The notes under the pieces are model-generated. The model was not told the DNA's origin and made no database searches. It saw nothing but the letters and a program-made list of their open reading frames with translations. A stretch of DNA of 64,000 nucleotides from Carcharhinus amblyrhynchos (Eukaryota): contig OZ336876.1 in assembly GCA_965287045.1 (NCBI GenBank), forward strand, positions 43,152,001 through 43,216,000, in the 5' to 3' direction. Positions 1 to 64,000 of this stretch are shown piece by piece. Both the position numbers and the translations under genes were made by a program. Each line of letters opens with the position of its first letter. The first letter of the stretch is position 1.

Positions 1-229
1 ATACAGTATATACTTAAAGCTGAAACTGGCATGAGCATCACACTAGATTTGTACAGGAAATCTAAACGATCAGTACAGAAGATGTACACACTGATGTATC
101 TATGCACTACTCTGCCATAGATGAAGAGCCAATATAGATTATCTGTTACTCCTATGAGTTGCTATTAAGTCATGAATACCAGAAGTAAACATTTCAGCAG
201 CTTCTTTCCTTCCCATCCCAGCCCTTACT

Positions 230-620
230 TATTCATAGGTGTGGACGTTGCTGGTAAAACCAACGTTTATTGCCGATCTCTAATTGCCCCTGAGAAGGCA
301 GTGGTGAGCTGACTTCTTGGCAAGTAAGTGGCTTACTAGGCTATTACAGAAGGAAATTAGGAGTCATATTCCCCACATTTGCTGCAGGTCTGGTGTCACA
401 AGTAGGCCATACCAGTAAAAATAGCAGATTTCCTTCCCTAAGCTACATTAATGAATCCAATAGGGTTTTCCAATAATCTGATAGTCACATGGTCACCATT
501 ACTGATATTAGCATTTTTTTTAATATTCTAAATGTATTTAGCTAACTGAATTTGAAACCCTTGTTGTCATAGTGAGATTATTAATCCAGTCCTCGGGACT
601 ATAAATCGAGTAACTTAAGC
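230..620 (-). mobile_element. 3' tail fragment of a common LINE family (same family as 55760-58440 and 62180-62350)
   Basis: Shares gtggacgttgctgg...tttattgcc...taattgcccctgagaaggcagtggtgagctg with 55775-55850, and cacatttgctgcaggtctggtgtcaca with 58210-58240. Confidence 0.65.
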
Positions 621-919
621 TATTATGCTACCGTTCCCGATATAATACATATAAGAAGCAACTTCGTCACATAGTGACACTTCAGTGTAAAATAGTATGG
701 AGAGTTATTTCACCAGGATAAAATTTTACTACTTTTATAAAAAAAGCCTTGAGATAAGAAGATTTTGACTTATTTAGAGTTAGCATTTTAAAATAAAATG
801 GGTATAGAATGACCAGGTGCACTTATGCGATAATGTAAAGAAAAATGCCAAACAGGTAAAAAATATGCTTCAGCTAAATGGTGCTTTTACATTGGCTGCT
901 GTAAAAGGGATTACAGAAA

Positions 920-1847
920 CAAATACTAGATCTATGTATGTTTATTGTTAGTGCAGCAAGTTTGTTCTTATCATCTATGATATAACCATGGAAAGAATCA
1001 TTCCAGATGACAATGCAAGACATTATGGCTACAGTCTCTGAAAACTCATGGCATTAATCTAGTTGGTCTTGCCTCTCAATAACAATTCAGAAAACAGCAT
1101 TGCACACCTGTAGGTGTTGTTCCAATTCACCACCAATGGGGGTATTGATAATAAAACAAAGAGAATCTAAAAATTCTTCTTTCAAATAGTTTCCTATTGA
1201 AATCATTTGCATTTTCAATTTTTTTTGACTGGCCTTGCAGTTGATATTTCAGGTAATCGGAGAAAGCTGTCTTCAGAAGTGATTTGCTTTTTTTTGAGAC
1301 TATTCTGATAGTATAACTTTCAGTGCAGTTTTCTACTGATGTACATTTTAGACATGCACAACCTATGGACTATCCAAGCTTTCTGTTGGTGTTATCCCAG
1401 CGTACAACTGAATTGCTTGAGATCTTCCACCGCATTGTTTAGGATTTCTTGTGCTCTGCGGGACTAAGTCTTGCTTTTACCGAATAGTGTACATGCTGTT
1501 ACACTCTGGTACTGTAGATTTTGCACTCTACAAACCAATTTTCCTTCTAAATGGCCTTTAACAATATAAAGGTAACTGTTTGAAAGCAAAATTGATGATT
1601 GTTATAAAGCAGGCATTCATACCTGAATTGCCCAATATCTAAAACAAGTGTCAGGTCTTGTGACACTACTAGAAGTACCATAAGTTATACTATAATACAT
1701 CCATAGGGATTTTTGTCCCATTTCACCAAATGGCGAGTATGGAATCTACATTCAATGTAGACAGTAAAGAGCAACTTATTCATTGTTTTAAAGCACTGCT
1801 ACAGCAGAATAAAACAATTCGAGAACTGCTATCCCCATGTCACAGTG
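920..1847 (-). other. KLHL29: KLHL29 3'UTR (proximal part; may extend further)
   Basis: AT-rich sequence without recognisable TEs after the stop codon. AATAAA on the minus strand at 941-946 is followed by a GT/T-rich tract (gtatttgtttctg). The true cleavage site is not verifiable here. Confidence 0.45.
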
Positions 1848-2048
<201 letters not shown>

Positions 2049-3134
2049 TTATGAGTCAATTGATCAAATAATCATCATCATGTCATTCACAAAGCATAAA
2101 GATAAGCTTTTAATTGTCAAGCATGCAGTAGCTCCTGTGCAGCATACACGGATCACTGAGTACTTGTTTTCTTATAATAATATTGCCACCATACAACAGC
2201 ATGATTTATTCTATAATATGATGGATACATAATTATAAGAATGGGATATCTTTTCACCAGGAAACATTTCTTTTTGACTATTATATTGAAATCACATGTA
2301 CAAAAAGGTTACTAAATTGAGAGCAAACAGCACCAATGCACAGTTTAATAAAATTAAAAAGAAACTCAGTTCGAATTTGTAGCATTGATGAAGCTGATTC
2401 AACAACACTAATCCAGAGAAGGGGAGGTGACATTTTCTGCTTGCGAACAAGATCAGAAACTGACTTTAGTCCCTTCAGTATTCAAATGTCAGACTGTTTC
2501 CTGAAACAGAATTCTTTTTAAAATGTGTGGCTAATCTTGTCGTCACGTACAATATTTGGTGCTAGTATGTGCCAAATGTTTTGTGTCAGGGTTGAAAATT
2601 CAATAAAACATCTCAGTTTATCTGCGTAGCATCAGTGTGACTTAACTTTGGGGTGGGTTGTTGCATAATTGAAACTGTTTTTTTATATTTAAACAACCAT
2701 TTATAGCATTTATTTTCCAACCTGTTCCTCCCAACCAAATGTGATGCATCTGCACACACAATTATGTAAATAGCGTGGGCTCTATATGAGCCATACCAGT
2801 GCCACAGGATAAAATGATCTATTAGTACATAACCAGATATTTTGCAACTACAATCATTTTTACATTGACCTCAAGAGTCACTTCCATTACTACTACAGAA
2901 TTTAAATAATAGATGGCTTCCACTGTAACAGGAATATTTTAATCAGCTATATGATTAAATAAAGTACATGGTAAGAATCTTCTCTTTGAAGTGCTACTAC
3001 AATATATTTAGGACCACTAGAAAATTGGTGCCAATTTAGATGCTTGCTTTGGAATTTAAAGAGTTTTATTTTGTAAACATACCTAAGATGAACAAACAGC
3101 ACCGATGGCACAACTGTAATGAGAACATATGCTT

Positions 3135-3430
3135 TGTCGCGAAATATCCCAAGGTGCTTCACAACAGTGTGATGAGACTGAAATTGACACAAATGAGGAG
3201 AAGGTATTTGGATGGGTGATCAAGTATCTAGTTCAAGAGCTAGGTATTGAGGCAAGTATCATAGGAAGAGTGTGAAGTAGAGACAATGTATGAGGGAATG
3301 TGGTGTTTTGAGTTTGCAGAAGATGAATGATGCATAGGAGAATATTAGAAAAGCGGAATTTGTTTGTAACGTATGTATGGATGAGGATTTCCACAGCAGA
3401 TAATGATGAAAGGGTGGAAACATGCAATTG
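3135..3430 (-). mobile_element. Degenerate L2-type LINE 3' end
   Basis: Reverse complement resembles the L2 3' ends at 28620-28750 and 41250-41350 (ggtgtcaaattt...gtgaagcaccttgggat). Confidence 0.5.
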
Positions 3431-4204
3431 AAGTACGCAGAGGAAAAATAAGTTTGAAGTTCAGCTTGGGTCAGTAGGACGTTGAGATTATTTGTTTCAG
3501 CCTGAGCGAATCATAATTAGAGAGAACCTCACTAACATTGGCCACGTCAGCTCAAACTGACCATGTCAAAAACGTAACTGAATTGAGTTGGGATTCACTT
3601 GGTGATATTATGACTTGTGCAATTTTAACAATTTTTATTAATTTTGGAGCTGTGGAAAAATATGTGACAAGCAAATGAAATATTGCTTTAAATATCATTA
3701 CAATTTTGTATGTAGTCTTGCTCATCTTAAAAACCTAAACCACAGAGAACAAATCTGAGTAGGTCTGAAATCAGCAGGAGTTGGGGGTTCCACAGAGATT
3801 CGGGTTTACAGATAGATCAATCTGACATTCATCCTGCTTATGTGCACCACATTCAGCATTATGGTGAAGTGGTTCCTGCCTCTGCAATTTAATCTGTTTC
3901 AAAGTATAGTATATAATATAAGCAAGATAATTTGCTTCCGCATGCGCCAGTTTTATGTTGCTATTAGTATTTAGCAAGATTATGTGCTTGCATGATGAAT
4001 CAAAGCACAGCCTACATGTATAGATCATTCTGGTATTGTTTTTGACATTCTGTCAAAGTATCATAAGTAATTTTGTATCATGCCTTAATTTCTTCCCGAC
4101 AAACTGTTGTTTTTGATGGTTCTTTAGCCCACTCCATTCACTCAGCTGTTCAATGATGTGCAGAACAATTTTAGCAACTATTTCTCAAACTCACAATGGA
4201 AATA

Positions 4205-4720
4205 CATTTGACTCACTTGAGGCTCAAGGTTTTGCATTGAAGCCCCACTGTAGCGATTTGAGCACATGTATTTAGGCTAATATTTCAGTGCAGTGCTGAG
4301 GAAGTGCTGCAAGGCCATAGGCTGTTGGTCACCTTTTACAGGAGCTTGTACTGCTCAAACAGGTGGATGTAAAATATTCCATGGCACTATGCAGAAAAGA
4401 AAGTTCTCTTGCTGCTGTAGCCAACATTTATCTAACAATCAATATTAAAAGTAGATGATTGAATTAATTTTATTTCATTGCTGTTGGTGGGATCTTGCTA
4501 TGTACACACTGGCTTCCATTTTACTCACATTTCAATAGTAACTATGGCTGGAATTCTCTGGCCATTCATGTCCTGCCACCACTGCCAGCGAGAATGGAAA
4601 ATTTGGCACTCAGCGCAGCAGGATGAGAGAACACAGCTGCAGGTGAGGTCAGAGAATCCAGCCCTATGTTTCATTGGATGTAAAACATTTAGGATGTTTT
4701 GAGGTCAAAATCTTTCTTTA
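4205..4720 (+). mobile_element. DeuSINE (SacSINE1/AmnSINE1-like), interrupted by a MITE
   Basis: Recognisable blocks: agccccactg..ttgagcacat..aggctaatatttcagtgcagtgctgagg; caggtggatgtaaaatattccatggcactat; cattgctgttggtgggatcttgctatgt; ttcattggatgtaaaacatttaggatgttttgaggtc. Confidence 0.7.
4546..4664. mobile_element. MITE with GGGC-type terminal inverted repeats (Harbinger-like, non-autonomous)
   Basis: Ends ggctggaattctctgg ... tcagagaatccagccc; flanked by tat/tat (possible 3-bp TSD); splits the DeuSINE. A related copy lies at ~58870-58997. Confidence 0.6.
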
Positions 4721-7700
4721 TCCTCTAATTTCTTAGTCATTTCATGACTTACATTATTTAAGCAACAGATTTAAGTACACTGAGAAATTTGCTTAGGGAA
4801 GCATCTCTCAAATGGAGGTTCCTTTGCTCTGAATAACACTTCATAATAAATGGTATATATTATTCATGAACATAAGTACAATTTCCCATTAGTAGAGAAC
4901 AAAATACGATAATTTGTTCTTTCAAGGTCACTTTAGTTCCTTAGGTTTTATTGATTTGTAACCATTTGTACTCTCTTGAATTGAACATGATTAACTTTAA
5001 GGCAAACAAAAAATCATGTTACTGTTCAATTAAAGGGATCAGCTTTATGAAATAGTATTTTGCACATCGGACAGGAAGGTCAATTGCTGGTATTTGCTGA
5101 CTTTGCCTTCCTAATAGTGACTGCATTTCAAAGTAATTAACTGCGTGCAAAAAGCTTTGGGATGTTTAATATGATAAGGTGTTATATTAATACAATCCTT
5201 TTTCTCAAGTAATCCGATTTCAGTTCAATGACCCATATATTCAGTCTAAGTAAGGAAGAGAGAGGAAAAAAAAGTGTTCCTGCTCTTCATAGCATCAGTG
5301 TTGAGTGAGGACATGGTCAGTCTTTGTTGTGGTTGATTGGTTGGCCCCATATACGGTTGGACTTGTATGTGAAAAGAAGAGTCATTTTGATCAGGTATTC
5401 TAGAGCTTTGCCTGACTTTTGCAGCCATCTTCCTGACATAATTCACTGCTTTTTGTAGAGAAGCAGAGAATTTTTTTTGAAATTGTGCAAATCTATGTCT
5501 ATAAACTCATAATATAATGATGTGAATGGCCTAATTTCACCTGGGAATTATATAATTGTCATGAGAAGAGTGCTCAGTTCTTCTCCCTCAAATTGAGGTG
5601 CATTGCTAAACATGCTTGGCACTATTTAAGCAGGGCTCATTCATTCTTTACATACCCCACAGCTAGATGTCACTGCTGCACTCCATACACATTGTTCAGG
5701 AAACGCTCCACCAAAGCCCCTCAGAGTAAAATGGCATGCTATGGGTATTATGGTTACTTCTCTTTGCTATAATCATATGTATCAGCATATATGATTATGA
5801 AAATGTAGAATTTCTTTCAAGATGCTGGTGCATAAAGGCAAAAAAAATTGTGTATGTTGTTCTTTAATCCCTAAGAGCCCTTTCTTATGTCTGTTGTAAG
5901 TACATAAGACTGTTGCTTAAAAGATGTGTAAACTTAAATCTATTGTAAGTGTATAATATTGATGCTTTGGAGCTATGTATAACTAAAGATGACTAAAATC
6001 AGAGAGTTGAATACATCTCATTACTATACTTGTGTTTCACAGATTAATATGTAAAGGCATTTATCAGAATATTAAATATATAAAACCTTAATCCAAAAGC
6101 ATGAAATTTGAAATTGCAGCATCTCATGATGAGGAATTTATATTTTTAAATTAGATTCTAATTAGATTATTTCATTTATGCACCAGCACCTTGGGAGATT
6201 TTATTTATTTAGAGAGTACACAATCGCTGAAGCCAAGCAATAGCCTCCTCTGCCAGGGAGAATTTTACAATCCCTTCCCACTGAACTCAATGGAGGTTTG
6301 AATGGCTTGCAGCATTTTCCAGCCTAGCCCTTGCTGCGATGGGGCCACTCCTCGGTAATGTGCATCACTGTTTGTGTCTTTCCGTAAAAGCATAAAGGGT
6401 TTGTACTGAGGCCCCAGCCATGGAGATTGGCTGCACAGGGACTCTAGCCTGTCCTGAACCCAATTAGCAAGGACTACTATCATAATGGATGTCCAAAGCC
6501 TTGCCATTCAACAGATGGATTAGTGATGTCCCATGTTTCCTATTCCTTAATTCTAAGATTCCTGCTGGATCTTACTCAGGAAGGGTGCTCCATATGAGAT
6601 GGCGAGATGGAAGGTGGGCAGAAGTTGGGTTGAACAGGTTATTATGGGGCAATAATTGAGGTACAGCATGGATAGTTTCAACTAGCTAGTGTGTTTCTGT
6701 CAGTCAGAGGATGTTGTTGGAATAATATTTGTGAGGACAGGAAGCCAGGGAGGATTGTCAAACAGAGTTCCAGCTATGTTGAGAATTGTTGCATTCAATT
6801 GAGTACTAACAAGGTATTTAAGTGATGCCAGTTGCCAATCAGGTGCAAAGTATACTGCTATAAGGTAAGTGCTGAGGTCCAGAGTCTTATGGTAGCAGCA
6901 ACCCATATAGATCCAGCAAGTTTGGCTGACAGATTGTTTCTGACTTTTGCTGCTGTTTTCAAATATTCCCAGAAGAACAAAGACCTATCTTGAATGTAGT
7001 GTAACCAGTTGATAGCTGGTCACCAATGAGAAATCTTTTCCAAGTTTTGGAATGGCAATGATTTTTAACTACAGGCTACTCCTTTGGGAGTGAGTTTGAG
7101 CTGATAATTTTTGTGTAAAGCGAAGTCAGCCAGCAACACCCACATCCCATGAATCAATTAAAAAAAAAGGACACTTTCTAGCATGACATTTAGAGCATGG
7201 GTGGAGTGAGAGACAGCCTTTTTAAATTATCTTTTTATCTAATTAAGCATATTCACATATTATTTCAAAAGATAAGTCGTCTCTTCTACTAGAATGATAA
7301 CTGTTACATGCCTGCGGTGTTTGAGGAATACTGATTGTGCCTTAACAACATGCCTGAATCTTAACCTCAGGAGAGTACAACATTATGACATTTCCAATTC
7401 CTATCCTTTGGTCTTCTGACAAATCCCCAACTTCTGGGACATTTTTGGGGAGGTTTATGGTATAAGCTCCATTAAACTGAAACCGTATAAGCCCATTCAA
7501 TTTAAAACTCTTACAGCAATTAAAGATCTAAGTCCTACTTGCAGACATGAAAGAATCCAGTTTCTGTTCTCAATAGTCTGATCTGTGACTATTTGTGAAG
7601 GTGATGCTATTAACTGAAACTCCTGGTCTAGTATATTAGCTTATTAGCCATAGGGTCTGGGACAGCAACCTGCTGCTTGGACCGTAACTGCAGCAGAAAC

Positions 7701-7749
7701 TATCTTCTGGGCATAACCACAGGATAGAATCAGGGAGGTATGAGACACT

Positions 7750-8333
7750 GTCCGGGGTTTTCTGCTCCCATTTTTTTTGGCGGGTTTGGTGACGGGAGCA
7801 AAAAATCTTGAGAGAGGAGCAAATGGTGTTTCATGCTGATTAAAAGCATGACGCAATGGTCCATGACCCTGGCAGCGAGATAATGGGAATCCTGATGTCA
7901 AACATTGAGTATATAATTTCCACATGTTAACATCTCATTATCAGGCCTCTATGCCTGAATCATTCCCCCCTATTGTAAGAAAGTTCATTCATGCCAGCTT
8001 GAGGGCACACTAATGTGAATTACAATTGGTCTCCCAAGACATGCAGTTGGGAGTTGTGGGAGCAGACCTCCCAGAGTCCTTTGCACAGGGAGAGGGGGTC
8101 GTGCCTTGGTTGTGCTGGGAAGTTGGTGAGGGGATGGAGTTTCCATATGAACTTTTGTGAATTTGGATGGCCATTATAAATGGCGCCCTGATCTTCAGAA
8201 ACTCAAGTTTCTGGCAAACCTGCACCACCAGTGTGATGGCACGGGACTCTAACTTTCAAGTTTTTTACACTATAGCGCACCACTTTTCCCATCTGTTATT
8301 GGCCTTTGCCATTATTCGGGAAAATTCCACCCA
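7750..8333. mobile_element. Degenerate Harbinger-derived non-autonomous element
   Basis: GC-richer block ending ggaaaattccaccc, the reverse complement of the gggtgaaattttcc-type terminus at 30947. Confidence 0.4.
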
Positions 8334-8629
8334 ATACATTGGCTGGGAAGCACTCTGTTTAAGAATTGTGAGGGTTTGTTGACTGAGGTGTTTCCGATTC
8401 CAGATGAAATGTAAATAAGTTATGAATTATGCACTGTAGTGAAATATGAGCTCTCAGGATATATGATTAGTTCATAATATTGAATTCCAATTAGTAAACT
8501 AAAAGTTATAGTGATGGTAAATGATGTTGAAAAAAATATTCTGCAAATCTTTCTTTTCTCTTTGACTCAGAGAAAGGCTTTCTTAATTTTTTATTTGGAG
8601 GTGCTCCAATGAGTTTCAATGCAATTCAT

Positions 8630-10420
8630 ATGGTTATTCCTTAGGAGCAGGAATACAACATTCACCCCATTTACAACTCCTTTTACCAACTTTCATCCCT
8701 AACTGTGGATGCCCTTGACTAATAAATACCTGGTTATTCTCGGCCTTGAAAGTTTCAATGATCCAGGAGCCTTTTGTGGGCATAGTTTTGGAATTCCACT
8801 ACCCTACCGTGCTTCTTTACATTATACAATTCTAAGTTAATGCTTTTTGTTCTGAACTCATACAGTAGAGGAAATAGATTTTCTCTACTTATAGTTTCAA
8901 ATCCTTTTATCATTTTAATCTCAAGCTTGTCCTCCTAATATAACCCTTTAACCCCATATCATTTGGTAAATAGGCATGGTGTCTCTTCCCAAGGCCAATA
9001 ATATTGTTCCTGAAGTGTGGTATCCACAACTGAATAGAACATTACAGCACAAACAGGCCCTTCGGCCCACAAGTTGCACCGATCATATCCATACCTACCA
9101 GACCATAGGACTATCTATAACTCCCAATCCCATTAAATCCCATGTACTCATCCAGAAGTCTTTTAAAAGACACCAGCGAGTCCGCCTCCACCACCCCCGA
9201 CGGCAGCCGATTCCACTCACTCACCACCCTCTGAGTGAAAAACTTACCCCTGACATCCCCTCTGTACCTGCTCCCCAGCACCTTAAACCTGTGTCATCTT
9301 GTAGTGGCCATTTCAGCCCTGGGAAAAAGCCTCCGAGAATCCACCCTATCTATATCTCTCAACATTTTATAAACCTCTATCAGGTCGCCTCTCAACCTTC
9401 GTCTCTCCAGGGAGAAGAGACCTAGCTCCCTCCCCAATCCAGTCAACATCCTTGTAAATCTCCTCTGCACCCTCTCAATAGCTTCCACATCCTTCCTGTA
9501 GTGAGGCAACCAGAACTGCGCACAGTACTCCAAGTGGAGTCTGACATAAGGATCTTATAAAGTTGCAGCATTACCTCCCGACTCCTAAACTCAATCCCTC
9601 AATTAATGAAGGCTAGCACATCATACGCCTTCTTGACCACATCCTCCACCTGTGAGGCCGATTTAAGAGTCCTATGGACCTGGACCCCAAGGTCCTTCTG
9701 CTCCTCAACACTGCTAAGAGTACTACCCTTGATATTGTACTCCTTCATCCCATTGGACCTGCCAAAACGGACCACTACACATTTATCCACGTTGAAGTCC
9801 ATCTGCCACTTCTCTGCCAGTCTTGCATTCTATCTATGTCACGCTGCAACTTCTGACATCCCTCCGGATTATCCACAACACCACCAACCTTCAATATGCA
9901 ATACTCCAAATGAGTTCTGAACAGTGCTCTGCAAAGCTGAAACATAACGCTGTTATTTTGATATTATAGTTCCCTTGAGATAAAGTCCAACCCTCTATTT
10001 GTCTTTATGATTATATTTTGAATATGTTCATTTGATTTCAGATCTAGACCTGCATTCCTTTGTTCCTTCAGCTGTTTCTATTCTTTCAGCATTAAGAAAA
10101 TATTCCAATTTGCATTTCTTGGATTCAAAGTGGCTGACCTCAGATACATTCAATTGTATCTGCCATTATTTTTCCCTATTATTTAACCTCCGTCCATTTG
10201 TATCTCTTTGCTGTCATCTGCGCAATTTACTATTTCCTAGCTTGCAGACAACTGCAAATTTGATGAACAATATTCCACTGCTTTATCCAAGTCACTGCTA
10301 TAAATGGGGAAAAGCTGAGGTTCCAGTACAGATCCGCAGGGAACACCATTTACCACACCCTGCCCCTGATTTGTACATTCCCCCTTCCTATTCTGCCTTC
10401 AACCTCCCAACCAATTTTGA
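8630..10420 (-). mobile_element. Old CR1 LINE 3' fragment hosting a younger CR1
   Basis: Decayed RT sequence on both sides of 9035-9892 (e.g. cagtacagatccgcagggaacacc = GVP.GSVL on the minus strand); continuous across the nested insertion. Confidence 0.7.
9035..9892 (-). mobile_element. Younger 5'-truncated CR1 (HER1-like) LINE
   Basis: ORF fragments [29 protein letters not shown]...[21 protein letters not shown] and FNVDKCVVVRFGRSN...DLGVQVH are hallmark CR1 ORF2 C-terminal motifs; the 3' UTR ends near 9035. Confidence 0.9.
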
Positions 10421-11319
10421 GTAAATATATCGATGGAGTTGATGCCTCATTAAGCAACTGCAAAATCTAAATTATTCAAATAACAATGAACACAATATGG
10501 TGTGCGGTAAGCCCAATGCTTTTGATGAATATCACAACATTTTCAAGAGACTAGAATATCTGGAATAAACTCAACACATTAACTTAAATACATCTCTATT
10601 TGAGTCTTAATCCACAATCTTCCTCTGAAAGCAATGAGACCACCCTGACAGTGTGAAAGAATTGAACAAGATAGCAAGGTTTTCAGACACAAACTGGATG
10701 AATAATGAGACAATGACATGCTATATATAAGGAACTTGGCAGGGTAATACTAATTATAAGATGTAGAAGGTTGATGGTGCAAGATTACATGCCACAAAAT
10801 ATGGCCTTTCAATCTGTCCCACATGTATTGCTCATGCCAAGACCTCCTACAACCCTACAGCTCTTTCATTACATCTCTCAGCTACTTTATATCAATAACA
10901 ACTGCCACAGTCAAGCTGTAATGGAATGCCTTGGTACATCCACCTCCTCATGCGCAGAGATACAAGTTCAGAACAGCGTTGCTGTAGCCAGTTGTATTTA
11001 GAGCAAGGGATGCCTAGGTAAGCTGGAGAACAAGGATTTGTAGAAGGAGACGATATCCAACAGGTACAATGTACTTGCTATTAGGATGAGGATAAAGGCT
11101 GTTGGAAGCACAGCCAGAATGGCTCCCTGCAATAGAAAATTGGCCAAAGGAGGAAGCAGGAGGAGGGGAAGTATAATGGAGTGTCAACTGACTGAGAAGT
11201 GACAATTCTATGAACTGTGTCATGGTTAACATATTTTTAGGAATTTTAACTTTCACAGAGATTGGGATAAACAGACTGGCACAAGAAAATTATGAAAAGT
11301 TAGCAAATTTCTTTTTTAA

Positions 11320-11616
11320 AGTTTATTTATTAGGCTTGAATTATCACTGCATTGAAGTTATTATGAAAGTCCCCTGATCACCCACTCCGGGCCTGTTTGG
11401 GTGCACTGAGGGAGAATTTAGCATGGCCAATGCACCTAATCAGCATGTCCTTTAGACTGGAAGGAAACAGGAATACCTGGAGGAAACCCACACAGACACG
11501 GGAGAATGTGTAAACTCCACACAGACAGTGACCCAAGCTGGGAATCGAATTGGGACCCTTGTGCTGTGAGGCATCAGTGCTAACCACTATGCTGCCTCTA
11601 TCCTGTATATATCTGT
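11320..11616 (-). mobile_element. tRNA-derived V-SINE (HE1-related; tail type B)
   Basis: Minus strand reads ggcagcatagtggttagcactgatgcctcacagc (A box), aattcgattccc (B box), core gtgtgggtttcctcc, ggtgcattggccatgctaaattctccctcagtg. Confidence 0.85.
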
Positions 11617-12181
11617 TACAGGTTTTGCTGCAGAAAACTAACAGGGTGATGTATATTAGTTTTAGCAATCAGAGTCAGATTTAGCTAACAACCTAATGGT
11701 GTGTGAACATTTATTTAATAGCGACCATAACATTGAGTTCGGTGTAGTGTTTGAGAGATGAAAAACAGATACTAAGATTGGTGATTTATTTAAGGCTGAC
11801 GTCAACGCGATGAGACAGACTGTCCACAGTAAACTGAGCAAATCTATTAACGGTTAAGACAACAGATAATCAGTGGGAAGCATTTAAAAATTGTAATTGT
11901 ATGTGATAGAAAACTAGTCCAAACAGCAAAAAAGCTAATAACCTACAGCATTGGACAGCTAAATAAGAAAGAGACAACACAAAACTAGAAATAAAGGCAT
12001 TCAAATGGCAAAGATCCTGGAGTACAGGAACGATACAAGGAATGCTAAAGGGTGATAAAACCAAGAGTGAAAGGAGTGTGACAGGAACCTTGCAAAGGAT
12101 AGCAAAACCAACCCAAAATCATTTTTAATTATATTTGGGACAAGAGCATAGTCAGGAGCATTATGCACCCCTTTATAACCA

Positions 12182-12545
12182 TTAGATGGATTGGCCATGC
12201 TAAATTGCTCTTTATTGCCCAAATGCATGAGGTTACAGGGGTGAGGGAACTGGGGAGACCTGGGTTAGATGCTTTTTCATGGTGTCAGAGTGGTTAGCAC
12301 TGCTGCCTCACAGCACCAGGGGCCTGAGTTCAGTTCCAGGCTGTCTGTGGAATTTGTACATTTTTACCACATCTGTGTGGGTTTCCTCTGAGTGCTCCAC
12401 TTTCCTTCCACAGTCTGAAGATGTGTAGATTAGATGGATTTAGCCTGAAATGTGTGGGGTTATGGAGATAGGTTGGGGGAGAGGACCTGGGTAAGATACA
12501 CTGTCAGAGGCGGTGCAGACTTGATGGGCTGAATGGCCGATGGTT
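12182..12545 (+). mobile_element. V-SINE (HE1-like) preceded by a partial SINE 3' fragment
   Basis: agtggttagcactgctgcctcacagcaccagg at ~12289; core tgtgtgggtttcctctg; 3' gacttgatgggctgaatggcc. A second ttagatggattggccatgctaaattg fragment sits at 12182-12290. Confidence 0.8.
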
Positions 12546-12989
12546 TCCATCCCAGGGTTTTAAAGCGAGTGAGTAAAAACATTGCAGATACCGGAACTAT
12601 AATCTTCTCAATTCTCTCAGTTCAAAAACATTTATTTTAGACTGGAAAATTGCTTATGTAGTTTTGCTATTTAAGAAAGATGCCACAGGAAACCTGGGAA
12701 TTATAGAGAAGTTCTATGGTTGCAAAATTACTGGAGACTACAATTTCAGATCGGGTGATTGCTAATTGTGAAAATTTTCAGATGCTCAGAGAAAACCTCC
12801 ATGATTAAAGAGTAGGACCTGCCTGACCAATCTGATTCAATTCTTTTGAAAATTAATGTTCAGGGAAATGTCTGTAGCTGTTATTTATACAGATTTCTAG
12901 AAAGCTTTGGTAATGACCCTCAAAGTAGAATGTTAGCTGAAGTTGAAGCCCATGAAGGCAAATCATTGGCTTAATTAAGCAATTGGCCC

Positions 12990-13260
12990 AGTCCATCACT
13001 CAAACCATCCAATGATTCTGTCTACACTTCCCACTGCCTCAAAAGCAGCCAGCATAATCAAGGACCCCACTCATTCTGGACATACTCTCTTCTACTTTCC
13101 GTCAGGAAAAAGATATAAAGGTCTGAGATCACATACCAACTGGATAAAGAACAGCTTCTTCCCTGCTGGCATCGGACTTTTGAATGGACCCACCTTATTA
13201 AGCTAAGTTTTCTCTACACCCTATCTGTAACTGCAACACTATATTCTGCATCCTTTTCGG
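12990..13260 (+). mobile_element. Rex1/Babar LINE 3' end
   Basis: ORF 13012-13206 KAASIIKDPTHSGHTLF..PSGKRYKGLRSHTNWIKNSFFPAGIGLLN matches the characteristic Rex1/Babar C-terminus (KA..I..DP.HP.H.LF..LPSG.RY......T.R...SFFP.AI.LLN). Confidence 0.8.
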
Positions 13261-13429
13261 ATACATAGTAAATTAAAATGTACATTATAGAAAATAATTA
13301 AAAAGAAACTAATAGATGCAGCCTTTATATCTAGAAAACTGGAACACAGGAGAATGAAAATCATGCTTCAACTACACAAAGCTCTGATTAAATCACTCCT
13401 TCCATACAGACAGCATTTCTAGGTACCAT

Positions 13430-13590
13430 GTTCTTTCTCTACAACCTAGCTATGACAGTAACACTACATTCTGCACGCTTTCATTTCCTTCTCTATGTAC
13501 ACTATGCTTTGTCTGTATAGTGTGCAAGAAACAATACTTTTCACTGTATACTAATACATGTGACAATAAATCAAGATCAAAATCAAATCA
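13430..13590 (+). mobile_element. Second Rex1/Babar-type 3'UTR/tail fragment
   Basis: ttctctacaacctagctatgacagtaacactacattctgcac parallels 13209-13252; ends aataaatcaagatcaaaatcaaatca (short-repeat tail). Confidence 0.6.
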
Positions 13591-14300
13591 TATTTTAGGA
13601 AGGAATACTCACCTTGAAAGGTAGGCATCGTAAGGTAACCAAAATGATACCTGGAAATCAAGTGTTAATTTACAAGTAGTGATTAAATATTGTATTTCCT
13701 GGTATTTAGAAGGTTGAGGTGACTTGATGGAACTTTTCAATAAATAAAGGGGAACTGATGTGGCAGAGAGAGAGAGAACAATTTCCATTGGTAGGGGATT
13801 TCAGATTCAGTAGGTATAGTCTAAAATTTGAGCCCGGTTTCTCAGGAGTGAAATTAAGAAACAGCTCTATACACAGAGAGAGTCGCAGAAGTTTGACATT
13901 CACTCCCGCAAAAGACCATTGCTGTTGGACCAATTGTTGTTTTTGAGTCTGTAGTTAATAGAATTTTGTCAACCAAAGGTATTAGAAGAATATGAGACAA
14001 AAGGCAGCTATATGGAATTCAGCCATAGATTCGATGGAATGGTGAAACAAGCTAGAAAGAATAAAGGTCCTAGTTTTGTTCCAATTTTGTACAAATCAAA
14101 GCATAGTAAGGCACTGTCAAAATTGACATCTAGAATGGGCTTTGGGTTGGGCTTGTGGCTGCTATCACTAAGTTACTTTGGAAAATAGTGGCAATGAGAT
14201 GACACTGGGCAGCAACGTGATGGGGCATTACAGGTCATTCAAGTTGGATTGAATAATCTGTTTCCAAACTCTAACTCAAATGTATTTCTGCATTCTAGAT

Positions 14301-14345
14301 TTGACATGGCCATCAAATATTATTGACATGGCCATCAAACTATTA
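14301..14345 (+). repeat. 22/23-bp tandem duplication
   Basis: ttgacatggccatcaaatatta followed by ttgacatggccatcaaactatta. Confidence 0.9.
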
Positions 14346-14732
14346 AATCCGGGGTCAGTCATCGACCTTAACACAAGAGAAACAAAGGGAACTTGAGAGG
14401 AAAAGTTTGTATGATTTCAAGAAGGAGATTCTTCAAACGTCAAAATAGATAAAATTTGCTGATCAATTATCCTGAAAAGATAATTAGTTTCCGGGCCTTA
14501 CTTATTCAAAACGGAGAGAAAATTATTCAATGCAGCTGTAGGATGATGAACTTAATTTTATATACATGAAATTGGGAAATTATAGACAAATCAAAAAGCA
14601 ATCTATTATTTGTCAGGATGGACTGTGCAAATTACAGGAGCTCAACAGAGGCTCAGTTTTGAAAATAAATTCATGGGTATGATATTAATTATGTGTTCTA
14701 AATATAAAGATAGGTCATCAATGTTGACAAAA

Positions 14733-14870
14733 CCCTGATAAAAAGGTCATCGACCTGCAATGTTAACTCTTTGTTTTCTCTTCACAGATGCTGCCTGACC
14801 TGCTCAGTATCTCCAGCATATCTTGTTGTATTTTTCAGATTTCCAGCATCGGCAGTACTTTGCTTTTGAT
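14733..14870 (+). mobile_element. Short repeat family B (Penelope-associated, degenerate hammerhead core)
   Basis: ctgataaaaaggtcatcgacctgcaatgttaactct...cacagatgctgcctgacctgctcagtatctccagcat; homologous to 26690-26790, 47165-47625(-), 50495-50660 and 50795-50890. Confidence 0.7.
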
Positions 14871-14966
14871 GTAAGTAACATGTTGTGATGAGGACAGTAA
14901 TAAAATTAGGATTGAAACTGAAAGCAGATGGAGTTACTTTGCCTATGAATATTATATTCACAGCTG

Positions 14967-17454
14967 ATTGTGCAAGTGATGAATTTACAAAACTGATGCC
15001 AGCCTTTTATGCTTTTTTTTCAAGTGTGGCTTTCTCAGCAGAATTGAAAATGATAAAACAAGGCTAAAATGTTGATATTTTTGAATTATCTAAGGACTTT
15101 ATGCTATTGAGACAGATTCTATTCATCCATTTAAATATCAGCAGAAGGAATTATGTGATAGGGATTAAATAATGAGGCTGGGACAGATGGCCTACAGGGA
15201 TCCTGATTTTCAGGAAGGAATGATTATATTGCTTATTCCTAGTTGTCTTGAAGGGCATTAAGAGTCACCCATTCTTTCCCTACTTAATCACATGAATAGT
15301 AGCCTAATGATTAACTGGACTAACAATCTAGAGATATTGGCAATGATATTAACATCTCCAATATCGATGGGAGGTCACATAAGCAGGTGGGGGGCAGGGG
15401 GCTGGTGTTGGGGTGTCAAGTTTAAAAACTTCATATCAAGGAACCTATCTTCAACCGTCTGTGCACATCACTGCTGCCATTGTTCCAGCTCTGGGGTACA
15501 ATGTTTCTGTGGTATATATGCCCCATCTTGGAGAGGCAGGACACTTCATGATGGGTCTGAACTTCGGTGGAGTGCCAGTCAGATTTTGATTCCGACTCTG
15601 CTCTTAGTTTTGTACCCGGAAGTAAAGTCACTCCTTTCTTGCCTGAACTGCCCAGTGTGGCAAGTTCCTGAGCTTTGTGTCGAAGGTTGAAGGGTCAAAG
15701 CTAAGGGAGCCAGGGCTTTTTTTTAAAAATAGCACTAGCTATTGTAAAGCAGATTGGGTTTTAAGGTCCAGTCTTCTTCAGAGGATGAGGAGAAGGTAGG
15801 TTTGTAAGGTAAGTGGGTAGGATTTGGTGAAGGGTGTAAGGGGCATTGGGCAATCGATTGATGGTAGGACAGGCTGGTTCAGTTGGTTGGGAAGGGCATC
15901 AGTTGATCAGTAGGAGTGTGGGGGAAACTCTGCAGTGGTTTTAAGTCTAACTTTTCCCAGGTAACCATTCTGGTAAGACTATTGGGACTATCCAAAGTTT
16001 ATACCGTACCTTTGGATGGTTCCCATTGCAGGGCAAACAACAGAAGTTTGAACTTCCCAGGCAGTTACCATGCAATTCTTACCTGGAGATTTCCAGGGAA
16101 CGGGTTCCCTGGTGCATCTTTAGAGTCTAGAAATGCTTCCCAACCAATTACAATATCTTGGACCTTGGAAGCTGTTGGCCAATATTTAAATCAGACTCCC
16201 ACAACACAGTCAGGAGCCCAATTTAAATTTAGCAACTGCCTGTCAGCTTTCCCAGCTTAGGAAAATCCATCTGTAAAATGAAGATGGTAGTGACTAGCTG
16301 CAGCAGGTTGGTGTTTTTAAAGCACAGCTTACGGGGCAGGAGGAGCCTCAGTGCTCCCTGACCCCTCTCCCAGTCTTTCATCTTCATAGCTCCCAATCCT
16401 GCTGCCTTTGTGTTGATGTCATTGGTGATCGCCTCCATAATTGCACACATGCATGCACGCATGCACACACACGCATGTGGCCCACCCTATGATAAGTCAA
16501 ACTCTCACCCCCAACCATACCAGCCATGCTTTTTATCCTTGTGCCCTGTGATCATTCAAACTTTGATCTTTCCTTCCCTCTGTTTGCTGAGCTCCCACAA
16601 TCCATCCTCCTGACTGAGATTTTTCCCTTACTCTCTCCCATTTCCCAAACTCTGACCACCTCCACCACCCAGTCCATCCCCCACTAAACACTAACTATTC
16701 CCACCAAACTAACACTGAATCCCCCTGACCTCCCATGAAACATCAGTCTTTCCCATTTGCCTAAGCTGAGAAGCTGCGTTCCTTTCATTGACATTTTCAC
16801 CTGCTCAGTCTGTCATCCTGGAATGAAAGAGGAAAATTATAACAAGGTTCTGACATTAAATTTAGCAGGTCTTCTATGTAGTGAGGATTCCTAGGTTTCT
16901 CCCTTCTCTGCTCCCTACCCAATTCTGCCAGGAAAAGTACTGCTCCACTCTCACCCACCTCTCATGAAACATTCCTGTCCCATGTTCTGATCACACTAAG
17001 TTGTCAAACTGAAAGGACCAGAAAAAACTATGACCATGAAATGACTATGACTATGCTGAATTCTATTTAGCACCCTAATAGATCACACATGTCCCTCAAG
17101 GAAAAGAACCTTCCATCCATGCTCAGTGACTTAATTCCCACATTATATGGTGCACTCTTAATGCCCTTCAAGGCAACCTGGAATGGGTAATAAAAACATT
17201 TCCTCCTGAAATCCAGGACCCCTATGGGCCATCTGTCCCAGTCTCATCATTTAATCCCCATCATATAATTCCTTCTGCTGTCATTTAAATAACTGAATAG
17301 GATCTGCCTCTGTAGCATAACTTCCTTACATAATTTAAAAAAAAATCAACATTTGAGCTTTTTTAAAACTATTTTAGATTCTGCTGAGAAAGCGACATTG
17401 AAGGAAAAGTAAAAAAAAGCTGGCATCAGCTTTTAAATTTAGCACTTGCACAAT
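14967..17454. repeat. Diverged ~300-bp inverted repeat (arms ~14967-15265 and ~17154-17454)
   Basis: E.g. cagcagaaggaattatgtgatagggattaaataatgaggctgggacagatggcc versus ggccatctgtcccagtctcatcatttaatccccatcatataattccttctgctg; colinear over the whole arm with scattered substitutions. Confidence 0.9.
16443..16478. repeat. Imperfect (CA)/(ATGC) microsatellite
   Basis: gcacacatgcatgcacgcatgcacacacacgcatgt. Confidence 0.7.
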
Positions 17455-17749
17455 AAGGGCTTCTTATGTCCAGGCACATTAATCACCTGTATATTGAATG
17501 CTTTGATTCATATAATCATTTGGGTTCATACATGGAATCCATGTGGTCTATTCTGATTGAATCTAGGATATCCTTGCAATTTTGGAATCTCTGCCAGTTG
17601 GAAAAACATTCTGTACACAACTGTTGCTGGGTACTCCAAAAGGCTGCGGCTGCTTGGCTGACTGAAATTTTCAAGGATGAGGGCAAGAATTTTTTTTTAG
17701 GCTAGAGTTCTGGAGAAAAGATGAACGGACAGTTTTCTCGGCTCTAAAG

Positions 17750-17895
17750 GTGTCAAGCGGTATGGGGAGAGCACTGGAGTATGGTATTGAGATAGAGGAT
17801 CCTCCATGATCATCATGTTGAATGGTGGGGCAGACTCAAAGGGTCGAATGGCCGATGCCTGCTCCTATTTTCTATCTTTCTCTGAACCATGATCA
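17750..17895 (+). mobile_element. CR1 3' terminal fragment
   Basis: ggtatggggagagc..ggagtatggtattgagatagaggatc..catgatc..ttgaatggtggggcagactcaaagggtcgaatggccgatgcctgctcctattttctat, a typical CR1 3'UTR. Confidence 0.75.
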
Positions 17896-18668
17896 AACTT
17901 AATGGTGCAGATGGTTCACGGCCCTGACTGGCCATCTTTTATGTTGCTTGAAAGCTGTGAAGATGTTTTCCTTGGTAAACATGGGCTGGCACATTTATAG
18001 ATCCTGTAGGTGCAGGATATGAGGGGGTAAAATATCAGAAGGAGGGATGGGGGTGCATGCTCATCTTCCTGCTGCCATGGCAACTGGCCAATGAGGGAGG
18101 CAGCAGTAAATGGCTTTCTGCCCAGAGTCACTTAAGTGGCAATTAAGAGCCTCTTCTCACTTCTGTTATTTTACCAGCAAAGGGTGGGCTCTCAGCCACA
18201 ATGGGAAACTGGCTGGCAAACTCTGGCAACCTCCCTGAAAGCTTGGTTGTTGTTGAATGGGCAGTGCAGGGGAGTGTCATCTGATCGAGCATTTTTTAGT
18301 TCACAGAGGGTCACCCCTGCAGCAATGGTTGCTCCTATGGCAACTGGCAACACTTCACCCTAATCAACCACCAGGTCCCTCTGCCAGGCATGCCTAATTG
18401 GTAGTGGTGACCTTTGGCTCCACATGATTTGTTCTGAGGAAAGTTTGATATCCACTGGTGAGTCTTTTTCATTGGGTTCAGCAGTGGCTTCCAATTGGCC
18501 AGCATCTTAGAGGCAATCTTTTGGTTACTTAATGGTTGGGATCCCTGTTGGTAGCTCATTGGTTACCTGATGGTGATAAAACCTGGCCCAGGCTCCCTAA
18601 GCAGGCAAGGCAGGGTTCCCCTGGCTTTCTGGCCTGTTGCCAGGGTCATTCCTGTCCAACAAAGTCTC

Positions 18669-18860
18669 AGTAAGAAATCTCACAACACCAGGTTAAAATC
18701 CAACAGGTTTATTTGATAGTAAACTGACAAGCTTTTGGGGTTTGCCCCTTTGTCAGGTGAGTGGAGAGTTTTACTATCAAATAAACCTGTTGGACTTTAA
18801 CCTGGTGTTGTGGAACTTCTTACTGTGTTTACCCCAGTCCAACATCAGCATCTCCACAAT
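18669..18860. mobile_element. Palindromic short element family A (Penelope-type inverted pseudo-LTR) with TSD
   Basis: Arms agtaagaaatctcacaacaccaggttaaaatccaacaggtttatttgatagtaaa and ttttactatcaaataaacctgttggactttaacctggtgttgtggaacttcttact, plus tail ccccagtccaacatcagcatctccaca; flanked by aaagtctc at 18661 and 18861. Confidence 0.75.
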
Positions 18861-19726
18861 AAAGTCTCAACCAAGCTGTCTGTCAGATATCCTTCTGTGA
18901 ATGGAAGACTGGTTGAGTTGGTGATGTTTCTTGTGTCACCAGGAAGAATCCTATAACATGAAATTTTAATGCTGTTCTTATCTTCACAAGCATTGACTGC
19001 ATTGCATTGGACTAGTACCTGTGATAGACTGATTACGTTATAGCAGGTCATCATTATAACATGGTCACTGTCTCTGCTATGGTGCAAATACGGAAGCTGG
19101 AGCTCTTCTGATCTCCCAGAACGATAGCTGAACACTGGGATAGCTCCAAAATGTAAGCAGGTCTTCAAGGGCCTGAAGATAGTGTGCCCTCGTCATCTTA
19201 ACCTCTTCTTCCTTATGACACAGTATAATTAGAATATCCAATTGAGTTCCTATCCTTCCACCTTGCTGCTTCATACTTTGAGTACCGTATCAACAATGGC
19301 TGAAATTGTAAGCTTGAAAAATATGAACTGCAGAACAAACTAAAGGAAAAAAAAGAATAAATGAACTGAACGATATGTACAATGAGGCAAAATGCTATTA
19401 TTCTGTCCACAAAACCCATCGGTGAAAATTCGACAACACGTAGCTTAAAGGCAATGCCCAAAGCAGGCAAGATCCATTTTGCAGACAAGTGCCCATTTTA
19501 TATTGGCAAAGACCATATTGTAGATGTTGTCGCAGATGGACACTGTTCTCTCAATTTTTATTGAAAGGCACAGGCAATTTGTTTAAGTGTGCGTCCCTTT
19601 TAATTTTGTTTTTGCATGGTTGTTGCTGTACATGTCCACTTATTCAAACAGGCTGACAACTTGCGTGCAGCTGATGAGTAGGACTTTCAGGTTGCAGTGT
19701 GAACAGGCAGCTTAGAAGGCACATTG

Positions 19727-19938
19727 AGAAGTCTCACACCACCAGGTTAAAGTCCAACAGCTTTATTTGGCAGCACGAGCTGTCAGAGCGCAGCTCCTTC
19801 ATCGGGTGAAGGAGCACCTGATGAAGGGGCAGCACTCTGAAGGCTCATGCTACTAAATAAAACTGTTAGACTTTAACTTGGTGTTGTGAGACTTCTTACT
19901 GATGCTGCCCTAGTCCAGTGCTGGCATCTCCACATCAT
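19727..19938. mobile_element. Palindromic short element family A, with hammerhead-like cores in both arms
   Basis: An ~85-bp arm and its reverse complement meet at ~19810; ctgatga at 19818-19824; same tail (ccctagtccagtgctggcatctccacatcat); degenerate flanking duplication agcttagaaggcacat / agcttagagagagcacat. Confidence 0.75.
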
Positions 19939-20390
19939 AGCTTAGAGAGAGCACATAACCACATTTTAATCGCTTGAACAAGTAGTGTGTTGCAGGCTTT
20001 CAAAGCTGCTTTTGGACTGCAAAACTGCCAGTCTGAAAGTCAGACTCGGTACAAATTCAGCGCTATGAAAGCTTATTCTAAACCTGCCTAGCTTGGCACT
20101 AGTTACGGAATCTCAGAGAACTTATCTTTATAACTCGATAGTCAGATGTCTATCCAAATGTAACTTCACTAACAGCAAAAGGACGCAAGACCATCTCAGT
20201 CATACTTAGCTTTCATCTGAATTGAAATCCAAGGATTTAGATTTGAATTATATTAGTTTTTAAGATATGTCACTTCCTCAGCTCCATCCTGGCCAATTTC
20301 CCAGGCTGGGCAGACAGCCAGTTTATCTTGTCAATGGCTACACAAGTCTTTTCCAGTCAGCCTCCAGGTCAGTGCAAGCAACAAGAGACA

Positions 20391-20426
20391 CTGTAGCTGC
20401 CTGGAGTCAGCCTCCTGGTGGCGCCG
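20391..20426 (+). promoter_or_regulatory. Candidate CTCF-binding site
   Basis: cctcctggtggcgc (20411-20424) matches CCASYAGRKGGCRS at 12/14 positions, with an upstream ctgtagctgcc resembling the U motif. Motif match only. Confidence 0.4.
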
Positions 20427-21752
20427 CCAGTGCTTTAGGCAGACATCGAGGCCCTCCCTGGATTCAGCTGTAGCCAAAAAAAACACCCTGTCGTGTGGTT
20501 CGTTTTGTAATCTTAAATACCGCTAGCACATCACTCTGTGATCTCCTCTATTCAATTGTACTTCTTCATATTTAGCAGGATTTAGTGAACCTGCACTATA
20601 CCTTGTCTATTATCTCAATATCCTTCATCTAATGTGGAACCAGAAAATGCACACAATATTCCAACTCTAGATTATTCATTAAAAATGAATGTTTAATCTT
20701 GACCTTCATATTCTATACCTTGCCATAAACCCAGTATTTTCTAATGGCTGTTAATGTCTTGTCAACATAATGGATATAGCAGAGCCTGTTTTTTAGACGT
20801 TAGGATTAAAACACTCACTGGAACAGAGAATGCAATGCTGCACTAAAACTGTTAAAATTGTTCATTTTTTCAGCCCTGAGCCTGTAACATGTACACTAAT
20901 TTTAAAATAGCCATATTACATGCATCAGAAAATTCAGTACAATCTTTCAGATTCAACTCTCGTATTTCTTAATTTGATCACTTTAATCAGGTTGGCCAAA
21001 ATACATTCTGACAACATGATCTTTAGCCAATTCTTTTTACAAAGAGAAAAATAACACATTTTGCAAATGTTACATTTTTGTCAGTGACTATTTTTAAGCT
21101 GCATAACCTCATTTTGAAAAATATTGCACTATATTTCAGTAAGAACCTTGTTAAATGCAAGTGACACATTCACACTAAACAGCTTCAGCTCAAAACACTT
21201 GAGCCTCCCTATCTTTGACAACCAGCTGGTTTGCAGGAAGGCTGCCATGTAACCCAATTTTTTTGTGGTGTCTTTTCATAGCATCCATAATTATTGACTT
21301 TGGGATTGATGAATGCGTGATACATAATTTACTGTGCTAAAAATATTACTTCCTTTTTACAATCAGGAATGTGTGTTTTCAATAGAATAATTATCACAGC
21401 ATTCATCCTTCAGAAGTGCAGCAACCCTTGACTACAACACTATCAAAATGTGCCAGCCATCCAAAATGTAATGTTAAATGGCTCTTTGAATAATTATACA
21501 AAATACCCTCTGTGCCATTTACCTTTTCCATCATAGCAAAACAAATAAGTATCAAATGTGCCATTCAGCTAAGTCCAAAGGGAGACCTGGTATCCATAAC
21601 ATGCATTTTCTTTTTGGCAAATAATTTCTAACAGATACCTTTACTATTTCTAGAGCTTAGTATATTACTATTGGTTGAAATGTGGTTCAAGGCTATTTTT
21701 CACATCAGGTAACCTAACATTATGATTTTCATTATATTGCCTGGCGGTTATT

Positions 21753-22140
21753 AGAACAAAGAGAACAAAGAACAAAGAACAAAGAAAATTACAGCACAGG
21801 AACAGGCCCTTTGGCCCTCCAAGCCTACACCAACCATGCTTCCCGACTTAACTAAAACCCCTTAACCTTCCGGGGACTATATCCCTCTATTCCCATCCTA
21901 TTCATGTACTTGTCAAGATGCCCCTTAAAAATCACTACTGTATTTGTTTCTTCTACCTCCCCCGGCAACGAGTTCCAGGCACCCACTACTCTCTGCGTAA
22001 AAAATCTGTCTTGTACACCTTTAAAACTATGCCCCCTAGTAATTGACTCTTCCACCCTGGGAAAAAGCTGACGATCCACTCTGTCCATGCCTCTCATAAT
22101 CTTGTAGACTTCTATCAGATGGCCCCTCAACCTCCGTCTA
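21753..22140 (-). mobile_element. CR1 3' fragment with (TTCTTTG)n tail
   Basis: ORF RRRLRGHLIEVYKIMRGMDRVD...TRGHSFK...RFFTQRVVGAWNSLP; agaacaa repeats at 21753-21787. Confidence 0.9.
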
Positions 22141-22302
22141 TTTTTGCACAAATATCATTCATCATTCAACATCACAAGATAATAAACTACTATATTAGCA
22201 AGAAAGATTTCCAAATTATCAAAAAGCAAACTTAAAATATTCAAATCCATAAAGACTTGCATTCCATCACAGTGGGTGGGATCTTGCTGTAGAAGATAAT
22301 GT

Positions 22303-23452
22303 ACAGCTAACAGAGTTCACTGTTACTAACATTCTGCGACTATATACATACAGTTGAATGTTAAAATCAGGAAGTTATTTTCCAAGTTATCCTGCTTCTC
22401 CAGGGGCTGCACTACACTGGTGTCTCATTGAGAGTCTTTCCATTGATGTACATGGAATGTAATGAAATTGCTCGATTAAGTCAAATAGGTACACACTAAT
22501 GTCACCAAAGTTGGGGCCTATTCATTCAAGCGTAAGTGTACTTTTAATAGCAGAATAGTTGCTCTGGAACTGAGGATTAACTTTTATAATTGTGGAATTT
22601 AACTTTTTATTGTGATAAAAAATGTCTAGTTTAAGTTTTTTTCTGTTAAATCTCATCTTTTCTTTATTCTGCTTTCTGCACCTGATTTGACATTGAACAT
22701 AATATTCTAGTTTGCACTTCTTTGTTCGGACCTCGTTAACGGTTATTCAATCTGCTATTTCAAGAAATACTCAGTTGTTTACCATGTTCATGCAGGTAAC
22801 AGATCCCCTGCTTTGATCATGGTGCTGAAGTGGATGTCTAATCATTGCAAAAATACCCATAATAGAAAGGTGACACAGCTGATGCCTCCCAATGCAAGTG
22901 CATGGATAACTGAGCTCATGAGTCAGTTTTACAGGACAGATGGCAGCATTTCATATCCCTGGGAAGTCAGAACATAGGTCAAGTGAACGCACTCCTGCCC
23001 CCAGTCCTCATGCTTAGGGAATTACGCGGGTCATTAAGGTGGATGTGCACCTATCAAGTGGAGTTGAGACTCATTGGTAAGGAACTCACACAGGGAATGT
23101 ACACGGGTGGATATCCTGGATCCTGACTGGGCTATGGGTTAGGGCATTGTCAGGACTCCTCAATGCTCCCATTTCTGTTTGTCTCCTTTCAGATTATGAA
23201 TCAAGAGAATTATGGAGCCCGTCAAGCTGACAGTGTTATTGATTGCAGTGGACTAACTACAACAATGTCAACATGTGTCTGCATATGGATACAAGCATTC
23301 CATGTACATCAATGGAAAGACTCTCAATGAGACACCAGTGTAGTGCAGCCCCTGGAGAAGCAGGATAACTTGGAAAATAACTTCCTGATTTTAACATTCA
23401 ACTGTATGTATATAGTTGCAGAATGTTAGTAACAGTGAACTCTGTTAGCTGT
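22303..23452. repeat. Near-perfect 157-bp inverted repeat (arms 22303-22459 and 23296-23452)
   Basis: The arms are reverse complements with a single mismatch seen (gcgac vs gcaac); 836-bp spacer. Confidence 0.95.
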
Positions 23453-23454
23453 CT

Positions 23455-24140
23455 GGCACACAAGTGGATACAGAAGGTGACATGCACTATTTGTGAGGGC
23501 TCACCAATACATCAACTTTGACCGGGACCAGGTGAGCCAATGACATCAAGCCAATGGGCTTCGCCTACATAGCTATTTTGTCCAAGTAAGCAGTGTCTTA
23601 GACTGCAGCAATGTGGCTTGTATTTCCCATGGTAACATGAGGCATCCTTTATTAACTATCCAGATTCCACTCCCTCAATGCAGACTATGTGTGACCATGA
23701 TATATGCATTACGCAGGCATGTGCCTGCTTCCTAAGGAGCATTCATGATAGATACATTCTCATATGCTCACAGATCCCAGCTGCATTTGAGGGACAGCAG
23801 TGGTTGGAGGGATAGTTCCTTGGGGATAAAGCGTATCCCCTCAGGAGGTGACTGATGATGCCAATGTGGAGGCCACCTGCTAACACTTGCTACAATGAAA
23901 CTCATGCATTTACATGTATGCTGATCAAGCAGGCAATGGACATGTGAAAGATGCGGTTCTGGTGCCTGGACCAGTCGGAGGATTCCCTCCAATAAGCTCC
24001 CAGAAGGTATTGTGCATCACTGTGGTGTGCTGCACTCTGCACAACCTGACATTGCAATGGGTCAAGGAGCTGGATGAGGAAGACATGGAGGACCACCACA
24101 TCTCCTCAGATGAGGATGTTGACGAGGGCAGCAACCAGGA
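23455..24140 (+). pseudogene. PIF/Harbinger DDE transposase remnant (HARBI1-like)
   Basis: Ordered motifs: VLDCSNVA (~23595; cf. AIDCTHV), FHSLN (~23666), SIHDRYIL (~23738; cf. GS.HD), FLGDKAYPLRR*LMMP (~23816; cf. LGDSGYPL..WLMTP), QKVLCITVVCCTLHN (~24001) and an acidic tail. Contains stops and frameshifts. Confidence 0.85.
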
Positions 24141-24799
24141 CTAAGGTGGCAAGAATTGTCCCCCCCATAGGGTGCAAGCCCATTTGACTTGTTTCCTGCA
24201 GCAGGAGGTCATCGTGTCCATACTTTCATGGGCAGGGTGTGAAAGCACTATGAATGGATGATGCAGGAAAATGAGGATGACTTGGAGCAAGGACAGAGCA
24301 ATGCTTCTCTTATCCTCTGTGAATGTCTTAACCCCGCCTCACGGAGACCTGAGCGTGATCTGCCAGTGAATAGGGTATCGGAGGGTGAGGGGATGCTGAA
24401 TGACATACCTCAACTACTACTGTCTCCTCTGAGGTCAGGGGTCCCTATGTGCATCTCCACCTACCTCCCACTGAGGAGATGGGCAGACTCTCAAGCTTTC
24501 AGCTGATGGCTTCCTCACAATGAAAGGATGTTGCTACAAATGAGAGGCCTAAGTAATGCTTGGAGTATGGGCAGTTGGGGGTTGGGGGGCGGTGGTCAGT
24601 GTCAGGATCAGCTTGGTATTATTCCATCAACACAGTAGGAGGGGAGAATCATTGACCGCACGAGCTACTCGATGGATAATGAAGAGGGGGCGGGGAGGGT
24701 GTCATGGTAAGTGTTGGGGCTCCATGAGCTGGCTGGGAATTAATCATTGTAGAGATGTGAGGGGTATGTGAACAGATACAGCAGGAAACATGTGGAGGC

Positions 24800-24990
24800 A
24801 GACTTACCCTAACTGCAGGCAGAAGATCATTTATCTTTTTTTGGGACTGTAGCCGTGTCCCCTTATAGAGCGAGCTGGCACTCGCAATCATGGCCACAGC
24901 CTCCCATGTGGGTGTTGGTGATCTTGCTTGCTGGATATCTGCCCAAACCAGGGTAGAGGATGTCATGCCCCTACTCCAGTCCATCCGCTC
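24800..24990 (-). pseudogene. Harbinger accessory Myb/SANT-like (trihelix) ORF remnant
   Basis: TWEAVAMIASASSLYKGTRLQSQKKINDLLPAVR followed by a gtaagt donor; fits W..VA..VS......RT..Q..KK..DL. It is convergent with the transposase, and the element terminus lies near 25312. Confidence 0.7.
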
Positions 24991-26279
24991 TGGTGAGGGC
25001 TCTCTCTGTGAACTGTGGTGCTATCTTTCTGGCTGTCACCACGCCCCCTCCCCTCCCCCCCACTACCAACTTGGAGCAAGTGCTGGGGAGGCATTTAAAT
25101 GGAGTGTTTCATTGATTGCAGAGATTATGTTATTCTGTTGAGCGAATCAGAGGCAGGCTGCTACCGGCATACTGTGAAACGTGTGAGGAAATTAATTCTT
25201 CTAAAAGTCGCTGAACAAATGGCGATTTTTCTTGCCGAAGATGCTAGTCGGAGTCTCTCCAGTTTTCTTACTGAAACTAACACTTCGGAAAAAACATTGG
25301 TAAATTACGTCCATCGCTTGAGGGATAGCAAACACATCAAGCATTGGGAAAGGCAAGGCAAGAAGACCTCCATGAATTACCACAGACTGTACTGGGATTG
25401 TGCCTATGCCTTCAATGTCATCTTGCAGCATCTAGCCCATTAACTTAACTAGCCTCCACTAACCCATTTATATTTGGAATCTTTTTAATGTGGCGCAAAA
25501 TGCCCAATATTAGTTTTTCTATAATTGGTTATGTGCAATGTGCATTATACAATGTTTTGCTATGTGCATCCAATATATGTTTATATATTTTTCCTTTGAG
25601 TACAATTTTTTTTCCTCATTCAGAAGAACTGCTAACATGATTAAACACTGAGTATATTAATTGTTCATTTTTTGAAAATGTTATAATGAATGTAATGGAT
25701 GTATATCCTGCTGTTCATTCTTCATTGTTGTGGGTTTTTAGGCAATGATAATTTTTTATTTAATAAGGTAATAAATTCTACTCAAACTGAGCAAGAAACT
25801 TTTGGATGAGATATTATTCTTTCGTAGATGTGGTTGGTCTATTGTGAAATGTTGCTGATATACTCATTGAAAGGTATTTGGGCTTAGCACCTAAACAACC
25901 AGTTATTTTTGCCTGTATTGCTGCAACTTTCTCATTGACATTTTTCCCTCTTATTCTGTCATGGTTTTGCTATCCTGTTCTTCATTTTTCAGCACATGTT
26001 TAGGATAGAATAAGCAGTAAATGCAAAATTGTAACACTTTTCACTTGAACTGCATCAATACACTCACAGAAAGTGCTCCCCTCAGTATTGTGTCACAATT
26101 AATCATAACTTGCTCATTTATAACGGACACTGGGCAGCCTCACTTCTTAGAAAACAAACCGTTGCTTTGCTTGCCACGTCTCCAGACCCCTCTCTGTCTC
26201 CACTTCACCGATTTCCTTGCTAACCCTTCTACTTGGCTCCTTCCTCTTGCCATCGCTCTCTCAGCAAGGACCAGGCAAG

Positions 26280-26500
26280 CATCGAGGGTTCGGGAGAGGA
26301 AAGTGAAGAGCAGGAGAGTCAGTGAGAGCAGTGGTGAGCAGGAGAGGGAAGCAGTGAGTGAGGAAGAGTCAAGAGAGGGAAGCAGTGAGTGAGGGAGAGT
26401 CAGGAACAGGTAGTGGTGAGTGAGGGAGAAGTTGTGGGCAGGCAGGTCAGAGGAGTTGGGAGAAGGCGGCAGTGAACAGGAGGTAAGTAAAAGCAGCAAG
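26280..26500 (+). repeat. Purine-rich low-complexity tract (possible LINE 5'UTR remnant)
   Basis: Repeated gagagggaagcagtgagtgag units; strong G/A strand bias. Confidence 0.6.
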
Positions 26501-26689
26501 TTAATAAGAGTTGTCAGTCATTAAGAGTTAGTAAGTTAGTCAAAGTTAAGCAGAGTTTTGGGTGAATTAGGCTCATAATGTAGCATTTAATGTAAAATTT
26601 ACATGTCAGGGACATAATCATCCTTAGTACGTTTTCTTACGGAAAAATGATTTTTGCTTCAAATGTTTTTGTTTAGCACCCAGTATTTT

Positions 26690-26790
26690 AGGGACAAAGG
26701 GTCTGCGGGACTCAAAAATCAGTTCTTTTCTCTCCTTACGGATGCTGCCAGACCTGCTGAGATTTTCCAGCATTTTCTCTTTTAATTTTA
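26690..26790 (+). mobile_element. Short repeat family B, degenerate copy
   Basis: ttctctccttacggatgctgccagacctgctgagattttccagcattttct. Confidence 0.65.
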
Positions 26791-27289
26791 GGGACAAATC
26801 AGGAATGCAATTTGAGGGAAAACAATACTGTACCATCTCCAGCTTTTCTGATATCATTGAACGTGTTTTCACCTTCTGAAACCATGCCTGTCTTTCATCT
26901 ATGTTTAAACCCCTCTAAACAGGTTTCAGCCCCTGCCAATATATCGTATATTAAATCCACAAATGTGACAGTGAGTGTGGTAAATTTTCTTTGATCATCC
27001 TGCCACGCTTGGTTGTTGCCTTTGACATGGTTGATTCCCTTTAATGCATTTCCTCTCTTATCCAGTTAGGCGGGTCTGCCCCTATTCCATTCCTATGTAT
27101 CTAATGCAGCAAATGAATCATTTGCAGTGACTTCTGATCATACTCCTGCAAGATTGATCCCAGAAGCAATCAAGGATCTATCCTTGATCTCCTTATTCCT
27201 CATCTATGTGCTGTCCCTCAGAGATATCCAAAAACAGTGGAATTTTCCGGCTGTTCTAACCAAGGGAGTCTTGGCCCAAAACCTTATAT

Positions 27290-27980
27290 CTACATTACCT
27301 GGTCTTTATGTGATCAGCTAATAGGAACAGCTTTTCTTTGTTCTTCGTATCTAAACCTGTCATAATCTTGTACATCTTAATCAGATCATGCCTCAATTCC
27401 CTTTGCTCCAAGGAGAACAGCTGCAGTTTCTCCAACCTAAACTTGTATCTAAATTCCTTTAGTCCTTGAATCAATCTGGTAAATCTCCTCTGCATCTTAA
27501 CTCCATTTCCTTCTTAAAGTGTGGTGACAAAACTGGAAATAATTCTTGTTTAAGCAGAACTTCATAAGGAGTCAGCATGACTTCACTGCTTTTGCACTCA
27601 AAACCTCTTAGTGAAAACCAAGATCTCACATGCTTTGCTAACTACTTTCTCAATATGTCTTGCCACCTTCAAGGATCTATGTATATGAATGAACATCTAG
27701 GTTAATCTGCCTCTGAAAACTCTGTATAATTGTACCATTAAATCCATATTACATCATTCCTATCTTCTTGCCAAAATTCAGCACTTCATTCTTTTCTAGT
27801 ACATTCAATCTGCCACGTGTCTGCCCAGTCTACTGTACCATCCGTGTCCTGCTGCAATCTATTGATACCATCGTCATGGTTTGCCACACCTCCAAGTTTG
27901 GTATAATTGACAAGCTTTATATCCAAATCATTTATATATACCATAAAAAAGCAGTGGTGCAGAACGCACCTTTTATCAAC
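27290..27980 (-). mobile_element. CR1 RT 3' fragment inserted in an L2
   Basis: ORF MQRRFTRLIQGLKEFRYKFRLEKLQLFSLEQRELRHDLIKMYKIMTGLD. Confidence 0.85.
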
Positions 27981-28034
27981 TTCTCCAATGCCTCTGAATG
28001 GTCAAGCTGCTTGCCTGACACCAGTAACTGGGCA

Positions 28035-28755
28035 AAAATATCCTCAATTTTGCGATGAGCAATGCCATTGTCTTCCTTCCCTGCCATAAAGTCTGTTCTT
28101 TAGCTACAAGTTCCATCCCTATCCCTGGTCAGTGTCTGAGGTTGAATCAGACCATTCACAATGCTGGTGTTGTATTTGATCCAGAGGGAAGCTTCTGACC
28201 CCATACTGTCACGCTCACATGGACCACCTACTTACACCTCCATGCCACTGCATATTCCACCCATGCTTCAGCTCATCTGCTGTTGAAATCCTCATTCATG
28301 CTTTTATTGCCTCTAGGCTTGACTAGAGTAGATCCTTGATTTCAACCTTGCAGACTTGAGCTTATCTATAACTCTGCCTCTGGTACCCTAATAAATATCA
28401 ATCTCTATTCACCATCTCATTTTTGTGGTCAAACTAAGTCAAATCACCTCCCTCTCTCTGTCACTCACTCCAGCCTGATAGCCCTTTGAGATACCTGCGC
28501 TCTTCCAATTTTGGTGTCTTCCATTTTCTCCGATTATTTTTGTTCCAGTGTTGGTGGCTGTGCCTTCAGTTACCAAGACCCCTAAGCTCTGGCATTCCCT
28601 TCCTAAATCTTTCTGGTGCTTGTTAAAATCTACCTCCTTCACCAAGCTAATATTGCCTTATATAGCTCGGTGTCAAATTTTGTTTGGTAATTACTCCTGT
28701 TAAGAGACTGAGGTAGTTTATGATGCTAAAGGTGCTATGTAAATACAATTTGTTG
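28035..28755 (+). mobile_element. L2 LINE 3' fragment
   Basis: tgttgaaatcctcattcatgcttttattgcctctaggcttgac (E.LIHAF..SRLD); gtggctgtgccttcagttacc...ctctggcattccct (AFS....LWN.LP-like); L2-type 3' end aaaggtgctatgtaaatacaa. Confidence 0.75.
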
Positions 28756-30946
28756 TTGTCAATTATCCATGCTATTTTTGTCTTCTTGAAAAATGCACTT
28801 AATCTTCTACTGAAAGGGGTTCAGGTTATATTGTCTTTCACAAGGCCATCCAGTTACCAATCACTGGCTGAAAATGAATTGTACAAAAAACTGTTGAAAA
28901 CTTGAGCTTGCAGTTCTCGTTGAAGTTTAAATAATACCCTATTATAAAGCAATCTCTTGAGATGTCAGAATGATTTATTTCAGCCATATAAAATGCTTTA
29001 TACATGCAAGACTATTTTGAATAATTGGAGAAAAGTCAGAGGTGATTAACACACTATATTTGCATTAAAGTCACTGTTGCTAAGGAGTACCATACAACTA
29101 ACAGTAATGGAATCACTTTGCTGGTCATTGTCAGAAAATAATAAAGTTTCCTTCAGAAATACATAGAAATATGATTGCAGTGGTTTCTGTGGAAAGGAAG
29201 GGTCATATTTTCTTTGCTTATTATAAAATAGGTAATTCAATTTAATTCATTATTGATTCCTCAGATGTTAGATTTTATTTTCAGTACTAACTAGGTAATT
29301 TGAAAAATGTAAGCATTGACTATTAAATGATCACATGAACAGAATCTTAATACTATGTGCTTACATACACTGTAACAATCACTGTTTTTCTCAAATTGTT
29401 TTCTAACATCACTCATAAAGCCAGTATTTTTAAATGGTACAATGCGGAATATAAGCACACAAAAATATTTAACTTCAGTGCTTTTTTCTAAATGTAAATA
29501 ATCTTGCATTTTAAAACATATGTAATGAATCTCAGAGAAGCTGCCAGCTGGAAAGTGTTATCCAAGGCTTCAAGTAGCAAGATTGATGTTAACAATTCAA
29601 AACATTTTAATCAGAAGGTTGCACCATAAGCATTAGATTCTGGGATAAGGTTGAGGTAATAGAAAAATAGATTTGAAAATAAATTTATGCCCTGGAATCA
29701 TGCTGAGCAGAAAAAAAATGTTGGATTTGTTAAGATTTATATATAGATTATAATGATTGTATAACAGAACAATTTAAGCAGAAGATGTTAGTGCATTTGA
29801 TTCTAACATTGCATATTACAATGACAATCCCAATGCTTTGGTGTTAACAATTAGGATTCTAGCACCCTTCAAGAATGTCCATCAACATTTTTCTTTCAAC
29901 AGTTGTTCCATACTTCCAAATTATTTAAGCCACTGGGTTGGATTTTCCTCAAGTGGACATTAGGCAAGCTGCCAATGAAACATGCCAGCTAGCTGTCTGA
30001 TGGACTGAGAATGAGGCCTGGATCATTTTGAGAACTCAGTCTCATTAGCATTGGGCTAGAGGAGTGAGCTTGCAGCTCAAGTGCCCCAAGCTTGACTGGC
30101 CTTTGGGTTGCAAATAGAGTGGCCCTGAGCTCCGGAGAGACAGGAGTGGGTGATGGGGGTCACCTGAAGATTGGATGCAATCCAGTACTTTCTGAAAACC
30201 CTGGAGGAACAATCCTGCTCCTTCCACCCACGTTAAAATTGGAGGAAATGGGATGCTCTTTGGTTAGGGATTTAGAGCGATAGTGCGCTGGGTGGAGGTG
30301 ACAATATCTCTACCTAATTCAGTCCAAGTACCAACTGGGGTCCTATCACAAGATCCAAGTACTATTGAAAATGCACTACCAGCTGACTCACAGGCAGCTC
30401 TGCCTGCTTAGTGATAGGCTTTCATTAACATTGCCATTATGATATTGGTAATGGGCAATGTGCCATAATTTTCTGGATGCTCGGGTTCTCTTTCTATTGA
30501 GAGCTGAAGCATTTTGAGAACTTAGATTCATCATGCCAGGAAACCTGAGCATTCAGTCTGTGTTTCTTTCTCCTTTCAATTTATGCCGTACTAACGAACT
30601 CCAAAATTATTTCCCTCCGCTAAACATTCTGTGAATTCACACGACAGTTAAAAACAACTCTCCAAAATGCTAGTTGCATAATAATTCCTCACAGCCACAT
30701 TGTGAAATAATAGTGGTTGGAAAATCATGTGCAGCACATCAGCATTAGTGTACAGATATGTACACTTAAGCAGGTGAGGCTTTTCATGTGCTGTGTACAA
30801 AGATTATCCTTTTATATATTTGTAACACATTTTGTTAACAAAAAAAAAAGCAAATTAAGTCGCAAACTTATCCATCCCACCATTTGACTTCACTGATGTC
30901 TCCTTCCTGCTCATGAAAAATCAGTGGCCTTGACCCCAGAGATACT

Positions 30947-31600
30947 GGGTGAAATTTTCCAATATTTTTTACTAAGTGTTGGTCTTGGTGAGAAAATCAC
31001 AGAGAAAAACGCCAGTGCCATTGGCGAAAAAAATTTGCTATCTATCAGCCTCTTAAAGGAAATTTTTTTTAATGAGTTTCACGCATTGCTTCCGATTTGC
31101 TTACCTACTACAACTTGATCTCTACAATCACTGGGGCGCGACATTTAAATGCCCTCCCCCAGCTTTTATTCAAGTCCAAATCAGGGGAAAGGCTGCTAGA
31201 AAGCTTGCACCACATTTTATCGAGAGAGCCCTCAGCAAACCTCCAGATGGGGTTGAGCAGAGGTGGGAAACTTTCTACCCCTGAACATGTAGATATCTAG
31301 CCAGCAAAGTGACCAACCCCACCTGTGAGACTGTGGCTGAAACTGAGAGGATGGAGCCTCAAAGCCAAAAGATGAATGGCTTTCATTGTGCAGCCTGGGT
31401 AAATCTACCTCCTCATGTCTCTCATTGCACCCCTGCACACACTTCTCAAACTTCCATGGAGATCTCATTCCCACTCATCTCACAGGCACTTGTCATGTGC
31501 TCCCCCCAGCCCAATAATCTCCTCAGTGGCTCCTGTGTCCCTCACATGCACATCCTAACTCACCTCCCACATATACCAGACTTCATTCCTATTTGAACTG
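30947..31600 (+). mobile_element. Second Harbinger copy (terminus plus Myb-like ORF remnant)
   Basis: Starts gggtgaaattttccaatatttttt; alignable by eye to the reverse complement of 25170-25312; carries TNPTCETVA...KMNGFHCAAWVN, a decayed version of the 24800-24990 peptide. Confidence 0.6.
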
Positions 31601-31627
31601 GCATGACTCCTGCCTGCATTCTCCCCA

Positions 31628-31900
31628 ACACACGGTAGCACAGTGGCTAGCACTACTGTCTCATAGCACTAGCAACCCGGATTTGAATCCTGGCATGGGT
31701 CACTGTCTGCATGGAGTCTGCACATTCTCCCCGTGTCTGTGTGGGTTTCCTCCAGGTGCACTGGTTTCCTCCCAGTCAGAAAGACGCGATGGTTAGCTGC
31801 ATTGGCCATGCTAAATTCTCCCTTGGTGTATCCGACCAGGTACTGGAGTGTGGCAACAGAGTGGGGATTTTCTAAGTAACATAATTTCAGTGTTAATGTC
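31628..31900 (+). mobile_element. V-SINE (tail type B)
   Basis: cacggtagcacagtggctagcact...gggtcactgtctgcatggagtctgcacattctccccgtgtctgtgtgggtttcctcc...ggggattttc..gtaac...cagtgttaatgt. Confidence 0.9.
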
Positions 31901-32849
31901 ACCCATGCAGTCCTGAATCAAGCACACAAGTTCGGAGTTACCTTCAGGGCCACAATCAATGTGTTCTAACCTCACAGGTGTATGAGACAATGCCACCCAT
32001 TATGTTGTGAATGCGATGGCTGATGAATGCCTCTACCCTCCTGCCTTGCATTAGTGACACTATATGCTTCTCTGTCCTGGTGAGATGGGGTAAACCTCGC
32101 TGTTCAATACTTGGGGGCTCAACTCCCAAAGGATTAACCATTGGGTGCCAATCAGTGGCAAATTCAAGCTTTGCAGGGCTGACTAAAGTGGTACAACTGA
32201 CTCATCAGGGAACTTGCCTCCCCACAAGGCAGGTGAGGCACAACTGCTTCATGTTGAGACAGCACTATGCAGTCACCTTCAACCTTAGGTAGTACCCTCA
32301 TTCCCCACTCTCCTGGGTTGTGGACTAAAAGAACCTCCCACTTTGAACAGCCACCCTGACTTTATTCCAGATGGTCTAGCCTCTATAACCAGACTCACAC
32401 CCTGAAGATGCACTTTGAAACCTGAGGTTCATTTTGACTGCCCTTGTCCTCCTCCTCCTGTGTGAGGATATTCTGCTCTCATGTAGCTGCTCAACACCCC
32501 TTGTCAGAGCCCCCCACTCTGCCCTTGAAACCTGGTGTTTCACGTGACCCCACACAGGGACCTCACAGTCATCCCTATGCTGACCCAGTGATTGCACCTG
32601 CTCCCACACACATCTAGTTGCCACTCTGGAAGGGCAATTACTCAGTGGAAAAATGGTCACAAGCCCAGCAAGGGGGACTGGAGAAGTGAAACCAGGCAAA
32701 CCAGCCACCAGACCTATTAAAACCTGGAGGACTATAGCAGTGAAGGGCTGCTAAGCTCTGTGAGCAACTCTCCCTTCCCAACACCAGACCCAAGTTGCAC
32801 CTATCTAGGTTCCTCTGTATCTTTTCTGGAGGCCCCTCTCTAATTTACA

Positions 32850-33112
32850 TTAGCATAGGCTTACATTAACACTACAATGAATTTACTGTGAAAATCCCTA
32901 AGTGGTCGCACTTCAGCACCTGTTCGGGTACACTGAGGGAGAATCTAACATGGCCAATGCACCTAACCAGCATGTCTTTCAGATTGTGGGAGGAAATCAG
33001 AGCACCCGAAGAAAACCCACACAGACACAGGGAGAACATGCCGAGTCTGCACAGACAGTGACCCATGCTGGGAATCAAACGCTGGTCCCTGGTGATGTAA
33101 AGCAGCAGTGTT
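32850..33112 (-). mobile_element. V-SINE (tail type B)
   Basis: Reverse complement of the same consensus as 31628-31900 and 60680-60965. Confidence 0.9.
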
Positions 33113-34267
33113 AAATCATTCGAATAAACTGCAACTGTAGAAATCAGGCTTCTCCAAGAAGGCCACTTCAGTTATATTGGCATAGAGACCTTCCAAGATT
33201 TTCAAATGATTTTTGTGCTAGTCAAGCTCACTTGCCAGCATTCTCACTCCAGGACAGAAGACTATGGTGTGGGTTCATATTTCAATACCAGGAAGCACTG
33301 CATTGTCAGAACGCTGCTAACTTGGACAGGCGCTAAAAACTGTAATGGGAAACAGTAGGCTCTGTATTGTGGAGGGATGAGACTAAATTGACTGAAGGGC
33401 CTTTTCACTGTAACTTGTCTTGAGATGGAACTGTTCATTTAAACATATTTGACCTCAGCTTTATAAATCTGATTTATAAAGTATATAATCTGTAGTATTT
33501 AAGTATTTCTTAAATATTACCTGCTCCCCTAATCATCCTATAGATAAATAAAGTGTTTAGGAAATAATGACAAAACCTTAATGAGAACTATTTGTCCCTT
33601 AGCTGCATCCAATACTAGAGAAGGAAATCTGAATACACGTATCAGATACTTATTTGCATGCAACTTACTTTGATGCCACTCTCTTCAAGTGAAATCGCTT
33701 GAGAAGTCCTGCAGAAAATTCTGATTCCAACTATGGACAATATATCAACTACCCAATGTCCTTGTGAGATGGTATTTGGGTATTAAATCCTGGAACATTG
33801 GTCTTATGAAATCCACATGGCTACTGTCAGTCACCCTCTATGTGAGTGTGACAGGAGATTGATGTTTGATGGTTGCATATTAGCCTTTTATTTCCTCTGG
33901 CTTGAAGATTTTGTGTGATTTATTAAGTCTTGCTGAAGATCAGTGAAAATCAAGGTTTTGAAAGCAGATAATGTTCACTGAGAGTTGAGAGTGATTATTG
34001 GAGGTTCTCTGAATCAGGTCAGGATCCTTTCTCCAGCAATCAGGTGCCAACCACTACACTTTGACCTGAACTTAAAGTAAATATTTAATTGTGTTGCAAA
34101 ATTTCAGTAGTCTGAGCTAAAACTTATACTGTGGCTGACTACAAATACTAATACTAAATTGTTGACGAGAATGAAAGATGCTTAAGGCAACAGAACTAAG
34201 TTTTCAATTTTCCAGTTGAATAGCATTGCTTATGCTAAGTAGTACTAAGAGGTATTGTGTCTGATTA

Positions 34268-34444
<177 letters not shown>

Positions 34445-34789
34445 TTACTTAAAATAAATTTATTACATGTGAAATTTTCTCATATTATTCCTTAATTCAT
34501 TCTGACAAAACTAAGACCTATAGTATTTTGAAATTGGCTAAGAATTATGAATATGGTATCTTATAGCACAATGTGTTCTGCTTTCTAGTGCATTTGATGC
34601 ATGTTTCTGCTTAAGCCTCAAAATCCTGATAGTTGGCCCTTCAGAAGCATGTCAAGCTTCAAGGAAATTGATTCACGTGGAGGAAAGAGCAAAAAGGACA
34701 AGACGATGCTATACAAGTCTTAATGCATCAACAAGGACATAAACTTTCAAGCCAGCTAACAGCACAGCATTATCAAATTGGTAATTATT

Positions 34790-35051
34790 CACAGAACCAT
34801 AGAATCCCTACAGTGCAAAAAGAGGGCATTTGGCCATTGAATCTGCACTGACTCTCTAAAAGAGCATCCCACCCTGGCCCCCCCATCCCAGCCACATAAC
34901 CGTGTGCATTTACCATGGCCAATCCGCTTAACCTACACATCTTGAACTGTGGGAAGCAACCGGAGGAAACTGGGGAGAATGTGAAAACTCAACCCAAGTC
35001 CAGAATTGAACCCGGGTCCCTGGCAGTATGAGGCAGCAGTGCTGACCACTG
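34790..35051 (-). mobile_element. V-SINE HE1-like (CR1-type tail)
   Basis: Minus strand ends cactgtagggattctatggttct and begins acagtggtcagcactgctgcctcatactgccagggacccgggttcaattc. Confidence 0.85.
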
Positions 35052-36834
35052 TCATTCGAATCACTGCTGTTTCCATATTATGCATATATATGAGGGGAGA
35101 CAAGAATATGGGAACTTCCACTCCAAGAAAATCAGCATCCCGGCCCAGGGCTAGCACCCTGATATCCATGAAAATTGCAGTAGAATTCAGAAAGCCTCTT
35201 CCTTTGACTGGTGATTTTGCAATATGCACAGCTGGTGAGTGAGGCTCATCATTAGCTTCTGATCATTAAGCTGGTTTTCTGGTATTTTCCATATGCATGT
35301 CTTTGCCTGTTAATTCATCTTAATGTACAATAATTATTTTGATGGAACATGTACAGTTTAATGGTGGTTAAACATATATTATAATAAATCATACACATAA
35401 CTAAATAATCTACTATTTTTGCACATTTGCAAATTGTCAACATCTCATTTTGAGGTATTTAAATGAAATATTGAGGAACAACATCAGTGCAGTGACTCAT
35501 CTCATCTTGTAAATAATGAAAAAACTATATCGTGAGACTTCAGAAATTGACTATATGTTACAATATATACAATGGACTATGCTGACGTGAAATGCAATAC
35601 ATGTGTATTTCATATGGTTTGGTTCCATCTCTCTCCATTCTGCAAAGATATTCCTGGTGGGAAACATATTCAATCACAGACGCTGCACCATGGGATAAAT
35701 GGCCACTGGTTTGATTCCTCAGGCTATGTTATCACTCACAGTTAACTATGTGAGCAGGCCACAAAATGGAAGGGGGGCAAAATACATATACACCCCTAAA
35801 CCTTTGCAGATGGCCATTGTGTCTGATATAGACCCTCAAAGGTAATATGCTTTCAAAGGCAAATGAATTTCATTTTCCTCTTTTATCTTTTCCTGCAAAT
35901 AAATCACATCCAGGTATTCAAACATATCATTTTCTAATAGTTCCAATACCTTAATCCGGTCAGTATAATTACTGGAGGTAGCATTTGTTCTTGAGATTTA
36001 TTTAATGGAACAAATAAAATACAATTGAATTCTTATCATCTTTCATGACTATGATGCTACTGTGGAATCACGTATTACTGGTTTGCGCCTGTAGTCTTCC
36101 AGGTGCCACACTGTTATGGATCAGTGTTGAGTGGAAACCAGCCGCTTAAAGATGAACATGGGTGTGACCTGAATAATTCACTCCACTCTGCCTCTTTGGA
36201 AAAGTGCCTTTCTCTCACTCAACATTTTCCCCTTCTTATAGTGCAGCCAAGACCAGGACCTGATTAGATAGGGGGCAAGCTGCTTTCTGATTTAGATTAT
36301 CAATAAATTAACACAAACCTTGATTAACATTCAGAGAAAGGAAGTATCTAATTTCCATAATGAATTAATTATAATCATGGATTATTTAAATAATAATGAA
36401 GTTCTTTTGTATAATTTTACCTCGTATTCTGCTGACACAGCGGATAATCAACATCTATTTGGCTGAAATGCTGCTTATGATTGAACAGGATGATAAGGGA
36501 TAATAATTAGCCAGCTAAATCTCATTGGTGTTCATGTGAAACATTGATAAAAGACTATGGCTTGCTTCCTTTTCATTTATTCTGAAGCTAGTGGCTGCTC
36601 TAATCCAGCTCAGTGCTTTCTGACATGTAAGAATATGTTCCATTCTCCCCTTCCACTGATTCTAGATAATGCTGCTCTCGGTATAATATGCAAATGTTTT
36701 ACACAATGGAATAAGTTAGGGTTTCTGATCAAGAAATACCAGCTGCCCAAAACCTCCCTCTGATTCATAATGTAAAGGTTTTGCATTTCAGCACATTTAT
36801 TCTCTACTGTTTATCTGCCTTTGGGCAGAGAACA

Positions 36835-36853
36835 AATGAATGAATGAATGAAT
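36835..36853. repeat. (AATG)n microsatellite
   Basis: aatgaatgaatgaatgaat. Confidence 0.8.
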
Positions 36854-37208
36854 AATTTTTTATACAAACTGGTAGCATAATGATAAAGCATCTCCTCACC
36901 TGTTTCCCAACAGATTGAATAGAAAAATAGGATAACTGGCTCTGAAATTCTGTGGAGCATTTATGGATTTGCTACAATTCCAGCAGAAATACTGACGCTC
37001 CAAAACATTGAGCACTGCAACATTGTAATATTAACTTTTTAAATGGTAACAAGCATGGACACCAAATTTCAGGGCCTTTGTTATGTATTCAAGTGAAGAA
37101 ATTGCTAGCAGCCTGCAGATCTAGTAAAGAAAACATAGCCTCTGACACTTTTGCTACAAGTACCTCTTATATGATGCAGTGTTTGGGAACCTGTGCAATA
37201 TCTCGTTA

Positions 37209-37445
<237 letters not shown>

Positions 37446-38399
37446 TCAAGCATCATTAACCACCACCCGCAGTGATTTGACAGCTACTTTTCTCTAAATG
37501 CCGAATGTATTCTGCTATTACACAATAAATAACATCAATTTTGCCAAGCAAGAAAAGCAATTCAATTGAACAAGTGTGCTTGTAACAGCCAATTACAACT
37601 GAAAGGTTTGAACAATACTAAAACGCAGTACTTATTAACACATTACACAGCAGGAGTTTATAGTTATTTGGTGTTGCTTTGCCTCCCTCTTTGTCCACGT
37701 TGGCTATTTGCCACCATGTAATCATTTTAGCCATTCTGAGAGTTTAGGACCTGGGATAGTCCAATTAGTACTGCTCTGCAGGGGAGCTAATAGAAACACA
37801 TCAACAGCTGTGATGGACATCAAACACATCAACCTATTATTCAGCATGTTTGAACTTGACACCTTCTGATTGACAATAAGTTTCTGTATTTGAATGTTTA
37901 CGGAACTGGCACAAGTTGATTTATCTTTAACTTTTTTCTCACAACTTCATCCTGCCCCTCCACACTCAGCATACTTCTAGAAATGTACCTCACCTCTGTG
38001 TGGCTCTTTAATTACACCTTGGCTACAGTCAAGAAGTTGCAGCTTGGTGGATCATTAAGCTGAACATGCATTTTGTCATTATACACTGATGGAGCTATCT
38101 CAGAAATGCCACTATTTCAAACTGGCAGTTTGAGTTCCTAATTTTAACCATGCAGTATAGAGAGGGAAGGCAGTGGAGAGGGAAGATGCTTTCCCACATG
38201 GAATGAAGGTGAACAAGAATCCAAAATTGTTAGATGCCATTCTCTTAGCTGCTAGTTGATGAGCAATGTCTGCTCAAGCTGGGAACACACTAGGGGAAGA
38301 GTTCATTTGGGCAATGTCATGTGTGGCAGTGCTAATGGTCCACATGGTGTTCTTCAGTGATACCATTGAAGAAACCTGCATGGGGAAGAAAACCACCTG

Positions 38400-39140
38400 G
38401 AAAAATGAAGTTCAGCATAGATAGATGTGGGGCATTACATTTTAGTCAGAAGAATAGGGAGGTCACTTATTACTTGGAAGTGGAACGAAGTAGTCTTGGG
38501 GTACATACACACCAATCATTAGAAGTCATGCCAGGCCATAAAAAGGGCAAACTAAGGGCTAGGTTTTATTTCTTACTGGAATAGAAATGAAGGATATGGA
38601 AATTAGGTCAAACCTGTGTTAAATATTGGTTAGACCGCACTTAGTGAAACTGCATGCACTTCTGGTCACTTATTATGAAAAGGGACATCAAGGCAAAGGA
38701 GAGAATGCAGGGTTGATGCCAGCAATGTGGGGATATACATATCAGGCAAGGAATAAAATAGTGGATTGCTAATCTTTTGACAAAAGAAGGCTGAGAGGTA
38801 ACATAATTGATGTCTTTAAAATTAAGTAAGATTTTGATAGGTACAGAGAAAGTTTCCTTATGTGATTAAGCCCATAACTAGAGGCCATCAATATAGCACT
38901 AATAAATCCAATAGGGAATTCAGAAGGAACTTCACCCAAAGAGTGGCAAGAATATGGAACTGCTATGACAGCAAGTGATTGAAGTGAATAATTTAGTTGC
39001 ATTTAAGTGTAAACTGGACAAGCATATGAGGGAAAAGGGAACAGGTATTTACGATAATAGATTTAGATGAGAAAAGATGTGGGGAGACTTGAGTGGAACA
39101 AAGTGTGGACTGCTTAGCCCAAATAGTCTGTTTTGTACGG
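38400..39140 (+). mobile_element. Decayed CR1 3' fragment
   Basis: MKFSIDRCGALHF; ttggttagaccgcactta (LVRPHL); agaaggctgagaggtaacataatt (RRLRG.I). Confidence 0.8.
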
Positions 39141-39949
39141 CGTAGCCAATGCACTGCCTGACCTTGGGAAATGAGGTAAATCTGCAGCAGTGCAATGTGA
39201 ATTGATTTTGTTTCCTCTATTTGCCTATCTTTCCAGTAGAAAAGGCAAGAAGCAGAGGAACAGAATGAAAAATGGAACCAACCTAACTGATTAAAAGCAT
39301 TTTTCCCCAATTTGTCTGAAAACATCCAAAAAAAGTTTGATTTATAATTTGCCTACTTTATTTAAACTTGGCAGTAAATCTTCAGAGGTGGGAAATTGTA
39401 GACTTAAAATCGCGTGAGGTCACAGGTGCAAGCCCCTTTGTTTCTGATTAAAATGCTTTGAAGGGGGTTGACAGGGTAGGCACTGAAATGCTTATTGAAA
39501 GGCTGAGCAGGCTCAAAGGATTATTGGTCCACTCCATCCTCTACTTCTTAGGTTCTTGACTACAGCACATTCTTAATGTTAATCTGGCAGTTGCCCCATC
39601 ATTATCATCGTTTGAATGTAAATTTTTCTAACTGAGATAATGCAATACAGCACAGCAAGATTAATTACATGGCATTGTCGGTACTTTGTTGACTTATCAA
39701 TGTCTAATTGGTCCCACTCTGGGGATCCTTTGACAAATTCTCGAGCCCACCTTGTTAAAACATTGAATCAAAGGGACACTTAGCATAATGCACAAGAAGA
39801 AAATCATTTACTACTTTTATTCAGATAGAATGGCCATTATTTATCACAATCTTTCATATATTGAAAAAAATCAGTTCTGTGGATGTTTTCTGCCAAAGTT
39901 TTTCCAGTGTAGGTTACTATGTTTGCACTTATCCCGGAAACTCTGTGTG

Positions 39950-40320
39950 GAGGGACTAGAGAATCTGGACTTGTTCTCCACAGAGCAGGGAAGGTTAAGG
40001 GGAGATTTAATAGATGTGTTTAAAATTGGGGGTTTTGACTAGATAAAGAGAAACTGTTTCCACTGAAAGAAGAAACATTTTTAGATAATTGGCAAAAGAA
40101 TTAATGGGAAGATGAGATTTGTTTTTCACTCAGCGAGTTATGATCATTGCTTAAAAGGGTGGAGAAAGCAGGTTCAATATTAACTTTCTAAAGAGAATAC
40201 TTGAAAAGGAAAGAAATGCAGGACTATAGGAAAAGACCATGAGAGTGGGATTAATTGGATAGTTCTTTTACAGCACCAGCAGAGGCATATGGGGTCTGAA
40301 TAGCCTCATTCTATGTAAAC
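39950..40320 (+). mobile_element. Decayed CR1 3' end
   Basis: LENLDLFSTEQGRLRGDLIDVFKI within ORF 39788-40042, followed by a CR1-type 3'UTR. Confidence 0.8.
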
Positions 40321-40329
40321 TTTTGACTC

Positions 40330-41360
40330 TGTACCTTCGCCATCTTGCCACGTGTAGTTGTTTCTCAGCTTGTACTGCACAGAAATTCCTATGCTTCACC
40401 CAACTCCACTTCTTTGCTTTCCAAATTACCATAGCATTTGTCAAAGAATTATAATAAAGTAAGGACGTATTGGGAAGATTATCTTTAGTCTCTGCCACAA
40501 ACTCTGTTCCATAGCCACAGATTCCATTCAATCCCTGGTCACTGTTTGAGATTGAACTAGACTGTTAGCAACATAGGTTTTACATTTGACCATGAGCTCA
40601 TCATGGCAGTCGATATCACCTTCATTCAGCCCATCTGCTGCTGAAACCTTTTTCCATGTTTTTTTCCCATCTGCAGTTTGAACAATTCCAATGCTCTCCT
40701 GGCCTGACTCCCATTTTCCACACTTCAAATCAGCTAAAGCTTTGCTGCCTATTATATAACTCATGTCAAGTCCTATTTATCCATCACCAATGTTCCCTCT
40801 AATGAACTTGTGTGCATGAATGCACAGCAACTCAGAAGCTTCACACAGGCAGTTCACAAGTTGTTCCATTTAAGAAAGTGCATGTGTGACCGTGCAAGAA
40901 AATGTAAAACTACTGCACATTGAAATGTACAGGCTGCCCATAACAACAAAAAAGGGAACAGTGCTCTTCAGCCCAACGTTCATTGGCTTACCTTAGGTTC
41001 CAATTCAACAATGCCCAAAATTTCAATCCTCATCTCTGTAATTAATTCCTCCTGCCTCCCTATCTGTACTACCTCCTACATTCCTGCCTTCCATTCACCT
41101 GAAGTTTCTGTATTCCCCCAATTCTGGCTTCAAGCATCTCCAATTTTCTTTGTCCCTCCATCAAGGGCAATATTCTCAGTCCTAATCTCTGTAAAACAAT
41201 TTCAAACTCCATCTCTCCTCCTGTAAGGCCCTGCCTAAAATTTACCATTTTGACTAGGCTTTTGATCACCTGTCCTATTATCTCCCAATGTGGCTTGGTG
41301 TCTAATCTGGTTTGTTACACTCTATGAAGCAACTTGAGGTGTTTTACTACTCATATAAAA
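40330..41360 (+). mobile_element. Decayed L2 fragment
   Basis: Parallels 28035-28755 (catctgctgctgaaacct; ttccaatgctctcctgg; tggcttggtgtctaatctggtttg). Confidence 0.6.
40788..40963. mobile_element. Small TIR element (hAT-like MITE) nested in the L2
   Basis: Ends caatgttccctct ... aaagggaacagtg (imperfect TIR). No clear TSD. Confidence 0.45.
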
Positions 41361-42059
41361 GTCAAATTTTTGAAACGCATTTTTTTATACAAAAGGTTGG
41401 AGGTGGATTTTTATCCAAGTAATATTTTTCAGGGGCTTACTTTCAATCAAATAACATAGGAAGTCATCACTGAGAAGTACAGAAAGACATGCTGAGCACT
41501 CCCATCATTTTGGCATGCTTCTATGAACAATCTTAAACCGTGGACTTTACTTTTGCTTCTAAATACGGTGCCAGTGCTTAATCAGTTCTTTGTGCACCAG
41601 AGAGTGAACCCATTATCATGAAGATTTTTTTCTCCAGTCCCACAAACTCTGAATCAGACATGGAGCTCCCCTCCTTTCAGATGTCATGGTGCGCGGTTCC
41701 AGACTGATCTGCTTTTACTGCTCTCATCAGGTGTTAGGTGAACATAACAACTCATTAATGTGGTGCTCCCATCAAAATCCTAGAGAGATGTTAACTCTAG
41801 CCCATTCCCTGGTGCAGTTTCATCAGGCTGTGCTACTGTTTCAGGGAGACTCTCCCAACCCCACAAGCCCAGGAGAGGAATGGGCTAGCTGGACCTGTGG
41901 TTTCGATGCAGCTTGGGGGGGTCAAAGGAAGAGAACGGAAGGGCTACACCATTGGAAAATATCATGCTAACAGTTCCCAGCCTTGACCTAAGTCTTAGTG
42001 CAGGAGTATTGGATTTGTTGGCATTCACAGGTACTGTTTTAATGAATAATGAATTGAGT

Positions 42060-42145
42060 TACATGAAAAATTAAGGAGTTTTTGGCCAATGTTTGGAGGG
42101 GTCGACTTTTACACAAGACAGATTATTACTTGAGTATATGTAGCA
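42060..42145. mobile_element. Tc1/mariner-pogo (Tc2-like) terminal remnant
   Basis: ggggtcgacttttacacaag...tacttgagtatatgtag resembles the gtcgacttatac...gagtatatacggta ends of that group. Confidence 0.35.
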
Positions 42146-42651
42146 TAATAAAGGAGTGCAAGTTGTTCTATGACATGATTATCTCTGTAGTCCCCAGTCT
42201 AATTATCCCTGTTCACAAACCCCCTTGTATGTGAAGACCACACAAGAAAATTGATTTTAGACCCTACCAGAGTCAGAAACAGAGGCAGGCAGGTGCTAAA
42301 AATAATCCCTGGCCCAAATCTGCAGGTATGGCCAAACCTATTCATGCCTGTAACAGAGGACCACTGGGATTTTCCAGTTGAGTTGCAGATTCCTGTAGGA
42401 GTTGGGGATCTGGTCTAGCAGAGCAGGGGTAAGGAGAGGGCTCTCTGCAGGCAGCGATATAGGGTCCCTCCCTGCCTACGTGGATGCAGCAACAGTGGCA
42501 AAGGCTATTCTATCAAGAGATCCCGCCCCAAAACTTCTGGCCCAGCTGCAAAAAGCATCTTTTATTGAAACTTTACAAGTGGAAATCACAATGAGTGACT
42601 GCTTCCCACACAATGGTGAGTTTCAGACTCACATTTCAGGAAATGAAATTT

Positions 42652-42990
42652 GGCGGCACAGTAGCACAGTGGTTAGCACTGCTGCTTCACAGCTCCAGGG
42701 TCCTGGGTTCGATTCCCGGCTAGGGTCACTGTCTATGTGGAGTTTGCACAGTCATCTTGTGTCTGCGTGGGTTTCTTCTGGGTGCTCCGGTTTCCTCCCA
42801 CAGTCCAAAGATGTGCGGGTTAGGTTGATTGGCCACTCTAAAATTGCCCCTTAGTGTACTAGGATGCTTAAGTTAGAGGAATTAGTGGGTAAAATATGTA
42901 GGGATATGGGAGTAGGGCCTGTGTGGGATTGTGGTTGGTGCAGACTCGATGGGCTGAATGGCCTCTGTACGGTTCTATGATTCTATGAAA
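42652..42990 (+). mobile_element. Well-preserved HE1-like V-SINE
   Basis: ggcggcacagtagcacagtggttagcactgctgc (A box), gggttcgattccc (B box), core gtctgcgtgggtttcttctgggtgctccggtttcctcccacagtccaaaga, tail ttctatgattctatga. Confidence 0.92.
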
Positions 42991-45699
42991 TGAAGACTTG
43001 CAGGGGTAAGCCTGTTCTTGGTCTCCACTCCTCAGGTGCCATACAACATGACATTGGTTAATTAATCTAGAAAGGCACAATTTTTTTGGGGGTGGTGTGA
43101 GGATTAACTATTTCCTAGGATATCATTTTATCATCACTGACCAAAAGAACTATGTTATAATGACTATGATATTTAGTCATCATAATTTTATAAAATAAAT
43201 TAATATGGTTCTGTTTGGTTGTAAGCAACAATATGAGACACAATTGATATAAAACCAAGAGCCTGTATTCCACACATGAGAAATATGACCAATATCAACT
43301 TGGGTTCTTACAATTCAGTGCTTGCTATAGCTGTATCAATGGTATACTTTAATATTCATAAATTTAATGTTTCTAATAAAAGTAGACATAACTTATATTG
43401 CCAATAAAGTTCTAGTTACAATCAACATAGAATGACTGAAGAAGAACTGCCAGTTAGAAACTAGTATGCACAGATAGAGATCAAGGTCTATTAAGAATTT
43501 AAACTATGATCTTACGTGATGCTGCTAATGGCAAACATGAAAATGAAAATCATGTTTTTCTCTCTATAACCATTTCTTTTTCCCTCTCTATCTTGGTGTC
43601 TTTTAATTATTCATCCCTTTCATGGTTTTCATATGTACCATCACTCATTATTTTCCCTGTACCTCCATTTTGTTTCTCTTAACCCTGTTCTCTGTTTCTT
43701 ACACAACTTTGTTGACTGATTTATTGAATTTATATATTTAGGTCCATGATATGCAACAAGATCATGTCCTGTTTTGGAAGTAGTTACTGGGGTTTGAAGG
43801 GAGACAGTCAAAGGGCAGGACATTTAGGAACTGCTGTTATGTGCATGAATGACAGGCAAATGAGAGACATAGGCTTAAATTAGAAGACCTTGGCCAATAT
43901 TGCGATGTCCATGATCTACTGCAATGCAGAAGGTAATCAAAAATTGGGAACTATAGTCCTAGGTAGGAGTGACAGTAAGTTAGGGAAGAAACAGCCCAGA
44001 TTCTGAAACCTGAGTGAAAAGGGAATACAGTATCGGCTGAAATCCAAAGACAGACAATAGCAGGCATAGATACCACCCCCTACAAATACCTCCCGCACAT
44101 ACATACGCGTGCACGTACGCAAACATTTCCTTTGCATCTGTAAGTCATGGGAAACAGAATTATCAAAAGCTTGACATATTATCTGATATGATTTAAGTAA
44201 TAGTCTTATGCTTCAATTTTACTTTTTTTCTGCTAAGTATGAACTAATCATTGAGCAAAATGTCACAATTTAAGCAGGCACAGCAGGCTCACTTGGTCCA
44301 ATGGTTTTCAGAGTGCCAAACCTGCTGCTTGAAATACATTTCAAGAGAGAGGAGGATTAGAATATGAAACATCAACTCTTTCTCTGGATAGGACTGCCCT
44401 TGGCTGTGATGCTCTGTGCAGTCAAATTACTTTCCAACATTCATGCTCTGGGCTCAAATGCAAAAAAATCCAGAAGCACGAGTTCCTGGAGACTGCCTGG
44501 CAGAGATGGAATCATGCCTGGCTAATGGTGAGAAGTATGGGATTTAAAACACATTCTGAAAACATCTACTTAAGGAATTAAGGCATTAACTTTATGGTGC
44601 CATCAAGGATTGAAAAAAGTTTAAAAATTCAGTAGATGCAGGATGTAGTTATTTCCAAAATAAAAACCGCAAGCATAAAAGTATTGTAAGAAGTGTAGTA
44701 TTTATAACAATTATTCCAATTTATTTTAGAGTTCATTTTATTTATGGTTGTCTTGGGTACCAGGGGCTGGGGCTGGAGCAGAGACTGGGTTTTAAGCCTC
44801 ATGCAGCTGGGTGACAAGGGAGTCCATCCACTCAGAGGTTTGAAAAAGGTGAGGCTGGGCCACTGAGTCAGATTTACATGTAGTGCTGTACTGCTTTGAA
44901 CATATTCCAAGGTTATAACCAGCAACATTGAGAGTTCCCCCAGTCTCTCACTGTTACTTCGGTGGAAGATTGACAGAAACCATGGAGTGCTGGACATTGT
45001 TACCCATTTACTCTATTTTTACAGGTGTTGAACTTTTCCTCTCCTGCAGTTATGCTCTGAGATTGAGGGGACTTGCAGTGGAATTTCAGGCAGGATATTC
45101 TGTGTTTATAGAAACAGAACTGGTCGAACCTGATGCATTATATCATATTGAATATAACACTCTTCTGACTGTCATGAAAGCTACATTGAATATTTATTTT
45201 TTGGACAATTTTTATATGATCTTGTCAGGGACTGTTAATGTTTGAGAAGAGAAATATGAACACTCAATAATTTGATGACAGAACTACTCCACAGGATTTC
45301 ACATCCTTTAAAAATTATTACTGTACACAAAAAATAATTCTCCAAGAAAACATCACACACTATAGTTTATAAAGACTTATGGAATGAACCCAGTCCTACT
45401 TGTTACTTCCTGCAAGAGTTCCCTTATCTTACTGAATCATGAAGGTTCAGTCACTTTTCCTGGGACCAACCCAAAAGTATGCAACAGCCTGGAATTTACT
45501 TTAAGTATCCTCAGTACTCCAGCTAGCTCCGAGGTATAAAATTTATGGGAATCCTTCCATTGCATTTTGGCTAATTGACCCTCCAAGTTTCTTTAAAGAC
45601 TTTGTGAATGTGGGCTCTTCAGCTCCGTGCCCTGGCTTTGGACATAAATAGACTGCTTTTTGGCAATCTGCTCCTACAGCTTCTATACAGTTCTTTCTC

Positions 45700-45852
45700 A
45701 ACTAAATGCACCTAACCAGCATATCTTTCAGACTGTGGGGGAAACCGGAGCGCCAGAGAAAACCTACGCAGACATGGGGAAAAGGTGCAGGCTTCGCAGA
45801 GGCTGTGATTCAACCCAGGTCTCTGGCACCGTGAGGCAGCAGTGTCACCATG
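45700..45852 (-). mobile_element. Truncated V-SINE
   Basis: aatgcacctaaccagcatatctttcagactgtgggggaaaccggagcgcc...gtgaggcagcagtg. Confidence 0.8.
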
Positions 45853-47164
45853 TCACCCTTTTGTTTGCTTCCTCAGTTGAATGGGATGCAGGCTACATCA
45901 AAAAAGCGCTACAGCTGCCAATCTGTTGTCAAACTTAACTGTTTTCTTCTATCTGTAAAACACATGACTTAAATAAATGCATCTTCTAACCAAGGCTCCA
46001 CCCTGAATTACAGCCTTTACAACAACATGGCATAACTTGGGATGGTTTAAATAGAAATGAAAATAAATTACTTGATCTTCAAAACTAAACTTTGATTCTG
46101 CAACCCAACTGAATAATTTCTATCCCTCATGGACCTTTGCAACCCTCTTTTCCAGACTCTTTCATGGTAATAGTCATTCTTGCTCTATCAAGAAGTCCAA
46201 AAATGGTCACCTATTGTTTAAGGTTTTCTTTCATGATCAACTCTGATCTTACAAGATAAACGCTGGTTAATTAAACCTAAGCTTGTTTGATATAGCTTTA
46301 CATTTGTGGTTTTTTTATCAGTTCCTTACCTGGGCTTTTTTCCCCCCCATTTATCTTACATTTAACACTTTAATCACCAAAATAAAGTTATACTCCCAAA
46401 ACTAAACGTTAGATTCTAAAACACATGAATTGGATCTTTGCAAAAATATAACTCACTTTTTGTGGTTTGGGATTGGTTGTATAAATCTATTGACATACAG
46501 ACACACTTTTAAAAACTAATAAGGCAAGAAATATATTAGATGGATAGGTTAAATAGATGAGAAAATGATATGCCATTAGTAGACTGGTAATGTCATCTAC
46601 ATTGTACTTCAATATCAAATAAATAAAAGAAGCATGCCACGTTGTCAATTTTTAAAGAAGATTGATGGTTATAACCTGTGTTTATTCTTATGATAATATT
46701 GGAAACATTACTTGCACACAATCTAGTAGCTCAGCACTGTACTTGCTGAAATGATTTGGAAAGCTGCCAAATTTATGCTGAAATGCGAATTGCTGAATTT
46801 GCAACATAAAATAAAATATAATTTCATCAATGATTTATTCACTGCACACTCCCTGTGGTCAATGCCTTAATTAAATCTCACAATAATGACCTTAAACTAA
46901 TTTAGTCTCTGTGATGCATGTTTTAAGATGGCTAATGTGGTATAGGGAGGACACAATGGAAAAATAATATGGTTTAGCTATAACTGTCATTCTGTACCAT
47001 GTCCTCTTCTTTATAAAAAGTACATTACATAGCTGTTACACCGTTCACTGCTGATGTGTAATTGGATACCTGACACATCCGAATCCTAACATCACTGAAA
47101 CAACAAAAGAATCCACCTGGAATTGCCAGTTCATTCTCACATTGACATAATACACAAATGTTAA

Positions 47165-47625
47165 TATGAAATCAACAGCAAAATACTGCAGGTGCTGGAA
47201 ATGCTGAGTGACACAGTGGTTAGCATTGCTGCCTCACATGTTCCAGGGACCTAGGTTCGATTCCCAACTGGGTCACTGTCTGTATAGTATTTGCACATTC
47301 TCCTTGTGTCTGCATGGGTTTGCTCCAGTTTCTTCCCACAGTCCAAAGATGTGTGGGTTAGGTGGATTGGCCATGCTAAATTGCCTCTTGATACCCAGGG
47401 ATGCATACGCTAGAGGGATTAGTGGGGGTAAATATGAGGGGTTACGGGGGCAGGGCCTGGGTGGGATTGTTGTCGATGCAGGTTCGATGGGCCAATTGGC
47501 CTCCTTCTGCACTGTAAGGTTTCTATGAATGTAGCCTATTCTATGAATACTCAACAGCTTATCCAGCACTTGTAGAGACAGAAACAGAGTTTTAGGTTTC
47601 AGGTCGATGGCCTTTCATCAGATTA
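47165..47625 (-). mobile_element. Short repeat family B split by a SINE; best-preserved hammerhead-like core at 47581-47621
   Basis: Minus strand ctgatgaaaggccatcgacctgaaacctaaaactctgtttc; the 3' part (aaaatactgcaggtgctggaaat) lies on the other side of the SINE. Confidence 0.7.
47207..47530 (+). mobile_element. HE1-like V-SINE
   Basis: acacagtggttagcattgctgcctcac, ggttcgattccc, tail cactgtaaggtttctatga. Confidence 0.9.
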
Positions 47626-50494
47626 TGTGAATTCAATGTCAACACTTCCCCCCCAAAAATAGTCAAAGCTGCAAAAAGAATGCACGATTCACAGTTTTTT
47701 AAACAATTCAAAATGTCATCCACATCATCTAACAGTGCAAACCGTTTTGATCCTCGAAAAATGTGTGATACTCTCAAAAAAATTCTAGGTGTTGAATTTG
47801 CGTCAGAACTGGAGTAAATCCCGCTGATTTTTTCAGCAGGATTTTCAAAATGAATCTCCCGCACTCTGTGCATTGCACAGTGCATTAACACGAATCCCAA
47901 TAAAAATCAGTGGGTGGGGCCTATTCCTGCGGGAGAGGCTGGCAACATAGCGTTGAGCAGGCCACAGTGCGTGTGCTAATCTATCAGCGTCAAGATCAGC
48001 ACATCACCAAGATCAGCACATACGCTGTCACCCACACTGCCTGCACCCCTCCCGTGACATCGCATAGCTGGCCAGGTGACACCTTCCCCCATCCCCACCA
48101 CCACTCATGAACGCTAGCCTCTTTGACATGGTCCAGGTCAACCTCCACCTCAACATCTCGCTCCCCCCCCTACCAAACTTGATTCCTCTCATGTGGCCTA
48201 ACCTCAAACTCACAAAAAGGTAGAGGACTCACTATGTGCAGAATGGAAAAGCAGCTAAACAGGGAGGACATAGGAGGCACAGCCTACAAGCCAGTCGCCA
48301 GACCCCTTTGAGGCTGGGACACCCGGAGATAAGTGGAAGGTGAGAGCTGCAAGAGACCACTTCCCACAGAAATTGCATGACTAAACCCCTCACCCCTGGC
48401 CCTGTTTTACACTTGTCTGCCTCCCCCCCAGTAGGTTGACCCTCTCCCCATTCCTCCTTGGTGTCCAGCCCCAATTGCCTTCTGCCTCGTGGACACCAGT
48501 GAAACCATAAATGGCCGTGCATAGATTCTTTCAATATTTTACAATCAGATCACTCACATGCTGTAGACTAGACATTTATTAAAAAATATTTTTTGTGATA
48601 AACCCATTTTCAGTTGTACTAATAAAACTGCAGGTTACCAAACTTAAATAGACTAATTAATACATTTTTAATTTAAAAAAAGTGTTCTATTATGTCGCCT
48701 GATTGGGCTGCTTCATGAAAGATTTTACGTTTGCGACTATTCAGGAAGTCTGGTCAGAAGTTGTCACCAATTTTGAAAGATGATGGTGACAACTTGTCCA
48801 TCAAACATTTTGACTCATAACATTTTAATGACGAGGCAGAGAGGGAAAGTATAGGAGATAAATCCTGCACTTCCAGTCCCATTACCTCATGGGATACCCT
48901 GTCCTGTGTGCCCAAAGATCTGTAAGTCCAGAAGCAGGCTATTCAGGCACATGAAGACCCATGGCAGAAACTCATGATCCTGAGTACAGTCATCCTCAAA
49001 TCGAAGGACAGTTGACAAAATTTGGTCAGAAACTTGATGCGTGACTTTGCTCTCGAATTTCATGCAAGTTCAAACAAAATTTGTATCCAGATTGCTGACT
49101 GTCCCCAAAGTGGAAACTCCATCCCTATTCTTTGAGGAATAAGAGTCAATGAGCATCATTTGTGCTGATATACGTATTGCAAAGCAGGTTTAACAAGTGT
49201 ACTTTTAACATCAGTTAGTCAGTTATATGAGAGTAGATCCAATTACTCCACTCAGGCACTTTTCTATTTTCAAAATATCATGTAGCGTGGTCATCTGAAC
49301 CAGACTCAGAACAGTCCTCAACCATTAACTGTTACGTAAGGATCCTTTTGGAATATTGAAAACTTGGTATTTTTGATGATCGCTACATTAGTTGTCACTT
49401 TAGGTTTCAATTAGGGACACCCATCAAGAAAGCAAGCACGATGATGCAATTAATGACAATCCTTGATATAAGGATATCACTGTTGTGCGCTGTGTGGAAT
49501 TTGAATGTGTTTCTTAAACAAGTTATTGGGTTAATGTACATATTAAGATAGAACACAGACATACAGAGCAATAGTTTGCTGCACAAAGTAGCTGCTATCT
49601 GGGAGAGTAATTTCATCCATAAAGTTGCAAAAATGGGATCTTTCCTTGACCTTCTAAGCATGTGTACCTGCGTAGATCTTCTAGACGTCAGCTAGATTCC
49701 TAAGTTGATAGTCATAGCATCACAGAATCTTAGAGCGCAGAGGTGGCCATTCAGCCCATTGTGCCTGTGTCCTCTCCAAGTTAGTCCCATACCCGAGCTC
49801 TTTCCCCACAAATATGCTTGTTTGTCCTTTTCAACACACTGTACTTGCTGTACAACACAAGATTATCTTTACATTGGAACAATCAAACACTTTGCTGATC
49901 TTCTCTGCTCTGTGATCAAGCCAGACCCTAGGTTTTCTGTTATTTACCAACTTAATTAACAAAGTCAGTCCCATTGTGACCTCTGTGTTTCACTTTCTCT
50001 GCTGTTCTGCCTAAGGTCAATACAATATCAGAAAAAAACATTTTTTTTTAAGGCTAGAAGACTACCAAGTGCTTATTATTGACCTTAAAAATTCAGACCT
50101 TAACTACAACTTCAAATTTCTCTTTATCAGGAAGTGGGTGTCCCAATATTTTTAGGGGTGGTTAGTGTGCTGAATGAATTGATACTTGGGTCAATCTGCT
50201 TTTTGTCTTCTTCCAGGCTTCTGGACCTGCTGAAAACTTAGTTCCAATTTGTCATGTTTCCATTTCTACCACCTCATCATTCACTTGATGGGAAACTCTT
50301 ACATCCTCTGTCTGATAACTATCTTGGATGCGTCTGAAGTCCCTCACTAGGTTTTCTTTTGCCCCAAGTTAATATTAGACACCATTTAACCATCTCCTGA
50401 TTCTCATGCAAGCATTTTACAGGTGTTGTGTTTGCTCCCTCCCCTTTCCCTTTATTCTGTTCCTTTCTAAAGGTTGTTCATCTTTAATGTTCTC

Positions 50495-50890
50495 CAATTC
50501 TGATGAGTTCCACACCTGGAGTGTCAACCTTGTTCTCTCTGCAAATGTTGCCTAACTTCATGATTGATTGTAAACAACATTAAAATACTGGAAACAAACT
50601 AGCTTAAGTTCTTAAGCATCCTCTTGTTACATTTCTGCATCTGCAGAAGATTCTTTTTTGGGTTCTATGCTATCTGACCCTCCTGTGTGTGGCCTGAATG
50701 TCTTATGTTGGACAGGAATTGACTCATACTGCCCTATATCTACCGATATAATAGTATAAACTGAGAACATTTTTGACCCAAATCTGATATTCTGGTTTGA
50801 TGAAAAAGGTCACTGCCCTGAAACATAAACTCTTTCTCTCTCTCCACAGATCCTGCTTGACCTGCTGAGTTTTTTCACCTTTAGTTTGTT
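50495..50890 (+). mobile_element. Two degenerate family B repeats (50495-50660 and 50795-50890)
   Basis: ctgatgagttccacacctggagtgtcaacc... and ttgatgaaaaaggtcactgccctgaaacataaactct...ccacagatcctgcttgacctgctgag. Confidence 0.65.
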
Positions 50891-51694
50891 TCTTTCACCT
50901 CAGTACTTCTTTTATTTATTTAAAGGAAGACCAAGCAAACACATGGTGATACAAATAATAGTACATACACAGCAATAGTTATGATCAGATTCACTTGGCT
51001 CAATATATACAACTTATTCTTGTGTAATAACACAAAACAAAGAACTTGCCACACTTCTCCACAAGATTGAGTTCCTTGAGTTGTAAGCTATGCAAAGATA
51101 TTAAAGAACACACAGCTTTCCCCTTTAGAAGTCTTACCTGCCATGACAGTCTATTGCTATTAAGAACCTATTCCAGCGTTCGGCCTTTAGTCAAATTGAT
51201 TAACCCGTACTTAAGAACAGAATCTATCAGCATAGCTTTGCAATGTCTCCCGATAAGACTAAAGAGTACTTAAGTGTGAATGATCACTAGAATATTAAAT
51301 TATCTTTAACAATTGTCACCATATAGTTTCAGATGTGGCAGCAATCTAACATACCAAACCTCTCTGTTGTTCAGTGACTTTAATCCATTGAGAGATAAGC
51401 TTTGCTTAAACTGAGCACTTTGAACTTTGCTTAGACTGAGCAATTCTTCTCATAGCAGTATTTTTAGAAATTACACAATGTCATAGTTTGAACATCAAAA
51501 CTGTTTTCAACTGGTTTCAGATTCATTTTGACTTTGTATAATAATTTATCAAGCAATGAGCTCTAAAGTCATTACACATTTGAAGAATACAATACATTGA
51601 AAATAATAAATTATTTCATCTACTATTACCTTTTTTTGGATTATATTCCAATAAGTTTCACCTATCAGTTACTTCCGGCCAGTTTTGATCATTA

Positions 51695-51961
<267 letters not shown>

Positions 51962-52899
51962 TTATTGAGACTTTATTACCATAATTTCCAGTTCTGGTCC
52001 ATTTAAAAGTAAATGTGATAAAAGTTAGCTTACAGTTCTTTAAAAAGGATTATGCATCAACTTCCAAAAGCTGCAATTCCTCACTTATTTCTTTGCAATT
52101 TACTTAATGAACTCAAGTTTTTAAAAAAAATCAACACCCTAATGGTCGCAGGCATCGATGTGCTCAAAAGCACAGCTGGTGGGACCCTGACAGTTAACTG
52201 ATTTATTCAGTGAATTTCTAATTTTGGCGAAATTGCCAAAGGGAAGTTTTAAGAAGATGACAGATACTGGACTCCTTATGTCATCTGTCATTGATCTCCT
52301 TGCATTTGGATGCAATATGCATTGTCTTTTACCAAAAGGCACATTTCAAGAATATTCTACTTGTTGCACAAAGAAATCAACACAGACATAAACAAAATTA
52401 ATTAATAATGATCTTTCCAAAACCAATTAGTCTCTCAAAACCTCATAGGAGGAAGCCTCTACTTCAACTCAGAGAAACCTATTGCTACTCACTGGCAATT
52501 ATCCCAACACCACAAATTCTGAATCCACAGATTCACACATCTCTCCTTTCAACCATTCTGGAAAAAACTATTTAGTTGCGTCGAAGCCGGTGATCCTCAA
52601 ACCTTTTTGAGGTCGGATTACAACTGGGTTAGTACTTACAGACTTCTTCATTCAAATTATAATCCAACAAACTCTTGCACATGAAGTTCACCTGTTAAAG
52701 GAGCTTGCATGCAATTTTACCAGGATTGCACAATTTAGTAAAAATTGATGCGACCGGTGATCTGAAATCTTTCATCTTCCCTTTAAGTAAAAGGTAGCAA
52801 CATGCCTGTTGAACACTTCACTGCATGACACCTTTGTGCTCTCCTTGGATTAAGATGAATGCTCCTGTTGGAACACTGTCACTATTTCAGGTGTAACTC

Positions 52900-53292
52900 T
52901 TCTTCTTCTAAGGCAGTCCCTAGGGATTGAGGCTGACTTGCTTCTACTCCAGTTTGATAGTTTCTGAAATGGCTGATAAATCCAGTCTGTGATCAGCCGA
53001 CTGTCAAGAATGGGGCATGTGGTGCTTAAGGGATAGGGTAGATAGTGGCTTGGAGGTTTGGGCATTTCCTCCAATGCCCTGACCTTGCCTCTGCACATTC
53101 CCAACACTTGAAGATTCTTGATGTGCCTGGTACCTTCTCAAATGAGCCTTCTACATTTTGGCTGGTCACAAACAAGCTGGTGTCTGCGAGGACGTTTGAC
53201 ATCTTCAAGGATGCTTTACGAACGTTCATAAAGCCTTTCCACTGCCCTCTTAGGAGTCTCCTGCACTGACCGAGTTTTGAGTAGAGCAATTA
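52900..53292 (-). mobile_element. RTE/BovB-clade LINE 3' fragment
   Basis: LLYSKLGQCRRLLRGQWKGFMNVRKASLK fits the RTE-BovB motif LLY.EL..G.R..GGQ.KR.KD.LK..LK; ends at a (gaa)n-like tail. Confidence 0.7.
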
Positions 53293-54978
53293 TACTTGAA
53301 TATTACTAACATCCCTTGGCTCCTCTCTCAGGATTCTCTGTCAGTCCATTTCCAGAGCTGCCTGGACCCTATGTTCCCTCCTGGTGATTGTTTATCAGTG
53401 TCCCAGTGCATCAGATCCCTGGACCTGACATAATACTCCTCACTGCATGATTAAGGAGACCAAAATAATGCCCAATAGTGCAGCATTGACCTGAGTCATC
53501 ACAACAATTGGTAGGATTTTTCAATAACAGTTAGCTGCATGCAATCCTGCATTGGAGCCAAAAACAGGAGTGGTGACTTTACTTTAGTCAATGGTGGAAT
53601 ACAACAAAGTATATTCCAGGTGATGCCCAATTAAATGGTTGCTACTAGAGTTACCATTCCAATTAAGAATGGCAGCCTGCTTTCATGTGGCTAACAGTGG
53701 CCATTCCAGTTGCAAAGAAAGGATGTCTCAATGGATGAGACAGAGGGGTCAATGGGATTGAGGGAAGTGCTGGGGGCAGTCAGGTCCTTAAAATTGTGAG
53801 GGGAGAGGGAGCGTAGGCTTGGGGGTTATAGATGCTGCTTGGCTGGCCATTGGCACATAGGGTGGGGTGAGGGAGCTCTCTGTGGACTTTGAAAGAAAGG
53901 AGATGAACCTGCCAGCTCCCAGACCCTGCTGAGATGTCACCAGGTTTCACTGAGTGGTCTGCCCGTGCAGCAACAGCTCCCTGCAATGTGGGCAACATGT
54001 CTGTAGAGATGGGAAGTGGTCCTTAATTAGTCCTATAAGCAGCTTTTTTAGGCTTCCACTAAGCAGCCAATCTGTCATCTTTCCAATCACTAACAAAGTG
54101 GCATTTATCCAAGCAACAATATATCTTGGGGTAAATACACACCCTATTCAGGCACTTTGGAATGACAAGACAGGAAATAACAGAATGCCCATTGCATAAA
54201 AAATGTATTTGAAGTGAAATGTTTTAATTACAGGCTGCTATCTATTAAGAAAATTGGTTTTAAGTTTTGTTATTATTGAGAATTCCTTTTAAGGTAAAGG
54301 AATGTGGCACATCACAGTGATTGATATCAGAGTTAATCTCCAAATCTATGCATTTCCCCAGGTTTTGCAGTTCTATATTGTTTGCTTTGACAGTTCCAGG
54401 AGTCTCAATGATGAAAAGAATCAAGAAACAACACTTGCGCACACTAACAGCTGAAATCTATGAAATATGTACTGTATCACTACAGTCACTGGCAATTAAA
54501 TTGAGCTAAATGACCCTGACCTTAAGTGATAAGGGCTATTTAAAGCATTCTGTGCATAACAGTTAATTATTTGTATTGCATACAATTGATTTTTAATTAT
54601 TACCATCTTTGTTTCAGTTTGGGACCTACATTTTCTGAAAGGACTCCGAACTGTTTGCTGTGGACAACAAAATACGAATTCTATTGTCAAACCTTTAACA
54701 TTTGTCCTGAAGATGCAGAGGAGTAAATATTTCCTTTATGAGTTGCCATGTGATAAAACCACATACTTTTGTAATTACTATTTAACATTTTATTCATCAG
54801 CAGTGATGTGGAATGCACAAAATTAGGAATTTCTGGTTAATTAAGTTCCATGGTATGTATATTAAACATCCGTGTAAGCTTGAATATCAAATTCATTTTC
54901 ATTTGGCTTTCTACATTGTGAGAACGTTATACATAACAAAAAAAATTGGGTTTAGTGCCCATATCTATACATGAGATA

Positions 54979-55020
54979 GTGTGTGTGTGTGTGCACATGT
55001 GTACACACTGTGCGAGAGAG
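54979..55020. repeat. (GT)n/(GA)n microsatellite
   Basis: gtgtgtgtgtgtgtgcacatgtgtacacactgtgcgagagag. Confidence 0.75.
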
Positions 55021-55759
55021 ATAAAAAAATTTGCTTTCATTTGTTATTTGTATGTGGGAAACCCTGACACAGCACTATTTATTGTACACCCCGAGTTGCC
55101 CTGAGGACAAGTCAACCATCTGGTGAATCAAGTTTATATCAGACTAAGTAACGATTGCAGGTTTCCTTTTCTGAAGGATATGTTGGGATTTAAAGATAAT
55201 GCAGCAATAATGTGCACTGAAAATATAAAGCTAAGGCTGGAGAAGGGCAAAGTCAGCTCCATCATGCCAGGATTTCACATGTTTTTTGACCTCAATTACT
55301 AAACAGTATTTTTGTGTTAATTAAGTTGGGAAGTTTTTGGGCTAGATTTTGTGCTCCCTTGCCCCTTTGTTTATAGGTGGATGGTACTTGCAAAATGCAA
55401 GATTTTGGCCTTCCCATAACTTTCCCAACAACCTGTCTCCTACTTTACGGGGAAAAGTTGAAGCATCCAGTGCCATGCCTGTCCTTGATGTAGGAGTCTA
55501 TTGAGGCCTCTAAGTGGTACTCTCTTCCCAGAGTTACATCTTTCACCTTCCCCATCCACCGCACAACCCTCCTGTAACCCCTTTATCTCCCTCGCTGGGA
55601 CCTGCCAAGCAGGCCCAGCTGATACATCAGGTTAACCTTCAGTCCACCCTTCATAACTACCTCTTCTTTGGGAACTAGCTATTGTCCCAGTAGTGACCAC
55701 CACTCGATCCTGGCACCATTGGGACCACAGAGCTGTTGGCCAATCACATTTTTTAATAA

Positions 55760-58440
55760 TTAATTTTGCAGGATGTGGGTGTTGCTGGTTAGGCCAGCAT
55801 TTATTGCCAATCCCCAGTTGCCCTCGAGAAAGTGGTGGTGAGCTGCCTTTTTGAACCGCTGCAGTTCCTATGGTGTAGGTGCACCCACAATGATGTTAGA
55901 CAGGGTGTTCCATGACTTTGAACTAGGGAGAGTGAGGGGATGGTGGTATATTTCCACGTTAGGATGGTGGGTGATTCATTCTAGATGTTAGTGGTCATGA
56001 GTTTGGAACTTTGATGGTATGTGGTACACATTGCTGCCAGTGTTGGGGGGATTGAATATTTGTGGAACAGGTAGCAATCAGGCAGGCTGCTCTGTCCTGG
56101 ACGACGTCAAGCTTCTTGAGTGTTGTTGGAGCTGCACTCATCCAGGAAAGTGGAGTGTATTCTATCAGACTCCTTGAGATTTGTAGATGGCAGATAGGCT
56201 TTGAAGTGTTAGGAGGCAAGTTATTCACTGCAGGGTTCCTAGCATTTGACTTGCTCTTATAGCCGTAATATTTATATGACTAGTCATTTCAGTTCTTTGG
56301 TCAAAGGTAACCCCCAGGATGCTGAAAGTGAAGAATTCCATGATAGTAATGCCACTGAATGACCATAGCAATGGTTATATTCTCTTTTGTTGGAGATGGT
56401 CATTGCCTGGACTGATGTGGCATGAATGTTACTTGCCATTTGTGAGCCCAAGCTGGATATGACCCAGGTCTTGCTGCATTTGGAAATGAACTGCTTCAGT
56501 GTCAGAGTCGTTGTGAACACTGCTGAACATTGTGCAGTTATCTATGAAAATCCTCACTTCTGGTCTTATGATAGGAAGAAGGCTACTGATGAAGCAGCTG
56601 AAGACAGTTGGGCCCTCGGGAACTCCTACATATACTGGACTTTCCAAAATGCATTACCTCATATTTGTCTGGATTAAACTCCATCTGCCATTTTTCCGTC
56701 CTAGTCTCCAGCCAGTCTATATCTTGCTTATCCTCTGACAATCCTCTTCACTATTTGCAACTCCACAAATTTTTGTGTTGTCTGCGAAATTACTAATCAG
56801 ACCAGCAGCATTCTCCTCCAAGTCATTTATATACACTGTGAACAACGAAGGTCCCAGAACTCATCTCTGCGGAACACCATTAGGTACAGCCTTCCATTCA
56901 GAAAAGCATCCCTCCACTACTATCCTCTGTCTTCTGTGGCCAAGCCAGTTCTGTATCCATCTTGCCAGCTCTCCTGTGATTGTGTGATTTCACCTTTTGT
57001 ACCAGTCTACCATGACAAGGGCTTTACTGAAGTCCAAGAATACAACATCCACTGCCTTTCCCTGATATCATCTTCGTCACCTCCTCGATAAACTCGATCA
57101 AGTTAGTGAGGCACGACCTCCCTTTCACGAAACCATGCTGTCTATCACTAATAAGTCTGTTTGTTTCCAAGTGTGAATAAATCCTGTCTCTAAGAATCTT
57201 TTCAAAAAATTTCTGTGCCACTGAACTAAGGTTCACTAGCCTATAATTTCCTGGATTATTCCTGCTGCCCTTCTTAAACAGTGAAACAACATTGGCTATT
57301 CTCCAGTCCTCTGGAATTTCACCTGTAGCCAATGAGGATGCAAAGATTTCTGTCAAGGCCCCAGCAATTTCCACCCTTGCCTCCCTCAGTATTCTGGGGT
57401 AGATCCCATCAGGCCATAGCAGTAATGCTGCATAACACAATAGAGAGTATCCCCAATGTGAAGAAGGGATTTTGTCTCTGCAAGGGCAATGCGGTGCTCA
57501 CTGATCCATAGATGAATTTCTCCATGACATTATCAGAGTGCAAGGCAGCTTGATGAGGATCTGCCTGTTGTTGGTTTCAACAGTCAACCTCTTATTTGCT
57601 CCCTTAACACCTGCCACAATCTAGCAGTGATGTACTTAAGGACCTGAACAGCTCAGCTTGTGGCAGTATTATTGAATCCTTTTGATGATGGACTTTGAAG
57701 TCCCCATCCCAGAATACATTCTGTGCTCTTTCCACCCTTAGTGGTTCTTCCAAGTAGTGTTCAACATGGAGGAGTACTGATTCATTAGCTGAGCAACGTG
57801 ATAATCAGCAGTAGGTCTCCTTGCCCATGAATAATCTGGTGCAATGAGACTCCATGGGGTCCAGGGTTGATGCTAAGGACTCCAGGGAAATTCCCTTCCT
57901 ACTGTATACCAATGTGCCATCACCTCTGTGAGGCAACATACCTAGGAATGGTGATGATGTCTGGGATATTATTTATAAGGTATGATTCTGTGAGTACAAC
58001 TCTGTCAGGCTGTTCCTTGACTACACTGTGGGACAGCTCTGGCAATTTTGGCACAAACCCCTGATGTTAGTAAGGAGCACTTTGCAGGGCTGAGTTTGCT
58101 GTTGCCGTTTCTGGTGCCTACGTGGTCCAACTGGTTTCATTCCTTTGTGTTTTCTTTATAATAGTTGAAAACAAATGAGTGGCATTTCAGAAGGAATTTA
58201 AGAGTCAACCACATTGCTGTGGTTCTGGAGTCACATGCAAGCCAGACCGGGTAAGAACGGCAGTAGCGAATCAGATGGGTTATTATGACAATTGATAATG
58301 GTTTCATGGTCGTCAGTGGATTCTTAATTCCAGATGTGTATTGAGTTTAAATTCCACCATCTGTCCTGATGGGATTTGAACTTAGATACCTAGGGAATAC
58401 ACTGGGTCTTTGGATTACTAGTCAACTGAAGTACCGCTGT
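55760..58440 (-). mobile_element. Decayed APE-RT LINE (CR1/L2-group family distinct from HER1-like CR1)
   Basis: GVPEGPTVFSCFISSLLPIIRPEVRIFIDNCTMF (RT core, decayed FADD) and EYTPLSWMSAAPTTLKKLDVVQDRAACLI; endonuclease-like remnants at 57420-58100. Confidence 0.75.
56630..57415 (-). mobile_element. CR1 RT fragment nested in the preceding LINE
   Basis: PDGIYPRILREA...IPEDWRIANVVSLFKKG...NYRLVNLSS...QHGFVKGRSCLTNLIEF, then GVPQ...LGP.LF.VYINDL...FAD.TK. Confidence 0.92.
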
Positions 58441-58739
58441 GCCCCTTAGGAGGGGGCCAGTAGCTTTCTAAGGCGGGCCTTCCTGCCCAAATGGTGCAGA
58501 ACTCTCATCTTGAGTCCATTAACTCCCCACTGAGTGCAACTTGTAGGCAGCAAACTCTTTCATGGGCATGTTCCCGACTGACATTGAGTCAATGGAGGGT
58601 GCAGGGAATGTGTAAAATACAGCCCTCCATTTGGGAAGTGTGAATAACTTAACTTGGAAATTACATAGCAGTTCCTCCAATATTCCATTTCTAGGTTTGT
58701 AACATCATTGTGAATTAACATATTTACTTAACCCCTTTT

Positions 58740-58997
58740 ATGACCACAGCATGACCAAAGGCACTTCACAAGTGATTAATTACTTTTTGAAATGTACTTG
58801 CTGTTATATAGACAAAAGCAACAGCTAATTTTGTTCAAGATCCAGCAAATAGTAATACGCAGTTTTAAAAGATCTTACCGGCCATTCACACCACACTCCC
58901 ACTGCACGGAAGGAGAATTTGGTGCCCAGTCAAATCTCTGTTCACTGCCGTGGGATGGGACAATTCCGCCAGACTGAATGGTGGTAACATTCTGGCC
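58740..58997. mobile_element. DeuSINE 3' fragment (minus strand) adjoining a MITE related to 4546-4664
   Basis: caaaggcacttcaca...tactttttgaaatgta...gatccagcaaatagtaat, then ccggccattcacacc...cactgc...gagaatttggtgcccag...cattctggcc. Confidence 0.5.
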
Positions 58998-60279
58998 AAA
59001 ACCTTTTATTGCTGTCTTTGTATGTAACCTTGTGTTGGTTTGCCTGCACCCTTCCTGTTTACTTTATCTAAGTAAATCTAGATGGTCAATTTGGAATCTG
59101 AGTCTCACTTGAGTGTGGTGTACTCATACATCTTCCAAGGGGCTTGGACAGAAATAAGATCAAATTGGGTACTACTTTTTTGGGACCATGTGAAGTTACT
59201 AGATACCTATAAAGAGGAAAGTCAGCCTTTGATGTTTTGGGGACAGTAATTGTCTTATTCAGATCTGGCAGCCTGATCTGATGCTTTTTAAGGACTGTTT
59301 ACACTGGTTCAAAATAGGGTGTGCAATCCGTGAAGCCAATCCTGCACATAGAACGCATTTAACTAAACTGATATAAAAGATTAAAGTTTATAAACTGACT
59401 AATCATAGGAAATTTGCCAATTTTCATTTCCCAGGACTTGTAACTGAACTTTTAAAACAAGCTTGAGCAGCAAGGGAATTATTCATATTGCATGTAGACA
59501 TAATGGATTAACTACACGCATAAGCTAACCAAGAAATAGCAGGAATAATCAGACACATAATGGCATATGGTTGTTTAAATTTAACTGCCTGTCCTGTTCA
59601 TTGAACCCCTGTGGTCAAGCCATTAATAGGACTTACAAATCAACATGACAAGTCATGACAATGGTTCCGCTGAGTCTAGACCAGTGCCCTTGTCTGTTGG
59701 AAAAGTTAATAGCAAAATTGTCATTGGAATGAATACAATTCATTACCCTGATGACATCAATAAGCCCGGAATTTGTGCATTAATGCTTAAAACATCGAAC
59801 AGAATTAAGACATTATTTCCACACCAGTTTTAGCAGCTAACGAATGTGTAAGTTTCAAAAGACATTCAGTTTTCAAAAAGGCTAATAGGCTCTGTTATAT
59901 TTCAATAATGTGTGCCAGTTGAAAAACACTCACTGTGACTGTTTGTCTATGCAGAAAAGACAAGATTAAAATGTTACCCCCCCCCCCTCAAAAAAAGGGT
60001 TGTCTTAATCACTGTCATAATTATGATCTCTGTAGGAAAAGAAGGATGCATTAGGGACAGCCTTTGGCAACTTGCAAGGTAAATATGGGCAGACCTGTTC
60101 ATCTGTGTACATGGGACATATCCTCAGAGTGATCATTCCAGCAATTATTGTTGAAATTAAGGAGAGTCAAAGGGAACAGTGTCTGTGGGAACCAGCTGAA
60201 ATTGAAGAGAGTTAGAGAACAGTGTATGCAAGTACTGTTTAAAATTAAAGCGAACAATGTATTGACATTTTAAAGTTTA

Positions 60280-60603
60280 AATTTGAAGTTTATTTATTCA
60301 TGTCACAAGTAGGCTTATATTAACACTACAATTAAGTTATTATGAAAATCCACCCTGCCCTCTCCCCTATCCTTGCACATTTACCATGGCGAACTGCACA
60401 ACTGTTGGCCACTATGAGGCAATTAGCATGGCCAAGCCACCTAACCTGCACATTTTTGTACTGTGAGAGGAAACCAGAATACCTGGAAGAAACCCACAAA
60501 GACACAGAGAAATTGCAAACATTACACAGACAGTGATCCAAGGCTAGTATTGAGCCCGGGTCCCTGGCATTTGGAGGCAGCAGTAGTAACCACTGTGCCA
60601 CAG
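60280..60603 (-). mobile_element. V-SINE (tail type B)
   Basis: tttatttattcatgtcacaagtaggcttatattaacact...aaacccacaaagacac...gcagcagtagtaaccactgtgccac. Confidence 0.85.
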
Positions 60604-60679
60604 TGTCACCCAGTAAGTTTCAGCTCACATGAAGTCTCATGGAATCAAGTAAAACATGGGAAGCTGAATACCGCATTCA

Positions 60680-60967
60680 TGGTGGCATTGTTGTTTTGCT
60701 GCCTCACAGCACCAGGGGCCCAGGTTTGATTTCCGGCTTGGGTCACTGTCTGTGAGGAGTCTGCATGTTCTCCCCGTGTCTGCATGGATTTCCTTCTGGT
60801 GATCCAGTTTCCTCCCACAGTCCGGAGATGTGCAGGTTAGGTACATTGGCCATGCTAAGTTCTCCCTCAGTGTACCCGAACACTGGAGTGTGGCTGCTGA
60901 GGGATTTTCACAATAACTTTATTGCAGTGTTAATGTAAGCCTCCTCATGACACTAATGAATAAATAA
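60680..60967 (+). mobile_element. V-SINE (tail type B)
   Basis: gctgcctcacagcaccagggg...ggcttgggtcactgtctgtg...gggattttcacaataactttattgcagtgttaatgtaagcc...aataaataa. Confidence 0.9.
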
Positions 60968-60974
60968 CCTTAGA

Positions 60975-61815
60975 TTTAAACACTAATAGTGGTAAGGGCA
61001 CAGAATTTAATATCCATCACCAACAGTAATATCACTACAGACCAAGCTGGCGAGGTCCTAAAGGACATAGCTGCCTGACTGGAGCTGCGCCAAGTGGTGA
61101 GGATACCAACTACAGGGAAAAACAGACTCACCAATCTGCCTGCCACAGATGCATTTGTTAATGACAGTATTAGTAGGATTGCCCACCGCACAGTTCTTGT
61201 GGAGGTGAAGTCCTGTCTTCACATTGAGAATACCCTGCATCATGTTATGTGGCACTACCACCATGCCAAGTCTGCCACAGATTTAAAGCAGAACTAGCAA
61301 CTGGGCATCCATGACACATTGTGGAGAAACAGCAGAAACAGAACTGTACTCAATCACAATCTGTAATCTCATAGCTCAGTATATCTCCCACCATTCGAAT
61401 ACAACAACGCCAGGACAATAATCCTGGTTCAATAAATCATGCAGGAGGGCATGCCAGGAGCTGTATCAGGCATAACTGAAAATGAGGTGTCATCCTGGTG
61501 AAGCTATAATGCTTACATTTCAAACAGCAGAAACAGCAAGTGAAAGATAGAGCTAAGCAATTTCACAACCAATCTCTGCAGTTCAGCCATATCCATTCAC
61601 CCACTGAATTGTGGTGGGCAAGTAAACGGCTCACTCGAGAAGGAAGTTCAAATATCCCTATCATCAATGATGGAGGAGCCCAGCACATCGGTGCAAAAGA
61701 CATGGCTGAAGCATTTGCAACCATCTTCAGCCAAAAGTGCCAAGTGGATGATCCATCTTGGCCTCCTCTGGAGATCCCCAGCTTCACAGTCTTCAGCTAA
61801 ATTCAATTCACTCCA
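60975..61815 (+). mobile_element. LINE endonuclease-end/linker fragment (same family as 55760-58440)
   Basis: VRIPTTGKN..TNLP....VNDSISRIAHRTVLV (cf. PTR..N.LDL...SDH) and AKDMAEAFATIFSQKC (cf. KAE.F..FF). Confidence 0.7.
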
Positions 61816-61871
61816 CCAAGGCCTTGCTTCGGTGATATCGTCTGTGAGTCCTAGGAGGGTAGCCATGATGA

Positions 61872-61921
61872 CCAAATAAACCTGTTGGACTTTACCCTGG
61901 TGTTGTGAGACTTCTTACTGT
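61872..61921 (+). mobile_element. Single arm of family A repeat
   Basis: ccaaataaacctgttggactttaccctggtgttgtgagacttcttactgt. Confidence 0.8.
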
Positions 61922-62179
61922 CCTTGGAGCGGCTCCATCTGATACAACAAAATAAAAAAAAGTGTGGCCTGGAGATAGAGAGAGGGTGCAAGGAGGGGGA
62001 ATCCTGAGCCAGCAACTCGCCCAAATCATCAGTGGTGTCCTGTTCAACTTGCAACGGAATTGCAGATTGGCCTAAGCATTCCACTACACATCCACATGAA
62101 CATAACCAGAAATACCTCAGATGAGGAACATAGTCATCTTTGCCTCAAGGGACAAAGAAGATCAACCCACTATTGTCCT

Positions 62180-62348
62180 TTAGGGAAGGAATTTTGCCAT
62201 CCTTACCTCGTCTGGCCTACATGCAATGTGGTTGACTCTTAAGTACTCTGAAATGGCCTAGCAAGCCATTCAGTTCAGGCAATTAGGGGTGGGCAATAAA
62301 TGTTGACCCAGCCAATGATGCCCACATCTCATTAAAGAATAAAAAAAG
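62180..62348 (+). mobile_element. LINE 3' tail fragment
   Basis: gcaatgtggttgactcttaa...ggcaattaggggtgggcaataaatgttgacccagccaatgatgcccacatc...aataaaaaaa. Confidence 0.7.
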
Positions 62349-62866
62349 CGGGAAGGTGTCAGTTCATCTACTTACACCTGAAACTTCAAGCAAGTTCTTT
62401 CTACATCCAGAATGGAGTTGTTTCTGCTGATAAGCTTTTCCTAGAATCTTACAGCACAGGAGGAGGACATTTGGCCCATCATGCCTATGCTAGTTCTTTT
62501 AGAGAGCTATCCAACTATTCCAGACCCTTCTCTTTATGCACTGGCTTGTATTTAAAAATTAATCAAGAAAATATTTAAATTGACTGAAGCATAGAAGTCA
62601 ACTTCCCACTGTCGATCATGCACTATTCTTAGTACTGCACTGACATTTTGTCATACATTTGGTTCTCTTAAGCAATTCTAAAATTATTTAACTATATATT
62701 AGATTTTCATGAACCTGTGTTGTTAATAGTTCCAGAGGTTCAATTTCCTGCTTTTCCTTACTTAGAAGGAACAGTTGAAGATGTACAAACAGAATGGTCT
62801 TTTGTTCCAAACCTATCATTTTATCTGCACACTTGTATGTTCATTCTATACTGACAAATATACTCA

Positions 62867-63091
<225 letters not shown>

Positions 63092-64000
63092 TTAAAAACA
63101 ATTTAAATCACATAAAATAGGATGGATTCCAAACAAGGCGTTCTTGCCTGAAAGTTTAGAGGTCTTAAGTTTACTATTATATTGATAATGAATAACCCAT
63201 TACTTTAGATGGATAAAAACAATCTGAGAACATGTTTTGTTACAAATATGAATAAGATTGTTATGTTTTGGGACAGTCTCTCTAATTTAAGGTAAAGGTA
63301 AAATGGAGTACTGTTGGGGGGGAGGTGGGAATGGTTACGTCACCTGCCTGACAAGAAACTCACACGGCTTGGAGGCTATGGGGACAAAGGAGGTCCAGGT
63401 TAGCTCACTGGAAAGACGCTGGATGTTCAAACTGCAGATAATAGCATGAGGAGCAGTGCTGACTGTGGATAGGCTGTTGGTCTAAGTCTCACAGAGATAT
63501 ATTAAGAATGTAAAGCTTTATAAGGAGTAATATTTAAAACTCATTGTTTAATTCCAACATAGAATGGGATTGAAGGGCCAGAATTTGGCTATTTAGCATT
63601 TCTACCTAGAGACAAGGCCAATGCGATTCACACTGCTATTGCTTTGGGAAGGAGAGGAAAGTAAATAGAACACCATTGTGATATCAGTTTGTAGTTTTCA
63701 AGTTGCATCAGTGAAATTCACAGACATAAATACACTTCGAGGTTCTGAGAGACAGAAAGAGCAGAAACATAGGGCATCCAGTCGTGTACTAAAGCAAAGA
63801 AAATGCTGATTTTGTTAGCCACCAAGCAAAGCCGAGGCAGAAGCTTGAATTCAGGCTGAAAAGACAGTTTGTGAGAATTTAAAGGAGGTTGGAGGATTTG
63901 CCTGGCTTGGGCTAACAGGAGAAATCTCCATCATAATCCAAACATTGATGGTCACTTCTTGTATTAGAAGTTACCCAACTGGGAAAAGAAAAATGAAGTA

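Follow-up and report, generated by a model that had tools for sequence, protein, structure and literature searches.

A probable 5'-truncated Penelope-like insertion with two decayed hammerhead cores in a shark genome, and the arm ends of its family

The insertion at 19717-19938 and its hammerhead cores

The window, i.e. the whole stretch of 64,000 nucleotides of Carcharhinus amblyrhynchos DNA that was analysed, contains a 222-bp insertion at 19717-19938, lying between two copies of an 8-bp word. The identical 8-mers at 19709-19716 and 19939-19946 are the left and right target-site duplications (TSD). The start of the insertion, given as 19727 in an earlier note made from the sequence alone, is moved to 19717. 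That note described an ~85-bp arm followed by its reverse complement, which agrees with the inverted repeat measured here (19722-19808 versus 19815-19901, 87 nt, 83% complementary, 72/87). Numbering the first base after the hammerhead cleavage site as +1, repeat detection delimited an inverted arm on the minus strand (19717-19809), of the tail-less 3'-end class, with its 5' end 33 nt upstream of the cleavage site (-33). Similarity to other copies delimited a direct, tailed arm on the plus strand (19815-19938), with its 5' end 32 nt upstream (-32); both ends are thus 2-3 nt short of the family mode at -35. Between the arms, a 5-nt junction spacer, AGGAG (19810-19814), was read from the sequence, a word that is present in stem II too. 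The insertion is asymmetric, the right arm extending ~37 nt past the left one, to 19938. This one-sided tail (19902-19938, plus strand), recognised from two 3'-end classes ~36 nt apart, runs into an ORF start codon in tandem copies. Both arms are shorter than 125 nt and carry neither an ORF nor a TATA word. The direct arm presents up to 90% identity to other family copies, and the two arms now differ by 17%, their decay being of the CpG type.

The decayed minimal type I hammerhead cores are located at 19815-19849 on the plus strand, with predicted cleavage after 19846, and at 19774-19808 on the minus strand, and both sequences had been quoted correctly, letter for letter, in the earlier note. 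Alignment with intact copies showed the substitutions A15.1>G, G1.1>A and C11.1>U in the plus core, together with a C.A mismatch in stem II, G1.1>A breaking the closing pair of stem I. In the minus core, the same comparison (alignment A1) gave U4>C, A14>C and C11.1>U. The residue numbers of these defects follow hammerhead numbering. The mutated GAAA box that had been noticed in each copy is only a part of the damage: the boxes are indeed broken, and further defects lie outside the GAAA box in both cores. Neither window copy therefore presents an intact catalytic core in a foldable context, box mutations being found in both.

Folding of the inverted arms as RNA gave -129.2 kcal/mol with a z-score of -12.8, and none of 200 shuffled sequences was equally stable. 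As the cores are on opposite strands, a read-through RNA pairs each core with the complement of the other. When the whole insertion was folded, the stem II pair probability was 0.0 on either strand, and the minus core adopted no hammerhead fold even when folded alone. Both cores are mutated and are predicted to be folded shut in an 87-bp hairpin, in line with the earlier suspicion that both copies are probably inactive. Their back-to-back arrangement, which had been likened to that of hammerheads cleaving as dimers, does not have dimer geometry, the cores being on opposite strands. The window hammerheads likely have no role at this locus, the ribozyme belonging to the parent element. A search with hammerhead models had been proposed as a check of the motif; with Rfam, it gave no hammerhead match in the window at E<=10 (7 unrelated matches), nor in three loci whose cores are intact or nearly so (6 unrelated matches, E<=5). 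Since loci with intact cores are also unmatched, this blank cannot judge the motif.

The identity, layout, TSD and decay of the insertion are established by the present analysis; taken alone, this locus is a transposon scar of an ordinary kind. It is very probably a dead, 5'-truncated, Neptune-type Penelope-like insertion in which two head-to-head, hammerhead-bearing pseudo-LTR ends lie within an 8-bp TSD.

Three other elements were observed in the window. A second head-to-head insertion of the same family lies ~1 kb upstream (18662-18858), with a strongly decayed minus-strand core in its left arm, a tailed right arm that begins just downstream of the cleavage site, and a 9-nt word present at both ends. 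A third one (61860-61920) consists of a ~50-nt tail-less arm in front of which lie ~11 nt of the tail end in inverted orientation; it represents a two-ended insertion of minimal size and has no hammerhead. A stop-free frame of 157 aa on the minus strand (57024-57497) looks like a LINE reverse transcriptase fragment, presumably of CR1 type.

The family ribozyme and the parent element

A 26-mer located downstream of the core gave 30,736 exact matches in the 2.9-Gb host genome, a 42-mer of the family gave 5,960 and an intact 28-nt core gave 1,453, the reversed control being 0 in each case. A DNA similarity search of the genome returned 2,241 candidates, of which 40 were scored. The repeat and its two 3'-end classes are also present in contigs of 4 out of 4 runs from other organisms.

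Loci were chosen by a downstream anchor only and 134 cores were captured, a capture that favours intact ones; the boxes are intact in 60 of these cores and the stems as well in 23. Among the 134, position N7 varies freely (T 74, C 52), and the cleavage position H17 is A in 66, T in 41, C in 25 and G in 2, G being almost absent. Family cores exhibit the CUGANGA, GAAA and NUH boxes, an extra base at position 9, the G10.1-C11.1 pair, a palindromic AGCU and covariation in stem II, and the earlier assignment to minimal type I hammerheads with intact boxes at the family level is thus upheld. In alignment A1, which comprises 12 hand-picked rows, both bases are changed in three of the five stem II pairs, these changes coming mainly from one subfamily, and two further subfamily variants swap G-C and A-U pairs in this stem. 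Judged by its sequence features, the family ribozyme is real. In the parent element it likely works in dimeric form or together with the protein that the element encodes. The minimal hammerheads of Penelope-like elements (PLEs) are described as having low activity and needing dimers (PMC4209133). In a partial model, the co-fold of an intact core prefers a stem II duplex over an AGCU dimer (-29.3 versus -18.9 kcal/mol).

Upstream of the core, longer copies contain a ~230-nt 3' UTR, preceded by the final part of a GIY-YIG frame and by an RT frame. One of them, L042, contains a 572-aa stop-free frame with an RVT_1 match (Pfam, E 3.7e-9), while L032 shows a weak GIY-YIG match (E 0.003) that is below the Pfam cut-off. 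Their translations present DKG, a CX4CxxC linker (C-x4-C-x2-C) and CCHH motifs. The best named protein relatives are shark sequences with 81-90% identity, and an 881-aa relative (P0005) holds both RT and GIY-YIG domains. The single ORF of EN+ PLEs, with RT (DKG) and, at its C terminus, a GIY-YIG domain, was found in the longer copies and is absent from the window copy. The tail leads, in both L183 and L058, into a frame that can be aligned with residues 1-42 of P0005 (L183: 50% identity, E 7e-11), and the arm is therefore a pseudo-LTR. A hammerhead pseudo-LTR preceding the ORF start, as in EN+ PLEs, is thus present in partial tandems. The family has a CX2-5CxxC linker between RT and EN as well as CCHH in EN, features that define the Neptune or Nematis clade (bioRxiv 10.1101/2021.04.23.441226). 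From its sequence motifs, the parent element is assigned to the RT and GIY-YIG Penelope-like elements, of Neptune (or Nematis) type; the link to Penelope that had been suggested is borne out, the same sequence forming the 3' end of these elements. A full-length intact element was not found in three 9-kb stretches, and the longest stop-free frame observed in this genome is that of 572 aa.

Internally deleted head-to-tail derivatives were observed at L058:1492-1930 and L183:1130-1660, with the order pseudo-LTR, ~40 codons of the ORF start, 3' UTR and second pseudo-LTR. They carry two same-strand cores ~300 nt apart, which is a dimer-capable, retrozyme-like layout. A subfamily with a fully compensated stem II (L073:4757-7340) presents a consensus-like splice donor exactly at the cleavage site. 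In the window (19847-19918, plus strand) and in family copies, a branch-point-like word, a pyrimidine tract and an AG lie between the cleavage site and the ORF start, which suggests a candidate ~70-nt 5'-UTR intron resembling that of D. virilis Penelope. The donor of this candidate is weak in most subfamilies, and no GT..AG joint for it was found among the 15 of 49 contig joints listed.

Arm ends and proposed insertion mechanism

In the first 68 Mb of contig C1, 254 arms were called in 164 loci. Dropping 20 arms duplicated by flank left 234 unique arms, which were picked by exact anchors and are biased to young, main subfamilies. Several insertions recurring with the same flanks in the first 6 Mb of this contig (for instance L043/L044, L078/L106/L114, L256-L259) indicate segmental duplications and were excluded from the counts. 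The 3' ends of the arms form two classes ~36 nt apart. The 234 arms include 60 head-to-head pairs, 53 of which combine exactly one tailed and one tail-less arm (tail on the left in 29, on the right in 24), and the lengths of the two arms are independent of each other, ranging from about +20 to beyond -1000. A loose search, run without a chance control, gave a candidate TSD of at least 6 nt in 39 of the 60 pairs. In L073, the same layout surrounds a 2.4-kb ORF-bearing arm, with a 183-nt inverted repeat that is 97.8% identical. The inverted pseudo-LTR layout that had been recognised in the window was found again, with head-to-head arms, one tail and candidate TSD. Complex insertions made of an inverted 5'-truncated copy, a one-sided 30-40-bp tail and a TSD are described for PLEs (bioRxiv 10.1101/2021.04.23.441226, i.e. 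PMC8557442; PMC3846280), and the window copy has this constitution, with a 30-40-nt tail.

The 5' ends of 57 of the 234 arms fall at -29 to -38, with a mode at -35 (14 arms) followed by -36 (9 arms). The end hazard in this interval is 0.039/nt, compared to 0.0074/nt at 0 to -28 (p ~1e-15). When only the loci of the second sample are counted, 30 of 121 ends lie in the peak (p 2e-8), and none of the 234 arms ends at -49 to -58. The peak is present in paired (35/120), unpaired (22/114), tailed (28/120) and tail-less (29/106) arms. Two other origins were rejected. An alignment artefact does not account for it, 700 simulated truncations of 61 long arms giving 58 true versus 60 called ends in the bin; nor does a missing subfamily, the 22 unpaired peak arms having unlike or partner-derived flanks. 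At the cleavage site itself there is no excess, with 7 of the 234 arms ending no more than 2 nt away (p 0.66), and the use of cleaved RNA as template, which predicts ends at this site, is unsupported.

The position of the pile-up is likely the transcription start of the element, as judged from the surrounding sequence. In 7 of 9 reference copies, the A at -35 is preceded by a TATA-like word that begins 29-33 nt upstream of it, and this A sits in an initiator-like context (Inr consensus). In contigs from other organisms, a strand change at -36 to -34 was seen in 5 of the 15 joints listed (49 in total), a weak indication because the reference itself starts at ~-38. A TATA box together with an Inr-like word is described in Adineta pseudo-LTRs (PMC3846280), transcription is known to begin within the pseudo-LTR in Penelope and Chlamys-3 (PMC8557442), and the internal promoter of D. 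virilis Penelope is TATA-less (PMC2377424).

The base preceding -35 was then considered. It was counted by eye in the first 100 of 2,684 matches, 26 of which continue into the element; the other 74 have G in 43, A in 19 and T in 12. G at other arm ends represents 58 of 150 non-C bases, which differs from the base before -35 (Fisher p 0.005), a difference that is not significant once 15 possibly partner- or tandem-templated G are removed (28/59, p 0.16). Exact matches with G before -35 number 1,984, T precedes this G in 18 of 26 unique loci, and the position control for the extra G is swamped by a subfamily variant. Untemplated G can arise from copying of the cap, as in LINE-1 work. A cap-derived extra G at the arm ends is suggestive only.

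An alternative, which we consider unlikely, is that the pile-up reflects stalling of RT at the folded ribozyme, or microhomology at the junctions, and not a transcript start. The peak does coincide with the 5' edge of stem I, and the word at the peak shows partial complementarity to another word located downstream in the element; its antisense strand, moreover, reads as a 5' splice site of the general consensus. Nevertheless, if the fold blocked RT, ends would be expected at its 3' edge (~+3), where no excess is seen, and a splice donor would cut at -29 whereas the mode is at -35/-36. Neither stalling nor microhomology sits well with a peak shared by paired, unpaired, tailed and tail-less arms alike. 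The antisense 5' splice-site word occurs on the 5' strand of the family stem I (window 19815-19820) in both common variants, and may be relevant for intronic insertions.

Returning to a transcription start at the pile-up, we propose the following course for the insertion. The element's endonuclease would cut both target strands, reverse transcription primed by each 3' end would begin at one or the other of two internal sites (the tail-less or the tailed one), and both cDNAs would be joined at their 3' ends. The cDNAs would be short owing to run-off, the template being an uncleaved RNA whose 5' end lies within the pseudo-LTR, just upstream of stem I. We hold two-ended priming at two internal sites followed by joining of the cDNA ends to be probable, and run-off from uncleaved RNA at a start just before stem I to be somewhat favoured by the data. 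That about a quarter of the arms are run-off cDNAs begun at the internal RT sites of the 5' pseudo-LTR and ending at a TATA/Inr start at the first stem I base, often with a cap-derived G, instead of at the ribozyme cleavage site, has in our judgement an even chance of being right. Uncleaved template RNA could come from full-length elements as well as from solo copies of the pseudo-LTR, the latter perhaps as short templates acting in trans. In vitro, a purified PLE protein cleaves the two strands and extends both, starting from two internal sites; it works on unprocessed RNA, and 5'-shortened templates give shorter products (PMC11167929).

The second arm could instead have been copied from the first, one cDNA folding back and priming itself, or an antisense template being used. 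Self-priming on an antisense template was proposed for the head-to-head junctions of Adineta PLEs (PMC3846280), and several junctions of the present set have zero or negative gaps, consistent with microhomology. Fold-back is nonetheless doubtful, considering that the outer ends correspond to two different RT start sites in the 53 pairs with a single tail, that either the left or the right arm can be tailed, that the arm lengths are independent, and that extension of both strands is seen in vitro (PMC11167929).

The earlier note had proposed a short, non-autonomous ribozyme-bearing family; such a family (SINE-, MITE- or retrozyme-like) would move as a ~220-bp palindrome. Short insertions are very common and their arm ends cluster, the internally deleted derivatives L058 and L183 exist with two same-strand cores, and non-autonomous PLE derivatives have been published (bioRxiv 2026.07.22.740005; PMC8557442). 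This is, however, very unlikely to explain the window insertion. The 60 de-duplicated pairs contain no shared junction or fixed unit, ends and spacers differing from pair to pair, which together with the independent arm lengths means that there is no fixed mobile palindrome; each palindrome is a truncation product of a single insertion. The end peak also spans several subfamilies, the palindrome has no upstream TATA word and is predicted to be folded shut, and the same sequence ends RT and GIY-YIG elements. A functional ribozyme or RNA hairpin retained by the host is barely credible, as the very stable hairpin that would form upon transcription has to be set against catalytic-box mutations in both cores and arms that have diverged through CpG-type decay.

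Meaning of the family and comparison with known systems

The kind of element, the ribozyme and the head-to-head layout are already known. A literature search found no paper on the shark family or on the end pile-up, and Dfam or Repbase may already catalogue the family. The shark family represents a large natural record of PLE insertion, for which work with purified protein comes from one system only (PMC11167929). If the pile-up is a capped start, it provides a genomic test of the template RNA used in vivo and of whether hammerhead cleavage plays a part in transposition; the present data hold no trace of cleaved templates. Should the run-off reading be true, tens of thousands of copies would testify to the use of capped, uncleaved RNA as template in vivo, and most short palindromes would be strong-stop-like by-products of two-ended priming.

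The hammerheads of metazoan PLEs (Cervera and De la Pena 2014, PMC4209133) share with the shark family the CUGANGA and GAAA boxes, the extra base between 9 and 10.1, the G10.1-C11.1 pair, the palindromic 15.2-16.2 and a short stem I. Dual motifs on opposite strands, as at the window locus, are already reported there. Stem II has 5 bp in the shark family versus 7-8 in Schistosoma, and the two window copies are mutated, unlike the motifs of that study. Sharks are not named in the available part of its text, and its supplementary alignment may hold one.

Retrozymes are PLE-derived, protein-free elements with a type I hammerhead and are reported in one chondrichthyan (bioRxiv 10.64898/2026.07.22.740005). 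Their units are arranged head-to-tail in tandem and each contains a core, whereas the window cores are head-to-head on opposite strands, which sets the window insertion apart from this class; L058 and L183 suit it better.

The insertions of EN+ PLEs (PMC8557442, PMC3846280) resemble the window locus in the inverted truncated copy at the 5' junction, the single tail and the 8-bp TSD, and the shark family in the pseudo-LTR running into the ORF start. The window differs from them in that both its arms stop at the 5' edge of the hammerhead and are short, without ORF or TATA. In having a TATA and an Inr-like word in the pseudo-LTR, the shark family is like Adineta Pen2a.

The closest mechanistic parallels are provided by PAc, the Poseidon of Anolis carolinensis (Frangieh et al. 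2024, PMC11167929). The available part of that paper mentions no accumulation of genomic ends at a predicted start site for PAc. PAc belongs to the Poseidon clade and its ORF starts in stem II, whereas the shark ORF starts at the tail end, and the CX4CxxC linker of the shark protein is listed as a further difference. As in the shark family, PAc has two RT start sites about one tail length apart, downstream of the hammerhead. It cuts both strands and uses unprocessed RNA as its main template, as proposed here for the shark family, and no reads were found to end at its cleavage site, where the shark arms likewise show no excess.
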